DNA of 64,000 nucleotides from an uncultured Bacteroidales bacterium (lineage in GTDB: Bacteria; Bacteroidota; Bacteroidia; Bacteroidales; UBA1402): assembly GCA_964575345.1 (NCBI GenBank), contig CAZNQD010000003.1:11310-75309 (forward strand). Direction: 5' to 3'. A program made the translations under genes and the position numbers. Below the pieces are notes generated by a model. It was not told the origin of the DNA, made no database searches, and worked only from the letters and a program-made list of their open reading frames with translations. Below, piece after piece: positions 1 through 64,000 of this stretch. Position 1 is the first letter of the stretch. Every line of letters begins with the position of its first letter.

Positions 1-1
1 T

Positions 2-685
2 GAGGGCGTCAGCCCTGAGTCCCAAACTGTCAGTAAAAACATCAGCGTAGATGGACAGCTGTTTCAAGAAGAAGAGAGGGTGGGATTAAGTATGTCTGTT
101 GAACAGGTAATGCAGGAATTGCTCAAAGAAAAAGTTTTTATGGACTGTTCACAGGGAGGTGTGACTTTTTCCGGAGGTGAACCCCTGATGCAGGCTGCCT
201 TTTTAAGAAGCTTGCTTGTTGCCTGCAAAAAAGAAGGCCTGCACACAGCCGTAGACACTTCGGGATATGCAAAACTATCTGTTATTCAAGATATTGCGCC
301 TTTTACTGATCTTTTTTTGTATGATTTGAAACTGATGGACGACCAAGCCCATCAACATTTCAGCTCTGTCTCCAACAAGCTTATTCTCGATAATCTCATT
401 TATTTGCTCGAGAACAGGCACCCTCTCAGAATCCGCATTCCCGTCATTCCCGAGGTAAATTTCAATCAGGAAAATACGACTGAATGCCTGCAATTTTTAG
501 CGGCCCACCCCGGTAATATTCAGGGAGTGGACCTCTTACCCTATCACAACATGGCCAACCACAAATACCTGCGATTCAAAAAAGAAAATTCGCTGAGTTC
601 GCTGCAAAGTCTTCCCAAATCGAGTTTAACCTGGATCAGGGAGCAATTTGAGCGGGCCGGATTTGAAACAAAAATCGGTGGGTAA
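2..685 (+). CDS. glycyl-radical enzyme activating protein (radical SAM), 5'-truncated by the window edge
   Basis: Frame is open from nt 2 (the listed start at 80 is GTG inside the frame). GGVTFSGGEPLMQ and the C-terminal half resemble PflA-type GRE activases. TAA at 683-685, 19 nt before the GRE ATG. Confidence 0.8.
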   Translation, partial: EGVSPESQTVSKNISVDGQLFQEEERVGLSMSVEQVMQELLKEKVFMDCSQGGVTFSGGEPLMQAAFLRSLLVACKKEGLHTAVDTSGYAKLSVIQDIAPFTDLFLYDLKLMDDQAHQHFSSVSNKLILDNLIYLLENRHPLRIRIPVIPEVNFNQENTTECLQFLAAHPGNIQGVDLLPYHNMANHKYLRFKKENSLSSLQSLPKSSLTWIREQFERAGFETKIGG

Positions 686-704
686 CAATTATCCTATTAG
701 TCTT

Positions 705-3071
705 ATGATGACCGAACGTATTAAACAACTTCGCCGGGAAAGTCTGGAGGCTGTCAACAGCATTAATGCCGAAAGAGCTTTGCTGATTACAGAATTCTAC
801 AGCAAACACCTGGCTTTTGGAGACTCTGTACCGGTTCAGCGTGCAAAGTCTTTGCACTATATTTTGAGAAACAAAAGCATTTGCATCAACGACAAGGAAT
901 TGATTGTGGGTGAACGCGGTCCGGCTCCCAAAGCCACTCCCACCTATCCGGAAATCAATGTGCACTCGCTGCAGGATCTTGATATTCTCGATACCAGAGA
1001 AAAAGTCTGGTTCCGCGTGGATAAAGAGACCCGAAAAGCCTACGAAGACCTCATCATTCCATTTTGGCAAGGACGTTGCAACCGCGACCGGGTTATGGAG
1101 AGCATGAGTCCCGAATGGCTGAACGCTTATCAGGCGGGCATCTTTACGGAATTTATGGAACAACGGGCTCCAGGGCATACTGTGGCAGGTTACAAATTGT
1201 TTCAAAAAGGCATGCTGGACATCCTGGAGGACATAAAGCAAAGCCGGTCCAACATCGATCCTTTGAACGATCCGGCCGCCTACGACAAGCTGGAAGAACT
1301 CAAAGCCATGGAGATCGCTGCCCATGCTATCATGGATTACGCCGAACGCCATGCCCTGAAACTGGAAGAACTGGCAGCCCTCGAAAAGGACGATCAGCGT
1401 CGCCGTGAATTGCAGCAGATGGCAAAGATCTGCCATCGCGTTCCGGCCCATGCGCCCTCCAATTTTCACGAAGTGCTGCAACATTACTGGTTTATCCATC
1501 TGGGTGTAATCACCGAGCTCAATCCCTGGGATTCTTTCAACCCCGGCAGGCTGGACCAGCATCTGTATCCGTTTTATCAGGCAGAAACAGCTGCCGGAAG
1601 CCTCAGCAAAGAACAAGCCGTTGAAATACTGCAGTCTTTCTGGATCAAGTTCAACAATCACCCGGCTCCTCCCAAAGTGGGCATCACCGCTCAGGAAAGC
1701 AACACTTATACCGATTTTTCTCTGATCAATCACGGAGGCCTTACGCCCGACGGCAAAGACGCGGTGAACGAAATGACTTTCATCCTGCTGGACGTTATCG
1801 AAGAAATGAGGCTGCTGCAACCCAGCTCCATGGTGCAGCTGAGCGAAAAGAATCCCGACGCCTTTATTGAACGCGCTGTAAGAATCACCAAAACCGGTTT
1901 TGGACAACCGTCCATCTTTAACACCGATGCTATCATACAAGAGCTTTTAAATCAGGGGAAAAGCCTGGAAGACGCCCGCAACGGAGGCTGCAGCGGCTGC
2001 GTCGAAGTCGGGGCTTTTGGTACCGAAAGCTACATTCTGACAGGTTATTTCAACCTGCCCAAGATATTGGAAGTCACCTTACACGACGGTTTTGATCCCC
2101 GCACAGGAAAACAAATCGGCTTGCATACAGGAAAAGCAGATTCCTTTAGTTCCTTTGAATCCTTCCTGGTCGCTTTCAAGTCTCAGGTGGAGCACTTTGT
2201 ACGCATCAAGCTGGCCGGTAGCAATCTGATCGAAAGTATTTTTATGAGACATGTTCCCACTCCTTTCCTTTCGCTCATCATTGACGATTGTGTAGCCAAA
2301 GGCATGGATTATGTAGGAGGAGGCACCCGCTACAACACCAATTACCTGCAGGGAGTGGGTTTAGGCACCATCACCGATTCACTGACCGCCATCAGCTTGC
2401 ATATTTTCGAAAACAAAAGCATTAGTTTCAGCGAGTTTGTCAAAGCCCTGGAGAATAATTTCAGCGGAGCAGAAGATCTGCGGTACCGGCTTTTGTATAA
2501 AACGCCCAAATACGGTAACGACGACGATATGGCTGATGCTCACCTGGCCGAAGTCTTTGATATTTATTATCGCGCTGTCAGCGGACATGTCAGCCCCAGG
2601 GGAGCGCAATATCGTATCAATCTTTTGCCGACCACCTGTCACGTTTATTTTGGCAGTGTTATGCATGCCAGCCCGGACGGACGTAAATCGGGCCTGCCGG
2701 TTTCCGAAGGCATTTCGCCCGTGCAGGGAGCCGACAGGCAAGGTCCTACCTCCGTGCTGAAATCGGCAGCCAAAATTGATCATCTGCACACCGGTGGCAC
2801 CCTGCTTAACCAAAAATTCAGCCCCGCTTTTTTTGAAAACGACGACGCCATTCGCAAACTGGGGCAATTGATCCGAGCCTATTTCAAGATGAACGGTCAC
2901 CACATTCAATTCAATGTAGTGGATGCCGAAACACTGAGAGATGCACAAAAACATCCCGAACGCCATCAGGGACTGATAGTTCGGGTAGCCGGGTACAGCG
3001 ATTATTTCAACGACCTGGGCACTGATCTTCAAAACGAGATCATCCAACGGACCGAACACGAATCAATATAA
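705..3071 (+). CDS. hypD: glycyl radical enzyme of the PFL2 family, trans-4-hydroxy-L-proline dehydratase-like (HypD-like)
   Basis: 788 aa from the first ATG; the 648 start is TTG and overlaps the activase. C-terminal glycyl radical motif RVAGYSDYF and Cys loop GCSGCVE. Segments EQRAPGHTV, WDSFNPGRLDQH, TYTDF and VSEGISP match my recollection of HypD active-site regions. The substrate call is from memory, not from a search. Confidence 0.7.
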   Translation: MMTERIKQLRRESLEAVNSINAERALLITEFYSKHLAFGDSVPVQRAKSLHYILRNKSICINDKELIVGERGPAPKATPTYPEINVHSLQDLDILDTREKVWFRVDKETRKAYEDLIIPFWQGRCNRDRVMESMSPEWLNAYQAGIFTEFMEQRAPGHTVAGYKLFQKGMLDILEDIKQSRSNIDPLNDPAAYDKLEELKAMEIAAHAIMDYAERHALKLEELAALEKDDQRRRELQQMAKICHRVPAHAPSNFHEVLQHYWFIHLGVITELNPWDSFNPGRLDQHLYPFYQAETAAGSLSKEQAVEILQSFWIKFNNHPAPPKVGITAQESNTYTDFSLINHGGLTPDGKDAVNEMTFILLDVIEEMRLLQPSSMVQLSEKNPDAFIERAVRITKTGFGQPSIFNTDAIIQELLNQGKSLEDARNGGCSGCVEVGAFGTESYILTGYFNLPKILEVTLHDGFDPRTGKQIGLHTGKADSFSSFESFLVAFKSQVEHFVRIKLAGSNLIESIFMRHVPTPFLSLIIDDCVAKGMDYVGGGTRYNTNYLQGVGLGTITDSLTAISLHIFENKSISFSEFVKALENNFSGAEDLRYRLLYKTPKYGNDDDMADAHLAEVFDIYYRAVSGHVSPRGAQYRINLLPTTCHVYFGSVMHASPDGRKSGLPVSEGISPVQGADRQGPTSVLKSAAKIDHLHTGGTLLNQKFSPAFFENDDAIRKLGQLIRAYFKMNGHHIQFNVVDAETLRDAQKHPERHQGLIVRVAGYSDYFNDLGTDLQNEIIQRTEHESI

Positions 3072-3097
3072 GCCGGGAATTTGTTTAAGCGCTAAGG

Positions 3098-5161
3098 CTA
3101 TTTTTCTACCCTGATTCTGGCGTCTACGGCAAAGATGCCTTTGTCGGTGGCTATCAGGGGATTTATGTCCATCTCCTTGATTTCCTTGGCAAAACGCAAA
3201 AGGGTGGACAAACGGACAATGATGTCGGCATACTGTTGCTCGCCCAGGCCTTTTTGTCCCCTTACCCCTTTGATTATGGGGTAACTGCGAAGAGAACGTA
3301 TCATGGAAAAGGTTTCCTCGTACGACAAGGGAGCCAGGCCATAGGAAACGTCTTTGAGTATTTCTACAAAAATGCCGCCCAGGCCGCAAAAAACCACATG
3401 CCCGAAACGATCCTCGTAATTGGCACCAATATAGAGCTCCTGGCCTTTTAACATAGGCTGAATCAGCAAGGCGCTCACTTGGGGAATGTTCATCATGCGC
3501 TCGTATTCCACCTGCAGATGCTCATTGCTGCGCACGTTCAGGGCTACACCGCCAATGTCGGTTTTATGTACCGGACCCACCACTTTCAAAACCACCGGAT
3601 AACCCGCTTTTTGGGCAAAAGCCTTGAGGGCATCCACATCGTCCGTAACCAATTCATCAACCAAGGGAATTCTGGCCAGACTCAACAGGGAGCGCACATC
3701 CTGTGGACTTAAAAAGCCACTGTAATCAAGATGATCTATCTTTTTACGTACTTCGGGCACATCCACTCCATAGAGCTGAATGTCGCGGCTGGCAGGGGTC
3801 GGTGTGTTGAGTACTCTCGAAAGAGCCGTTCCCAGGGTTACTTCGTCCGAAAAATTGACGTGTCCCTTCTTGACAAAGCTTTTCACTTCGGGGCCGGCTG
3901 TTACAATCGAAGGTAAGACCGGAAAAATCGGTTTGGAACATTCTTCCATTTTTTTATGCAGCACTTCGTAGGCGTCGTATACCTTTACCAAACCGGGACT
4001 GCCAAAAATAACCATCATCAGGTTGATGTTGTCAAAATGTTTTTCACAATAGTCGATGGCCGTTGCCAGGTGCTCGGGAGTGCCCGTGCCAACAAGGTCG
4101 ATGGGATTGCCTACAGCCGCTCCGGGCAATAGTTTGGTTTTTAACTCCTCTACCTTTTCTCCCTCCAGCAAGGGTACATTTATATGCCCCTTGGACAAGG
4201 CATCGGCCAACATTACAGCAGGGCCTCCGGCTTGGGTAATAATGGCGCAATTCTTCCCTTTCGCTTCCTTAAGGGTGAAAATACTGGCGACTGTTGTCAA
4301 TTCTTCGCGACTGTAACAGCGCACAATGCCCGTTTTTCGGAACAAAGCCTCCACTGCCGAATCGCTGCTGGCAATGGCTGCGGTATGGGAGGAGGCCGCT
4401 CTTTTACCGGAATCACTGCTACCGGCTTTGATGGCAGCTATCTTACATCCTTTTTTTATCAGCGAAGAGGCATGATACAACATTTTATCAGGATTTTTGA
4501 CCTGCTCCACATACAACATTTTAATTTTAGAATCGCGCAGGGGATCAAAATTCAGATCCATGTATTCCAGCACATCTTCTACTCCGTTTTGCTTACTGTT
4601 TCCCACCGACCAGACCGAAGAAAAACGTAAACCCTTCATCAATGCCGATTCAATGATAAAAAGGGCTGTGCCTCCGGAGCTGGAAATAAAATCAACTCCC
4701 TCGTTATGAAAATCCGGAACCGGTTGAGTAAACACTCCATGGTAATTCATATTCATAACGCCTATGCAATTCGGGCCAATCAGAGCCGTATCGGTTTCCT
4801 CCACAATTCTGAGCAGTTGCTCCTCCAGCAGAGCTCCTGCTTTGGTCTCTTCTCCAAAGCCGGCTGAAACCACAATAAAGGCTTTGACTTTTTTATCTTT
4901 TGCCAGAAGCTCAACCATAGCCGGGCAGGCTGCTGCCGGAATAGAAAGAATAGCCAGCTCCACTTCTGGAATATCCTTCACATTTCTGAAGTTTTTGATT
5001 CCTTGAATATCGCCTTCTTCTTTGTGATTTACGGTATATAGTTCTCCCCGGAATTTGCCTTCGATAAGATTCCGTACAATGCGTCCACCGGGTTTGTGTA
5101 CATTGTTTGAGCCCCCAACAACAACTATGCTTTGAGGATTGATGAGTTCTTTGTTGATCAT
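3098..5161 (-). CDS. ADP-forming acyl-CoA/acetyl-CoA synthetase (CoA-binding + ATP-grasp fusion)
   Basis: 687 aa. N-terminal CoA-binding Rossmann (SIVVVGGSNNVHKPGG), a succinyl-CoA-synthetase-like ligase domain and a C-terminal ATP-grasp domain. Confidence 0.85.
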   Translation of the reverse strand: MINKELINPQSIVVVGGSNNVHKPGGRIVRNLIEGKFRGELYTVNHKEEGDIQGIKNFRNVKDIPEVELAILSIPAAACPAMVELLAKDKKVKAFIVVSAGFGEETKAGALLEEQLLRIVEETDTALIGPNCIGVMNMNYHGVFTQPVPDFHNEGVDFISSSGGTALFIIESALMKGLRFSSVWSVGNSKQNGVEDVLEYMDLNFDPLRDSKIKMLYVEQVKNPDKMLYHASSLIKKGCKIAAIKAGSSDSGKRAASSHTAAIASSDSAVEALFRKTGIVRCYSREELTTVASIFTLKEAKGKNCAIITQAGGPAVMLADALSKGHINVPLLEGEKVEELKTKLLPGAAVGNPIDLVGTGTPEHLATAIDYCEKHFDNINLMMVIFGSPGLVKVYDAYEVLHKKMEECSKPIFPVLPSIVTAGPEVKSFVKKGHVNFSDEVTLGTALSRVLNTPTPASRDIQLYGVDVPEVRKKIDHLDYSGFLSPQDVRSLLSLARIPLVDELVTDDVDALKAFAQKAGYPVVLKVVGPVHKTDIGGVALNVRSNEHLQVEYERMMNIPQVSALLIQPMLKGQELYIGANYEDRFGHVVFCGLGGIFVEILKDVSYGLAPLSYEETFSMIRSLRSYPIIKGVRGQKGLGEQQYADIIVRLSTLLRFAKEIKEMDINPLIATDKGIFAVDARIRVEK

Positions 5162-5196
5162 AGAGTTAAGGTTTTAAGCGCTTACCTGACAAAGGA

Positions 5197-5204
5197 CAAA
5201 TATA
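5197..5204 (-). promoter_or_regulatory. Bacteroidota -7 box (TAnnTTTG) for the acyl-CoA synthetase gene
   Basis: CAAATATA on the plus strand, 36 nt upstream of the ATG. Confidence 0.4.
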
Positions 5205-5270
5205 ATTTTTTTTAGCTGTATAAATTGCTGGTAAGGAATTTTTGTCGGATATTTATCCAAAATATATGCC

Positions 5271-6653
5271 ATGTTTTCTACTCAGACATACATTCAACGA
5301 CGAAATATTCTTTGCAGTTTACTGGACGAAGGTCTGGTATTATTAATGGGCAACAATGAAAGCCCCATGAATTACGCCGACAACACTTATCCTTTTCGGC
5401 AGGACAGCAGCTTTCTGTATTACATCGGGCTGGACCAGGCCGGATTAATGGCACTTATAGATATCAACGAAGGGCAAACTATCCTATTCGGCAAAGACGC
5501 AAGCATTGACGATATTGTATGGATGGGGCCACAGGAAAATCTTGCAGTGAAGGCTCTTAAATCGGGAATTAGGCAAAACAGAGATATCAGACAGCTGCCT
5601 GAGGTGCTGAAAAAAGCAAAATCCCAGGGCAGAAGCATACATTTTCTTCCCCCCTACCGGCCCGACAACAAAATATGGCTTTCAAAGACCTTGGAACTTC
5701 CTATCGAAAAGCTGGCTGAACGGGCTTCCCTTAGTTTAATCAAAGCCGTGGTTCAGCAAAGGGAAATAAAGTCCGAAGAGGAAATTGAAGAAATAGAAAA
5801 AGCGGTAGATACTTCCGTGGATATGCACGTTGCTGCCATGAAAACAGCCCGGCCGGGCATGAGCGAAGCCGAGGTGGCAGCCGAAGTGCACCGAATTGCA
5901 CTTGCCCGGGGGGGAAACCTTTCTTTTCCCATAATTGCCACCATAAACGGCCAGACTTTACATAACCATTATCACGGCAACATCCTCAGGGAAGGCGATT
6001 TGTTTTTGCTCGATGCAGGCGCAGAAACGGTCAGGCATTATTCGGGAGATCTTTCCAGTACTTTTCCCGTCAGCAATACTTTTACGCCTCTCCAAAAAAT
6101 CATCTACGAAGCCAGTCTGAGAGCCCACCGCGCTGCCGTGAACAGCCTGACTCCCGGCAAGACCTTTCGGGCGGTTCATAGGGCTGCCTGTCTGTCGATC
6201 ATTGACAGTATGCTTGCTTTAGGTTTAATGAAAGGGAATCCTGAAGATGCTTTTGAGCAGGGAGCCCACGCCTTATTTCTTCCCTGCGGCACCGGGCATC
6301 AGATGGGCCTGGATGTGCACGATATGGAAGATCTCGGCGAACTATGGGTAGGTTACGACGGCGAGCCCAAAAGCACTCAGTTTGGACTGAAATCGCTGCG
6401 TTTTGCCAAAAAACTCAAACCCGGCCATGTATTTACCATTGAACCCGGCATCTACTTTATTCCTGAACTCATTGATTTGTGGAAGGCAGAGAAAAAACAT
6501 CCCGATTTTTTGTGCTGGAACAAAATTGAAAAATTCAGAAACTTCGGCGGCATCCGCAACGAAGAAGATTATCTTATAACTGCAAACGGCTTTCGCCTGT
6601 TGGGAAACAAGAGAAAGCCCATGACTGTGAGCGAAGTGGAGGCCTTGAGATAA
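5271..6653 (+). CDS. Xaa-Pro aminopeptidase / prolidase, M24B family
   Basis: 460 aa. Aminopeptidase-P N-domain followed by a pita-bread fold with the typical metal-ligand contexts (LLDAGAE, GTGHQMGLDVHD, TIEPGIYF, IRNEED). Confidence 0.85.
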   Translation: MFSTQTYIQRRNILCSLLDEGLVLLMGNNESPMNYADNTYPFRQDSSFLYYIGLDQAGLMALIDINEGQTILFGKDASIDDIVWMGPQENLAVKALKSGIRQNRDIRQLPEVLKKAKSQGRSIHFLPPYRPDNKIWLSKTLELPIEKLAERASLSLIKAVVQQREIKSEEEIEEIEKAVDTSVDMHVAAMKTARPGMSEAEVAAEVHRIALARGGNLSFPIIATINGQTLHNHYHGNILREGDLFLLDAGAETVRHYSGDLSSTFPVSNTFTPLQKIIYEASLRAHRAAVNSLTPGKTFRAVHRAACLSIIDSMLALGLMKGNPEDAFEQGAHALFLPCGTGHQMGLDVHDMEDLGELWVGYDGEPKSTQFGLKSLRFAKKLKPGHVFTIEPGIYFIPELIDLWKAEKKHPDFLCWNKIEKFRNFGGIRNEEDYLITANGFRLLGNKRKPMTVSEVEALR

Positions 6654-6728
6654 AGCCCGCCACTTGGTACTCTTTAGTGACAACTGCCGCCGGGGTCTTA
6701 GAATTTGTTAATGAACAAGTCCTGCTGT

Positions 6729-6953
6729 TTAGTTGTCTTTTGACTCGTCTTTATCCTGCTTTTTTTTTCGAGGGATGAAACTTAGCAACAAAGCACCAAA
6801 AACCATTCCCCAGAGCGTGCTCAGGTAGGGTGAAGACTTAATGGGACAGCTGCCGCTCTGGCAGCCTACGTAATACCAATACAAAAATCCGCCCAAAGCA
6901 CCCACTACTGCTCCCAATATAATCCATCTATTTTTTGAAAGAAATTTTTTCAT
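6729..6953 (-). CDS. small two-helix membrane protein with CQSGSC motif (DUF6132-like)
   Basis: 74 aa with two hydrophobic helices flanking YYVGCQSGSCPI and a Lys/Asp-rich tail. The family name is from memory. Confidence 0.55.
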   Translation of the reverse strand: MKKFLSKNRWIILGAVVGALGGFLYWYYVGCQSGSCPIKSSPYLSTLWGMVFGALLLSFIPRKKKQDKDESKDN

Positions 6954-7023
6954 ATTTATTTTTTTTAAAACATAATGCTTTGTTTAAACATTTATTATTA
7001 CTTTTCGGCTCGAAATATAAATT

Positions 7024-7038
7024 CCCCCCAAGGGGGGG
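7024..7038. repeat. C6-AA-G7 homopolymer palindrome in the divergent promoter region
   Basis: CCCCCCAAGGGGGGG read directly. Lies 24-38 nt upstream of the TACTTTTG -7 box of the lipoprotein gene. Confidence 0.8.
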
Positions 7039-7061
7039 TGAGGCACATGCTGAACACACTC

Positions 7062-7069
7062 TACTTTTG
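7062..7069 (+). promoter_or_regulatory. -7 box TACTTTTG for the beta-helix lipoprotein gene
   Basis: Motif match 35 nt before the ATG at 7104. Confidence 0.45.
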
Positions 7070-7103
7070 AACAAAAATACAACTCTTTTAAAACTTTTAT
7101 CTC

Positions 7104-8819
7104 ATGAAAACACTTAATTTAAAATGGAACTTGATTGCCGTTATTCTAGCTGCACTCTTTTTATTTTCATCTGCCTGCGATCAGATACCCGAAATTGATC
7201 CTAATTTAATCGGTGCCGAAAACAGCCTAATCAACACACCGACCACCTGGGAAGCTAACTCCGTCAAGACCATTGACTGTGCCCTGATTATTAACTCCAT
7301 CCTGACCATCGAAGAGGGCTCCACCATTAAATTCACCGAAAACGGCAGCCTTTTGATAGGCTCTTCTACCAATGCTGCCCTGGTAGCAGATGGCTCAGCC
7401 GAAAAACCCATTTTGTTTACAGGGGCTGCCAGCGATGACGAAGGCAGCTGGTACGGCATCAGTTTTGGGGCAAACAATTTGTCTAATACTACCGTTCTTG
7501 ATAATTGCACCATTCAGGGCGCGGGCAAAAACAACCAACCGGCCATTACCGTTGACAATACCAATATTTCCATGGATTCCTGTATTGTAAGGTATTGTAT
7601 GGCAGAGGGTATTGATCTTAAAAACGGTGGAGGTTTCCGTAATTTTGAACACAATCACCTGGCTTATTGCGGCAGTTACCTGCTGCAAGGAGAACCAAAC
7701 AAAATGCTCGGGCTTAGCAACAACAACAGTTTTGTCGAAAACCTGGGTAAAAACCTGCTTATTAAATCCGGCGTTTTTTCCACTACAGGCAGCCTGACAA
7801 AACTCGACGTTCCTTACATTGTTGAGGGAATTCTGGACGTTCTGGGTGCAGAACTCAGCATAGAACCCGGCGTAAGCCTGCTGTTTGAAAGCAATGCCGA
7901 ACTTAAGGTTGGTGAAGGACAATATGCCGCATTAATTGCAGAAGGTACCGAACAGCAACCTATAGTCTTTAGTTCCTCTGCTCAAACTCCTCAGGCCGGC
8001 GATTGGCGGGGTATTGGATTTTATTCTTCAAATTCATCCACTAAATCCATCATTAAACATGCCGTGATTGAATACGCCGGCAATCCCACTTACTTCGAAG
8101 GTGCTATACAAAACAACAGCGGATTTGCCATGGAAAACACCACTTTAAGGCACAGCAATACGAATGGTTTACTATGCTACTCGGAAGGATATTTCACCTC
8201 TTTCCATAACAATACCATAAGCGATTGTGTAAAAGATCCGATTGTTATCTGGGCCGAAAATACACACAGTATTGGTTTTAATAATATCATCACTGCAGCT
8301 GCCGGTAAAGGAATATATGTTGATGGCTCTTATGTTACCAGAGATGTTCGTTGGATCAGACAAAGTGTGCCCTACATTATCGGCGGCAGTATTACTGTAA
8401 CCTCAGAATCGGGCACAGCCAGACTGAGTATAGATCCCGGCACAAAATTGGCTTTCCAAAGCGGAGTCAAGCTTTACGTGGGAGACAACGGGGTACTGTC
8501 TGCTGCCGGTAAAACCGATTCTATGATACTTTTCACCACGAATGCTATTACACCCTCGCCCGGTGACTGGGAAGGAATTGAATTTCTGGAAGGCACAAGG
8601 GGTGGAACCCTGCTGGATTATTGCATAGTTGAATATGCAGGACATCTCGATCTTTTCAACATCTGTATAGGCACATCCAATGTCAGCATCACAAATTCTA
8701 TCATAAGGCATTCAAGCAAATACGGAATTTATATTCGTTGGAACGATCCCGCCTACACTCCCGTTATTGAAAACAATACGTACGATGGGAATGAATTTAA
8801 TGTGTACTACGAGCAATAG
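7104..8819 (+). CDS. surface lipoprotein with three tandem right-handed beta-helix-type modules
   Basis: Signal peptide plus lipobox LFSSAC. Acidic residues follow the Cys (CDQIPEID). The motif xxPIxF(T/S)-x8-10-G(S/D)W(Y/R/E)GIxF...YAG recurs three times. Confidence 0.75.
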   Translation: MKTLNLKWNLIAVILAALFLFSSACDQIPEIDPNLIGAENSLINTPTTWEANSVKTIDCALIINSILTIEEGSTIKFTENGSLLIGSSTNAALVADGSAEKPILFTGAASDDEGSWYGISFGANNLSNTTVLDNCTIQGAGKNNQPAITVDNTNISMDSCIVRYCMAEGIDLKNGGGFRNFEHNHLAYCGSYLLQGEPNKMLGLSNNNSFVENLGKNLLIKSGVFSTTGSLTKLDVPYIVEGILDVLGAELSIEPGVSLLFESNAELKVGEGQYAALIAEGTEQQPIVFSSSAQTPQAGDWRGIGFYSSNSSTKSIIKHAVIEYAGNPTYFEGAIQNNSGFAMENTTLRHSNTNGLLCYSEGYFTSFHNNTISDCVKDPIVIWAENTHSIGFNNIITAAAGKGIYVDGSYVTRDVRWIRQSVPYIIGGSITVTSESGTARLSIDPGTKLAFQSGVKLYVGDNGVLSAAGKTDSMILFTTNAITPSPGDWEGIEFLEGTRGGTLLDYCIVEYAGHLDLFNICIGTSNVSITNSIIRHSSKYGIYIRWNDPAYTPVIENNTYDGNEFNVYYEQ

Positions 8820-8885
8820 TCTTCGTGTGTGTTCGACAGGGATGAATATAACAGAACAAACCTTGCAAATTAGTATGTTTTAGCT

Positions 8886-8893
8886 TACCTTTG
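8886..8893 (+). promoter_or_regulatory. -7 box TACCTTTG for tRNA-Arg
   Basis: Motif match 14 nt before the mature tRNA 5' end. Confidence 0.5.
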
Positions 8894-8906
8894 CCGGCGC
8901 AAAAAA

Positions 8907-8980
8907 GGACCGGTAGCTCAGCTGGATAGAGCAACAGCCTTCTAAGCTGTAGGTCTTGGGTTCGAATCCCAACCGGTTCA
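8907..8980 (+). tRNA. tRNA-Arg (anticodon TCT)
   Basis: 74-nt cloverleaf read by eye: acceptor GGACCGG/CCGGTTC, D-arm TAGCTCAGCTGGATAGAGC, anticodon stem ACAGC/GCTGT with loop CTTCTAA, T-arm TTGGG-TTCGAAT-CCCAA, discriminator A. No encoded CCA. Confidence 0.93.
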
Positions 8981-9261
8981 CTTTTAAGCTTTCGGCATTC
9001 TTTAAAAGCCAGGACTGTTTAATTTCAGCTTACGAATTACCACCTTCTTTATAATTAAAAACCTCCTTCGTGTTTTATTAAGAATTCCGAACCTTAACCT
9101 TCCATTCGATTATTCAGCGTCAAAACAATCTAATTATAGAAAAATCAGCTGTTTTTCTTATAAAAACACCCGAAATGCAGAAAAATGAACAAATAAATTG
9201 CATTTTTTGAAAATTATTAAATTTAAGTCCTTATCTTGCGCCGTCAAAATTTTTAAATAAT

Positions 9262-9453
9262 ATGTACAACGGAAAAGTAAAATTTTTTAACGAGGCCAAG
9301 GGCTTCGGGTTTATTAAAGAAACGGAAACTTCAAAAGAGTATTTCGTACATGCCAATGGTCTTATCGATCGCATCAAAGAAAATGACGAAGTCACTTTCG
9401 AATTGGAAGAAGGCAGAAAAGGATTAAATGCAGTAAATGTTAAATTGGTGTAA
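9262..9453 (+). CDS. cold-shock protein (CspA family)
   Basis: 63 aa. GKVKFFNEAKGFGFI (RNP1) and FVHANG (RNP2) motifs. Confidence 0.93.
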   Translation: MYNGKVKFFNEAKGFGFIKETETSKEYFVHANGLIDRIKENDEVTFELEEGRKGLNAVNVKLV

Positions 9454-9486
9454 CATCTTAACATACAACATTTAGTACGATTGAGA

Positions 9487-9521
9487 AAAGCTGTGTTTCC
9501 CCGAGAACACAGCTTTTTTTT
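9487..9521. terminator. rho-independent terminator between the convergent csp and Omp85 genes
   Basis: Stem AAAGCTGTGTT (9487-9497) / AACACAGCTTT (9506-9516), loop TCCCCGAG, then a run of 8 T (9514-9521). An A-rich 5' flank could allow bidirectional use. Confidence 0.7.
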
Positions 9522-9532
9522 GTCCACAACTG

Positions 9533-11869
9533 CTAAAAAGGATAGCCGATGGCCAGGTGCAGGGCAAAGTCGTTCCATTGATCGATATGCTTAATCCTCC
9601 ATCGATCATCGGCACTAAGCCCCGAGGGATCAAACACTTTCATGCCCGCATCCACACGAACCAAAAAGAAATTAAAATCAAAACGCAAACCCAGACCCGC
9701 ACTGCAAGCCAATTGTTTATAAAATTCATCGAAATGGAACTGACCACCCGGCTGATTGTTGTAATTGCGTAAGGTCCAGATATTACCAACATCCACAAAC
9801 AAACCACCCTCGAGCACCCAAAATAATTTACTGCGCAATTCCGCATTAAGGTCCAGCTTAAGATCTCCGGACTGATTCATAAAATCGATCGTATTAAGGC
9901 TGCTCTTGTAGGAACCCGGCCCCAGGGTTCTGACAGACCAGCCACGTACAGAGTTGGCTCCTCCTGAAAAATAGCGTTTTTCAAATGGCAGGATCTTTGA
10001 ATTTCCATAGGGATAAGCCACTCCCATACCCACACGATAAGCAAAACGGTTACGGGGATTCAGAACTACGCTTCTGGTATATTCAAATTCTCCCTTCAGA
10101 TATTGAGAAAAAGGGATATTTCCTATCGTATAAGCCTGATTTTCGTCTTTTTCGGCCCCTAGTAAGGAGTAAGCCAGGCTTAATGCATTTCCTGCCGATT
10201 CAATATTGGCGCGTATGGTAAAAAAAGTCTGGTTAGAAACTCCAAAAGGAACACTGGAATAAAGAATTCCATATTGGGTTCGCAATATAAAGTGATCTTC
10301 GTAACTGTATTTTAAATACGAATTATCGGAGAGGTAGGTCGCTTTGAAAGCAGAGTCCACCCTGGGCATGTAGACGTAGGCCAGATCGAGCAAATTCAAA
10401 TTCTGACGCAAACGTTGCTTTCTCCAGGTATATTCCACGGTGCCGGCAGCCATTGTTCTTAAAAATTCCGGACGGGACAGGTTAACGTAACTGATTTTGA
10501 AATTAGTATTGGCGTCCACTCCCTTTTTGAAATCTCTGGACAAAAAAGGAATTTTAAAGTCTGGAAACTGCAAGCCGATTTCACCCCCAAACTCAGCGTA
10601 GTCGTTCTGGAAAGAACTTGATAAAGCCTCGTAGGCACCCCGTAAACTTGTGCTGAAAGTTTCTCCGCCTCTAAGCAGATTAAGATGTGAATAGGTTAAT
10701 GTACCGGCGACACCCAGATCGCCTGCTGTGTTGGTACCCTCCACATCCATGGAAATTATATTGTTTTTGCCGGGAGTCAAAACAACATAACAATCCAGTT
10801 GAGCTTCACTACCTGAACTTGAATCTTGCGCGGCAATTTCCTCAAAACGAATATTGACATATTTCATATTCTGCATAGAGTTGAAGCGGGCGTAAGTTCT
10901 GTTCACAGTTCGTGCATCATAATATTCGCCAGGGGTAACCATACAATTATCTGCCAGCACTTTGGGTTTAATAAATGGTTTGTCCCGGTAAACAACTGCA
11001 TAATTCTCGTAGGGTATGGAATCGTAATCCGACAGCGCCGCAAAAGGATTGGAAGCTCCCTGGAGCCCTACGTTTCGCAGGTAAACCGAACTGGGAACAT
11101 CCAACATAAAATAAACATGGCGAATACGGTATTGTTTATGCGGCCCGTATTGGGAACTGCCCTCCCGGCTGCGCTGCAAATAAGGCTTTATTATCAGCTT
11201 TAAATCAACAAGATTCGTATTGATTGTACTGTCTGCCTCAAAACTGAAATGATCTTTACTGACAGCATAATAGCCATAGTTTCTGGCCCAGGAAACCAAG
11301 CGGGAACGTTCTTCGTTGAGCAGGTTGGTATCGAACTTGTCTCCTATTTGCACCGGGGACAGAGACAAAGCATCGTAAATAAGCATGTGGAAAGGATCCT
11401 GAGGATCAATTTCTGCTGTGTAGCTGTTTATTCGGTAGGCCTGATTGGGACGAATGCTGTAAATAGTTTTGATTTTCCTTCCTTTGCTCACTACCCGGGT
11501 TTCCACTTCTGAATCAAAATAACCTTTGCTGAACAAATACCGCTCTATGGCCATGGCAGAGCGCTGGGTGAGCAATTCTTCGTAAATGACCGGGGCTTCT
11601 CCAATATTTCTCAGGCTGCGATTGATCCATTTGCTTGTGTCCTGGCCGGATATGTTGTATAATCCCAGATTAATTCTAAACAGGCCCCAGAAGCGCGAAT
11701 TTGGTTGTTGCCGAAGGTAATTCTTCAACTCCTTTTTTGAAAGTTCCTCGTCTTTAAGCTCTATGCTTGTCCCGGTAAGCAGTTGTCTGTCTTCCGGCAC
11801 ATATTTGAGTGTATTGCAGGAAACAAACAGCAGGGAAATCAGCACATAAAACAGACTTTTTATTCGCAT
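9533..11869 (-). CDS. Omp85/BamA-TamA family outer-membrane protein with lipoprotein signal (TamL-like)
   Basis: 778 aa. N-terminus MRIKSLFYVLISLLFVSC (lipobox). C-terminal bacterial surface antigen beta-barrel ending in aromatic ...AIGYPF. Confidence 0.8.
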   Translation of the reverse strand: MRIKSLFYVLISLLFVSCNTLKYVPEDRQLLTGTSIELKDEELSKKELKNYLRQQPNSRFWGLFRINLGLYNISGQDTSKWINRSLRNIGEAPVIYEELLTQRSAMAIERYLFSKGYFDSEVETRVVSKGRKIKTIYSIRPNQAYRINSYTAEIDPQDPFHMLIYDALSLSPVQIGDKFDTNLLNEERSRLVSWARNYGYYAVSKDHFSFEADSTINTNLVDLKLIIKPYLQRSREGSSQYGPHKQYRIRHVYFMLDVPSSVYLRNVGLQGASNPFAALSDYDSIPYENYAVVYRDKPFIKPKVLADNCMVTPGEYYDARTVNRTYARFNSMQNMKYVNIRFEEIAAQDSSSGSEAQLDCYVVLTPGKNNIISMDVEGTNTAGDLGVAGTLTYSHLNLLRGGETFSTSLRGAYEALSSSFQNDYAEFGGEIGLQFPDFKIPFLSRDFKKGVDANTNFKISYVNLSRPEFLRTMAAGTVEYTWRKQRLRQNLNLLDLAYVYMPRVDSAFKATYLSDNSYLKYSYEDHFILRTQYGILYSSVPFGVSNQTFFTIRANIESAGNALSLAYSLLGAEKDENQAYTIGNIPFSQYLKGEFEYTRSVVLNPRNRFAYRVGMGVAYPYGNSKILPFEKRYFSGGANSVRGWSVRTLGPGSYKSSLNTIDFMNQSGDLKLDLNAELRSKLFWVLEGGLFVDVGNIWTLRNYNNQPGGQFHFDEFYKQLACSAGLGLRFDFNFFLVRVDAGMKVFDPSGLSADDRWRIKHIDQWNDFALHLAIGYPF

Positions 11870-11889
11870 TCGGGATTTTCTTATAACGG

Positions 11890-11897
11890 CAAATGTA
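11890..11897 (-). promoter_or_regulatory. -7 box TACATTTG for the Omp85/TamL-like gene
   Basis: CAAATGTA on the plus strand, 21 nt upstream of the ATG at 11869. Confidence 0.45.
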
Positions 11898-11960
11898 CAT
11901 CATTCAAAGCAATGTTCACAAATTCAAATGGATAAATTTCTGCAGGCTGAATTTCTTTTG

Positions 11961-11968
11961 TAGTTTTG
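11961..11968 (+). promoter_or_regulatory. -7 box TAGTTTTG for the trmH-like gene
   Basis: Motif match 19 nt before the ATG at 11987. Confidence 0.45.
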
Positions 11969-11986
11969 TTTTTCTAAAATTCGCCT

Positions 11987-12754
11987 ATGCTAAGTAAAGC
12001 CAAAATTAAGTGGATACGTTCGCTGGATCTTAAAAAAAACAGGGCAGAACTCCATTTGTTTGTAGCTGAAGGCCATAAATTAGTAACGGAGTTGCTGCCC
12101 CTTATGTCCTGCCGCTTTTTGACGGCTACCGCAGAATGGCTGAAAAAATATCCCGGCATTAGGGCTGCCGAAATAGCAGAAGCCTCTTTATCGGAAATCG
12201 GCAAAGCCAGCAATCAACAACATCCCCAAGAGGTGTTGGCCGTTTTTGAAATACCTGACAGAAAACCGGATTTGAATTATTTAAAGACGAATTTATCTCT
12301 TGCTCTTGATAATATTCAGGATCCCGGCAACCTGGGTACCATCATTCGCACTGCCGACTGGTTTGGCATCAATGTCCTGCTTTGTTCCATAGGATGCGCA
12401 GATGCGTTTAATCCCAAATCAGTACAGGCCAGCATGGGTTCTATAGCCAGGGTTGCAGTTCATTATATTAAACTCGAAGAATTTCTTCCCACATTGAATG
12501 TTCCTGTTTTCGGTACCTTTCTCGAAGGAAAAAATCTTTACGAGTTCCCGAATCTGCCGCAGGCGGCCGTGATACTGATGGGGAACGAAGGCAACGGAAT
12601 TTCCGAGAAACTTAAACCGATTGTAAACGAAAGGCTGTATATCCATGAATTTCCGGCCGGCAGCAAAAGAGCAGAATCGCTCAATGTCTCCATCGCGACA
12701 GGAATCATTTGTGCTGCTTTCAGAAGGCCGCAAACTAATTCTCGACTTCCCTAA
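11987..12754 (+). CDS. TrmH/SpoU-family RNA 2'-O-methyltransferase
   Basis: 255 aa. SpoU motifs LDNIQDPGNLGTIIRTA, LMGNEGNGIS and SLNVSIATGI. Confidence 0.85.
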   Translation: MLSKAKIKWIRSLDLKKNRAELHLFVAEGHKLVTELLPLMSCRFLTATAEWLKKYPGIRAAEIAEASLSEIGKASNQQHPQEVLAVFEIPDRKPDLNYLKTNLSLALDNIQDPGNLGTIIRTADWFGINVLLCSIGCADAFNPKSVQASMGSIARVAVHYIKLEEFLPTLNVPVFGTFLEGKNLYEFPNLPQAAVILMGNEGNGISEKLKPIVNERLYIHEFPAGSKRAESLNVSIATGIICAAFRRPQTNSRLP

Positions 12755-13490
12755 TCTTGTGTTTTTCCAAATCCACTATATAAGTGCTTTTATTACCCGG
12801 GGAGGCCTTCCCTGATTTTATTTCAGGTATGAAATCAACCACCGTCCATTCGCTGCCATCCCGGGCAAACGGTTTTGGCCAAAAGGTTGTAGTAAAAGTT
12901 GAATTGTTCAGTGGGGATAAAGGCATACTAACTGTCTGTAACATCAGCGTATCCGACAAAACTACCGAGTCTGTTTGAAGGCCCGGCGTATCTGATAAAA
13001 CAACCGAGTCAGTCGCCCAAATCTCAAACCAGTTGATATAAGAGGCCGTGTCGAGCGCTTCAATCAAAGCAGCCTGTTTTTGGGCCAACTCTCGTAATTT
13101 TGCCTCTAACTTGTCGCGTTCATCCACTTCTTCGCGGATAGCCTGCATATTAAGTTCCACCTGAGCATATATCTTAGCGTATACCTTGTATTGTTGGCTG
13201 TAATGCGCCACAGAATTATAAAAATCCTCCTCCGAGATTTGGTGTTTATCTAATATCCTTCTATAGGCCAGATCCTGAAAAAAAACGTCACTTAGCCCCC
13301 GGGACCAGTCTGTTTTTTTCTTTTTGTCTACATTCTGCAACATGGCTTCTGTGAGATAAACATCTGTAAGTACGGCAGCCATCTTTTTTTGTGTAAGGAC
13401 TTTGCCTTCTTCCTGTCTGCAAGCTGTCAACATTAGAGCAGACAGTCCAAGAAGCAATACTTTATTCAGTATGTATTTAATGCTGTTCAT
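12735..13490 (-). CDS. DUF4296-like lipoprotein
   Basis: Lipobox LTAC, conserved LTDVYLTEAM segment, and position upstream of lspA as in other Bacteroidota. Contains an internal 13-aa tandem duplication. Confidence 0.6.
   Translation of the reverse strand: MNSIKYILNKVLLLGLSALMLTACRQEEGKVLTQKKMAAVLTDVYLTEAMLQNVDKKKKTDWSRGLSDVFFQDLAYRRILDKHQISEEDFYNSVAHYSQQYKVYAKIYAQVELNMQAIREEVDERDKLEAKLRELAQKQAALIEALDTASYINWFEIWATDSVVLSDTPGLQTDSVVLSDTLMLQTVSMPLSPLNNSTFTTTFWPKPFARDGSEWTVVDFIPEIKSGKASPGNKSTYIVDLEKHKIREVEN
12947..13024. repeat. imperfect 39-bp tandem duplication inside the DUF4296-like gene
   Basis: GCGTATCCGACAAAACTACCGAGTCTGT (12947-) versus GCGTATCTGATAAAACAACCGAGTCAGT (12986-). Encodes TDSVVLSDT(P/L)(G/M)LQ twice. 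Confidence 0.8.
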
Positions 13491-13501
13491 AAGCAGAATG
13501 A

Positions 13502-14155
13502 TCAGCTTGGGAGAGAAGAACCTGACTTATTTTTCCTGCTTTTCTTTCCTGTATCCTCGGCGAGATATGAGCGATAAAAAATCAACAGTATCAGGATACC
13601 TGTAGTGATCGAGGTGTCGGCTATGTTGAAAACAGGCCTGAAAAATAAAAAATCCCGGCCGCCCCAAATGGGCAGCCAATCGGGCAAAGTAGTATCTATC
13701 ACCGGGAAAAACAACATGTCAACTACTTTGCCGTAAAAAACCGGGGCATAACCACCGCCCTCGGGGAAAAATCCGGCTATCTGGCCATAACTGTGATCAA
13801 AAATCAATCCATAAAACACGCAATCGAACACATTGCCCAAGGCTCCTGCAATTACGAGCGCGATACTTAAAACATAACCTGTCGGAAAATTTTTTTTGCG
13901 GCTTATGTGAACCATATACCATATCAGCAAGCCCGCAGCAATCAGCCTGAACAAGGTTAAAAAGATCTTGTCAAAAAATTCCCAGCCAAAAGCCATACCG
14001 TTGTTTTCGGTAAAATAAATATAAAACCAATCAGCAACGCGAATGCTTTCGTGCAACTGGAAATGCGTTTTTATGTATATCTTAACCGCTTGATCGACAA
14101 TCAGAATGATCGCAATTAGAACAAACGCTTTCCATAACTTGGAAAGTTTGGCCAT
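13502..14155 (-). CDS. lspA: lipoprotein signal peptidase (signal peptidase II)
   Basis: 217 aa, four TM helices, conserved NxGxAFG (NNGMAFGW) and FNIAD motifs. Confidence 0.9.
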   Translation of the reverse strand: MAKLSKLWKAFVLIAIILIVDQAVKIYIKTHFQLHESIRVADWFYIYFTENNGMAFGWEFFDKIFLTLFRLIAAGLLIWYMVHISRKKNFPTGYVLSIALVIAGALGNVFDCVFYGLIFDHSYGQIAGFFPEGGGYAPVFYGKVVDMLFFPVIDTTLPDWLPIWGGRDFLFFRPVFNIADTSITTGILILLIFYRSYLAEDTGKKSRKNKSGSSLPS

Positions 14156-14158
14156 CCC

Positions 14159-14536
14159 TTAAGACTTAATGTTTTTGGCTTCAATACTCAGCGTTGCGTG
14201 TGGAACCGCACGTAAGCGCTCTTTGGGAATAAGTTTCCCGGTTTCCCTGCAAATGCCGTAGGTTTTGTTTTCTATACGAACCAGGGCTGCCTCCAGATTT
14301 TCGATGAATTTCATCTGACGTTGGGCCAGACGCCCGGTTTCTTCTTTCAACAAAGTATTGGCACCTTCTTCAAAAACCTTGAAAATGGGAGAAGTATCCA
14401 TTACGTCATTACCATCCATGTTGTTGATGCTTGCTTTTAATTGTTCATACTCATCCCTGGCCTTGTCCAGTTTTTTCTGAATTAGCTGACGAAACTCTTC
14501 CAGTTCTGCATCTGAATAACGAATAATTTCTGACAT
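14159..14536 (-). CDS. DksA/TraR-family protein with degenerate zinc finger
   Basis: 125 aa with a coiled-coil N-half. The C-terminal YGICRETGKLIPKERLRAVPHATLSIEAK aligns to the DksA C4 finger but retains only the first Cys. Confidence 0.75.
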   Translation of the reverse strand: MSEIIRYSDAELEEFRQLIQKKLDKARDEYEQLKASINNMDGNDVMDTSPIFKVFEEGANTLLKEETGRLAQRQMKFIENLEAALVRIENKTYGICRETGKLIPKERLRAVPHATLSIEAKNIKS

Positions 14537-14644
14537 GGTATTTTGTATTATATGGTTAATTTCTTGTTTGAATTTTAATCTGCGAATATAACAAAAATAA
14601 ACATCGACAGCAATAGAAAATAAGCCGCCAAAGTCTAAAAAAAA

Positions 14645-17600
14645 TTACCCTTTAAAAATTTTGATTTTTAACGACAACTCATCCATTTCCAATTCTGTTC
14701 CATCCTCGAGCAAGTCGACTATTCGCAGGCTTAAACCCAAAGTCTGAGTAGAAATAAATTCTCCCCAGTCTTCCATGGTTCCGGTAAAGGCAGGATGCTT
14801 TTCAATAAGGATATGTATGCGGTCGGTTATCTCAAAATTCTGAGCCTTGCGCAGGTTCTGAATACGATTCACCAGTTCGCGCGCCAGGCCTTCTCTCCTT
14901 AATTCTTCGGTAATACTTACATCGAGGGCTACTGTAAGCCGTCCTTCGTTGGCCACCAGCCAACCGGGGATGTCTTCCGAGAGAATTTCCACATCGCCGG
15001 CTTCAACATGCAGCTCCTTGCCTTCCAGTTCTAATGTGCAACAGCCCTTTTGTTCAAACACAGCAATGGCGTCTTGCTGCATTTCTCCCAACATTTTTGC
15101 AACCAGCTTCATGTTTTTCCCGCATTTAGGCCCAAGTTTCTTGAAATCGGGTTTGACACGCTTGATCAGCAGTCCTCCGGCAGTATCTATAAACTTCAAT
15201 TCCTTGACATTAACTTCGTTTAGAATGAGCTCACGGACAGCTTCGATGGCTGTTTTCTGGGCGGCATCCAACGCAGGGATCATAATGGTCTGCAGGGGTT
15301 GCCTGACCCTGATATTCACCTTGCGTCTCAGGGCCAACACCATGGACGAAATTTGCTGAGCCATCTGCATTCGATTCTCCAGGCCGCTGTCTATTGCTTC
15401 GTAATTACATTGCGGATAGTCGGCCAGGTGGACAGATTCACAGCTCTCAGCCTTTGCAACGACATTTAAATCCAAAAACAGCCGGTCTGCGTAAAAAGGA
15501 GCAATGGGAGCCATCAGACGGGATACGGTTTCCAGGCAAGTGTACAAGGTCTGGTAAGCCGAAAGTTTGTCTTTGGAGTATCCCCCGCCCCAGAAGCGCT
15601 TACGATTGAGACGGACATACCAGTTGCTTAAATTTTCGCCTACGAAGTCTGCTATTGCTCGACCCGATTTGGTTGCTTCGTAGTCGTTATAATACTGATC
15701 TGTATCGCGAATAAGGCTATTCAGTTGTGAAAGTATCCAACGATCTATTTCGGGCCTTTCCTGCAGCGGAATTTGTGCTGCCTGATTGTCGAAGTCGTCT
15801 ACATTTGCATACAAAACAAAGAAAGAATAAGTATTGTACAAGGTACCGAAAAACTTCCGTCTGACTTCTTCTATACCTTCTTCGTCGAATTTTAAGTTAT
15901 CCCAGGGGGAGGCATTGGTAATCATATACCAACGCAAAGGATCAGAACCGTATTTTTCGATGGTACCAAAAGGATCTACGGCGTTACCCAGACGTTTTGA
16001 CATTTTGTTTCCGTTCTTATCCAGAACCAATCCATTGGAAACCACACTTTTAAAGGCAACAGAATCAAAGAGCATAGCTGCCAGCGCGTGCAGGGTGAAA
16101 AACCATCCACGCGTCTGGTCTACTCCCTCGGCGATAAAATCGGCAGGATAACATTGACCCGATTCAAAAGCTTCCTTGTTTTCGAAAGGGTAATGAATCT
16201 GGGCGTAAGGCATGGCTCCCGAATCGAACCAGACGTCAATCAGGTCGGGCTCACGCTTCATGGCTTTGCCCGAGGGAGAAACCAACACTATTTCATCCAC
16301 ATAAGGACGATGCAGGTCTATTTTTTCGACTGAATAATTTTCGGCCGTGTACAGACCGGGAACAAAATCCTTGTAGGGATTATCTTTCATAAATCCGAGG
16401 CCGACTGCCTTCTCTATCTCTGTGTACAGCTCGGCCACCGATCCGATACAGAGTTCTTCGCTACCGTCCTCGGTACGCCAAATGGGCAGAGGCGTACCCC
16501 AGAAGCGGCTGCGTGAGAGGTTCCAATCCTGCAGATTCTCGAGCCACTTGCCAAAACGGCCTGTACCGGTGGAGCCCGGCTTCCACAAGATGGTCTGGTT
16601 TAGGCCGATCATTTGGTCACGACAGGCGGTCGTTTTTATAAACCAGCTGTCCATGGGATAATACAGGATTGGCTTATCGGTGCGCCAGCAGTGAGGATAA
16701 TTGTGTACCTGCTTTTCAATTTTAAAAGCACGGTTCTCCTGCTTGAGCATCACGCAGAGGTCCACATCCAGATTAGCTTCATTTTCGGAGCCTTCGGGCA
16801 TATATTCGTTCTTGACATAACGGCCTGCGTAAGGCGCGTATTTTTCGACATTAACATTCCTGCTGACAAAACCAGGATCGAGATCTTCCAAACTGAAAAA
16901 TTTACCGACGGTGTCCACCATGGGACGTGCATTTCCGTCTTTATCAATTAATAAAAGAGGGCTTATGTTGGATTTTTTGGCAACAAACTGGTCATCAGCT
17001 CCAAAAGTAGGGGCAATGTGTACAATGCCCGTACCGTCATCGGTGGAAACAAAGTCACCGCCGATTACTTCAAAAGCATTCCCACCCGGATTGACCCAGG
17101 GGATTAATTGCTCGTATTGTATACCCAGTAATTCCTCTCCTTTGTATTCCCCGGGCAGCACTTTGTAAGGAATGCTCTTTTCGCCCGCCTTGTATTTGTC
17201 TAATGGCAATTCCGCTGCTTTTGGACTGAAATGGGCAGTCAGCAATTCCTTGGCCAGGATATAGGTGGCCGGCTGTCCGGTATAAAAATTATAGCTTTGC
17301 ACAGCTACATAGCTGATAGCCGGACCCACACAAAGAGCTGTATTGGAGGGCAAAGTCCAGGGTGTGGTGGTCCAGGCCAGGAAAAAGGCTTCTCCGTGTT
17401 GGCTCCATTCCGGACGTGGATTTTTTATCCTGAATTGAGCCACACAGGTAGTGTCCTTGACGTCCCTGTAGCAACCCGGCTGATTCAATTCATGGGTACT
17501 CAGCCCCGAACCGGCCGCAGGAGAATAGGGCTGGATGGTATAACCCTTGTAGAGTAAGCCTTTTTTATATAATTCCTTGAGCAGGTACCATAAGGTTTCG

Positions 17601-18073
17601 ATGTAACGATTGTCGTAGGTGATATAAGGATCGGACATATCAACCCAATAACCCATTCTGCGGGTAAGGTCTTCCCACTCGCGGGTGTATTTCATCACGT
17701 CCTTACGGCAGGCGGCATTGTAGTCGATGACGGAAATTTTTTTGCCTATATCTTCTTTGGTAATTCCCAAAGCTTTTTCCACTCCCAGTTCCACGGGGAG
17801 GCCGTGGGTATCCCAACCGGCTTTGCGTTTTACTTCAAAGCCTTTCATGGTTTTGTAACGGCAAAAAATATCCTTGATGGTTCTGGCCATTACATGATGA
17901 ATTCCGGGCATGCCGTTGGCTGAGGGGGGGCCTTCGTAAAATACGAAAGACGGCCCTCCTTCCCTCAAAGTTGTACTTTTCTGAAAAAGATTGGATGATT
18001 CCCATTTTTCTAACATCGATTTGTTGATGGCGGACAAATCGAATTCTGTGTACTCGGCAAATTTTTTTGACAT
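14645..18073 (-). CDS. ileS: isoleucine--tRNA ligase (type 2)
   Basis: About 1142 aa. HIGH-type motif PSANGMPGIHH and KMSKR motif. The MSKKFAEY start is preferred over the ATG 12 nt upstream (18085). Confidence 0.95.
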   Translation of the reverse strand: MSKKFAEYTEFDLSAINKSMLEKWESSNLFQKSTTLREGGPSFVFYEGPPSANGMPGIHHVMARTIKDIFCRYKTMKGFEVKRKAGWDTHGLPVELGVEKALGITKEDIGKKISVIDYNAACRKDVMKYTREWEDLTRRMGYWVDMSDPYITYDNRYIETLWYLLKELYKKGLLYKGYTIQPYSPAAGSGLSTHELNQPGCYRDVKDTTCVAQFRIKNPRPEWSQHGEAFFLAWTTTPWTLPSNTALCVGPAISYVAVQSYNFYTGQPATYILAKELLTAHFSPKAAELPLDKYKAGEKSIPYKVLPGEYKGEELLGIQYEQLIPWVNPGGNAFEVIGGDFVSTDDGTGIVHIAPTFGADDQFVAKKSNISPLLLIDKDGNARPMVDTVGKFFSLEDLDPGFVSRNVNVEKYAPYAGRYVKNEYMPEGSENEANLDVDLCVMLKQENRAFKIEKQVHNYPHCWRTDKPILYYPMDSWFIKTTACRDQMIGLNQTILWKPGSTGTGRFGKWLENLQDWNLSRSRFWGTPLPIWRTEDGSEELCIGSVAELYTEIEKAVGLGFMKDNPYKDFVPGLYTAENYSVEKIDLHRPYVDEIVLVSPSGKAMKREPDLIDVWFDSGAMPYAQIHYPFENKEAFESGQCYPADFIAEGVDQTRGWFFTLHALAAMLFDSVAFKSVVSNGLVLDKNGNKMSKRLGNAVDPFGTIEKYGSDPLRWYMITNASPWDNLKFDEEGIEEVRRKFFGTLYNTYSFFVLYANVDDFDNQAAQIPLQERPEIDRWILSQLNSLIRDTDQYYNDYEATKSGRAIADFVGENLSNWYVRLNRKRFWGGGYSKDKLSAYQTLYTCLETVSRLMAPIAPFYADRLFLDLNVVAKAESCESVHLADYPQCNYEAIDSGLENRMQMAQQISSMVLALRRKVNIRVRQPLQTIMIPALDAAQKTAIEAVRELILNEVNVKELKFIDTAGGLLIKRVKPDFKKLGPKCGKNMKLVAKMLGEMQQDAIAVFEQKGCCTLELEGKELHVEAGDVEILSEDIPGWLVANEGRLTVALDVSITEELRREGLARELVNRIQNLRKAQNFEITDRIHILIEKHPAFTGTMEDWGEFISTQTLGLSLRIVDLLEDGTELEMDELSLKIKIFKG

Positions 18074-18102
18074 CTTTGCGATCATTATCCTAATTAAGGG
18101 CG

Positions 18103-18110
18103 CAAAGGTA
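18103..18110 (-). promoter_or_regulatory. -7 box TACCTTTG for the ileS operon
   Basis: CAAAGGTA on the plus strand, upstream of both candidate ileS ATGs. Confidence 0.45.
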
Positions 18111-18139
18111 CATTAAAAAAATGTACTATAAAAAGGGAT

Positions 18140-18877
18140 TTAAAGATAAAAATCGGAGGTTAAAGCCTTGAACTCAGGAGTATATTCATCTTTCCTGTCT
18201 TCGATATGCAATTCCTGACGACAAATATCAGCCCGCGATTTGGAAAAGGCCATCAGGCAACGCTTAGGCTCTTTGCCCTGACGATGTGAAATCCGACAGA
18301 TATTTGTCAGGTAAAGCCTCTGCCCCCAACAGAGCTCTTCCATTAATTCTGCGGCTTCGGCTGGCACAATAAGAGAAAAGATACCCTGCTCGCCCAGAAG
18401 CCCGGCAGCACTCATTGTTAATTGTTCAAAGCTTAACTTGTCACCATGACGGGCTAAGTTGCGTGTATAAATGCTACCCTTCAGGGCATTCCTGTAATAA
18501 GGAGGATTCGAGACGATCAGGTCGAATTTTTGCTCTTCGGGAGTAAAATTGTCGTTTATACTTTCGGGGAAAGAGCCCTGAATTATTTGTATTCTTTCGG
18601 GCCAGGGGCTGCGGGCAACATTTTCCTGGGCCTGCAATGCTGTCTGAATGTCTTTTTCGATACCAAAAACCGTGGATGAGGGAAAACGCTGAGCCAACAT
18701 CAGTGCAATCAATCCGGAACCACTGCCCACATCCAGCACCCTCAACGCTGAAGCTTCGGACATCCCGGCGGAGGGTTTAGCCCAGGCACCCAACAACACT
18801 CCGTCCATGCCCACCTTCATGGCGCAACGGTCGTGAAATACCTCAAATTGCTTAAAACGAAAAGAGGAGGACGACAT
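18140..18877 (-). CDS. tRNA1(Val) (adenine37-N6)-methyltransferase (YfiC/TrmN6-like)
   Basis: FRFKQFEV...HDRCAMKVGMDGVLLGAWA N-terminus, SAM motif VLDVGSGSGLI, NPPY motif (SNPPYY). Start taken at MSSSSFRF. Confidence 0.8.
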   Translation of the reverse strand: MSSSSFRFKQFEVFHDRCAMKVGMDGVLLGAWAKPSAGMSEASALRVLDVGSGSGLIALMLAQRFPSSTVFGIEKDIQTALQAQENVARSPWPERIQIIQGSFPESINDNFTPEEQKFDLIVSNPPYYRNALKGSIYTRNLARHGDKLSFEQLTMSAAGLLGEQGIFSLIVPAEAAELMEELCWGQRLYLTNICRISHRQGKEPKRCLMAFSKSRADICRQELHIEDRKDEYTPEFKALTSDFYL

Positions 18878-18878
18878 A

Positions 18879-19223
18879 CTATTGCTCGTTTTCTTTCTGA
18901 TAGGAGGCCGAACGAAAAGCCACGTACAATTCAATCACAGCCACTATCAACAAGATTGCCACCCAGGATTTGCCGTCTTTGAACATCAGATAGACAGCCA
19001 ACATAAGAACGATGGCGTTGAAAGCGAACATTCTGTTAAGCCGCTTTAGCCTGAAATCACTGCCTCTGTAGGCCGTAATGGCACGATGGGCAATATACAG
19101 AACGACACCGGCCGCAAAACTGAATCTGGCCCAGGCATGCTGTTCCATTATCAAAACTGACGAGATCAGGATCAGCACCGCGGCCAAAATAAATAATAGA
19201 TCTTTAAGTGCGTTTTTGGACAT
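18879..19223 (-). CDS. hypothetical integral membrane protein
   Basis: 114 aa with 3-4 hydrophobic helices, packed 1 nt from both neighbours in the same orientation. Confidence 0.55.
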   Translation of the reverse strand: MSKNALKDLLFILAAVLILISSVLIMEQHAWARFSFAAGVVLYIAHRAITAYRGSDFRLKRLNRMFAFNAIVLMLAVYLMFKDGKSWVAILLIVAVIELYVAFRSASYQKENEQ

Positions 19224-19224
19224 T

Positions 19225-19524
19225 TTATTCCAATAAAAAAATTTCTTCGTCGTCTTTTTTCATCAAGTAGCGTTCACGGGCAATTTTCTCCAGTTCCTCG
19301 CTGCCGGTTCTCAAATCCTCAAGCTGTTCCAGAGCCTGATCCCTTACTTTTTCGTATTGTCTTATTTCTTTACGTAAAGCGCGTATTTTACTATCGTATT
19401 GCATGCGTCTGATCAGGTTGTGTTCATCGATGAACACAATCAGCAGACCGAATAAAATCAACACGATCAGGTATTTATTCAAATACGGTTTAATCTTTTC
19501 GTAAAACGCCAAAATCTTGCGCAT
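19225..19524 (-). CDS. septum formation initiator family protein (FtsB/DivIC-like)
   Basis: 99 aa with a single N-terminal TM followed by a coiled coil (IRALRKEIRQYEKVRDQALEQLEDL). Confidence 0.7.
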   Translation of the reverse strand: MRKILAFYEKIKPYLNKYLIVLILFGLLIVFIDEHNLIRRMQYDSKIRALRKEIRQYEKVRDQALEQLEDLRTGSEELEKIARERYLMKKDDEEIFLLE

Positions 19525-19544
19525 AAGTGGATTTATGAACAGGG

Positions 19545-19552
19545 CAAAATTA
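19545..19552 (-). promoter_or_regulatory. -7 box TAATTTTG for the ftsB-like operon
   Basis: CAAAATTA on the plus strand, 21 nt upstream of the ATG at 19524. Confidence 0.45.
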
Positions 19553-19629
19553 CGAGAATAATCCGGATGCCCAAGTATATTCTAAATGAAAAAACCATGT
19601 TGGAACTTCCTTTTTAAAAAAGCCTTATG

Positions 19630-19637
19630 TATCTTTG
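19630..19637 (+). promoter_or_regulatory. -7 box TATCTTTG for dnaX
   Basis: Motif match 28 nt before the ATG at 19665. Overlaps the TTG start at 19635, which argues against that start. Confidence 0.5.
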
Positions 19638-19664
19638 TCCATCTTAGCCAGTAGCAAAATTAGT

Positions 19665-21425
19665 ATGGAAAATTATTTGGTTTCAGCACGAAAATACCGT
19701 CCGGACAACTTTAAATCGGTCGTTGGACAGAGCGCCCTTACTACAACTCTCCAAAATGCCATCAAGAACAAGCAACTGGCTCATGCCTATTTGTTTTGCG
19801 GCCCAAGAGGAGTAGGCAAAACCACTTGTGCCAGGATTTTTGCCAAAGCCATCAATTGTTTTTATCCCAACAACCAGGGGGAAGCCTGCAACAAATGCGA
19901 ATCCTGCGTTTCGTTCAACGAGCAGCGTTCATATAACATTCACGAACTGGATGCCGCCTCCAACAATTCGGTGGACGACATTCGTTCTCTGACCGAACAA
20001 GTGCGCATTCCGCCACAACTGGGTAAATACAAGGTTTACATTATCGACGAAGTGCATATGCTTTCTTCCAGTGCTTTCAATGCCTTTCTCAAAACACTGG
20101 AGGAGCCTCCCGCTCATGCTGTTTTTATTTTGGCAACTACCGAAAAACAAAAAATCATACCTACCATACTCTCCCGATGTCAAATTTATGATTTTCACCG
20201 CATCAGCATTAACGACATCTGTGCCTACCTGCAGTATGTGGCCGACTCCGAAGGCATCGAAACAGAACCGGAAGCCCTGAACGCCATAGCCCTGAAATCG
20301 GACGGAGGCATGCGTGATGCCCTCTCTGTTTTTGACCAGGTTTGCAGCTACGGTGAGGGCATAATTACCTATCAGCATGTCATCGATAATCTGAACATAC
20401 TCGACTACGACTATTATTTCAGGCTGGTTGAGGCTTTTTTGAACGAAAATACTATAGAGGCGTTGTTACTGTTTGATCAGATTTTGAACCAGGGTTTTGA
20501 AGGCTTACATTTCATTAATGGGCTGGCTTCTCATTTCAGAGATCTCATGGTTTCGAAAGATTCCCGCAGCATAAGCCTGCTGGAGCAAGCAGAGAGTGTG
20601 CGCGACAAATACAAAAAACAGGCAGAAGAATGCAGTATGGGCTTTTTGTTCAGAGCTCTTAAACTGAGCAATGAATGCAGCCTGCAATATAATCAAAGCA
20701 AAAACAAGCGCCTTTTGGTGGAACTTTGCCTGATCCAACTTTGCCTGACCGGCGAAGCAAAAAAAAAACAGGAAGGACTGAAAACGGATAAAATCCCGGC
20801 TACCCGGACTAATTCAACATTGCAGGCCAACCCGCTACCACAGGATAATCCCCAATCCTACAGCACCGGGGAGCCCGACAAAGAGACCGTAATACCCCGG
20901 CAGGCTGTGGTGCCCGAACCTGCCCCTCAGAATCAAAATCCCGGCACTAAGGCAGCTAAGGAAAGAGCACTACCGGGTCTGACCACTTCGATACGCCGGC
21001 GTAAAATGCAGGCAGATGAAATTCCGGGCCCGGAAGCAGCCATAAAAGAAGTTATTAAGACTGAAGAACACTTTAGCGAAGAGAACCTTGTTAAAGCCTG
21101 GCTCCGTTTTGCCGGCACACTCAGGGAAGATCCTTATTTATCGAACTCCATGCAGGCCTGTAAACCTCGTTTGCTGAACAAAAGCGATTTCGAGGTGATT
21201 GTTTTTCATCCGCTGACCGCTCAACGGCTCGAAGCCATACGGGGAGAAATAGAAAACCGTTTGCAACAGGATTTGCAAAACGGTAAAGTACACATGCAGT
21301 TGCGGATCAGTGAAGAGAATGAGTTTAAAAAGCCCCTAAGCCCTCAGGATCAGTTGGACGAAATGATCAAAAAGAATCCGAACTTGCAAAGCCTGAAACA
21401 AAAATTAAACCTTGAATTGGAATAA
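19665..21425 (+). CDS. dnaX: DNA polymerase III subunit gamma/tau
   Basis: 586 aa from the ATG at 19665; the listed 19635 start is TTG and lies inside the -7 box. Walker A GPRGVGKTT, zinc module CNKCESC, SRC motif (LSRCQ). Confidence 0.93.
   Translation: MENYLVSARKYRPDNFKSVVGQSALTTTLQNAIKNKQLAHAYLFCGPRGVGKTTCARIFAKAINCFYPNNQGEACNKCESCVSFNEQRSYNIHELDAASNNSVDDIRSLTEQVRIPPQLGKYKVYIIDEVHMLSSSAFNAFLKTLEEPPAHAVFILATTEKQKIIPTILSRCQIYDFHRISINDICAYLQYVADSEGIETEPEALNAIALKSDGGMRDALSVFDQVCSYGEGIITYQHVIDNLNILDYDYYFRLVEAFLNENTIEALLLFDQILNQGFEGLHFINGLASHFRDLMVSKDSRSISLLEQAESVRDKYKKQAEECSMGFLFRALKLSNECSLQYNQSKNKRLLVELCLIQLCLTGEAKKKQEGLKTDKIPATRTNSTLQANPLPQDNPQSYSTGEPDKETVIPRQAVVPEPAPQNQNPGTKAAKERALPGLTTSIRRRKMQADEIPGPEAAIKEVIKTEEHFSEENLVKAWLRFAGTLREDPYLSNSMQACKPRLLNKSDFEVIVFHPLTAQRLEAIRGEIENRLQQDLQNGKVHMQLRISEENEFKKPLSPQDQLDEMIKKNPNLQSLKQKLNLELE
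20759..20768 (+). other. A10 homopolymer (GCA AAA AAA AAA CAG) inside dnaX; candidate slippage site
   Basis: Read directly. The -1 frame reaches TAA at 20789-20791 and the +1 frame reaches TGA at 20779-20781. Confidence 0.4.
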
Positions 21426-21497
21426 ACGACTGTTTATCCGGTAACAGAAGTTTGAAGAAATTTGCCGGGATTACGCTGCAAGTTTGTTCACTCCGAA

Positions 21498-21983
21498 TTA
21501 TTTCAGCTGGCGATTGAAGTTGATCATTTGTATTGCGGTTTTGGCTGCTTCCACTCCTTTGTTGCCGTGTATGCCGCCTGCCCTGTTCAAAGCTTGGTGC
21601 ATATCGTTGGTGGTAAGCAGACCAAAAACAAAGGGAATGCTTCCTTTGGCATTCAACTGGGCTATGCCCTGCGTTACTCCGGAACAGACGTACTCAAAAT
21701 GAGGTGTTTCTCCGCGAATTACACTACCCAAAGCAATAACAGCATCCACAGAAGCAGCAGCCTCCATTCTGGCCGCCCCGTAAATCAACTCAAAACTGCC
21801 CGGAACCCAGGCAACCAAGATGTTTTCGGGATCTACTTTGTTACGCAGTAAAAACTGCTGTGCTCCTTCCAACAACTTGACCGTGACATCGTAGTTCCAT
21901 TCGGAAACCACAATACCTATTTTCATGCCGGATGCATCGGGCAGAGTATCAGGGTTGTATTCGGAAAGATTTTTGGTGCTCAT
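21498..21983 (-). CDS. ribH: 6,7-dimethyl-8-ribityllumazine synthase
   Basis: 161 aa, typical lumazine synthase sequence (VVSEWN, VPGSFELIYGA, IALGSVIRGETPHFEYV). The ATG overlaps the upstream stop (TAATG). Confidence 0.93.
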   Translation of the reverse strand: MSTKNLSEYNPDTLPDASGMKIGIVVSEWNYDVTVKLLEGAQQFLLRNKVDPENILVAWVPGSFELIYGAARMEAAASVDAVIALGSVIRGETPHFEYVCSGVTQGIAQLNAKGSIPFVFGLLTTNDMHQALNRAGGIHGNKGVEAAKTAIQMINFNRQLK

Positions 21984-22678
21984 TATTCCTTCAATCTCGT
22001 CCTTTCAATATACCTGTCTATATTCAGGCCTTCTTGTGAAAGGGGATAATTCTTTTTTATTTTTTCGTAAGATTCGCGGGCATTGTTGTATTTTCCCAAT
22101 GCTTCGTAAACACGGCCGGCCTTCATTAAATAAAGGGGAGCCAGTAAATTGTTATCGGCCTGGCCTGCTCTCTCGAAATAGGGCAAGGCTTTTTGTAATT
22201 GATCGAGTTCCACATAACAATCGCCGATTGCTCCCGTCAACGCGGGTGAAACCATAATATCAACTGCATTAAGTTTACTGAGCCTGTCGATGGCTTTTTC
22301 GTAATCGCCCAGGTGCTTGTAGCACAAACCCGCATAGGCAGAAGCCAGTTTGGCAGTTTTGGTGATGCCGTAATTATCTATGATTCCTTCAAAACCTATA
22401 AATTCATAGTCATCTCCATATAGAGCCAGCTCAAATGAATCCGCAGCAAAGTACTGTTCTCCGCGGAACATCATTTCCTGAGCTTCTTTTTCTTTAGGCC
22501 CCATATAGCTGTTTCTGAAAAGAATGATACCACTCACCACTACTACGATAACCAACAAGGCCACCAAAAGGTTTTTCTGGTTGTTTTCTATGAATTGTTC
22601 CGAACGGGTCAATACTTCGCCAACATTTTGCAGTTCCTCTTTTTGAGCTGCTTTTTTGGATGCATTTTTATTAGCCAT
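21983..22678 (-). CDS. TPR-repeat membrane-anchored protein (YfgM-like)
   Basis: Start at MANKNASKK. One TM (LLVALLVIVVVVSGIILF) followed by TPR-like helices. Translationally coupled to ribH. Confidence 0.7.
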   Translation of the reverse strand: MANKNASKKAAQKEELQNVGEVLTRSEQFIENNQKNLLVALLVIVVVVSGIILFRNSYMGPKEKEAQEMMFRGEQYFAADSFELALYGDDYEFIGFEGIIDNYGITKTAKLASAYAGLCYKHLGDYEKAIDRLSKLNAVDIMVSPALTGAIGDCYVELDQLQKALPYFERAGQADNNLLAPLYLMKAGRVYEALGKYNNARESYEKIKKNYPLSQEGLNIDRYIERTRLKE

Positions 22679-22712
22679 TTCTTTTATAATTGTATAAGAC
22701 AAATTTGGTGTG

Positions 22713-22720
22713 CAAAAGTA
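22713..22720 (-). promoter_or_regulatory. -7 box TACTTTTG for the TPR-ribH operon
   Basis: CAAAAGTA on the plus strand, 35 nt upstream of the ATG at 22678. Confidence 0.45.
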
Positions 22721-22762
22721 TAGCATTTCGTTCTATTAATAAAATTTCCCTGATTTTTTTTA

Positions 22763-22770
22763 TACTTTTG
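22763..22770 (+). promoter_or_regulatory. -7 box TACTTTTG for recF
   Basis: Motif match 26 nt before the ATG at 22796. It abuts the GTG start at 22772, which argues against that start. Confidence 0.5.
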
Positions 22771-22795
22771 TGTGCATTTTCTCCAAAATTCGTCC

Positions 22796-23896
22796 ATGTA
22801 CCTGCAAAAGTTATCCATTTTCAATTATAAAAATATACAAGAGGCCAATATTGAATTCTCTCCCCGTTTAAATTGTTTTTTCGGCAAGAACGGAGTGGGC
22901 AAAACCAATTTCCTGGACGCCATTCATTATCTTTCATTTTGTAAAAGCCATACCAATCCGGTTGACTCTCAGAATATTTTTCACGAGGCCGACTATTTTA
23001 TGCTGCAGGGCAGCTACCTGATCGAGGGCAAAGAAGAAGAGTATTATTGCGCTATGAAGCGCCGCCAAAAAAAAACATTCAAATTCAATAAAAAAGAATA
23101 CGAACGCTTATCCGATCACATAGGGCGCTTGCCCCTGGTTATCGTGTCTCCGGCTGACGAAAATCTGATTCGCGAAGGCAGTGATGAACGCCGAAGATTT
23201 ATGGATATCGCTCTTTCGCAGTTTGATCACTCCTATATGGAGGCTCTTATGAGTTACAACAAGGCTCTTTATCAACGCAACGCTCTGTTGAAAAATGAGC
23301 AGATGAACAGGGAAGATTCTCTCTACGAAATGTACGATGCTTCCATGAACGACTATGCCGGGCTGATTTATCAAAAACGCAGGGAATTCATAACTGCCTT
23401 TCAGCCTGTTTTTGAACGTTATTACCAAGCCGTTTCCGGCCTTGGCGAAAGCATAGGACTGCACTATATATCGCATCTTGAACAGGGAAATTTGCAGGAA
23501 CAGCTTTTCCGTTCGAGAGAAAAAGATATTATTCTGGGTTTTACCACCAAGGGCATTCACAAAGACGAGCTCGAAATGCAAATCGACGGCTATCCCATCA
23601 AAAGAGTAGGCTCCCAGGGGCAAAACAAAAGTTATCTGATTGCCTTGAAACTGGCACAATACGAATACCTGAAACAAGCCGGCAGGAAAAAACCTATTCT
23701 TCTGCTCGACGACCTCTTCGATAAACTCGATGCTTCGCGGGTGGAACGCATCATTCAACTGGTTTCCAAAGAAGATTTCGGGCAGATATTTATTACCGAT
23801 ACCCACCGGGAACACCTGAATATGATTTTACAGGCCAACGGTAAGGATTTCCGCGTTTTTCACATAGAAAACGCCTGCATTTGTCCTACAGAATAA
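22796..23896 (+). CDS. recF: DNA replication and repair protein RecF
   Basis: Start MYLQKLSIFNYKNI. Walker A GKNGVGKTN, signature SQGQNKS, Walker B LLLDDLFDKLD. Confidence 0.93.
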   Translation: MYLQKLSIFNYKNIQEANIEFSPRLNCFFGKNGVGKTNFLDAIHYLSFCKSHTNPVDSQNIFHEADYFMLQGSYLIEGKEEEYYCAMKRRQKKTFKFNKKEYERLSDHIGRLPLVIVSPADENLIREGSDERRRFMDIALSQFDHSYMEALMSYNKALYQRNALLKNEQMNREDSLYEMYDASMNDYAGLIYQKRREFITAFQPVFERYYQAVSGLGESIGLHYISHLEQGNLQEQLFRSREKDIILGFTTKGIHKDELEMQIDGYPIKRVGSQGQNKSYLIALKLAQYEYLKQAGRKKPILLLDDLFDKLDASRVERIIQLVSKEDFGQIFITDTHREHLNMILQANGKDFRVFHIENACICPTE

Positions 23897-23903
23897 GAAA
23901 TCT

Positions 23904-24194
23904 ATGCGCAGGAAGAACGCCCAAACATTGGCAGAAGTGCTAAGCGAAGTGCTCAAAAATCAGCAACTCCAAGGCAAACTTGACGAAACAGCAGCCATCA
24001 GGCTATGGCCCGAAGTGGTGGGCAAAGCCCTGGCTGAACATACGGATAATTTGTATTTCAAACATTCCGTCCTGCACGTCCATGTCAAATCGGCCATTAT
24101 CCGCAACGAACTTATGCTAATCAGGCCTCAGTTGATAAAGCGCCTCAACGAAAAAATTGGCAACCAGGCAGTTAAAAACCTGGTGTTGCATTAA
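23904..24194 (+). CDS. DUF721 domain protein
   Basis: 96 aa immediately downstream of recF. Conserved W..VVG......T......L.V.V.S......EL pattern. Confidence 0.7.
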   Translation: MRRKNAQTLAEVLSEVLKNQQLQGKLDETAAIRLWPEVVGKALAEHTDNLYFKHSVLHVHVKSAIIRNELMLIRPQLIKRLNEKIGNQAVKNLVLH

Positions 24195-24205
24195 TTCCCC
24201 GGATT

Positions 24206-24793
24206 CTATTTGAATTGGCTGAGGAGGCCTTCCAGATTGGCTGTGAATAATTTTACCGAAATGGCCAGCAAAATAATCCCGAAGAATTTTCGAATGATAT
24301 AAATGCCTGCACGACCAATGATTTTTTCAATTCGCTTAACTCCCTTGAGAACCAAAAAGACAACCACAATATTCAGGAACAGTGCTATTAGAATATTAAT
24401 TGTCTGAAATTCCGCCTTCAACGAAAGCATGGTTGTAAAAGATCCGGCACCCACGATGAGAGGAAATACCAAAGGCACTATGGAAGAAACTTCGGCCGGG
24501 CCTTTATAGCGAAACACTTCAATATCGAAAATCATTTCGGCTGCCACGGCAAAAATCACGATAGCACCGGCCACAGCAAAAGAAGATATATTTACTCCAA
24601 ACAAGGCAAGCACTCCGTCTCCCAGAAAGAAAAAGGCAATCAAAAGAGCAAAAGAAATCAAAGAAATCTTTAATGAAGGAACTCCTCCCGGCTTTTTCTG
24701 CAAATCAATGATGATTGGAATAGAACCAACGATATCGATGATGGCAAATAAAACCGTGAATGCGCTTAATATCTCTCTTAAATTGAATTCCAT
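24206..24793 (-). CDS. MarC-family integral membrane protein (UPF0056)
   Basis: Start at MEFNLREIL. Six hydrophobic helices and an IDIVGSIPI motif. Confidence 0.8.
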   Translation of the reverse strand: MEFNLREILSAFTVLFAIIDIVGSIPIIIDLQKKPGGVPSLKISLISFALLIAFFFLGDGVLALFGVNISSFAVAGAIVIFAVAAEMIFDIEVFRYKGPAEVSSIVPLVFPLIVGAGSFTTMLSLKAEFQTINILIALFLNIVVVFLVLKGVKRIEKIIGRAGIYIIRKFFGIILLAISVKLFTANLEGLLSQFK

Positions 24794-24808
24794 GGTTATT
24801 ATTTTTTG

Positions 24809-24816
24809 CAAAAATA
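24809..24816 (-). promoter_or_regulatory. -7 box TATTTTTG for the marC-family gene
   Basis: CAAAAATA on the plus strand, 16 nt upstream of the ATG at 24793. Confidence 0.4.
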
Positions 24817-24879
24817 GCGCATTTTCAGAAATCTTGAGTATTTTCGCAAAGGAATTATTTATACTCAAAAAAACGCGAG

Positions 24880-25278
24880 ATGTCCAGATTTGAACTTTTT
24901 TTGAAATACCCTTTGTTTAAAGGAATGAGTATGGATGAGTTGTTCCCGCTTTTGACCAAAGTAAGCCTCGACTTTGACAATTATAGCGCCGGAGATCTTC
25001 TCTTTGACAAAGATACCGTTTGCGAAAATCTGATCTTTTTGCTGGATGGCAAAGTGGAACTCGAAAACGAACAAAAGAAAAAACGCATCGCACAAGGGCC
25101 TGAATTAATAGTTTTTACACATTTATTCGGACAGAAGCGACATATGCCGCTGATTGTCAAAGCCTTGGATAATTGCAGCATCATGCAGATCGACAGGAAA
25201 TCTTTGTTGTTTTTGATGCGCAACAGTCAAACCGTATTATGCAATTATCTCGACTTGATTTCGGATCTGAGTGCTTAA
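24880..25278 (+). CDS. stand-alone cyclic-nucleotide-binding (CAP effector) domain protein
   Basis: 132 aa. PLFKGMSMDEL...GDLLFDKD...IFLLDGKVEL is a typical cNMP-binding beta-roll. No HTH or other output domain follows. Confidence 0.6.
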   Translation: MSRFELFLKYPLFKGMSMDELFPLLTKVSLDFDNYSAGDLLFDKDTVCENLIFLLDGKVELENEQKKKRIAQGPELIVFTHLFGQKRHMPLIVKALDNCSIMQIDRKSLLFLMRNSQTVLCNYLDLISDLSA

Positions 25279-25401
25279 ATCCGGCACCGGCAAACTCATC
25301 CCACTTTCCATTTTCCACTGCTTATAAGCGATTCTAAAAGCAGTCACATTAGTACTATTGCTAAACGAATTAATTAGGACAAGACAGAAAGAATTGACCA
25401 G

Positions 25402-27486
25402 ATGAAAACTAAATTTTTTTTTATTATGACAGCGCTGACCGTTATTGGTCTTCAGGCCTCCAATCCCTTTTTGGGAAAATACAAAACCCTGCATGAGACA
25501 GCCCCCTTCAGGGAAGTTAAAATTGAACACATACTTCCTGCCTATCAGGAAGCTATACGCCTGCATGATAAAGAAATTCAAAAAATTACCGCCAACAAAG
25601 AGCCGGCCACCTTCGCTAATACCATCGAAGCATTGGAACGCTCGGGTGAATTACTTGACAAAGTGTCGGCAGTCTACTATACCTTGCTCAACAATGAGGC
25701 CGGTGACGAACTGATGAACTTATCTCAGCAAATTTCGCCCCTGCTGTCTGAACATCAAAACAACATAGTTCTCAACGAGGCTCTGTACAAGAGAATCAAA
25801 ACAGTATACGACAACAGGGAGAACTTAAACCTGAATACAGAACAAAGCCGCCTGCTCTGGGAAACGTATATGGACTTTCTGGACAGCGGAGCCACCCTCG
25901 AAGGAGCCGACCGCGAAAAATACCGGGAACTGAGCACCAAACTGAGCCAACTCAGCCTGAATTTCGGACAAAATGTGCTGAAAGCCACCAATGCCTACTC
26001 CAAAGTCTTTACCGATAAAGCATTATTGTCCGGCATTCCGGAAGATGTGTTAAGCATAGCTGCCGAAAAAGCTAAAGCCAAAGGGCTGGAGGGCTGGCTT
26101 TTTGACCTTAGTGCCCCCAGCTACGGTGCTTTTCTGAAATACGCAGACAACAGAGAACTCCGCGAAGAAATGTACCGGGCTTATATGGGCAGGAGCCTCG
26201 AAGGTGAATTCAACAACCAGCCCGTCATCAGGGATATCGTCAACGCCCGTCTCGAAATGGCCGGCCTGTTTGGCTATTCCGACTATGCCTCCTATGTGCT
26301 GCGCAGAAGGATGACCAAAAATCCCGAAACCGTTTACGGCCTGCTGGATCAGCTCAGAGAAGCCTATTTGCCTTTGGGTCAAAGGGAACTTTCGGCTCTT
26401 CAGGGATTTGCCCTGGGGTATGAGAAAAATTTCATTAAACTTGAAGCCTGGGATTGGTCGTATTATTCCCAGAAACTCAAAGACTTGCAGTTTGACCTCA
26501 ACGACGAAATGCTCAAACCCTACTTTAAACTGGACAAGGTCATAGAGGGTGTGTTCGGGCTGGCCACCAAATTATACGGTCTCCGTTTCGAGAAAAACGA
26601 CAAGATCCAGGTTTGGCATGAGGAGGTAAGCGCCTACGAAGTCTTCGACAAGGATGGTTCTTTCCTTGCTGTCCTTTATACCGATTTCCACCCCAGGGCA
26701 AGCAAGCGCTCCGGAGCCTGGATGAGTGATATTAAAGCACAGCACAAAATCAAAAACAAAGATATCCGGCCCCATATCACATTGACCACCAATTTCACTC
26801 CCTCTACCGCCGAAAAGCCATCCCTGCTCACTTTTGATGAAGTGACCACCTTTTTGCACGAATTTGGCCATGCCCTGCACGGAATGCTTTCCAATACCAC
26901 CTATGCCTCGCTGGCAGGTACCAACGTTTACCGCGATTTTGTGGAACTGCCTTCACAAATAATGGAAAACTGGGGCACTAAGCAGGAGTTTCTGAATACC
27001 TTTGCGGTTCACTACCTGAGCGGCGAAAAGATTCCTGCCGAATTGATCGAAAAAATAATTGCCTCCGATAACTTTAACGCTGGATATGCTTGTTTGCGCC
27101 AGCTGAGTTTCGGCTATCTGGACATGGCCTGGCACAGTCTTCAAAAACCCTTCGACGGGGATGTACGTCAATTCGAAAATCAGGCCTGGAACTCGGTCAT
27201 CCTGCTTCCGCAACCTCAGGAAGCCTGCATGAGTACAGGTTTCAGCCATATCTTTTCGGGAGGTTATGCCGCCGGTTATTACGGGTATAAATGGGCAGAA
27301 GTACTTGATGCCGACGCCTTTGAATTCTATACCGAAAACGAAGTCTTCGACACCCAAAGGGCAGCTTCGTTTCGCGAAAATATCCTATCCAGAGGAGGCA
27401 CCCAGGATCCCATGGAACTTTATTTAAAATTCAGAGGGCGTGAACCCCGTATTGATGCTTTACTTAAACGCAACGGAATAAAATAA
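25402..27486 (+). CDS. dcp: M3-family peptidyl-dipeptidase
   Basis: 694 aa, signal peptide, zinc motif HEFGHALHG and downstream EL...E ligand region. Confidence 0.9.
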   Translation: MKTKFFFIMTALTVIGLQASNPFLGKYKTLHETAPFREVKIEHILPAYQEAIRLHDKEIQKITANKEPATFANTIEALERSGELLDKVSAVYYTLLNNEAGDELMNLSQQISPLLSEHQNNIVLNEALYKRIKTVYDNRENLNLNTEQSRLLWETYMDFLDSGATLEGADREKYRELSTKLSQLSLNFGQNVLKATNAYSKVFTDKALLSGIPEDVLSIAAEKAKAKGLEGWLFDLSAPSYGAFLKYADNRELREEMYRAYMGRSLEGEFNNQPVIRDIVNARLEMAGLFGYSDYASYVLRRRMTKNPETVYGLLDQLREAYLPLGQRELSALQGFALGYEKNFIKLEAWDWSYYSQKLKDLQFDLNDEMLKPYFKLDKVIEGVFGLATKLYGLRFEKNDKIQVWHEEVSAYEVFDKDGSFLAVLYTDFHPRASKRSGAWMSDIKAQHKIKNKDIRPHITLTTNFTPSTAEKPSLLTFDEVTTFLHEFGHALHGMLSNTTYASLAGTNVYRDFVELPSQIMENWGTKQEFLNTFAVHYLSGEKIPAELIEKIIASDNFNAGYACLRQLSFGYLDMAWHSLQKPFDGDVRQFENQAWNSVILLPQPQEACMSTGFSHIFSGGYAAGYYGYKWAEVLDADAFEFYTENEVFDTQRAASFRENILSRGGTQDPMELYLKFRGREPRIDALLKRNGIK

Positions 27487-27915
27487 ATGGACGATAAACA
27501 AGCCTTACTTGATAAACGATACATGCGCATGGCCTTGATCTGGGCCGAAAATTCCTACTGTATACGAAGGCAGGTCGGAGCTCTGATGGTGAAAGACAAG
27601 CGTATTATTTCTGACGGCTATAACGGCACTCCTTCGGGTTTTGAAAATATATGCGAGGACGGTGAGGGCAACACCAAAGCTTATGTTTTGCACGCAGAAG
27701 CCAATGCTATAACCAAGGTGGCCCGCTCGCACAACAGCAGCCAGGGAGCAACCATTTATGTTACTGCCTGTCCTTGTATAGATTGCGCCAAATTGATCAT
27801 TCAGGCAGGTATAGTAAGAGTGGTCTACGGAGAACCCTACCATGCCGAAGACGGCCTGAATCTTTTGCTGAGGGCAGGCATCGATGTTTGCTTTTGCGAT
27901 AAAAGTCTGCTTTAA
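27487..27915 (+). CDS. deoxycytidylate (dCMP) deaminase
   Basis: 142 aa. HAEANAI and CPCIDCAKLI zinc-binding motifs. The ATG directly follows the dcp stop. Confidence 0.88.
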   Translation: MDDKQALLDKRYMRMALIWAENSYCIRRQVGALMVKDKRIISDGYNGTPSGFENICEDGEGNTKAYVLHAEANAITKVARSHNSSQGATIYVTACPCIDCAKLIIQAGIVRVVYGEPYHAEDGLNLLLRAGIDVCFCDKSLL

Positions 27916-27939
27916 TTAACTATTTAACAATTCCTTGCG

Positions 27940-29577
27940 ATGAAAAACCGGTATCAACTGTTTCTTATCATATTCCTTTCCGTACTGATCGGTATAACCA
28001 TAGGTAATTTTGTTTCACTCAGGCAACAAAACAATAAATTCATTCCCTCTCTGGTGAATTTCAACAAGCTGGACGCCCTGCTCAATCTCGTATCTTCCAA
28101 ATATGTGGAAGATGTGGACGAAAAAAAACTTATCGAAGGCCTGATCCCTAAAGTCTTGTTGGAATTGGACCCTCACTCGGTCTACATTTCGGCAGAAGAA
28201 ATGGAAAGAGCCAACGAAGACATCGAAGGTTCGTTCAGCGGGGTGGGCATACAATTCAATATCCGGGAAGATACCATACGAGTGGTTGCCGTCATCACGG
28301 GAGGCCCCGCCGAGCAAGCCGGCCTCAGGGCGGGTGATATGATTGTCAGTATTAACGATAGTAGTTTTGTGGGTCCCGCGGTCAACAACGAACGAGTGAT
28401 GAAAACCCTGAGAGGTGAAAAAAACACAGAGGTCAAGGTAGGTATACTCAGAAGAAATGCCGGCCGGGAACTCAGCTATAAGCTTATGCGAGACGATATC
28501 CCGGTGAACAGCATTGATGCTTCTTACAAGATAGGAGAAAACATCGCCTACATTAAACTCGGTAAATTTACCAGATCCACCTACAATGAGTTCTTGTCTG
28601 TTATCAGTAAAATGCAGGCACAGGACAATTGCGACCGCGTTATTCTCGACCTCAGAGGCAATCCCGGAGGATTAATGGGCCCTGCCCTGGCTATTCTTAA
28701 TGAGTTTCTACCCCGAAACAGCCTGATGCTGTATGTCGAAGGCAAGGCTTACAAAAGAGAAGAGAGTTTTTCCGATGGCAGAGGTTCCTGTCAGAATACT
28801 CCTCTTATCGTGCTGATGGATGAATGGGCTGCTTCCTCGAGTGAGATTGTGGCCGGAGCCATACAGGACAACGACAGGGGATACATTGTCGGCCGCAGGT
28901 CTTACGGGAAAGGTCTGGTTCAGCAACAAATTCCATTTAAAGACGGCTCTGCCGTTCGTTTAACGGTTGCGCATTACTACGTGCCTTCGGGGCGTAATAT
29001 TCAAAAACCTTTCGAAAAAGGTGATTTCAAAGATTACGAAATGGATTTAGTGAATCGCTATATGCGGGGAGAATTCGACTCACGCGACAGTATTCGGCTG
29101 AGCGACAGTCTTATTTATAATACCAAAGGGGGACGTCTGGTGTACGGCGGAGGAGGCATTATGCCCGATTTCTTTGTGCCCATAGACACCACCGGCAGCA
29201 GTGAATGGTACAATACAGTATTCAACCAAATATACCCCTATAACTTCGCGGCCAATTACGCCGATCACCACCGCGAGCAGTTATCGGCTTTAAAAACTCC
29301 TGCCGACTTAAAGGCTTATCTGCAAGAGCAAAGAGTCTTCGAAAGCTTTGTTGAATATACGGCAGCCCAAGGCATTGCCAAAAAGCCGCAACAAATCTCC
29401 GAATCCAAAGAATTGGCCGCTACTCAGATTTATGCTTATATAGCACGTAATATTCTGGGAGAAGATGCCTTCTGGATGCTCTTGCAGGAAAAAGATCCCA
29501 CACTCAACAAAGCCGTTTCGCTTATCCGGGACCTGGGTGTAAATGTTGCCACGGATACAGCAGAGCAAAAACAATAA
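27940..29577 (+). CDS. S41-family carboxy-terminal processing peptidase
   Basis: 545 aa. N-terminal TM, PDZ segment (GGPAEQAGLRAGDMIVSIN), catalytic context ASSSEIVAGAIQD and GKGLVQ. Confidence 0.88.
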   Translation: MKNRYQLFLIIFLSVLIGITIGNFVSLRQQNNKFIPSLVNFNKLDALLNLVSSKYVEDVDEKKLIEGLIPKVLLELDPHSVYISAEEMERANEDIEGSFSGVGIQFNIREDTIRVVAVITGGPAEQAGLRAGDMIVSINDSSFVGPAVNNERVMKTLRGEKNTEVKVGILRRNAGRELSYKLMRDDIPVNSIDASYKIGENIAYIKLGKFTRSTYNEFLSVISKMQAQDNCDRVILDLRGNPGGLMGPALAILNEFLPRNSLMLYVEGKAYKREESFSDGRGSCQNTPLIVLMDEWAASSSEIVAGAIQDNDRGYIVGRRSYGKGLVQQQIPFKDGSAVRLTVAHYYVPSGRNIQKPFEKGDFKDYEMDLVNRYMRGEFDSRDSIRLSDSLIYNTKGGRLVYGGGGIMPDFFVPIDTTGSSEWYNTVFNQIYPYNFAANYADHHREQLSALKTPADLKAYLQEQRVFESFVEYTAAQGIAKKPQQISESKELAATQIYAYIARNILGEDAFWMLLQEKDPTLNKAVSLIRDLGVNVATDTAEQKQ

Positions 29578-29582
29578 ATACG

Positions 29583-30131
29583 ATGGATACCGCGGCCGCG
29601 CAAAAAGAACAGCTAAGAAAGGCTCTGCGCTTGCTGACAAAACAACAAAACCCTGCAGAGCTCGAAAAAGAATCCAGGCTTATTTGCAACAAGCTGGAAT
29701 GGAGTCCTGAGTTTAAGGAAGCCCAAAACCTCTTGTTGTATTATTCCTTGTCCGACGAAGTGAGTACGCTGGAATTGATTCAGCGCTGGTACAAACATAA
29801 AAATATTCTGCTCCCCGTAATCATCGACGACAGCAACATGGTTTTACGCCTTTACACCGGACAAACTGCTTTGCAGCTGAATCCCTGGGGTATTGCCGAA
29901 CCCATAGGAGAAGATTTCTTGGTTTACGATAAGATCGACCTGGCGGTTATTCCCGGTATGGCCTTCGATAAACAGGGCTACAGGCTGGGACGGGGTAAAG
30001 CATATTACGACCGTTTTCTGGGTCAACTTCAATGCCCTGTGTTTGGCTTGTGTTTTGCTTACCGCTGCCTTGAAAGCCTGCCTGTAGAAGACTGGGACAT
30101 CCCTGTTCAACGAGTGATAAGCAGTATTTGA
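29583..30131 (+). CDS. 5-formyltetrahydrofolate cyclo-ligase
   Basis: 182 aa. Conserved DLAVIPGMAFDKQGYRLGRGKAYYDRFL motif. Confidence 0.88.
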   Translation: MDTAAAQKEQLRKALRLLTKQQNPAELEKESRLICNKLEWSPEFKEAQNLLLYYSLSDEVSTLELIQRWYKHKNILLPVIIDDSNMVLRLYTGQTALQLNPWGIAEPIGEDFLVYDKIDLAVIPGMAFDKQGYRLGRGKAYYDRFLGQLQCPVFGLCFAYRCLESLPVEDWDIPVQRVISSI

Positions 30132-30157
30132 AGGTTTTGGTTATAACTGCCGCTATA

Positions 30158-31495
30158 CTATTTTGTCGGATTTTCCTTTTTAACCGTTCGGCTGTCTGTG
30201 TGGTTTTCCTTTTTGCATTTCTTTAATTGCTTTTCGAGATCGGCAATTTTAAGCTCCTGGTTTTGTATGGTGGTCAGCAACGAATTTAATTCCTCGTTTT
30301 CAACCGACGAAGGGAACTGGGCATCCACACGCTCCATGAAATCGCTCAGCACATTCATATAGTTTATAAAAGCCTCAAAGGGGGTCTCGTAAGGGCTGAA
30401 ATAACGATACAGGCCGCCATCGGAAAAGTTCTTTGTGCTCATATAATAAAAATGGTCGCTGGTCTGCAGGTAATTCCAGTCAAGATGCAAGCGGCGGTCT
30501 TTGCTCATCCGCATCCTTTCGGCTATACTGTAGAGCTTGTTGAAAGCTTCCTGCTGAAGGTCGTTCCCCAGCCAGGCGCTTAAATCTCTTTCTTCGTCTG
30601 TCCATGAAATGGGATTGGGAACGCTGATAGGGCCTGTTGCTTTTACAAGGCCGCTAACCTCGGAAGGAGTTGAAAACTCAATCCCTTTTTCGAAGGCAAA
30701 CTTGGGCAGGGCTTTAAGAAACTCAAAAATGCCGCTTTCTTTGGACTGAAGGTTGCCAAAGGTTTCATAATTCATAAATAAATTAATAACCTGCTCATTA
30801 TCGGGCGTTTTGTGAATCCAGTCGATGAATTTGTCAGCCACCAATGGGTACTCGCTCCAGTTATAGTTTGAAAAACGGAAAGTGATATCATCACTCAGTT
30901 TATCGTTTTTCAACAAAAGTTTCAGGTTGGGATTTAAAGCACTGTGGTAGACAAAATTGGGGCTTTTCCATCCGAGCACCGCTTTGGCACCCTCGGAAAT
31001 AATGGTTTTGTACCCCATGGAATAGATCAATTCTCCTAAATCGTCAGAATAAACTAACTCGGTATTTCTAAAGGTTTTAGGTCTTTGGCCAAATAAGATT
31101 TCAATACGTTTGCGGTGTTGCGTGACCTGGTCTTTAAACTCCTTTTCATCTATAATGGAAGACAAAGAATGAGCATAGGTTTCACTTAGAAATTCGACCG
31201 CACCTGTTTTGGCTAATTTCCGAAAACTTTCGATGACTTCCGGAGCGTATTGTTCCAGCTGATCCAGGGCTACACCCGAAATGGAAAAAGCCACCCGGAA
31301 TTTTCCTTCGCTTGACTGAATCAAGTCGTAGATAATTTGATTGGCCGGCAAAAAAGAATTGGCGGCAATTCGCTGAAGTATTTGCTCGTTGGTGAAATCG
31401 TCGTAATAATAATGATCTGCACCTATATCAAAAAAGCGATATCGTTTAAGACGAAAAGGTTGGTGAATCTGAAAATAAAAACAAATCGTTTTCAT
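30158..31495 (-). CDS. glycoside hydrolase family 57 protein (alpha-amylase-like)
   Basis: 445 aa. N-terminus FYFQIHQPFRLKRYRFFDIG and MNYETFG segment are typical of the Bacteroidota/cyanobacterial GH57 group. Confidence 0.8.
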   Translation of the reverse strand: MKTICFYFQIHQPFRLKRYRFFDIGADHYYYDDFTNEQILQRIAANSFLPANQIIYDLIQSSEGKFRVAFSISGVALDQLEQYAPEVIESFRKLAKTGAVEFLSETYAHSLSSIIDEKEFKDQVTQHRKRIEILFGQRPKTFRNTELVYSDDLGELIYSMGYKTIISEGAKAVLGWKSPNFVYHSALNPNLKLLLKNDKLSDDITFRFSNYNWSEYPLVADKFIDWIHKTPDNEQVINLFMNYETFGNLQSKESGIFEFLKALPKFAFEKGIEFSTPSEVSGLVKATGPISVPNPISWTDEERDLSAWLGNDLQQEAFNKLYSIAERMRMSKDRRLHLDWNYLQTSDHFYYMSTKNFSDGGLYRYFSPYETPFEAFINYMNVLSDFMERVDAQFPSSVENEELNSLLTTIQNQELKIADLEKQLKKCKKENHTDSRTVKKENPTK

Positions 31496-31512
31496 AAGGC
31501 TTTATTTAATAA

Positions 31513-32778
31513 TTACTTTATTCCTAACAGACGGTCATAAACGGCTCTGACCTTTTGTCCGGCATACTCCCATTTGATCTCGTCCACTTCTTTTTTGCCC
31601 TGAATCTTCAGAAATTCATACATGGCCTGATTGCTGATTATTGAGTAGATGGCATCGGCCATGGCATCAATATCCCAATAGTCGGTTTTGATGGCATAAT
31701 TCAGGATTTCGGCACAACCCGATTGTTTCGAAATAATGGAAGGAACCCCTACCTGCATGGCTTCGAGTGGAGATATCCCAAATGGCTCTGACACCGAGGG
31801 CATTATGTAGACATCACTCGATTTTAGCATTCTGTAAACCTGGTTGCCTTTCAAAAAGCCGGGGAAATGGAACTTGTCTGCTATTCCCCTTTTGGCTACC
31901 AGGCTTATCATGGCCTCCATCATATCTCCGTTGCCTGCCATTACAAAACGGACTTTGGGGGTTTTCTGCAAAACACGGCTGGCAGCTTCGACAAAATACT
32001 CCGGCCCTTTCTGCATGGTGATTCTTCCCAGAAAAGTGACTATCTTTTGATTCGTATGTCTTTCCGGTTGAATTTCCTCGATTTTTTTGCTTACCGGCTC
32101 AACGGCGTTATGGACAGTGGATACCTTGCGGGGATCCTGATGGTATTTGCTAATCACGGTGTCCCTGGTCAGATTACTGACGCAAATGATATGATCGGCA
32201 TGATCCATACCGTTTTTTTCGATACCGTAGACCTGTGGATTGACATTGCCCCGGCTGCGGTCAAAATCGGTGGCATGAACATGGATGACCAAAGGTTTAC
32301 CGCTGACATTCTTAGCATGAATACCCGCAGAATAAGTGAGCCAGTCGTGTGAATGGATTATGTCGTAATGCTCGGTACGGGCGATGACTCCGGCACAAAT
32401 GGAATAGTTGTTGATTTCCTCCATCAAATTGTCGGGGTAACGTCCCGAAAACTCGATACAACCCAGGTCGTTGGTGTATAAATATCTGAAATCGGCATAG
32501 ATATGACCTCTCATATTGTAGTAGTCCCGGGGGCTCATATAAGAGCCGAAACGGCTATCCAGGTGTTCCCAGGAAACATCTCTCCAAACCACCGGTGTAT
32601 TGCAGGCTCCTATAATTTTAACGAAACTCTGGTCTTCGTCTCCGTAAGGTTTGGGAATGACAAAAACAAGATCCATATCGGCTTGCATGGCCATTCCTCT
32701 GGTTAGTCCATAGCTGGCCGTTCCCAAACCGCCCAGAATATGTGGAGGGAATTCCCAGCCAAACATAAGTGCTCTCAT
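31513..32778 (-). CDS. GT4-family glycosyltransferase (glycogen synthase-like)
   Basis: 421 aa, GT-B fold, with EX7E motif region SEPFGISPLEAM. The ATG overlaps the upstream stop (ATGA). Confidence 0.8.
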   Translation of the reverse strand: MRALMFGWEFPPHILGGLGTASYGLTRGMAMQADMDLVFVIPKPYGDEDQSFVKIIGACNTPVVWRDVSWEHLDSRFGSYMSPRDYYNMRGHIYADFRYLYTNDLGCIEFSGRYPDNLMEEINNYSICAGVIARTEHYDIIHSHDWLTYSAGIHAKNVSGKPLVIHVHATDFDRSRGNVNPQVYGIEKNGMDHADHIICVSNLTRDTVISKYHQDPRKVSTVHNAVEPVSKKIEEIQPERHTNQKIVTFLGRITMQKGPEYFVEAASRVLQKTPKVRFVMAGNGDMMEAMISLVAKRGIADKFHFPGFLKGNQVYRMLKSSDVYIMPSVSEPFGISPLEAMQVGVPSIISKQSGCAEILNYAIKTDYWDIDAMADAIYSIISNQAMYEFLKIQGKKEVDEIKWEYAGQKVRAVYDRLLGIK

Positions 32779-34733
32779 CCTTGTGTGGTATTAGCTGACA
32801 TTACTTTGATTATTTGTTTTATCCGAAGTATCTCCGCAACACTCATGGCAAAGGAGACAGCCCCTCTACCCCGGTAAGGTGGATTTCCGTCGTACAGTTC
32901 CGAAATAGTACCAATACCTCTGTCCGTCAGATCGTCCTCAAATCCATAAATGATTCGTTCAGCAAAGTCTAGTCCCCGGATTTTGTGAATTTTGAGATAA
33001 GCTTCAATATATGGACCAATCAGCCAGGCCCAGGCTGTTCCCTGATGATAAGCCCAGGTCCTGCGGTTTTCGGATCCTTCGAATAGGGGATTGTATCCCA
33101 GACTCTTGGGGCTGAGTGTTCGTAAGCCCTTGGGCGTGAGCAATTCCTTGGTGACAATGTCGAGTACCTGCTTTTTTTGCATCTTGTCCAGGGGTGAATA
33201 ATCAAGCGAGACAGCGAAAATTTGATTTGGACGAACACTCCAATCTATTGTCTGTCCATCCACAAAATCGTACAAATAACCGAAATCGTTGCGGAATACT
33301 TCGATAAAAGAGGCTCCGGCTTTCTGTGCGAGTTCCGAGTATCGGGCTTGTAATTCCGGCTTGCCGTCAAGGGCGGCCATTTCTGAGGCAAAGCAAAGCG
33401 CATTATACCACAGAGCGTTGAATTCAACTAAATAACCTGTTCTTGGCACCAGAGGTTTACCGTACATGGTGGAATTCATCCAGCTGGCAGGTTGCTCTCT
33501 GCCGTTGGTAAAGAGCAATCCGTTGTTATGCAAAACAAGTTTATCGTGCTTTTGACCGATTATAAAATCCAGCGAATCAAACAGGAGTTTATTGTAATTT
33601 TCTGCGCATTTTTCTGTACCCTGGTCTTTGGCGTATTGTTGAACAGCCCATATCATCCACAACAAGACATCTGGTGCATCTATTTCTGTAATGGCACAAT
33701 CGGCGGCTTTGTGCTCCATAAAATTTTGCAATCCTTTTTGGCCGGTTTCCATTATTGCATCAAACAAACCGGGATCTCCGGCTGCGAGGGTACAGCCCGG
33801 AAGAGAGACAAACATATCCCTCGCCCGGCATTCAAACCAGGGATAGCCTGCCAGCAGGTAACGCTGTCCGTCGGGATGTTTGTTGTAAAACTGGTAAGCC
33901 GCGTTTTTAAGGCTGTTGGTAAAACTGCTTCTTGGCGTACGAATCGCCTTTTCTTCATCAAACATTTTCCGCATAGCTGCAGGCTGGATAGCCGAAACAC
34001 CTGCAGAAAAATAAATGCTTTCGTCTTTTTTAATGGGTATTTCAAAATAACCGGGAACAAACAGATCCTCTTTGTAATTATAGCCTCTTTCCTGTTCCTT
34101 CATATATTCTACATTTCTGTACCAATCGGGAGAATACAGAAATTCATTTTTTGCGGACAATTGCATGTGCAACTCAGGATAACCATTATAAAGACAAAGT
34201 TTAATTCCTTTATCGATAAGCTGATAGTCTTTATTTATATAATTATTTTCCCTGCAGAGGTCGTTGATGCTGCGAAAAGCCAAAAATGGCCTCAATCTGA
34301 GCCTGGTGGGAGAATGCGCTTCGAGTAGGGTATACTTTATCAGTATGCGGTTCTCGTGCGAAACAAATATTTTTTCCCTGGAAAGAATTACACCCCCTAC
34401 CCGATAGATGGTTGAAGGGTTGGAATCACATTCAAATTCGCGAATGTATTTATGTCCCTGAGGGCTGTAATTATCTCCTTCGTATTTGTGCAAACCAAGA
34501 TTGAATTCTGCTCCGTGTTGAATGACAGTTGTATCCAGGGAAGAAACAAGCACATGATTTTTCCCGTCCAGTTCAGGTACGGGAATCACCAACAAACCAT
34601 GGTATTTCCTGGTATTGCAGTCGACTATGGTGGAATAGCTGTAGGCTCCCGATTTGTTGGTTTGCAACAATTCTTTGCTTAACGATTGCTGCAAGTTGAC
34701 CATTAGGGCTTTATCAAATTTCAAATAGGTCAT
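32775..34733 (-). CDS. glycogen debranching enzyme (amylo-alpha-1,6-glucosidase family, GDE_N + GDE_C)
   Basis: Start at MTYLKFDK. N-terminal RKYHGLLV motif and a C-terminal (alpha/alpha)6 region with YHQGTAWAW. Confidence 0.82.
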   Translation of the reverse strand: MTYLKFDKALMVNLQQSLSKELLQTNKSGAYSYSTIVDCNTRKYHGLLVIPVPELDGKNHVLVSSLDTTVIQHGAEFNLGLHKYEGDNYSPQGHKYIREFECDSNPSTIYRVGGVILSREKIFVSHENRILIKYTLLEAHSPTRLRLRPFLAFRSINDLCRENNYINKDYQLIDKGIKLCLYNGYPELHMQLSAKNEFLYSPDWYRNVEYMKEQERGYNYKEDLFVPGYFEIPIKKDESIYFSAGVSAIQPAAMRKMFDEEKAIRTPRSSFTNSLKNAAYQFYNKHPDGQRYLLAGYPWFECRARDMFVSLPGCTLAAGDPGLFDAIMETGQKGLQNFMEHKAADCAITEIDAPDVLLWMIWAVQQYAKDQGTEKCAENYNKLLFDSLDFIIGQKHDKLVLHNNGLLFTNGREQPASWMNSTMYGKPLVPRTGYLVEFNALWYNALCFASEMAALDGKPELQARYSELAQKAGASFIEVFRNDFGYLYDFVDGQTIDWSVRPNQIFAVSLDYSPLDKMQKKQVLDIVTKELLTPKGLRTLSPKSLGYNPLFEGSENRRTWAYHQGTAWAWLIGPYIEAYLKIHKIRGLDFAERIIYGFEDDLTDRGIGTISELYDGNPPYRGRGAVSFAMSVAEILRIKQIIKVMSANTTQG

Positions 34734-34956
34734 AACAGTTCTTGTTTTGCGTATTACGATGAATAATCCGCATTGGTAAAAAATCAGGTACTTATGCAAA
34801 AAAACAACAGACGAAGATAAGTTATATTTAGAAATTACAGTTGAAAAAGTTTCAAATTAAAAGACAAGAACTATATGTTTTACGTCATCTTTTTACCTGT
34901 CTTCGGGTAGTTTTTTCTTTATGGCGGGGTTTTTATTGGCAATTGCAGAATTTTAG

Positions 34957-34964
34957 TATTTTTG
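34957..34964 (+). promoter_or_regulatory. -7 box TATTTTTG for the Wzz-topology membrane protein gene
   Basis: Motif match 40 nt before the ATG at 35004. Confidence 0.45.
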
Positions 34965-35003
34965 TATTCTCAATTTATACATTTACTCACGACACTTCGT
35001 ACT

Positions 35004-35996
35004 ATGGAAAAACAACAAAAAGAACTCAATCTTTCCGAACTTCTGATGCTTTTGTTCAAAGGTATCGGCAATTTAATCAAGTGGCTGTGGAATCTTTTTA
35101 TACAGGCTTTGCGCCTGAGCTACCGAAAAAAGTGGATCGTTCTGGCATTCATTGTGGCCGGACTTGCCTGGGGATATTTTGCTTCTACACCCGACAAACT
35201 GACACACAAAGCGTCCGTAACTGTAAAAACCATCATTAAAGGAAGTCAGTACAGCAAAGATTTTATTAAAACATTAAATGCCGATTGCGGGAAAAAAGAC
35301 AAGAGCGATTTAGCAAAAAAATTGAATATCACTGAGGAAGAAGCCAAAAAAATTGTTTCCCTGGAATCTTTCTATTTAGTTGACATTGGTGCTGATGGCA
35401 TTCTTGACCAGGTTGATTATAAGGAGAATTTTAAAGGTGACACGATCAACATCTGGAGTAATAATTACTTATACGTTGAAATTTCATCCAAAGATGAAAA
35501 ATTATTTCCCACAATAAGAGAGGGGATTGTCTATGCCTTGAATAATGACCTCTCTGTGCAAAAAGAGAAAGCTTTCATGAATTTGGAACATTCCGACTGG
35601 ATTTCTATGCTTAATGAAGAATTGGAAAAAATCAAGGAGTTACAATCAAAAATGTTTGCCGAAGATGTAAACAACGTCACCTCTTTGAGTTTAAGGCAAA
35701 AGCCCAAGGAACAACGTTCTGACCCCAATATAATGACCGTATTGGGCGAAACAAAAATGCAAATGTTTACAGGTGATAAAATTCACTCTATGATAGTTAT
35801 GAACAATCATAAACGCGGAATTAAAGAACTTGACGAAGGCGCCATACGGGTTGAATTACCCATTTTATATCTCGGAGTGGCAAACCCCCGGTACAAAGTG
35901 ATGATCATCCGGGCTTTCCTGGGCTATCTTTTGGGCCTGGGGCTCTGCGCCTACCTGGTAAACCGCAAAAAGATTATTGCTTTTCTGGAAGCATAA
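35004..35996 (+). CDS. hypothetical bitopic membrane protein with Wzz/PCP-like topology
   Basis: Start at MEKQQKEL, 40 nt after a TATTTTTG -7 box. TM near residues 45-65, a soluble region of about 240 aa with coiled-coil stretches, and a second TM at the C-terminus. Confidence 0.6.
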   Translation: MEKQQKELNLSELLMLLFKGIGNLIKWLWNLFIQALRLSYRKKWIVLAFIVAGLAWGYFASTPDKLTHKASVTVKTIIKGSQYSKDFIKTLNADCGKKDKSDLAKKLNITEEEAKKIVSLESFYLVDIGADGILDQVDYKENFKGDTINIWSNNYLYVEISSKDEKLFPTIREGIVYALNNDLSVQKEKAFMNLEHSDWISMLNEELEKIKELQSKMFAEDVNNVTSLSLRQKPKEQRSDPNIMTVLGETKMQMFTGDKIHSMIVMNNHKRGIKELDEGAIRVELPILYLGVANPRYKVMIIRAFLGYLLGLGLCAYLVNRKKIIAFLEA

Positions 35997-36086
35997 TGAC
36001 TTCCGGGGCCGTCCGGATGAATGAACGACAGTTTGAAGAGTCGAGGTCTGTTGTATGGTCTTGGCAGAAACCTGCTGTAAAATACT

Positions 36087-37838
36087 CTACAAACCCAAAG
36101 ATTTCATTATCTCTTTGAATTTTTCTTCGGCCAACTTACATTTGTCTGAGTAGTCGGAGCGTGATTTCAGCACATCGCGTACTTCGATGTAGAATTTAAT
36201 CTTTGGTTCCGTACCCGAGGGACGGATAGACACTTTAGTTCCGTCCTGGCTGAAGTATTGTAAGACATTGGAAGTTTCGGGCATTTTAAGATCTAAACAT
36301 TCCTCGCTATTTGGCTTACAGGCTTTCAGGCTCATATAATCCTTAACCAGAATTACCGGAGAACCCGCCAGTTCATTCACCGGTTTGGATCTGAAATTAT
36401 CCATCATAACTTTGATTTGTTCAGCCCCGGATTTCCCCTTTTTAACTACCGAAATTCCCTTTTCTCTCGAAAAGCCGTATTCCATGTAAATATCCAGCAA
36501 CAATTCATACAGGCTTTTTCCTTTTTCTTTGGCCCAGGCAAGTATTTCGGCCATCAAAGCACAGGACGAAACAGCGTCTTTGTCGCGAACAAAATCCTGG
36601 GGCAGGAAGCCATAACTTTCTTCCCCTCCGCCTATATACTGTCGTTTGCCTTCAAATTCCCTGATTATGGCTGCTATCCATTTGAAGCCGGTATAAGTGT
36701 CGAACATATCCACCCGGTTTCTGTCGGCAATTTCTTTGATCAACTCGGTAGTAACTATAGTTTTAACGATATACTCCTTGCCACTTTCCAACATTCCCAG
36801 TTCGGAACGTCTTTTAATTAAATAATAGATAAAGATCAGTGCGGTCTGATGTCCATTGACCAGAATCCATTCTTCCCGATCGTTTTTGACTGCTATTCCA
36901 AGACGATCGGCGTCCGGATCGGAAGCCATTACAATATCCGCATCCACTTCGGCCGCTCTTTTCAGCGCCAGCGACAAAGCCGCCGGTTCCTCGGGATTGG
37001 GCGAAACCACCGTGGGAAAGTCCCCGCTGACTACATCCTGTTCGGGCACATTGATGATGTTTTTGAAACCAAAAGCCCTGAGGCAGGCAGGAATGATTCT
37101 GACACCGGTACCGTGGATAGGTGTGTATACAATTTTCAGGTCTTCGTGTTTTCGGATAGATTCGGGAGATAAGGAAATGGTTTTGATCTTTTTGATGTAT
37201 CTCTCATCAATTTCGGCCCCAATCAGCCGGATAAGCTTTTTATTTCCATCAAAGCGAATGGAGCTGACATCCCTGATGGCCTGTACTTCGTCAATAATTG
37301 AATGATCGTGGGGAGCCACCACCTGAGCCCCGTCGTCCCAATAAGCTTTATAGCCATTGTATTCCTTGGGATTGTGCGAGGCAGTCAATACGATTCCGCT
37401 CTGGCATTTCAAATGACGTATAGCATAAGACACTTCGGGGGTGGGACGCAAATCGTCGAATAAATACACATAAATGCCGTTGGCCGAAAATATTTCGGCA
37501 CATATTTCGGCAAAGAAGCGACTGTTGTTTCTGCAATCATGCCCAATTACCACAGATATCCGGGGCAAATGACCAAAGGACTTATTCAGGTAATTGGCCA
37601 AACCCTGGGTTGCTGCTCCAACCGTATAGCGATTCATTCGGTTACTCCCGGGTCCCATAATCCCACGCAGCCCGCCTGTTCCAAACTCCAGATCTTTGTA
37701 AAAACATTCAATCAATTCTGTTTTGTCTTCCTTATCAAGCATAGCCTGAACCGCCGCCCTTGTTTGCACATCGTAAGTCTCAGTCAGCCAACGCTGAGCC
37801 TTGGCGGTGACTTCTTTTATCAACTTTATATTATCCAT
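36087..37838 (-). CDS. phosphoglucomutase / phospho-sugar mutase
   Basis: 583 aa. Active-site TASHNP, metal loop MASDPDADR, sugar-binding GGEESYG. Confidence 0.9.
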   Translation of the reverse strand: MDNIKLIKEVTAKAQRWLTETYDVQTRAAVQAMLDKEDKTELIECFYKDLEFGTGGLRGIMGPGSNRMNRYTVGAATQGLANYLNKSFGHLPRISVVIGHDCRNNSRFFAEICAEIFSANGIYVYLFDDLRPTPEVSYAIRHLKCQSGIVLTASHNPKEYNGYKAYWDDGAQVVAPHDHSIIDEVQAIRDVSSIRFDGNKKLIRLIGAEIDERYIKKIKTISLSPESIRKHEDLKIVYTPIHGTGVRIIPACLRAFGFKNIINVPEQDVVSGDFPTVVSPNPEEPAALSLALKRAAEVDADIVMASDPDADRLGIAVKNDREEWILVNGHQTALIFIYYLIKRRSELGMLESGKEYIVKTIVTTELIKEIADRNRVDMFDTYTGFKWIAAIIREFEGKRQYIGGGEESYGFLPQDFVRDKDAVSSCALMAEILAWAKEKGKSLYELLLDIYMEYGFSREKGISVVKKGKSGAEQIKVMMDNFRSKPVNELAGSPVILVKDYMSLKACKPNSEECLDLKMPETSNVLQYFSQDGTKVSIRPSGTEPKIKFYIEVRDVLKSRSDYSDKCKLAEEKFKEIMKSLGL

Positions 37839-37850
37839 AGTCTGCTGGTA

Positions 37851-39656
37851 TTATTCTGCATTAAACATCCACTCCTTGTAATTTTCGTTGCCACACTTAT
37901 CTTTGAGATAAATCTGGAGAAGGTTGTCCACAGGCAACAAATCAATCTGCTTATCTTTAAGATCGGCAGTCAGGGTATTGGTTTTGTAATCGTATTCAAA
38001 CAAAACCCACTTAGCGTTGATAATACAGCGGTAAGTATCTAAACCTGATTCATCGTCACGAACAAGTATGCGAATTAAAGAATTTTTTTGATTCTTTTCA
38101 AGCTGAGGGATAAAAATTTTTGGGGGCAGGCTGTCGCTCAATACGGTATAACTCCCAAAGTTAAGAATCTTTCCTTCCATAAAACCTTTTGCATATGTTG
38201 CTTCTATATATTCGGTCTTATTATCGGGTAATATTCCGGCCAGATAATAGCGATCCTTTTCCATTAAGGTGTCTTCATTAATCTTTATACGGATAAATGC
38301 CGCTTTATGAAGCGGGACAGTGGGATGGTGAATTTTGTGTATGCCTGTGTATAAAAGATGATTTCTGAGCCCTGGATTCGTAACATTCTTCGGAGGTATA
38401 TAATCATACACGAAGGCCAGCTTATTGTAAAACGAAGCTGCCGGAAACTCCAGATAAACATCTTTGGAAGCATAGGTATTTTTATAAGCCGGATAAAAAA
38501 ATAAAGCTGTGGTGTCTTCCTGAGGAATAGTTAATTGCTTAGCCTGCAATTGAAAGCGATATTCGGATTTATTGCCAGAAACATCGTATAATTCGTATAG
38601 AAAATCGTATCCCCGCTCTTGGTTTACATCAATATAGCCATTGTTAATCCTGACGGGATAAATATCCAGGTTATTGAAAGGCTCCACAAAAGATTTCATA
38701 ATCCAGGAGCGGTTTTGCACCCACTCTCCGTAATCAACCAAGGCATTCAGGTAACGGCTTTCGTCGAAAGAAAAACGGCTGATGTCCTGCTGAAATATTT
38801 CTTCTCCGTTCAGGTATAAGCGGATCCGGCTCAAACCATACAAATTGTTGGTGCCGTTCATGTAATTATAGGCCTTAATACCCAAGCCTATTTTGCCCCA
38901 GACTAAGGGCAGTTTGCTATTCAGGCCGCTTGTCCCTTCCTGTCCAATCTGTATTATTTCTTTTGCACACAGCCGTCCGTCCCGGTTTAGCAAGACTCCC
39001 TGCCCGTCAAAAGCATAGATTGCCAGGGCCAACATTTTTGGAGGGCTGGTATCTCTGATGCGATCTCTGTACCAAAACAGGGGATCTACAGGCTCTTCAG
39101 ACTCCGTATGACGAATTTCAAAATGTAAATGAGGGGCAACTGAACTGCCGCTGTTACCGCTATATCCTATCAACTCTCCGCGTTCTACGGGTATTTGCCC
39201 GTCAGAGAATATCAGATTTTGCTCGTATGACTCAGCGGCATATTGCGCCGTTTTTATTATCGAATCAAGCTTTGGGGAAAAAGAACTTAAATGCCCGTAA
39301 ACACTGGTATATCCATTGGGGTGATCAAGATAAAGCGCTTTCCCGAATCCTTTTACACCTACGCTGATGCGCGAAACGTAAGCCGGAGCTATAGCGTATA
39401 CAGGTTTATCAACCACACCCTGGGTTTTGAAATCCAGGCCTGAATGAAAGTGATCCCTGCGTAATTCACCGAAATTGGCACTGAGGTAAGGGGGAATTCG
39501 TAAGGGCAAATCGAAATAAGAAGGTGAAATGCTGTCCTGCAACCTGTATGTATGGACAAAAAAAACGTCTTTTTCCAACAAAACAGCCTTTTCTTTTTGT
39601 GCATTAAGAATAAAAGCAAAACAAGCCGACAATACTAACAATGCAAGCTGCTTCAT
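37851..39656 (-). CDS. M23-family metallopeptidase
   Basis: Start at the ATG (MKQLALLV); the listed 39662 start is GTG. Signal peptide. HSGLDF and SVAPHLHFEI zinc motifs. Confidence 0.82.
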   Translation of the reverse strand: MKQLALLVLSACFAFILNAQKEKAVLLEKDVFFVHTYRLQDSISPSYFDLPLRIPPYLSANFGELRRDHFHSGLDFKTQGVVDKPVYAIAPAYVSRISVGVKGFGKALYLDHPNGYTSVYGHLSSFSPKLDSIIKTAQYAAESYEQNLIFSDGQIPVERGELIGYSGNSGSSVAPHLHFEIRHTESEEPVDPLFWYRDRIRDTSPPKMLALAIYAFDGQGVLLNRDGRLCAKEIIQIGQEGTSGLNSKLPLVWGKIGLGIKAYNYMNGTNNLYGLSRIRLYLNGEEIFQQDISRFSFDESRYLNALVDYGEWVQNRSWIMKSFVEPFNNLDIYPVRINNGYIDVNQERGYDFLYELYDVSGNKSEYRFQLQAKQLTIPQEDTTALFFYPAYKNTYASKDVYLEFPAASFYNKLAFVYDYIPPKNVTNPGLRNHLLYTGIHKIHHPTVPLHKAAFIRIKINEDTLMEKDRYYLAGILPDNKTEYIEATYAKGFMEGKILNFGSYTVLSDSLPPKIFIPQLEKNQKNSLIRILVRDDESGLDTYRCIINAKWVLFEYDYKTNTLTADLKDKQIDLLPVDNLLQIYLKDKCGNENYKEWMFNAE

Positions 39657-39658
39657 CC

Positions 39659-40012
39659 TCACTTAATCAGTCTGTTGGTCGCAGTGTCAGGAAAAATGAT
39701 ACGAGGTTCAAATGTGCTTGCCTCCTGCGCATCCATCAAAGCATACGACAGTATAATCACAACGTCGCCGGGTAAAGCCCTGCGAGCTGCGGCCCCGTTA
39801 AGACAAATAACGCCGGAACCTCTCTTTCCCTTGATAACATAAGTTTCAAAACGTTCTCCGTTATTGTTGTTCAATACCGTTACCTTTTCGTTGGGAATAA
39901 GGTTGGCAGCCTCAATCAGTTCTTCATCGATAGTGATGCTACCGATGTAATCCAGGTTGGCTTCTGTCACATGAACCCTGTGAATTTTTGATTTTAGGAC
40001 CTCAATCAGCAT
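39659..40012 (-). CDS. panD: aspartate 1-decarboxylase
   Basis: 117 aa. [23 protein letters not shown] with the self-processing G-S site. Confidence 0.93.
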
Positions 40013-40859
40013 TTTTATATTCTATGTTATCTATTAAACGCACAGACCCGCAATATACCGCAATACATCCAACCACGCGGGCAGACTCCGCCCATTCGTG
40101 TATGCTTTGCAAAGTGGTTCCGTTAACAATTTCAAAATAATCCAGGCGAAGCATCGGTTCGGCATTGATTCCATTTACTACAAACTCCCTAATCTCTGCC
40201 GGCCTTTTCTTCGAAACAAAGGTAAGGCTTTCAAATAAATATTTAGATATAAGGGCTGCTTTTTCTTTTTGCTCCGCCGTTAAAAGCTCATTGCGGCTGC
40301 TCATGGCTAATCCGCTCTTTTCCCGCACTATGGGACAGGCTACGATTTGAACCTTCATGCCCAGTTGTTCAACCAATTTACGCACTATGGCTAATTGTTG
40401 AAAATCTTTTTGCCCGAAATAGGCCTTATCGGGTTGCACTGCTTCAAAAAGCTTGCTTACAATCTGAGCAACTCCGTTGAAATGCCCTTTTCTATACACA
40501 CCTTCCATCACCTCTTCGAGCAGGCCGAAATTAAAAAGGCGGGTATCTTCTTCAGGGTACATTTCCTGCTCATCCGGCATAAATAAGAGGTTACAACCGG
40601 CTTTTTGCAACTTGGCAGCATCTTTTTCGGGTTGTCTGGGGTATTTGATTAAATCCTTTTTATCATTAAACTGTGTAGGATTTACAAAAACACTGCAAAC
40701 ACAAAAATCATTCTCATGAACACAACGTTCTATCAGGGAAATATGCCCCTGATGTAAAGCACCCATTGTGGGAACGAACCCCAGGCTACGGCCTTTGCTG
40801 CGTTCGACATCTAAAATTGCCCTTAGTTGACTTTTAGTTTTTACTACTTGCATAAACAT
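40002..40859 (-). CDS. panC: pantoate--beta-alanine ligase
   Basis: 285 aa. [13 protein letters not shown] (HIGH-like) and VFVNPTQF motifs. Overlaps panD by 11 nt. Confidence 0.93.
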
Positions 40860-40968
40860 CTGAAAATTTGCTGGATTTCTCCCTTAAAAGAGGGCGCAAA
40901 AAAACCAAATTTTTGCCATTAAAAAAAATAATACGCTCATTTCTTGCATATCTACCTGTTTTTTTTAG

Positions 40969-40976
40969 TATCTTTG
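40969..40976 (+). promoter_or_regulatory. -7 box TATCTTTG for the glgA-like/DUF4270 operon
   Basis: Motif match 31 nt before the ATG at 41007. Confidence 0.5.
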
Positions 40977-41006
40977 CACCTATATGTTCACAATCCTTTT
41001 GTTTTT

Positions 41007-41819
41007 ATGAAACCGGCGAAAGTACTGTTCATCTGTCAAGAAATTATGCCTTATGTTCCAGAAACGGAACTTTCGTCCATCTGCCGCCGTTTACCTCAGT
41101 CTATACAGGATAATGGCAGTGAAATCAGGACTTTTATGCCCAAATACGGCTGCATAAACGAGCGCAGAAACCAATTACACGAAGTAATCAGGTTATCTGG
41201 CATGAACCTGATTATCGACGACAACGATCATCCGCTTATTATCAAAGTAGCTTCCATTCAGGCAGCCCGTATGCAAGTTTATTTTATCGATAACGACGAT
41301 TTTTTTCAACGCAAAGCCCTGGTTTGTGATGAATCGGGCATAGATTATTTTGATAACGACGAGAGGTCGATTTTTTTTGTACGCGGAGTCATCGAAACAG
41401 TTCGAAAACTACGCTGGACACCCGATATTATACATTGTCACGGGTGGTTTTCGGCCCTGGCTCCCCTATACATCAAAAAAGCCTTCGACGATGATCCCTG
41501 CTTTAGGGATACTAAGGTAGTTTATTCTATTTACAACGATGCTTTTGATGAAAGCTTTCGGAAAGTGTTCAATCACAAACTTCTTGTACAGGGTATTGAA
41601 CAAGAAGATATCGCTGAGATAAAGAACAAAGCCGATTACCTGAACCTGTCAAAATTAGCCATTCGCCATGCTGACGGCATCATTCAGGCCAGCCACAAAA
41701 TCAGCAGCAAAGTAAAAAAAGCGGCGGAAGAATCGGGAAAACCCTTTATGATTGCCAATGAAAGTGAGGACTTCTCTGATTACAGCGAATTTTACGACCT
41801 TCTTTTAGAACAAGCTTAA
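41007..41819 (+). CDS. short GlgA-like protein (starch-synthase catalytic N-domain only, no KTGGL motif)
   Basis: 270 aa from the ATG, 31 nt after a TATCTTTG -7 box. Resembles the GT5 N-terminal Rossmann half (VLFICQEIMPYV, IIHCHGWFSAL). It has PETELSS where KTGGL is expected and no C-terminal GT-B half. Confidence 0.7.
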   Translation: MKPAKVLFICQEIMPYVPETELSSICRRLPQSIQDNGSEIRTFMPKYGCINERRNQLHEVIRLSGMNLIIDDNDHPLIIKVASIQAARMQVYFIDNDDFFQRKALVCDESGIDYFDNDERSIFFVRGVIETVRKLRWTPDIIHCHGWFSALAPLYIKKAFDDDPCFRDTKVVYSIYNDAFDESFRKVFNHKLLVQGIEQEDIAEIKNKADYLNLSKLAIRHADGIIQASHKISSKVKKAAEESGKPFMIANESEDFSDYSEFYDLLLEQA

Positions 41820-41820
41820 T

Positions 41821-43170
41821 ATGCCCAAGTATTTTATTCCCGGCGTGTTGATCACGCTGCTTTTTACAGCATTATCATGCACGGAAGGTCAAAACATCGG
41901 AGGCAGCATACAACCGCCCGGTGATGTTGTATCGACCGATACAGCCAGTTTCTTTTTAACTACAGAAACCGTAAAAGTCGATTCCATTCTTTACAAGAAC
42001 AGTGTAGCTCTTTTGGGCGAATTCACCGATGCTTTTTTCGGAACTACCAAAGCGGAGTTTTTGGCCCAGGTATATTGTCCCCTTAATTTTACCTTCGACG
42101 AAAGCATCCAGCGAATCGATTCTGCCTATTTGTATTTGTATTACAACGATTGGTTTGGCGATTCTCTCGCCTTGATGGAACTGAGCGTATACGAACTTAC
42201 AAAAGCCCTGGATCACACAAAGCCTTATTATACCAACATTAATACGGACAATTACTACGATAAATCGAAAAAGATAGGTTCGGTCAGCTATTCTACAGGA
42301 GAACCCTTTACCGATGTTGAGACATCAAGCGATTATTCCAGCATCCGGGTTAGTATTGATACCGCCTTTGCCCGGCGGATACTTCTGGAAAACAGGAATC
42401 ACCCGGATTTTTTTGCCAATCCAAGGATTTTTGCCGATTCAGTGCTTCACGGCATTGCTGTCAGCCCCAGTTTCGGTAACGGAAACCTTATGTATATTGA
42501 ACACGCCGAATTTGAATTCTGCTATCAATACAGCTACACCGATACAACAGGTGCAGTAAAAGATACTACCGGAGCAAGTTACTTTCCGGTAACCAAAGAA
42601 GTAAGGCAAATAAACAAGTATCAGCACCCCGATCTGGCGGGCTACCTGCCTTTGAACAGCGGTGACTCCCTGAATTATATTTTTTCACCCGCAGGCTTAT
42701 TTACCCGTATTGAATTGCCTGTTGAAGAAATTCTTTCCAGACTGGAAGGGAAAAATATCAACAGCGCCAGAATTAAAGCGGTGGTCACGAATCTTGACGA
42801 CAGCAAATGGGGGATGCTCCCGCCCGATAACCTCCTGCTCGTTAAAGAAGAAGACATACATGATTTTTTTGCCGGCTACAACAACGCCGATAAACTTTAC
42901 TCTTTTTTAGCGAACTACAACACCCGGGATGATCTTTTTTCTTTCGATTTGAGTTCTTTCATGCAAAAAACCGTACGCAACGACAGCACCTTTAGTCCCT
43001 ACAACAAATTGCTGATGGTTCCTGTAAGCAAGATAACACTGAACAGTGTATCAACAAGTACACTTTTTTTGGTTCAAAACATTTTGCCCAATGCAACCAA
43101 GGTTCGCAGTGCCACACATCCTCAAAAACCCATGAAACTTGAGATTGTTTACAGCAACAAACTTGAGTAA
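41821..43170 (+). CDS. DUF4270-like lipoprotein
   Basis: 449 aa, lipobox FTALSC. The ATG is 1 nt after the glgA-like stop. The family name is from memory of the conserved synteny. Confidence 0.6.
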   Translation: MPKYFIPGVLITLLFTALSCTEGQNIGGSIQPPGDVVSTDTASFFLTTETVKVDSILYKNSVALLGEFTDAFFGTTKAEFLAQVYCPLNFTFDESIQRIDSAYLYLYYNDWFGDSLALMELSVYELTKALDHTKPYYTNINTDNYYDKSKKIGSVSYSTGEPFTDVETSSDYSSIRVSIDTAFARRILLENRNHPDFFANPRIFADSVLHGIAVSPSFGNGNLMYIEHAEFEFCYQYSYTDTTGAVKDTTGASYFPVTKEVRQINKYQHPDLAGYLPLNSGDSLNYIFSPAGLFTRIELPVEEILSRLEGKNINSARIKAVVTNLDDSKWGMLPPDNLLLVKEEDIHDFFAGYNNADKLYSFLANYNTRDDLFSFDLSSFMQKTVRNDSTFSPYNKLLMVPVSKITLNSVSTSTLFLVQNILPNATKVRSATHPQKPMKLEIVYSNKLE

Positions 43171-43172
43171 AA

Positions 43173-43640
43173 TTACAGCTTGAAGGATAAAGGCAATAAA
43201 CTGGCAGCCGATTCTGCCACAGCCACTTCTTTTTCTCCATAGAGCAGCAGCCTGATGGCTGTATTTTGTCGCTGCTCGCTTTCAAGTAAAACCTGCCTGC
43301 AACTTCCGCAGGGAGTAATTGGGTCTTTAGTAAAAATCCCCCCCCTATTGGCCGTTACGGCCAAACTAAGAACCCTGTTTTGAGGATATGTCGCATTAGC
43401 ATAAAACAGCACCACACGTTCAGCACAAAGTCCCGAAGGATAAGCGGCATTCTCCTGATTACCGGCCGTTAGGATTTTCCCGTTGTCGAGCAACACAGCC
43501 GAGCCCACTTTAAATCCCGAATAAGGTGCATAGGCCTCTAAACCGGCCTTTTTTGCAGCATTTATCAATTCTTTTTCCTGCTTGCTTAATTCATCAAAAG
43601 AACAATATGTTATATTTGTCCTTATTTCCTTTTTGTACAT
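43173..43640 (-). CDS. cdd: cytidine deaminase
   Basis: 155 aa. CAERVVLF and PCGSCRQVL zinc-binding motifs. Confidence 0.9.
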   Translation of the reverse strand: MYKKEIRTNITYCSFDELSKQEKELINAAKKAGLEAYAPYSGFKVGSAVLLDNGKILTAGNQENAAYPSGLCAERVVLFYANATYPQNRVLSLAVTANRGGIFTKDPITPCGSCRQVLLESEQRQNTAIRLLLYGEKEVAVAESAASLLPLSFKL

Positions 43641-43682
43641 CTGAGCTGATTTTTACGTCTTCAGCACAAAAATACCATTTCT

Positions 43683-44849
43683 ATGAGCAGATACGCATTT
43701 TTAGCCCTATTTATTTTAGGCTTTATTTATTTCCCCCTACAGGCACAAGAGCGCTTAAAACCTTACGAAGACTATATCCGAAAGTACACCCCGCTGGCCA
43801 TGACACAACAAGTCGTATACGGCATACCTGCCAGTATAACTCTTGCACAGGGCCTCCTGGAATCGGGTGCAGGCAACAGCAGTCTGGCAAAAAACAGCAA
43901 TAATCACTTTGGGATAAAATGCCACGACGACTGGACAGGAAAAACCTATTCCCATTTTGATGACGGAGAAATGAGTTGCTTTAGACAATATTCCAAGGTA
44001 GAAGAATCTTACAAAGACCATTCCATATTTTTAAGCGAAAAGGAGCGTTACGCATCTTTGTTTGAATTGAATGTAAAAAACTACAAAGCCTGGGCCAAAG
44101 GCTTAAAAAAAGCAGGTTATGCCACCGATCGCCAATACGATAAGAAACTTATAAAAATCATTGAACAATACGATCTGGACAAAATAGACAAACTGGCACT
44201 CAACAAAAGCCGGGCAAAAAAGATTATCCGAAACTGGGAAAAAGAATATCCCGAAGAAACCGCAACGGCCCAAAAACCCTCGGGTGAAACTGAGTCAGGT
44301 GCTATAGCTCAAAAGGAAAAATCACCAAGAGTTGTAAAAACCGGCAAAAAACAAGAACCCGCAGCCCGCAAAGAAATCCAGCTTGCCGAAAAAGCCAAAG
44401 ATTACAGCTACATTGCCGAAACCAGCAGAGAAGAACAAATTCAGCGCAACGAGCGCAACGAACGCACCGACAACCTGCCCCACGTTATTAACGCCGTACA
44501 AAGCCATACAATTTTATATAAGGGCATAACACCTTATATTATAGCACAATACGGAGATAATTTTGACAATATTTCCGATGAATTCGGCTTAAGCCCTCAA
44601 CGTTTAAAAAAATGGAATGAATGGCCTCCCAGGTATAAAATTTCGGTAGGAGATGTTATCTTCCTGAGCAAAAAAGCCCAGTCCTGGGATGGCGAAGAAA
44701 GCGTCTATGTAGTACGTGAAGGGGACAGCATGCATAGTATTTCACAACAATTCGGACTTCGGGTAAGCGCAGTCTACCAGTTGAATGACATGGAATTTGG
44801 CGAAGGTCTCGAGGTAGGTCAGGAATTAAAATTGAAGGCTCAGGAATAA
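43683..44849 (+). CDS. N-acetylglucosaminidase-domain protein with two C-terminal LysM domains
   Basis: 388 aa, signal peptide. Glucosaminidase motif AQGLLESGAGNSSLAKNSNNHFGIKC. LysM repeats (YKGITPYIIAQYGDNFDNISDEFG and YVVREGDSMHSISQQFG). Confidence 0.82.
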   Translation: MSRYAFLALFILGFIYFPLQAQERLKPYEDYIRKYTPLAMTQQVVYGIPASITLAQGLLESGAGNSSLAKNSNNHFGIKCHDDWTGKTYSHFDDGEMSCFRQYSKVEESYKDHSIFLSEKERYASLFELNVKNYKAWAKGLKKAGYATDRQYDKKLIKIIEQYDLDKIDKLALNKSRAKKIIRNWEKEYPEETATAQKPSGETESGAIAQKEKSPRVVKTGKKQEPAARKEIQLAEKAKDYSYIAETSREEQIQRNERNERTDNLPHVINAVQSHTILYKGITPYIIAQYGDNFDNISDEFGLSPQRLKKWNEWPPRYKISVGDVIFLSKKAQSWDGEESVYVVREGDSMHSISQQFGLRVSAVYQLNDMEFGEGLEVGQELKLKAQE

Positions 44850-44869
44850 AAAAATAGCAAAGCTTTTTA

Positions 44870-44877
44870 TACCTTTG
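44870..44877 (+). promoter_or_regulatory. -7 box TACCTTTG for guaA
   Basis: Motif match 29 nt before the ATG at 44906. Confidence 0.5.
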
Positions 44878-44905
44878 CACCCCAAACTATTATCAATTCC
44901 CCACT

Positions 44906-46426
44906 ATGCAAGAAAAAATTGTCGTACTCGATTTCGGTTCCCAGACCACTCAGCTCATTGCCAGACGCATCAGAGAGCTAAGCACCTTTTGTGAAATCTA
45001 TCCTTACAACAAATTTCCCGAAAATACCGACGGTATCAAAGGGGTAATCCTGTCGGGCAGCCCCTTTTCTGTTTACGACAAAAACGCCTTTGACTTTGAT
45101 TTAAATTTACTGAGAAAAAAATTCCCTCTGCTGGGCATATGTTACGGAGCACAATTGATTGTCCACAAAGCCGGCGGTAAAGTGGAAGCCTCCGGAAGCA
45201 GAGAATACGGGAGGGCCTTTTTTGAATCAGTCAACACCAACGACCTCTTGTTCAAGGGACTCAATCCCCTGGCTCCTGTCTGGATGTCGCATGGGGACAG
45301 CATCACTAAACTGCCCGTTGAATTTGAAAAAATCGCTCTGACCACAGACATTCCGGTGGCAGCGTTCAAAGTTCAGGGAGAAGCCACCTGGGGTGTTCAA
45401 TTTCACCCCGAAGTATTCCATACGGAAGAAGGCAGCAAAATTCTGGGCAACTTTCTGGATCTTTGTACCTGCACCCGCAATTGGACACCGGCTTCGTTTA
45501 TCGAATCAACGGTGGCTCAATTGAAAGAAACTCTGGGAAAAGATAAAGTAGTCTTAGGCTTGTCCGGCGGGGTGGATTCCTCTGTTACTGCCTTGCTGCT
45601 AAACAAAGCCATTGGCAAAAATCTTACCTGCATCTTTGTAGACCACGGACTTTTACGCAAATACGAATTTGAAACAGTACTGAAGGATTATGAGTCATTC
45701 GGATTGAACGTGATTGGTGTAGAAGCCAAAGAAAAATTCTATCGCGAACTGGCAGGTGTCAGCGATCCCGAGAAAAAAAGGAAAATCATTGGTAAAGGAT
45801 TTATCGATGTTTTTGACGAAGAAGCCAAAAAGCTGGACAACATTAAATGGTTAGGACAAGGCACCATTTATCCGGATATTATTGAATCATTGTCCATTAC
45901 CGGAACGACCATAAAAAGCCATCACAATGTAGGCGGACTGCCGGCAGTAATGAATCTTAAACTGGTTGAACCCTTGAAGCTACTGTTCAAGGATGAAGTA
46001 CGCCGTGTTGGCGCCGCTTTGGGCATGCCTGAGCGATTTATCCACAGACATCCTTTCCCCGGGCCCGGACTGGGTGTCCGCATTTTGGGTGACATTACAC
46101 CCGAAAAAGTGCGTATCCTGCAAGATGCTGATCATATTTTTATATCCCTGCTACGCGAATGGGGACTCTACGATAAGGTCTGGCAGGCATTGACTATCTT
46201 GCTTCCTGTCAGGTCTGTAGGTGTTATGGGCGACGAACGCACCTACGAAAACGCCGTTGTTTTGCGGGCTGTTACCTCGACCGACGCCATGACGGCAGAT
46301 TGGGCTCAACTGCCCTATGACTTTTTGGCCAAAGTATCCAACGATATCATAAACAAAGTGAAAGGCGTTAACCGGGTTGCCTACGATATCAGCTCTAAAC
46401 CACCCGCCACCATAGAGTGGGAATAA
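44906..46426 (+). CDS. guaA: GMP synthase (glutamine-hydrolysing)
   Basis: 506 aa. GATase Cys (GICYGAQ), PP-loop [11 protein letters not shown]-terminal PPATIEWE. Confidence 0.95.
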
Positions 46427-46430
46427 AGCC

Positions 46431-47261
46431 TTAGGGATTTGTATTGATTAAGCCACCGCTGCCGTTACCTGTCATCGTTATCCTGGGATAGCCCTGGTAA
46501 TAAATATTGCCGCTGCCATTAACCAAGATGTTCAGTTCGCTGCTCACATTTATATAGGCGCAACCGGAGCCGTTGATGCGAATATCATACTTTCGGGTTA
46601 ACATATCATAGGCTGACAACTTCCCGGCACCGGCTATACGTAGATCAACATAATCGCATTGGCCGCCCAGATTGATGTCACCTGAACCGTCAACATCAAT
46701 ATCCAACTTTTCTGTTATGATACTATCGATGGTACAAATTCCGCTACCGTCAATATCAATATTGGTTTGTCCGGATTTTATATACGGCGCCTTAATTTTT
46801 CCGGAACCGGAAATGTCCATTGTAAGGTTCTCACATTCAACAGAGTCGTTGTAAATGATTTCTCCGGAACCTGATAAGGATAAGGTGAGATTGTCGGAAT
46901 GTAATTCATCAACAACAATTTTACCTGATCCGCTGAGTTCCGCAAATTTAAGCAAGGGAGTGGATGCGTAAACTTTGATTGGCTCATTATTGGCTATCAA
47001 TACATTGTTCTTGTTATCTACAACCAGCTTATTCCTTACAAATTTTGTAACTATGTATTGCAGTATGTTTGATTCACACTCTACTTCCACTTTGCTACTA
47101 TCAGCATAATATAAGTACAATTCAAATTCCCCTCTTGCATCCACTTCATTAAAAGAACTACTGGGACGCATTGCTTTAACAATAATGTGGTCCCCCTCAA
47201 TTCGGGTACATGAGCATATCATGCCCATAGTAAAAATGATCGCGCATAAATACCTTAACAT
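46431..47261 (-). CDS. DUF2807 / head-GIN-domain lipoprotein
   Basis: 276 aa, lipobox MICSC, repeated GSG(D/E/K)I beta-solenoid-like rungs. Confidence 0.65.
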   Translation of the reverse strand: MLRYLCAIIFTMGMICSCTRIEGDHIIVKAMRPSSSFNEVDARGEFELYLYYADSSKVEVECESNILQYIVTKFVRNKLVVDNKNNVLIANNEPIKVYASTPLLKFAELSGSGKIVVDELHSDNLTLSLSGSGEIIYNDSVECENLTMDISGSGKIKAPYIKSGQTNIDIDGSGICTIDSIITEKLDIDVDGSGDINLGGQCDYVDLRIAGAGKLSAYDMLTRKYDIRINGSGCAYINVSSELNILVNGSGNIYYQGYPRITMTGNGSGGLINTNP

Positions 47262-47314
47262 AGGACTTTTAGATAAAAAATTAAACCTTGTCTCACAGCA
47301 AATTTGCCCAGGCC

Positions 47315-50215
47315 TTAATACCCGAACAAGCTTTCCAACTCTAATTTAGTTACCGGTCCATACTGAGCTAAACGATTGAAATCCACTTCTTTTTCATCAC
47401 CTAACACGCAATAGCTGTAAGAGCGGTTTTTGATCCATTGTTGCTGGAAGCTTTTCAGATCTTCCAGATTCAAATTGGTCAGACTTTCATATAAATATTT
47501 ACGGGAATCTTCTTCTAATCCGTAATCAAGGGCATCCAGGTAAGTCCAGAGAATATTGGAACGTAAAATCCGTTCGGTGCGCAGTCTGGAGAAAAGGCCA
47601 TCTTTGGCAAGTTTGAAGGCGGCTTCCGACTCGGGCATGTCTTCGATTATTTGATAGAAGGCTTGCAAAGCATCGTCCATTTTGTCGGTTTGCGTTGCAA
47701 TGACGCTAACCATGGAATAGGGACGTCCGGCCCTGGACGGAGTCACATAAGCAGCGGCGGCCGAATAGGCCAAACCTCTGGCTTCGCGCATTTCCTGAAA
47801 TACTATGGAGTTCATGCTTCCGCCAAAATAATCATTATACAAAGTAGTCAATGGTTCTTTTTGCAGATCAAATACTTCCCCATTATTGGAATACATTGAC
47901 AAATAAAGCTGCTTGGCATTGTATTGGGCGAATAAGACCTGATTGTTCTCTGTCAATAAATAGGGGAATTCTTTTGGGGCCGGTAATTCAAGCAATGTCT
48001 CCGGCACCCGGTGTTTTTCTTTTAATACGCTTGTCAATTGTTCTTTTGAATCCGGGCCGTAATACAATACTTTATGACTGTATGATGTCAGTTTATTCAA
48101 AACCTCGATTAATGCTTCGGGTTTAAGATTTAAAAGTTCCTGATCACTTAAGACATTCGTGGCCGGGGAGCTTGGCCCGTAAACAGCGTAATTGCGCAAC
48201 ATGCTGAAAATACGGCTTTGGCTCAATTTGGCATTGGCCCTGTCTTTGAGAATATCCTGTATCATATTGTCAAAAGCCTGTTGATTCACCTGGACATCAG
48301 CCAATAAAGTTTCCAGTAAATTTAAAGCTTCCGGCATATTTTCTCCCAGACCCGTCAGTCGAATCTGCGCTTTTTCGGAACCGGCAGACAAATTGTAAGA
48401 ACAAGCCATTTTGTAGAACTCACTTTTAATTTGTTCCGCAGTCAATTCAGAAGTGCCCAAATAATTCAAATAAGAAAAAGCCAGACTCAATAAATTGTCG
48501 GTATTGGTACCCATATCAAACCAATATGTCAATTCAAAAAGATCATCGGTTTGATTTTGAATGTATAATACAGGAATGTCGGCTTGTGCCGGAAAACGCG
48601 AAAAATCTTTTTTGAAATCCAAAAAGACAGGTTGTATGGGTTTTACCATCGCCTGTTGAATTTCTTTCAGGAAAGTACTGGCGGTATCGCGGTTAGTCAG
48701 AATGGGAGTGATTTCGGGTTTTGCAATCTTTTTTTCGTTGGGATCAGTTCCCTGACGTTTGTAGACCAAAGCATAGCCCTCGTTGAACCATTTATTGGCG
48801 AAAGCCACCACATCTTCTTTGCCGATCTTGCTCAGATCATCCATCCGCATAACTTCGTCCGCCCAATCCACCTCATTAATAAAGGCTCTTACATACATAT
48901 CAGCGCGGCCGTTATTGCTTTGCATTTCTCTGATTCTGCTCAGCTTTAAATTATTTATACTGGCCTCGAGCAAAAAATCATCGAAGTCACCGGCTTTTAA
49001 TTTAGCTATTTCTTCCAATAACAAGTCCTTGACTTCTTCGAGGCTCTGGCCTTCTTTGGGCCTGCCCTGCATGATATAAGCGCTGTAATCGGCCATCTCA
49101 TATGCCCCCGAAAAGGCGTTCAGCACTTTTTGCTGCTGGAGAAGGTCCAAATCGATTAAACCGGCTTTGCCGTTGTTTAAAATCATATCTGTCAGGGTAA
49201 GCAAATTGAACTCTTCACTGCCAATTCCAACACAGCTCCAGCCCAAGGTGATGTTTTCGGCGTCGTTACCATAGACTTCACAAACCACCGGTTCTGTTAA
49301 TGCTTTAGCTTCTTTAAATTCCAGTTCGGGTATCGAAGCGGCAGGCTTCATCTCTCCAAAATACTTTTTGATCACCTGTATCATTTCCTTGGGATTGAAA
49401 TCACCCGAGAGGCAAATGGCCATGTTATTAGGCACATAATAAGTGTTGTAATAATTCTTGATGTTGGTGATGGAGGGATTTTTCAAGTGCTCCTGGGTAC
49501 CGAGCACCGTTTGGGTGCCATAAGGATGATGCGGGAAAAGTATGGCCAGTATCCTCTCGTACACTTTACGAAAATCGTTGGTCAGGGACATGTTTTTTTC
49601 TTCGTAAACAGTTTCCAGCTCCGTATGAAAACCACGAATTACGTTGTTTTGAAAACGGTCTGCCTGAATTTTTGCCCAATTCTCAATTTGATTTGAAGGA
49701 ATATCCTCGGTATAAACGGTCATATCAAAACCAGTGTAAGCATTGGTCCCCGAAGCGCCAATGGCTGTCATGAGTTTATCATACTCGTTGGGAATAAAAA
49801 ACCTGGAGGCTTCGAAAGAAAGACTGTCAATTAATCTGTAAATAGCCTTGCGCTCTGCTTCGTCTGTCTTGGACCTGTACTCTTCGAACAGAGCTTCAAT
49901 CTGGTCAAGCATCGGTTTTTCCTGGTCGTAGTTCATTGTCCCGAACTGCTTGCTTCCTTTGAACATAAGGTGTTCAAAATAGTGAGCCAAACCTGTGGTT
50001 TCGGCAGGATCGTTCTTTGCTCCAACTTTGACGGCAACATAAGTCTGTATGCGGGGTTCGTCTTTATTTACGGTCATATACACTTTAAGACCATTGTCCA
50101 GCGTGTATATTCTGGTATTCATGGGATCTCCGGGTACACGTTCATAGCCCTGATTGCATGCGTTGAAAAGCAACATTAACAGGCTGATCAGGCTTAAAAA
50201 TTTAATTGTTTTCAT
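47315..50215 (-). CDS. M16-family (insulinase-like) zinc peptidase, double-length form
   Basis: Start at MKTIKFLSL (lipobox FNAC); the 50254 start is TTG inside the -7 box. Inverted zinc motif HYFEHLMF. Confidence 0.85.
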   Translation of the reverse strand: MKTIKFLSLISLLMLLFNACNQGYERVPGDPMNTRIYTLDNGLKVYMTVNKDEPRIQTYVAVKVGAKNDPAETTGLAHYFEHLMFKGSKQFGTMNYDQEKPMLDQIEALFEEYRSKTDEAERKAIYRLIDSLSFEASRFFIPNEYDKLMTAIGASGTNAYTGFDMTVYTEDIPSNQIENWAKIQADRFQNNVIRGFHTELETVYEEKNMSLTNDFRKVYERILAILFPHHPYGTQTVLGTQEHLKNPSITNIKNYYNTYYVPNNMAICLSGDFNPKEMIQVIKKYFGEMKPAASIPELEFKEAKALTEPVVCEVYGNDAENITLGWSCVGIGSEEFNLLTLTDMILNNGKAGLIDLDLLQQQKVLNAFSGAYEMADYSAYIMQGRPKEGQSLEEVKDLLLEEIAKLKAGDFDDFLLEASINNLKLSRIREMQSNNGRADMYVRAFINEVDWADEVMRMDDLSKIGKEDVVAFANKWFNEGYALVYKRQGTDPNEKKIAKPEITPILTNRDTASTFLKEIQQAMVKPIQPVFLDFKKDFSRFPAQADIPVLYIQNQTDDLFELTYWFDMGTNTDNLLSLAFSYLNYLGTSELTAEQIKSEFYKMACSYNLSAGSEKAQIRLTGLGENMPEALNLLETLLADVQVNQQAFDNMIQDILKDRANAKLSQSRIFSMLRNYAVYGPSSPATNVLSDQELLNLKPEALIEVLNKLTSYSHKVLYYGPDSKEQLTSVLKEKHRVPETLLELPAPKEFPYLLTENNQVLFAQYNAKQLYLSMYSNNGEVFDLQKEPLTTLYNDYFGGSMNSIVFQEMREARGLAYSAAAAYVTPSRAGRPYSMVSVIATQTDKMDDALQAFYQIIEDMPESEAAFKLAKDGLFSRLRTERILRSNILWTYLDALDYGLEEDSRKYLYESLTNLNLEDLKSFQQQWIKNRSYSYCVLGDEKEVDFNRLAQYGPVTKLELESLFGY

Positions 50216-50251
50216 AAGGACAGGTTTTATGGATATTAGCTTATATTGTGA

Positions 50252-50259
50252 CAAAAGTA
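50252..50259 (-). promoter_or_regulatory. -7 box TACTTTTG for the M16 peptidase gene
   Basis: CAAAAGTA on the plus strand, 37 nt upstream of the ATG at 50215. Confidence 0.45.
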
Positions 50260-50306
50260 ATGTTTTTTTTCGTTCCTTTGCATAGATTACTTAATTCTTT
50301 GGTTGA

Positions 50307-51590
50307 ATGAAATTTGAAGAACTCGATTTAGAGGAAGAAGTCCTGGACGGACTCTGGGCAATGAATTTTCGGGATTGCACCCCGGTACAGGAAATGGCTA
50401 TACCTATTTTGCTCGAAGGCAATGATTTAATTGGTTGCGCTCAGACCGGTACAGGCAAAACAGCCGCCTATCTTCTGCCGATTCTCAATAATCTTGTATT
50501 GGACAAATACTCACAAAATGCCATCCGTGCTGTGATTATGGTTCCTACCCGAGAACTGGCCCAGCAAATAGATCAGCAGGTGGAAGGTTTTGCTTATTAT
50601 TTACCGGTATCATCCATCGCTGTTTACGGTGGAAACGACGGCATGGTGTGGGAACAGCAGAAAAAAAGCCTGAATATGGGCGTCGACATCGTTATTGCCA
50701 CACCGGGACGCTTACTTTCATATATAAAATTGGGGCTTATCGACTTGAGTCTGGTCAAGTATTTTATTCTCGACGAAGCCGACCGCATGCTGGATATGGG
50801 ATTCATCGACGACATAATGCTTATTATCAAAGAATTACCTCTTAGGCGGCAAACTATGTTGTTTTCGGCAACCATGCCTTCAAAAATCAGGGAACTGGCA
50901 AAGAAAATAATGCGTCAGCCCAAAGAAATAAGGCTGGCCGTTTCCAAACCCAACGAAAACATCGATCAATCGGCCTACATTTGCTATGAACAACAAAAAC
51001 CCGAACTGGTTGATATCTTGTTTGGCTCTATGCAGGCAGGCGAAAAAATACTCCTCTTTGCCTCCTCCAAAATCAAAGTTAAAGAGGTCTGCCGCATTCT
51101 GAAACGGCTTAATCTCTCAGTAATAGAAATGCATTCCGATTTGGAGCAAGCCGAAAGAGAAAAGGTGATGCACAGCTTTAAATCCGGCAAAGTTCAAATT
51201 CTGGTGGCTACCGATATTGTTTCCAGAGGTATAGATATTGATGATATTGCCCTGGTTATCAACTACGATGTTCCTCACGACCCCGAAGACTACGTTCACC
51301 GCATCGGACGTACCGCCCGCGCAGGCGAAAAAGGCAGAGCCATCACCTTTGTTTCTGAACAGGACCAATACGATTTCCTGCAAATTGAACGCTTTCTGGA
51401 AAAAGAAGTAGTAAAAAACGCACTTCCAGAAAAATTAGGCGAAGGGCCTCTCTATCAGCCCCAAAAACCTGGACGCAGCCGATTTGGTAATAAACCGGGT
51501 TCAGGAAGCAGAAAACCCATGGCACAGGGCGGGAACAAAAAAAGCGGGCCCCGAAAACCTTTCAAAGGTGGAGCCCGCTCTAACGGATAA
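50307..51590 (+). CDS. DEAD-box ATP-dependent RNA helicase (RhlE-like)
   Basis: 427 aa. Q motif, AQTGTGKT, DEAD (LDEAD), SAT, HRIGRTARAG, and a basic Gly/Arg/Lys tail. Confidence 0.9.
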   Translation: MKFEELDLEEEVLDGLWAMNFRDCTPVQEMAIPILLEGNDLIGCAQTGTGKTAAYLLPILNNLVLDKYSQNAIRAVIMVPTRELAQQIDQQVEGFAYYLPVSSIAVYGGNDGMVWEQQKKSLNMGVDIVIATPGRLLSYIKLGLIDLSLVKYFILDEADRMLDMGFIDDIMLIIKELPLRRQTMLFSATMPSKIRELAKKIMRQPKEIRLAVSKPNENIDQSAYICYEQQKPELVDILFGSMQAGEKILLFASSKIKVKEVCRILKRLNLSVIEMHSDLEQAEREKVMHSFKSGKVQILVATDIVSRGIDIDDIALVINYDVPHDPEDYVHRIGRTARAGEKGRAITFVSEQDQYDFLQIERFLEKEVVKNALPEKLGEGPLYQPQKPGRSRFGNKPGSGSRKPMAQGGNKKSGPRKPFKGGARSNG

Positions 51591-51600
51591 TGCCTTTCGC

Positions 51601-51846
51601 TTAGTTTTCTTCCTCGTTGAAAGCTTCCGGAATCTGATTCAACAGCGAGGAGGCTTTTTCAAAATCTTCTTCCATCACGTGCAATAACACCGTAGAGCTG
51701 GCCGAAAAAAAGCCGGGTGTGAACACACTGTTTTCGTTGCTCAAAAAACAGGGAATCCCGTTGGCCTCCAGCATGCTCTTGACAATATTGGCTTCGGTAG
51801 AAGTATTAAACTCCTTTAGTACTACCGTTTTTTGCTGATCTTTCAT
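51601..51846 (-). CDS. DUF2007-like small protein
   Basis: 81 aa. The pattern E.....LE..GI........ is typical of the 'putative signal transducing protein' fold. Lies 19 nt downstream of pnp on the same strand. Confidence 0.55.
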   Translation of the reverse strand: MKDQQKTVVLKEFNTSTEANIVKSMLEANGIPCFLSNENSVFTPGFFSASSTVLLHVMEEDFEKASSLLNQIPEAFNEEEN

Positions 51847-51865
51847 AATTCAGAAATTAAGAAAC

Positions 51866-54106
51866 TTAGTTGTCGCGATTTGAGTCCGGACGATGACGGC
51901 CATCCCTGCCTTTACCGGCATGATCGCCTCCATGGCGGTTTTCGGGCCTGGGGCGACGTTCTCTTTCGGGACGTTCTTCGTATCCTTCGGGCTTTTCGAG
52001 CAATACTTTGTGAGATAATTTGAATTTTCCGGTTTTGGGATCTACATCAAGCAACTTCACATCAATCTCGTCCCCTTCGTGCAGACCGGCTTCTTCAACC
52101 GTTTCCAGGCGTTTCCAGGCGATCTCGGAAATATGCAGCAATCCGTCTTTACCGGGCATAAATTCAACAAAGGCCCCATAGGGCATAATGGAGCGGACTT
52201 TGCCCCGATAGATTTCTCCGGGTTCCGGCACAGCCACAATGCTTCTGATTTTCATTAAAGCAGCTTCAATGCTGGCCTTGTTGGTGGCCGCTATTTCTAT
52301 TCTACCTTGACCATCAAGCTCTTCGATAGTAATAATGGCTCCGGTTTCTTCCTGCATTCCCTGAATAATCTTTCCGCCCGGGCCAATGACGGCACCGATG
52401 AATTCTTTGGGTATCCACATAAGTTCAATGCGGGGTGCATTGGGTTTGAGTTCGGGACGGGGAGCAGGCAAAGTCTCAACAATTTTGTTCAGAATATGCA
52501 TGCGGCCTTCACGAGCCTGCATCAAAGCTTTTTCCAAAATTTCGTAGGGCAAACCGTCCACCTTAATATCCATCTGGGTAGCCGTAATGCCGTCTTTGGT
52601 TCCGGTTACCTTAAAGTCCATATCTCCGAGATGATCTTCGTCGCCAAGAATATCTGATAAAATGGCGAATTTTTTATTGTCGGTTATAAGTCCCATGGCT
52701 ATACCCGAAACCGGTTTTTTGATGGGAACACCTGCGTCCATTAAGGCCAGGGTGCCTGCACATACTGTTGCCATAGAAGAAGAACCGTTAGATTCCAAAA
52801 TATCGGAAACCACACGAATCACATAAGGATATTCTTCGGGCAACATTTTTTTCAAAGCGCGATGGGCTAAATTGCCGTGTCCTACTTCGCGGCGTCCTAC
52901 ACCACGGCTGGCACGTGCTTCGCCTGTTGAAAAGGGAGGAAAGTTGTAATGCAACAGAAATCTTTCGGTACTTTGGTTCAGAGCATCGTCCACAATTTTT
53001 TCGTCCAGTTTGGTTCCCAGAGTAACCGAAGTGAGTGACTGTGTTTCGCCGCGGGTAAAAATAGCCGAACCATGGCAGCCGGGTAAATAATCCACCTCCG
53101 ACCAAATGGGACGAATCTCGGTAGTTGTTCTGCCGTCAAGGCGTTTGCCTTCGTCAAGAATGCTGCGACGCATGGCTTCTTTTTCAACTTCGTGATAATA
53201 ACGGGTAATCATTTCGGCTTTTGCCTGAGCCGTTTCTTCGTCCAGAGCGGCTACATATTCTTCGCATATTGCTTTGAAGTTGGCTTCTCTCTGATGCTTG
53301 TCGGGATTGGCCGAAGTGGCTTCAGCGTAAGCCTTGGCATAGGTCTTATCCCAAATGTCCTTGCGCAGTTCTTCGTCCTTTTCTTCGTGACAATACTCGC
53401 GTTTGACAGTTTTACCTGCCATTTCGGCCAATTCAAGCTGGGCACGGCATTGAATTTTGATGGCCTCGTGTGCAATCTTGAGCGCTTCGAGCAAATCATT
53501 TTCCTGCACTTCGCTCATTTCACCTTCAACCATCATTATATTTTCCATGGTGGCACCCACCATGATATCTATATCGGCCTTTTTCAATTCGGCCGAGGTA
53601 GGATTCAATTTATACTGCCCGTCAATACGAGCTATGCGGACTTCTGAAATGGGGCCGTTAAAAGGAATATCCGAAACTGCGAGAGCAGCCGAGGCGGCCA
53701 GTCCGGCCAAAGCGTCGGGCATATCTCCGTTGCCGTCGTTATCGGCCGAAAAAAGAATCACGTTAACAATGGTGTTGGCGTGAAAATCGGCAGGGAACAA
53801 GGGGCGTAAAGCGCGATCGACCAGACGTGAGGTTAAAATTTCAGAGTCCGAGGCACGTCCCTCTCTTTTAATAAACCCCCCGGGGAAACGTCCCGAAGAG
53901 GCGAATTTTTCTTTGTACTCAACCTGTAAAGGCATAAAATCGGTTCCGGGAAGTGCTTCTTTGTCTGCGCAAACAGTGGCCAGCAATACAATATTGTTCA
54001 TCCGTACCACTACAGAGCCGTCTGCCTGTTTGGCCAATTTTCCGGTTTCAATGGTAATGGTCCTTCCATCACCCAATTCAATTGTTTTGACAATCGGTGT
54101 CATCAT
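51866..54106 (-). CDS. pnp: polyribonucleotide nucleotidyltransferase (PNPase)
   Basis: 746 aa. Two RNase PH domains, KH (GPGGKIIQ) and S1 ([18 protein letters not shown]) domains, and a basic C-terminal tail. Confidence 0.95.
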
Positions 54107-54129
54107 AAAAAATTTGTTTAAATTGTCTC

Positions 54130-54150
54130 AATGGGCCTTCATCGCCCATT
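54130..54150 (-). promoter_or_regulatory. perfect 7-bp hairpin in the pnp 5' leader
   Basis: AATGGGC-cttcatc-GCCCATT, located between the pnp -7 box (54172-54179) and the start codon (54106). Confidence 0.35.
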
Positions 54151-54171
54151 ATAATCACTATAAAAATCGTG

Positions 54172-54179
54172 CAAATGTA
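54172..54179 (-). promoter_or_regulatory. -7 box TACATTTG for pnp
   Basis: CAAATGTA on the plus strand, 66 nt upstream of the ATG at 54106. Confidence 0.45.
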
Positions 54180-54193
54180 CGGAAAAATTTCAC

Positions 54194-54201
54194 TATTTTT
54201 G
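54194..54201 (+). promoter_or_regulatory. -7 box TATTTTTG for the NSS transporter gene
   Basis: Motif match 84 nt before the ATG at 54285. Confidence 0.4.
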
Positions 54202-54284
54202 TCGTTTTATCATAATTAATTCTCAATGAATCAGTTCTGAGTTTTTGTATACCGGTTTATGACTGTTCAAAGGGTGTAAGCATT

Positions 54285-56117
54285 ATGGATAAAATACACG
54301 CAAAAGAAACCTGGGGCACCCGAATAGGATTAATCCTTGCTATGGCAGGAAATGCCGTTGGACTGGGCAATTTTTTGCGTTTTCCGATTCAGGCCATACA
54401 AAACGGTGGCGGGGCCTTCATTATTCCTTATCTTGTTTCGTTTATACTGCTGGGTATTCCTTTGATATTGGTGGAGTGGAGTACCGGCAGGTATGCGGGT
54501 CTAAGGGGACATCATTCCTCTCCCTTTGTGCTTCAGAGCTTCGATAAGCGACCCTATTGGAAATACATCGGAGTCATCGGGATTTTTTCCAACATTGTGA
54601 TTGCTTCGTATTATTGTTACATCGAAAGCTGGACAATCTCCTATGTATACCACTCCATGATACGCACCTTCGAGGGAATGACCGAAATCCAGGTTTCGGA
54701 CTTCTTTGATAATTACCTTAAAATAAGCACCTCAACTACAGGAATCCCCTATGAATCGATTCTTTTTTATCTTCTTTGCTTAGGCATCAATGTATGGATA
54801 CTGAGCCAGACACTTCGTAAAGGCATCGAAAGAGCAGCCAGATTTTTCATGCCCCTGTTGGTGATATTCGGTCTTTTTTTGGTGATCAGAATAGTCAGTA
54901 TCAAAGCCGGTGAACAGGGAGCCATTTACGATGGCTGGGTAGGCCTGGAGTTTTTATGGACACCTGACCTTAACTCCTTATCCGATCCCAAAGTTTGGTT
55001 GTCGGCCGCCGGCCAGATTTTTTTCACCCTCTCTCTGGGTATGGGTTGCATACAATGCTATGCCTCCTACCTGAAAGAAAAGGATGATGTGGTACTCAAC
55101 TCTATGACAGCAGGTTTTATGAACGAATTCATAGAAATTGTCATCGGCGGATCCATCATCATTCCCATTTCCATCGGCTATTTTGGCATAGACAAAGTGA
55201 TGGATTTATGCCAGATTGGAGGTTTTGGCCTGGGATTCCGTACGATGCCCTATTTGTTTGAACAATGGGGAGATGTCTTAGCCAGCCTGGCGGGGATAGC
55301 CTTTTTCGGTTTGCTGTTTGGGGCAGGAATTACTTCCACATTAGCCATGGGGGCGCCAATCGTAGGCTTTTTGAAAGATAATTTCGGCTGGCCGAGAAAG
55401 AAAGGAGCCCTTGCCTTCGGTGGCATTATCTTAGTGTTTGGAATTCCAACAGTGCTGTTTTTCTCCAAGGGAGTATTCGATGAATACGATTTTTGGGGAG
55501 GAACCATTGCCCTGGTGATTTACGCTACTGCCGAAATCATTTTGTTTTCCTGGATTGTTGGAGTAGACCGCGGCTGGAAGCTTATTCACCAGGGAGCCGA
55601 CATACGCATGCCCGGGATTTTTAAGTTTGTACTCAGGTACATTACTCCCACCATGCTGATACTTATTCTGCTGGCTTCCGCACTAAAACCCAAAGACGAC
55701 GATTGGGCCTTATTGAGCCTGAAAGGCTGGGAACTGGATAAAAACAGCATCATCGGGGAATTGCTCCACACAGGCATCGGCCCCAACAATACCTGGTTTG
55801 CCGGGGAATACTTTGCTGAGGATGCCGGCTTGGTACATAAAATTGCAGCAACAGAAAAGGGAACTACACTTGAAATTTTGTCAGCGAACACCATTAAAAG
55901 CTATCAGCTGTCGTGCCGACATCTGTTAATGGTTTCCGAAGGAGACAGAGTCACACCAGGAGATGTTCTTTATAAGGGAAAAACCATTAACACCGTCTTT
56001 TATATTGACTGCGCCAGAATCGGTCTGTTAATCTTGTTACTGTTACTTTGTTTTTTTGTATGGAAAGCCAACAAAAAGCCTCATAATTACTTTGATATAG
56101 AAGAACCAGACCTATAA
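54285..56117 (+). CDS. sodium-dependent transporter, NSS (SNF) family, with a C-terminal extension
   Basis: 610 aa. N-terminal WGTRIGLILAMAGNAVGLGNFLRFP motif. About 12 TM, then a soluble segment of about 110 aa and one further TM. Confidence 0.9.
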   Translation: MDKIHAKETWGTRIGLILAMAGNAVGLGNFLRFPIQAIQNGGGAFIIPYLVSFILLGIPLILVEWSTGRYAGLRGHHSSPFVLQSFDKRPYWKYIGVIGIFSNIVIASYYCYIESWTISYVYHSMIRTFEGMTEIQVSDFFDNYLKISTSTTGIPYESILFYLLCLGINVWILSQTLRKGIERAARFFMPLLVIFGLFLVIRIVSIKAGEQGAIYDGWVGLEFLWTPDLNSLSDPKVWLSAAGQIFFTLSLGMGCIQCYASYLKEKDDVVLNSMTAGFMNEFIEIVIGGSIIIPISIGYFGIDKVMDLCQIGGFGLGFRTMPYLFEQWGDVLASLAGIAFFGLLFGAGITSTLAMGAPIVGFLKDNFGWPRKKGALAFGGIILVFGIPTVLFFSKGVFDEYDFWGGTIALVIYATAEIILFSWIVGVDRGWKLIHQGADIRMPGIFKFVLRYITPTMLILILLASALKPKDDDWALLSLKGWELDKNSIIGELLHTGIGPNNTWFAGEYFAEDAGLVHKIAATEKGTTLEILSANTIKSYQLSCRHLLMVSEGDRVTPGDVLYKGKTINTVFYIDCARIGLLILLLLLCFFVWKANKKPHNYFDIEEPDL

Positions 56118-56251
56118 TGAACAGTACCGCTTTGTTAATAATGCTGAGTGTGCAGATTGTTGTCAGTCTGTTCCTTATATATTTTTTGTATCGGATATTT
56201 AAATCCCGGGGCAATAAATCTAAACAGAATCACTCCCAAAATAATGCATAA
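56117..56251 (+). CDS. small single-TM protein, candidate MetS-like NSS transporter small subunit
   Basis: Not in the ORF track (44 codons). The ATG overlaps the transporter stop (TAATG). Translation is MNSTALLIMLSVQIVVSLFLIYFLYRIFKSRGNKSKQNHSQNNA: one hydrophobic helix plus a basic tail. Confidence 0.55.
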   Translation: MNSTALLIMLSVQIVVSLFLIYFLYRIFKSRGNKSKQNHSQNNA

Positions 56252-57083
56252 CCTTTTGTGAATATCCCTTGGAAACAGGAATCGATTTAACCTTTTCTGA
56301 ATCAAGGTCAATGTAAATACCTTCTTTTTCTTTGCGGATTACCTTAACCTTGTCCGAATTGATAATATAGGATCGATGGCAACGCATTAGCGAACTGTTG
56401 GCAAAGCTTTCTTCTATGGTTTTGAGCTTACAACGCAATAAATAATTGCACATAGCTCCTTTGTTCATGTAGTAAACCTTAATATAATTGTCGTGTGATT
56501 CTATATAATAAAGATTATCCAGTTTTATGGACAGCCTCAGGTTGCCGTAATTATCGGTCAAATGGATTAATTCCTTATCTTTATTGGCCAACTCGTCATC
56601 TGAAACAAAATCTTTATAATTGAGCAGGCGCAAGGTTCTGTTTTTATCATTCAGTGCGCAATACAAAATAGAAATCGTATCAGGTATAATCAGGATCACC
56701 GAAGTATATAAAAGAGCCCTGGGAAAAATGGTCCAGAAAGAAGCATCAGTTTGTTCAATAAAGGTGATGGTAACAAAGGTGTAAAGCATGGTTATGAGTA
56801 CAATCTCGGCAAACAACCAAACGAAAAATCCCAGGAAAGTAAGCTTGAACCACTTTTTGCTATTGTATATCAAGACTCTGCTCAGGATTAAAATCAATGC
56901 CGATACAGCCAAAACACCTATCGTAAAGAAAAAATAGTTTGATTTCCCCAGATCAAACCAGGCTGTGGACGAAAAAGGGGTGTAAATATTTAAAAAAATG
57001 ATAGAAAAAAGTATTGTAAACAGCAAAGATCCAAGCATTTGGTTCTTTTGCAATAGGTAAGAGGGAACTTTTTGAGTTATCAT
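56220..57083 (-). CDS. membrane-anchored LytTR-family DNA-binding protein (no receiver domain)
   Basis: Start at the ATG (MITQKVPSY); the 57104 start is TTG. 4-5 TM helices, then a LytTR domain (LYYIESHDNYIKVYY...LMRCHRSYIIN). Confidence 0.8.
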   Translation of the reverse strand: MITQKVPSYLLQKNQMLGSLLFTILFSIIFLNIYTPFSSTAWFDLGKSNYFFFTIGVLAVSALILILSRVLIYNSKKWFKLTFLGFFVWLFAEIVLITMLYTFVTITFIEQTDASFWTIFPRALLYTSVILIIPDTISILYCALNDKNRTLRLLNYKDFVSDDELANKDKELIHLTDNYGNLRLSIKLDNLYYIESHDNYIKVYYMNKGAMCNYLLRCKLKTIEESFANSSLMRCHRSYIINSDKVKVIRKEKEGIYIDLDSEKVKSIPVSKGYSQKVMHYFGSDSV

Positions 57084-57124
57084 TTTATCCTGTTTTTGGA
57101 ACAAATGCTATCAACAAACGGGGA

Positions 57125-57132
57125 CAAATGTA
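57125..57132 (-). promoter_or_regulatory. -7 box TACATTTG for the LytTR gene
   Basis: CAAATGTA on the plus strand, 42 nt upstream of the ATG at 57083. Confidence 0.5.
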
Positions 57133-57138
57133 AAAACT

Positions 57139-57210
57139 ATTTGGTCACAAATAACAAGATTTGACCACCGATATCCATATTTTCGCCACATTTCCATTTT
57201 TATTCACCAC
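57139..57210. promoter_or_regulatory. array of four direct repeats, consensus WTTTSRCCAC, 20-21 bp period
   Basis: ATTTGGTCAC 57139-57148, ATTTGACCAC 57159-57168, TTTTCGCCAC 57180-57189, TATTCACCAC 57201-57210. Lies between the divergent LytTR and fabH -7 boxes. Confidence 0.6.
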
Positions 57211-57240
57211 ATATACTTGGTCGGCAAGTTATAACAGAGC

Positions 57241-57248
57241 TACATTTG
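57241..57248 (+). promoter_or_regulatory. -7 box TACATTTG for the fabH-fabK-fabF-fabZ operon
   Basis: Motif match 28 nt before the ATG at 57276. Confidence 0.5.
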
Positions 57249-57275
57249 CGGCCTCAAATTCATAGAAATTAAAAA

Positions 57276-58229
57276 ATGAAAATTACTGGAACCGGGAGTG
57301 CTTCTCCTTCCTTGACGGTCAGCAACGATATGCTGGCCACTTTTTTGGATACCAGCGATGAATGGATCCAAACCAGAACCGGAATAAAAACCAGACAAAT
57401 TATTTCGACGGAACATCTAAAAGATTTGGCGGTTCAGGCCTCATCAATTGCAATTCAGCAAGCAGGCATTAAAGCAGAGCAACTAGATTATATCATTTGC
57501 TCGAACACGATTAATGAATACGTTACCCCCTCACTAAGCTGTATTCTCCAGGGTATGCTTGGAGCCGGTTGTCCATGTATCGATCTTAACGGAGCCTGCG
57601 CCGGCTTCATTTACGCACTGGATATGGCTGACGCCCTATTTAAAAGAGGCAATATGGAACATATTCTGGTTATTTGCGCCGAAGAACCCAGCCGTATGGT
57701 TGACTGGACTAAACGCGACACCTGTGTCCTTTTTGGAGATGGAGCAGCGGCTGTAGTCCTTAGTAAAGGCGAAGGCTTCATATCTTTCAAACTTTCCACT
57801 TTTAGCAACACCGACGCCTTGTACCAAATCCGAAAATTACAGGATACGCCTTTTATTAAAAAAGAAGAAGAAGACGGCGCACTGGTGATGAAAGGGCAGG
57901 ATGTCTTTAAATTGGCAGTTAATTGCTCATTAAACGACATAAAAGAGGTGCTCAAAATGGCTGATGTAAAAGCAAATGATGTCGATCACTACTTGCTGCA
58001 TCAGGCAAACATGAGAATTATCGACACAGTAATGAGATATTTGGGGCAAAGTAAAAAGAATTTTCCCCACAACGTTGAACGCTACGGAAATACCTCGTCG
58101 GCCAGTATTCCTATGTTACTGGACGAATTGAATAAAAATAATAAATTAAAAAAAGGACAAAAACTGGTTTTCAGCGCATTCGGGGCAGGTTTTACCACAG
58201 GTGCCTGTCTGCTGGAATGGACAAAATAA
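57276..58229 (+). CDS. fabH: beta-ketoacyl-ACP synthase III
   Basis: 317 aa. DTSDEWIQTRTGI, catalytic Cys (NGACAGFIYAL), His (LLHQANMRII), Asn (GNTSSASIP). Confidence 0.9.
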   Translation: MKITGTGSASPSLTVSNDMLATFLDTSDEWIQTRTGIKTRQIISTEHLKDLAVQASSIAIQQAGIKAEQLDYIICSNTINEYVTPSLSCILQGMLGAGCPCIDLNGACAGFIYALDMADALFKRGNMEHILVICAEEPSRMVDWTKRDTCVLFGDGAAAVVLSKGEGFISFKLSTFSNTDALYQIRKLQDTPFIKKEEEDGALVMKGQDVFKLAVNCSLNDIKEVLKMADVKANDVDHYLLHQANMRIIDTVMRYLGQSKKNFPHNVERYGNTSSASIPMLLDELNKNNKLKKGQKLVFSAFGAGFTTGACLLEWTK

Positions 58230-58240
58230 GACAACTCAAT

Positions 58241-59191
58241 ATGATAAAAACTCGAATTAATACCTTACTGGGAATTGACTTTCCCATTTTGCAGGGAGGC
58301 ATGGCCTGGATTTCAGAATCCAACCTGGCCTCTGCTGTTTCCAATGCCGGCGGACTGGGGCAAATCTCTTCGATCAATGCCGGCGTCGATGTGGTGAGAC
58401 AAGAAATTCGTAAATGCAAAACGAAAACTTCCAGGCCTTTCGGTGTCAATATAATGCTCATGAGCCCGATTGCCGACGATATTGCCCAAATGGTGATAGA
58501 AGAAAAGGTTCCGGTAGTGACTACCGGAGCCGGCATGCCCGGTAAATATATGAACGACTGGCTGAATGCCGGTATTAAAGTGATCCCTGTTGTTCCCTCA
58601 TCGGCTATAGCCAAACGCATGGAAAACATGGGAGCCTGCGCCGTGATTGCAGAAGGGGGTGAATCGGGAGGACATATCGGCGAAATCAACACTATGGCTT
58701 TGGTGCCACAGGTCTGCAACGCTGTCAGCATTCCGGTAATAGCTGCCGGAGGAATTGCCGACGGCAGGGGTTTTGCCGCCGTACTTATGCTGGGTGCCGA
58801 AGGAATACAGTGCGGAACCCGCTTCCTGCTTTCTACGGAATGCATAATCCACGAAAATTACAAAAACAAACTTCTGGCCGCTAAAGATTCCGACACCATC
58901 GTCACAGGCAAAAGCCTGGGACATCCGGTGCGTTCTCTTAAAACTCCCTTTTCCAAGAAGTTTGCCGAAATGGAAAAAGATCCTAACTTTACCGCTAAAG
59001 ATATTATGGATTTTGGCACAGGATCGCTTAGAAAAGCTGTACAGGAAGGGGATCAATTAATGGGCAGCTATATGGCAGGACAATGCGTCGGAATGGTCAA
59101 GGATATTCTTCCGGCAAAACAAATTATCGAAGACCTTGTTTACAATGCAGAGCTTCTTTTGTCAAACACCAATAAATGGATGGAAAAATGA
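58241..59191 (+). CDS. fabK: enoyl-ACP reductase II (FMN-dependent, FabK type)
   Basis: Start at MIKTRINTLLGIDFPILQGGMAWIS. Collinear with streptococcal FabK as I recall it (VVTTGAG, AEGGESGGHIG, IPVIAAGGIADG, GAEGIQCGTRF). Confidence 0.85.
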   Translation: MIKTRINTLLGIDFPILQGGMAWISESNLASAVSNAGGLGQISSINAGVDVVRQEIRKCKTKTSRPFGVNIMLMSPIADDIAQMVIEEKVPVVTTGAGMPGKYMNDWLNAGIKVIPVVPSSAIAKRMENMGACAVIAEGGESGGHIGEINTMALVPQVCNAVSIPVIAAGGIADGRGFAAVLMLGAEGIQCGTRFLLSTECIIHENYKNKLLAAKDSDTIVTGKSLGHPVRSLKTPFSKKFAEMEKDPNFTAKDIMDFGTGSLRKAVQEGDQLMGSYMAGQCVGMVKDILPAKQIIEDLVYNAELLLSNTNKWMEK

Positions 59192-60414
59192 AAAGAGTTG
59201 TAATTACCGGCATAGGAGCTATCTCGCCTGTCGGAAACGATATCCTCACCTTTTGGAATAATCTTAAAAACGGAGTCTGCGGAATCGATACTATCCGCAG
59301 TTTTTCCACCGAAGATCTGCCGGTAAAAATAGCGGCAGAAGTCAAGGATTTTAAACCGGACACCTACGGAATTGACGTCGCCACAGCCCGCAAAAACGAC
59401 CGATATGCCCTGTTTGCGCTGGCCGCCTCCAATCAGGCCATGAAAGACAGCGGCCTTCATATTGAGCCGGAGCGCTTAGGTGTGTACATAGGATCAGGAA
59501 TAGGCGGAATGAACACCTTTGTTGCCGAGACCACCAAAATGATACAAAAAGGCCCGCAATGGATCTCGCCTCTCTTTGTGCCGATGATGATATCTAATAT
59601 TGCCTCGGGCAATGTAGCCATCGCGCACAACGCACAAGGGGTCTGCCTTCCCATTGTGACAGCCTGTGCCACCGGCACTCACTCCATAGGTGAAGCCTAC
59701 AAGGCAATCAAACATGGTTATGCTGACGCCATTATTACCGGAGGAGCCGAAGCTGCTGTAGTTCCCTTGGCTATCGGAGGTTTTGCCAACAGCAGGGCAC
59801 TTTCACGTTCCGAAAACCCCATGGAAGGCTCTCTGCCTTTTGATAAAAGAAGGCAGGGTTTTGTAATCGCCGAAGGTGCCGGCATTCTTGTACTCGAAGA
59901 ATACGAACACGCCCGTGCCAGAGGAGCTAAAATGTACGCCGAAGTGTGTGGTTACGGCAATACCTGCGATGCTTACCATTATACGGCACCCAGACCCGAC
60001 GGTTCCTCGGCAGCAAGATCAATCAGGCTCGCCCTGACAGAAGCCGGTTTCAGGGAAGGCGAGCTAATGCACATCAACTCTCACGGAACCGGAACACCAC
60101 TGAACGACAAATCCGAAACAGCCGCCATTAAGATGGCGCTGGGTGAAAAAACTGCTCACAAAGCCATTATTAATTCCACCAAATCCATGACCGGTCACAT
60201 GCTGGGAGCTGCCGGAGGAATTGAGCTCATTGCTGCCGCCCTGGCTCTGAAAGAAGGCATCGTACCTCCAACAATTCATCTGGATGAACCCGATCCTGAA
60301 TGTGATCTGGATTATACACCAAATCAGGCCAGAAAAGCAGATATATCAATAGCTCTTTCAACATCTCTGGGCTTTGGAGGACACAACGGATGCATAGCAC
60401 TCAGAAAAATATAA
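59188..60414 (+). CDS. fabF: beta-ketoacyl-ACP synthase II
   Basis: Start MKRVVITGIG overlaps the fabK stop (ATGA). Catalytic Cys (VTACATGTHSIG), His-His (AYHYTAP, INSHGTGT), GFGGHN. Confidence 0.92.
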   Translation: MKRVVITGIGAISPVGNDILTFWNNLKNGVCGIDTIRSFSTEDLPVKIAAEVKDFKPDTYGIDVATARKNDRYALFALAASNQAMKDSGLHIEPERLGVYIGSGIGGMNTFVAETTKMIQKGPQWISPLFVPMMISNIASGNVAIAHNAQGVCLPIVTACATGTHSIGEAYKAIKHGYADAIITGGAEAAVVPLAIGGFANSRALSRSENPMEGSLPFDKRRQGFVIAEGAGILVLEEYEHARARGAKMYAEVCGYGNTCDAYHYTAPRPDGSSAARSIRLALTEAGFREGELMHINSHGTGTPLNDKSETAAIKMALGEKTAHKAIINSTKSMTGHMLGAAGGIELIAAALALKEGIVPPTIHLDEPDPECDLDYTPNQARKADISIALSTSLGFGGHNGCIALRKI

Positions 60415-60418
60415 CACT

Positions 60419-60856
60419 ATGAAAAGAGAGGAAATTAAGACGTACATCCCACACAGGGAGCCGATGTTGCTGGTAGACGAAATTAACATTGACGAAAACC
60501 ACGTGGCTCATGCCACTTACCGGGTCAGAGGTGATGAGTTTTTTTTACAGGGACATTTTCCGGGCTTTCCTGTGGTACCGGGAGTTATTCTTTGTGAAAT
60601 TATGGCACAGTCTTGTTCTCTGTTGGTGGGTGATCAGCTGAAAGGCAGAACACCTTTTTATGCCGGAATCGACAAAGCCCGCTTTAAATCTTCCGTTTAC
60701 CCGGGAGACCTTATTGAAATTACAGCAAAAATTATTAATCAGCGATCCATGGTCTTTTTTATCGAAGCGGTTGCCAAAGTAAAAGAAAAAATCTGTGTAC
60801 AAGCCAGTTTGTCTTTTGCACTGGTAGACAATGACGCGTTGAAACAAAAGAAATAA
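60419..60856 (+). CDS. fabZ: 3-hydroxyacyl-ACP dehydratase (stand-alone)
   Basis: 145 aa. PHREPMLLVD and GHFPGFPVVPGVILCEIMAQ hot-dog motifs. Confidence 0.9.
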   Translation: MKREEIKTYIPHREPMLLVDEINIDENHVAHATYRVRGDEFFLQGHFPGFPVVPGVILCEIMAQSCSLLVGDQLKGRTPFYAGIDKARFKSSVYPGDLIEITAKIINQRSMVFFIEAVAKVKEKICVQASLSFALVDNDALKQKK

Positions 60857-60998
60857 ATCCCGGCCGGCTCCATGGATTTTGTTCGTTGTTTTTATTAGGG
60901 ATTTTCACACAGCACATATCCCGGACGTAGTACGGAAATAGAGCATTGAGTGAGAGTAGTGCAAAAAGAGGGAAAAGGCTCTTTTCAAAAAATAGCAC

Positions 60999-61006
60999 TA
61001 TCTTTG
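60999..61006 (+). promoter_or_regulatory. -7 box TATCTTTG for the dedA-family gene
   Basis: Motif match 29 nt before the ATG at 61035. Confidence 0.45.
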
Positions 61007-61034
61007 CCGCTTTATTTATATTATAACCCGATAA

Positions 61035-61673
61035 ATGGAATCTGTCAGCTTTATTCAATGGTGTCTCGACAACTTGAACTATTGGACCATCACCCTTTTG
61101 ATGACAATCGAAAGTTCGTTTATTCCTTTTCCCTCAGAAGTAGTAGTACCCCCTGCTGCATATAAAGCCGCTGCCGGTGAACTCAATATTTACCTGGTTG
61201 TATTGTTCTCTACTATAGGAGCCTGCCTGGGAGCCGTCATCAATTATTCTTTGGCACTATGGATTGGCCGCCCGCTGGTGTACAAGTTTGCCGGAAGTCG
61301 CCTGGGGCATTTACTTCTGTTGAGTGAAGCCAAAATCGAAAACGCCGAAAAGTATTTTGTAAAACACGGGAAAATCTCAACCTTGATCGGACGTCTGATT
61401 CCTGCTGTAAGACAACTGATTTCCATTCCGGCCGGCCTGGCAAAAATGAAATTTGGCACTTTCCTGATTTTTACCGTACTTGGAGCCACTATGTGGAATT
61501 CCATTCTTGCCGTAATCGGCTATTCGCTCCATGCCGTTGTCCCCAAAGATCAGCTGATGGAAAAGGTGTACCAGTACAGCCACGAAATCGGCTATATTTT
61601 TATCGGGCTGGGAGTATTGCTGGTTGCTTTTCTTATTTACAAAGCGCAGGGCGGCCGGAAAGCCTCCAAATAA
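61035..61673 (+). CDS. DedA-family (VTT domain) membrane protein
   Basis: 212 aa. ESSFIPFPSEVVVPPAAY and GRLIPAVRQLISIPAG motifs. Confidence 0.85.
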   Translation: MESVSFIQWCLDNLNYWTITLLMTIESSFIPFPSEVVVPPAAYKAAAGELNIYLVVLFSTIGACLGAVINYSLALWIGRPLVYKFAGSRLGHLLLLSEAKIENAEKYFVKHGKISTLIGRLIPAVRQLISIPAGLAKMKFGTFLIFTVLGATMWNSILAVIGYSLHAVVPKDQLMEKVYQYSHEIGYIFIGLGVLLVAFLIYKAQGGRKASK

Positions 61674-63361
61674 ACTTCTTCTCTGGTATCCAGACCCCTG
61701 ATATAGGTTTCGTGCCTGCTGATTTCCGCCTCGGCGTATTGTACATACACTCTGGCCGGGGAACGCAAACCTTCTGCTGTTGCAGCTTCTTTCAGGAGCA
61801 ACTCCGACATGATGATGTGTCCGGCCATTTCCACCAGCCTGCGGGCACAGAGGTCAAGAAAACTGTTTTGTTGGACTCCGGTAACATAAGCGGTCATTTC
61901 TTCATATTTAGCGGTCATTACCAACAGGCGCTGACGCAATACGCTAAATTCGGAAATTACTTCTTCCTGTTGATAAGCTTTGATTTTCTCCAGATAGGTG
62001 CCGGTTGTTACATGACGAATGGCGGCGATCACCTGCAACTGAGTTGTTCCTTCATAAATAGAGGTAATACGGGCATCTCGGTACCAACGTTCGCAGGCAT
62101 AATCTTTCATATAACCCGAACCACCGTGAATCTGAATAGCATCGTACGCATTCTGATTGGCAAATTCACTGCCCATCCCTTTTGCCAGTGGTGTATATGC
62201 ATCAGCCCAGCGCGAATAGGTTTTCATTTCGGTTCTCTCTTCGGGGCTCAGGGTACGTTCTTTTGCAATGTCTTCGAGACATTTGTAAATATCCACAAAA
62301 CGTGAAGTTTCGTACAAGAGGCTGCGTATGGCGTCCAGTTTAGCCTTCATCAGCGCCAGCATTTCATAAACCGGCGGGAATTCAATGATGGATTTGTCGA
62401 ATTGCTTGCGTGAACGGGCATAACAGAGAGCTCCGCGGTAAGTGGCTTCACATAGCCCCACCGACTGGGCGGCAATTCCAAGCCTGGCACCATTCATCAG
62501 GGCCATTACGTATTTAATCAGGCCCAGCCTGCGGCTGCCGCACAGCTCCGCTTTAGCGTCTTTAAAGACCAGTTCACAGGTAGGCGCACCCTTAATCCCC
62601 ATCTTGTTTTCGATGCGACGTACGGTCAAACCTCCATTGCGTTTGTCGTAAATAAACATCGACAAACCCCGGCCGTCTTTGGTGCCTTCTTCAGAACGGG
62701 CCAGGACCAAATGAATATCGGCGTCTCCATTGGTGATAAAACGCTTCACACCGTTCAGCCGCCAGGTGTTGTCGCTTTCGTCCAGGGTGGCTTTCAGCAT
62801 TACTGCCTGCAGGTCGGAGCCGGCGTCGGGCTCAGTCAAATCCATCGACATGGTTTCTCCTGCACAAACCCGTCCCAGGTAAGCTTTTCTTTGTTCTTCA
62901 GTACCAAACTCATAGAGTGTTTCTGCACATTCCTGCAAACCCCAGATATTTTCGAAACCAGCATCGGCGCGGCTTACCAATTCTGCGGCCATAATAAAGG
63001 GAGTTACCGGAAAGTTAAGGCCACCGAAGCGCCTGGGAATAGCCATGCCCATGAGGCCGGCCTTGATGGTGGCTTCGAGATTGCGCAAGGTTCCCTCAGC
63101 ATATTCTACCCGGCCGTTTTTGCATACCGGGCCCTCCTGATCGATACTTTCGGCATTATCTTCCATAACATCCGCACAAATCTCTCCACAGATTTCCAGC
63201 ACTTTTTCGTAACTGTCCATGCAATCTTCGGCATCTGAGGGAGCATAGTCGTAAACAGTGGCATCACTGAAATTTCGTTCTCTGAGTTCCATTATTCGTT
63301 GCATCAGGGGATGCTGTAAATAATGCTTAAGTATAGGATTGTCAGTAAAATAATTACCCAT
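61637..63361 (-). CDS. acyl-CoA dehydrogenase (long form with C-terminal extension)
   Basis: 574 aa, typical ACAD N-, middle and C-domains (TEPDAGSD, ITNGD, IYEGTTQLQ). Directly downstream of etfA. Confidence 0.88.
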   Translation of the reverse strand: MGNYFTDNPILKHYLQHPLMQRIMELRERNFSDATVYDYAPSDAEDCMDSYEKVLEICGEICADVMEDNAESIDQEGPVCKNGRVEYAEGTLRNLEATIKAGLMGMAIPRRFGGLNFPVTPFIMAAELVSRADAGFENIWGLQECAETLYEFGTEEQRKAYLGRVCAGETMSMDLTEPDAGSDLQAVMLKATLDESDNTWRLNGVKRFITNGDADIHLVLARSEEGTKDGRGLSMFIYDKRNGGLTVRRIENKMGIKGAPTCELVFKDAKAELCGSRRLGLIKYVMALMNGARLGIAAQSVGLCEATYRGALCYARSRKQFDKSIIEFPPVYEMLALMKAKLDAIRSLLYETSRFVDIYKCLEDIAKERTLSPEERTEMKTYSRWADAYTPLAKGMGSEFANQNAYDAIQIHGGSGYMKDYACERWYRDARITSIYEGTTQLQVIAAIRHVTTGTYLEKIKAYQQEEVISEFSVLRQRLLVMTAKYEEMTAYVTGVQQNSFLDLCARRLVEMAGHIIMSELLLKEAATAEGLRSPARVYVQYAEAEISRHETYIRGLDTREEVYLEAFRPPCAL

Positions 63362-63363
63362 GG

Positions 63364-64000
63364 TTATTTAGTGTTTTTTTTGTAATACTGAATCATTTTG
63401 GGGATAACGTCTTCCACTCTGCCCGCTACAACATAATCGGCAATGCTGTTTATGGGGGCGCAACGATCATTGTTGATGGAAATAATAATCGCGCTTTCCT
63501 GCATTCCGGCCAAATGCTGTATCTGACCGGAGATTCCGCAGGCAATGTACAACTTGGGCCTAACCGTCAGGCCGGTTTGTCCGATCTGCCGGTCATGCTC
63601 ACAAAAACCGGCATCGACAGCGGCTCTGGAGGCTCCCACTTCGGCATTAAGCACCGCCGCCAAATCGTATAAAAGTTGAAAGTTCTCTTTTGACCCAACG
63701 CCATATCCTCCCGAAACAATAATGGAAGCACTGTTGAGTTTGTTTTTACTCTTTTCGATGTGCCGGTCTATCACTTTAACGACAAAGTCACTGTCGCTCA
63801 CGTATTCCTTCACATTATGTCTGACGACTATACCTTTGTAGCCGGGATCAAGAATCTCCTTTTTCATGACCCCCTCACGCACTGTGGCCATTTGAGGACG
63901 GCATTCAGGATTGACGATGGTAGCAACGATGTTACCTCCAAAGGCCGGGCGGATTTGATACAACAACTCATCGTATGTTTTATCGCGTTCTTTGTGACTA
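63364..64000 (-). CDS. etfA: electron transfer flavoprotein subunit alpha, C-terminal part (5' end beyond the window)
   Basis: Frame stays open to the window edge; the listed start is TTG. RPAFGGNIVATI, SGGYGVG, GASRAAVDAG, QIGQTG..V.P.LYIA.GISGQIQH motifs. Confidence 0.88.
   Translation of the reverse strand, partial: SHKERDKTYDELLYQIRPAFGGNIVATIVNPECRPQMATVREGVMKKEILDPGYKGIVVRHNVKEYVSDSDFVVKVIDRHIEKSKNKLNSASIIVSGGYGVGSKENFQLLYDLAAVLNAEVGASRAAVDAGFCEHDRQIGQTGLTVRPKLYIACGISGQIQHLAGMQESAIIISINNDRCAPINSIADYVVAGRVEDVIPKMIQYYKKNTK

Follow-up and report, generated by a model that had tools for sequence, protein, structure and literature searches.

A conserved array of phased direct repeats at a Bacteroidales fabH promoter, probably bound by a membrane-embedded LytTR regulator

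Four direct repeats lie between the divergent promoters of a LytTR gene and a fabH-fabK-fabF-fabZ operon in a 64,000-nucleotide stretch of DNA from an uncultured Bacteroidales bacterium, referred to here as the window. Judged by comparison with related genomes the array is a real, conserved operator, and its repeats are very probably docking sites for the neighboring membrane-embedded LytTR regulator. We consider it probable that the repeats constitute the operator of the fab operon and that the adjacent protein, a LytTR domain with four predicted transmembrane (TM) helices, binds them; activation of fabH, autoregulation and a response to a lipid cue are what we infer from this. Type II fatty-acid synthesis (FASII) is essential and an antibiotic target, and for Proteobacteria, Firmicutes and Actinobacteria its control at the level of transcription is known.

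The repeats are all read on the plus strand. Repeat 1 (ATTTGGTCAC, 57139-57148, with the core TTGGTCAC at 57141-57148) and, 20 bp from it, repeat 2 (ATTTGACCAC, 57159-57168, core TTGACCAC at 57161-57168) are weak sites, each scoring ~7 bits with the weight matrix described below. Repeat 3 (TTTTCGCCAC, 57180-57189, core TTCGCCAC at 57182-57189) is a consensus site, and repeat 4 (TATTCACCAC, 57201-57210, core TTCACCAC at 57203-57210) is the promoter-proximal site. Spacers of 12-13 bp separate the 8-bp cores. An earlier note on this DNA had described four 10-mers with CAC ends 20, 21 and 21 bp apart, and every coordinate matches the sequence. Since the cores are 20-21 bp apart they lie on roughly one face of the helix. 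Repeat 1 carries a T where all 81 training sites have C, and its columns T..C.C are invariant among nine relatives; in repeat 2 the columns TTT..CC.C are invariant in the same set.

Bacteroides promoters reportedly conform to a -33/-7 model, with TAnnTTTG at -7 and TTTG at -33, 19-21 bp upstream. In the window both predicted promoters have a -7 box that matches TAnnTTTG exactly, with CTTG as the candidate -33 element. The fabH -7 box, TACATTTG, occupies plus-strand positions 57241-57248 and precedes the ATG at 57276 by 35 nt, and the same sequence on the minus strand at 57125-57132 lies 42 nt upstream of the LytTR ATG at 57083. The two identical boxes had been placed at exactly these positions on either side of the array, and they form an inverted pair that is 100% complementary, with 108 nt between the arms. 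The candidate fabH -33 element lies at 57216-57219 on the plus strand, 21 nt before the -7 box, and at this offset the relatives have TTTG or TTTT. That of the LytTR promoter is at 57158-57155 on the minus strand, 22 nt from its -7 box. A sigma-70-type promoter scan was set aside, as the model is not applicable to Bacteroidota promoters. The core of repeat 4 ends 5 nt before the candidate fabH CTTG, in agreement with the proposal that the last repeat abuts the expected -33 region, and its CAC end is 30 nt from the fabH -7 box. At the other end of the array repeat 2 adjoins the candidate -33 element of the LytTR promoter, and repeat 1 lies inside the -33/-7 spacer of that promoter, 9-16 nt upstream of the -7 box.

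We have considered whether the array could be a feature of chance or composition, such as phased A/T tracts that bend the DNA, without a sequence-specific binder. The intergenic region is A/T-rich, and the pattern was first chosen post hoc by a reader who had already seen the sequence. Counted over both strands of the 64 kb, the degenerate pattern WWTTSRYCAC matches 11 times, compared with 6.0±2.5 expected, and 4 of the 11 fall in a single 72-bp stretch. As the sites themselves had supplied the pattern, this count is circular, and two independent tests were therefore run. A weight matrix built solely from the fabH upstream regions of other genomes was scored over the 128,000 strand-positions of the window. 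The best-scoring position on either strand was repeat 3 (17.7 bits) and the second best was repeat 4 (16.4 bits), with the next match at 14.1 bits. Within the 192-bp intergenic region, a motif-agnostic search for four-copy arrays of 10-mers with steps of 19-22 bp returned as its best the same four repeats shifted by 1 nt, with a score of 43. In first-order Markov simulations the corresponding score was 32.3±2.65 with a maximum of 42, and none of 300 reached the observed value, which argues against chance. So does the position of the conserved columns, which are the C-rich cores and not the A/T spacers, together with the recurrence of the array, at a set distance from the -7 box, in over 40 diverged genomes. 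An origin in chance or composition is thus effectively refuted by the comparative data, and we regard its probability as negligible.

Orthologous intergenic regions clearly preserve both the sequence and the phasing of the repeats. In all 28 loci (28/28) where a regulator homologue is divergent from fabH, TTYRCCAC repeats recur on one strand every 20-21 bp upstream of fabH, and the array is present in every closer relative sampled. The 81 sites in these 28 fabH-type intergenic regions, nearly all on the fabH strand, give the consensus aaaTTCGCCACAAAT. Their spacing is 20 bp in 28 cases and 21 bp in three, and otherwise 40/41, 50-52 or 60/61 bp, that is, multiples or integral helical turns. The period of about 21 bp suggested earlier is therefore seen, but the commonest value across genomes is 20 bp, made up of an 8-bp core and a 12-bp spacer. 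When nine relatives are aligned, the columns without variation are those of the T..CC.C cores and of the T's at -33, and the spacers drift. At one locus (L089) all four cores read CCCC instead of CCAC, a concerted change that fits a single shared binder.

The array, with three or four copies in a set orientation, is held in a narrow register with the fabH promoter. Of 42 loci, 32 have 29-30 bp between the proximal CCAC and the fabH -7 box, and a TTTG or TTTT begins ~5 nt past the core; most of the exceptions are one 20-bp step off, with a degenerate proximal copy. Within 846 kb of locus DNA there are 35 clusters of two or more sites, and 31 of these are directly upstream of a fab operon. We also scanned metagenomes with the pattern CCAC-N12/13-TTYRCCAC-N12/13-TTYRCCAC. 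There were at least 120 matches, and those listed are perfect tandem repeats or high-GC coding repeats from unrelated environments, none of them in a fab or LytTR context.

Repeats 1 and 2 can be read in another way, as the inverted pair TGGTCA (57142-57147) and TGACCA (57162-57167) with 14 nt between them. Repeats 3 and 4 would then stand apart from an inverted operator that serves a dimeric regulator. This pair, noted earlier as TGGTCA-N14-TGACCA, is indeed present in the window and in an 88%-identical relative, but it is not conserved. It has been lost in a 93%-identical relative, where the sequences are TGGTCA and TAGCCA, and in all the more distant relatives, while T..CC.C, the direct-repeat reading, is invariant across them. 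We have rejected the inverted-repeat reading for this reason, and consider a separate palindromic operator most improbable.

The operon downstream of the array encodes four FASII proteins on the plus strand. The first gene is fabH (57276-58229), for β-ketoacyl-ACP synthase III, identified by Pfam and by NCBIfam TIGR00747 (307.5 bits; cut-off 292). It is followed by fabK (58217-59191, with a start at 58217 or 58241), for enoyl-ACP reductase II, which matches Pfam NMO and TIGR03151 at 442 bits, slightly below the cut-off of 453. Next are fabF (59176-60414), for β-ketoacyl-ACP synthase II (NCBIfam TIGR03150, 561 bits; cut-off 494), and fabZ (60419-60856), for 3-hydroxyacyl-ACP dehydratase (NCBIfam NF000582, 122.7 bits; cut-off 113).

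The association of the regulator gene with fab genes extends well beyond the window. A search for regulator homologues gave 208 at E ≤ 1e-5, and a species-level scan using one genome per species comprised 80 loci, with homologues that are 33-50% identical. The divergent neighbor of the regulator is a fab gene in 45 of the 80, namely fabH in 28, fabF in 16 and fabK in one, and a further seven of the 80 have a convergent fab operon downstream. The pairing of LytTR gene and fabH is kept in all eight closer relatives (52-93% identity). The neighbors of the LytTR gene in the window are an SNF-family symporter gene and fabH, and in the relatives the other flank is variously a SNF-family symporter, integrase, kinase, MFS transporter or FTCD gene. 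As this flank varies while the fab partner stays, the fab linkage is the sole conserved one.

The LytTR gene (56220-57083, minus strand) encodes a protein of 287 amino acids, and its start at ATG 57083 agrees with the alignment of homologues. Its sole Pfam domain is LytTR (PF04397), matched by residues 185-280 with 58.5 bits, well beyond the gathering cut-off of 22.6, and a profile search matches PDB 3d6w with E = 1.7e-7. An NCBIfam match to BtsR is confined to the C-terminal part of the protein, at 32.7 bits against a cut-off of 246. In the AlphaFold2 model (pLDDT 75) four long helices, the predicted TM helices, span residues 13-34, 48-78, 83-109 and 116-147, and they coincide with four hydrophobic segments of the hydropathy profile. 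After them the model has a low-confidence, flexible linker at ~148-170 and then a β-rich domain at 171-283, with strands over 171-270. With Foldseek the C-terminal domain matches 3d6w with a target TM-score of 0.68 and AgrA (4g4k) with 0.71, and ComE (4cbv) also matches. Foldseek found no PDB fold match for the N-terminal domain, and residues 1-170 have no Pfam match and no MHYT domain (PF03707).

The regulator had been taken to be of the AgrA type, and this assignment is not borne out. Pfam identifies no Response_reg domain in the protein, residues 1-147 are four hydrophobic helices, and the predicted TM helices are fused to the LytTR domain. No conserved cognate histidine kinase was found beside the LytTR gene in the window and the relatives, a kinase gene being its neighbor in only one of them, and there is no small membrane-protein gene adjacent to it.

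The combination of TM helices and LytTR domain is conserved in 81 homologues. Among the residues that are at least 93% conserved in these 81 members are P36, F37 and W42, in what is predicted to be the first outside loop, and Y86, W89 and E93, which belong to helix 3. A glutamate that is buried and conserved, together with an aromatic loop, would be in keeping with a sensor that faces lipid. The membrane domain defines a small family, with 274 representatives among 1.84 billion proteins. Since the full length of the members is ~280-320 amino acids, the domain seems to be found solely as a fusion to LytTR. Members of the family cluster are labeled only as 'Alistipes sp.' or 'Bacteroidales bacterium' metagenome-assembled genomes. 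There are 2024 family homologues at E ≤ 1e-20, and they are abundant in Alistipes-labeled metagenome-assembled genomes from gut and rumen.

The protein that binds the array is indicated by what happens when the gene order changes. In one clade the regulator gene is convergent with the operon, here fabH-fabF-fabZ-fabG, and lies at its 3' end. There the array remains in front of fabH, and 4-5 kb separate it from the regulator gene; four loci with a convergent regulator gene show the array at fabH. In other regulator clades the divergent partner is a 588-amino-acid AMP-binding gene resembling fatty-acid-CoA ligases (4 loci) or a DUF6051 gene of ~375 amino acids (8 loci). These loci have same-strand direct repeats with a period of ~20-21 bp and the variant core TTYR[CT]CCC, as in the array TTTACCCC / TTTATCCC / TTTACCCC / TTATCCC of locus L072, and in several of them the proximal copy is ~28-30 bp from the -7 box. 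Pairs of the TTYR[CT]CCC type 19-22 bp apart occur in 6 of 30 upstream regions, compared with 2 of 400 random windows. Strict cores on the target strand number 2.4 per 260 bp for fabH, 2.1 for DUF6051 and 1.5 for the ligase, against 0.21 in controls, and a phased pair of strict cores was found in none of 2000 control windows. Thus the array follows fabH when the regulator gene moves, and related arrays follow the regulator when its target changes. This is the strongest argument that the LytTR protein is the likely binder. The proposal that the adjacent LytTR protein acts through the array is therefore well supported in silico, both by conservation and by repeats that travel with the regulator gene. 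Among LytTR residues that might track CCAC versus [CT]CCC cores we found only two conservative differences (L175F and V203I), which are not convincing.

Alternatively, the repeats might be a genuine fabH operator bound by an unlinked transcription factor, with the LytTR gene a conserved neighbor that has another role. Binding of the LytTR protein to the array is deduced, and array and gene do not always occur together. When loci were sampled through FabH, and thus not biased by the presence of LytTR, the array was present at 4/4 orthologue loci and a divergent LytTR gene at 3/4. The array precedes acpP-fabH in one of these and fabH in the other three (fabH-fabK-fabF-fabZ, with fabG in addition in two); as acpP and fabG are included in some operons, this is the core FASII operon and not an accessory cluster. 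At L214 no LytTR gene was found within 6 kb of the array, and so adjacency is not obligatory. Conversely, 13 homologues that form a monophyletic clade are encoded beside a lone fabF without fabH, and no such repeats were found there, the intergenic regions being 75-135 bp in length with back-to-back -7 boxes. Against an unlinked binder, the LytTR gene is accompanied at two other target families by related arrays that keep the period and the orientation. Moreover, direct repeats of 8-9 bp with ~12-bp spacers are the known signature of LytTR domains, whereas helix-turn-helix regulators usually use palindromes, and the only palindromic reading in this region is not conserved. On balance we think it unlikely that a factor encoded elsewhere binds the array.

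With the LytTR protein as the binder, one LytTR domain would occupy each 8-bp core TTYRCCAC, with the domains arranged head to tail. In the mechanism that we favor, the domain on the proximal copy, just upstream of the -33 element, would contact RNA polymerase and so activate the FASII operon. Activation is favored by the rigid register of 29-30 nt, by the often imperfect -33 element and by the observation that most LytTR proteins bound upstream of -35 are activators (PMC11347149).

The same protein bound at the same sites might instead repress the fab operon, LytTR domains near or over the -33 element excluding RNA polymerase. A lipid signal would then relieve or strengthen repression, in the manner of CoxC at PcoxB and of FabT and FapR for FASII. 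CoxC, the only characterized membrane-fused LytTR protein, is a repressor with three direct repeats that overlap the -35 element. Most known FASII regulators are also repressors. In addition, the A/T-rich flank of the proximal site is conserved and runs up to the -33 element. However, the core itself ends 5 nt upstream of -33 and not over it, and a rigid register of 29-30 bp to the -7 box is needed by activators and not by repressors. The imperfect -33 elements of many of the promoters (TTTT, TTTC or CTTG) also fit dependence on an activator. Repression of fabH is a serious alternative, even if we are inclined to doubt it, and the direction of control is ambiguous.

At the regulator's own promoter the geometry of the window suggests a different outcome. 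With repeat 1 in the -33/-7 spacer and repeat 2 at the -33 element, occupancy should repress the regulator gene. This negative feedback would be specific to certain lineages and not universal. The array had been expected to act on both promoters, and this is supported only in part, for fabH, to whose -7 box the register is fixed. The distance to the -7 box of the regulator varies widely among loci, and in the convergent clade no sites were found in the regulator's own upstream region.

A cue from the membrane or its lipids, for example free fatty acids or the state of the bilayer, is probably what the conserved membrane domain detects. The targets across the clades serve acyl-chain synthesis, activation and possibly hydrolysis, so that a cue reporting fatty acids or membrane state is an economical guess. 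Taking this further, and more tentatively, membrane-embedded one-component LytTR sensors across the Bacteroidales could read the state of membrane lipids or fatty acids, with different clades controlling FASII, the ligase and DUF6051 through TTYRCC(A/C)C arrays; we would put this at a little below an even chance. The FASII targets in such a scheme are acpP/fabH/fabK/fabF/fabZ/fabG operons, and DUF6051 is a putative hydrolase. If true, the family would be the first regulatory system for lipid homeostasis in the phylum, and its principle would differ from those of FabT, FapR and FadR.

The earlier note knew of no transcriptional regulator of FASII that had been defined in Bacteroidota. We found none in the searchable full-text literature, and no description there of LytTR proteins linked to fab genes; most subscription journals lie outside its scope and absence is not proof. 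The system would be a first testable candidate for control of fatty-acid synthesis in these gut bacteria. It provides a regulator family, an operator with a weight matrix, a fixed promoter geometry and three candidate target classes that are tied, or plausibly tied, to lipids, and with these the balance struck by Bacteroidales between lipid synthesis and fatty-acid uptake becomes open to direct experiments. The membrane-fused LytTR regulators, a recently recognized class with CoxC as its prototype, would gain a second sensor domain, structurally unrelated to the first. While the DNA-binding logic is already known, novelty lies in the sensor domain, regulon and phylum.

The established regulators of fatty-acid synthesis FabT, FapR, FadR, FabR and DesT resemble the present system in having the regulator gene beside fabH or a fab cluster (compare fabT-fabH), and presumably in homeostatic control. 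All five are soluble proteins with a helix-turn-helix domain; they bind palindromes, and their signals are acyl-ACP, malonyl-CoA or acyl-CoA. The DNA-binding domains of known FASII regulators are of the MarR, DeoR-like, GntR or TetR type. To our knowledge none of the five has a LytTR or a membrane domain. In contrast, LytTR is the only Pfam domain of the protein studied here, and the operator is an array of direct repeats.

In its DNA the system is much closer to characterized LytTR regulators. A canonical LytTR site is a pair of 9-bp direct repeats with 10-13 bp between them, and RcoM1 (TTCNNGCA) and CoxC (TTNNNGCN) each use three 8-bp direct repeats with spacers of 12-13 bp (PMC11347149). 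The array in the window likewise has direct 8-bp repeats on one strand with 12-13-bp spacers, at a fixed place next to the -33 element. AgrA, ComE, PlnC, FsrA and YpdB share the LytTR fold, direct repeats of ~9 bp with a period of ~21 bp adjoining -35, and frequent autoregulation. They differ in that the present protein has no receiver, phospho-acceptor or conserved cognate kinase, and in that there are four sites, not two. Like RcoM1 of Paraburkholderia xenovorans, a haem-PAS-LytTR protein that binds the 8-bp triplet TTCNNGCA at intervals of 12-13 bp upstream of its promoter (PMC11347149), the array has the geometry of an activator. RcoM1, however, senses through a soluble haem-PAS domain, and both its regulon and the part of its core that follows TTC are different. 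The LytTR Regulatory Systems HdrRM and BrsRM of Streptococcus mutans provide a LytTR regulator that is controlled at the membrane without phosphorylation and binds direct repeats, but there the regulator and membrane inhibitor are two proteins encoded in one operon (PMC6193735), whereas here the membrane part is fused to the LytTR domain.

As the protein is not of the AgrA type and has four TM helices fused to LytTR, the closest described analogue is the membrane-bound MHYT-LytTR regulator CoxC of Afipia carboxidovorans. Both have an N-terminal membrane sensor, a flexible linker and a C-terminal LytTR domain in one polypeptide (PMC11347149). In both, at least three 8-bp direct repeats beginning with TT, with ~12-bp spacers, lie by the -35/-33 element, and the regulator gene is beside its target operon. 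The sensors are different, however; MHYT has seven TM segments, while the present domain, with four TM helices, lacks MHYT motifs and has no match in Pfam. The core is TTYRCCAC in place of TTNNNGCN, and the sites lie just upstream of -33, whereas those of CoxC lie over -35. The target is FASII rather than CO oxidation, and the hosts are Bacteroidota with -33/-7 promoters. The system thus belongs to none of the MHYT subfamily, the response regulators, the two-protein LytTR Regulatory Systems and the known families of FASII regulators.

The phased TTYRCCAC direct repeats that lie upstream of fabH vary in sequence among relatives, and related repeats precede other genes. In a relative of 55% identity (locus L089, 2850-2985), we find that CCCC replaces CCAC in all four of the operator cores, a concerted change over the whole array.

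One clade of the regulator family pairs the regulator gene divergently with the gene for an AMP-binding enzyme of 588 amino acids, encoded on the minus strand of each locus (L024, 4028-5794; L057, 368-2134; L065, 4037-5803; L073, 4003-5769). Its top NCBIfam matches are fatty-acid-CoA ligases, every one below cut-off, and upstream of the gene there are direct repeats of the form TTYR[CT]CCC, spaced by about 20 bp. In another clade the divergent gene encodes a DUF6051 protein, about 375 amino acids long and carrying an HGLNERSW motif (L058, 4662-5780; L060, 408-1541; L068, 4675-5796; L078, 4471-5586; and also L070, L072, L079 and L080), and phased repeats precede this gene too, as they do in the AMP-binding enzyme clade. 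It is only a guess that the DUF6051 protein is a hydrolase, and it may be a lipid-related enzyme controlled in the same manner as the other targets preceded by repeats.

A monophyletic clade of 13 loci (L011, L025, L027, L038, L040, L042, L046, L050, L055, L056, L059, L061 and L067) has the regulator homologue divergent from a lone fabF. The two genes are separated by 75-135 bp, directly upstream of position 6001 (or of the equivalent position), and this stretch has no TTYRCCAC repeats. Two -7 boxes stand back to back between the genes (CAAATATA-N8-12-TAnnTTTG), and the two promoters must therefore overlap. Within the window, the LytTR 5′ region contains a direct repeat, GGAACAAATG (57098-57107) and GGGACAAATG (57121-57130), with the copies 23 bp apart. 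The -7 box falls within the second copy, and the first could serve as an additional, imperfect promoter element.

Good sites also occur as two isolated pairs, spaced by 22-23 bp, away from any fab or LytTR promoter. One pair is on the minus strand of L053 (7507-7529), flanked by a small HTH-like ORF and an ORF of unknown function, and the other on the plus strand of L065 (221-244). These could be additional targets, or could have arisen by chance.

A terminator-like hairpin and T-run (GGTCAGCAACGATATGCTGGCC ACTTTTTTGG; window 57317-57338) is found 40 nt inside the fabH reading frame. Since the encoded peptide is conserved at this point, the hairpin may be coincidental, though it could also act as an attenuator. 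Beyond fabZ by 178 nt is a DedA/VTT-family gene (61035-61673), whose top NCBIfam match, below cut-off, is the undecaprenyl-phosphate transporter UptA. A long acyl-CoA dehydrogenase gene (61637-63361, minus strand) also lies near the LytTR/fab locus, as it does in several distant relatives (L019, L033, L073 and L212). Electron-transfer-flavoprotein (ETF) genes are annotated beside it in L212, and the adjoining window ORF (63364-63966, minus strand) looks like an ETF subunit.

In L212, a relative sampled through FabH, the acyl carrier protein gene acpP (5717-5953) comes before fabH, and the repeat array is placed upstream of acpP. The operon ends with fabG in L212, L213 and L214. With acpP and fabG included, the regulated unit can thus amount to almost the entire FASII elongation set.
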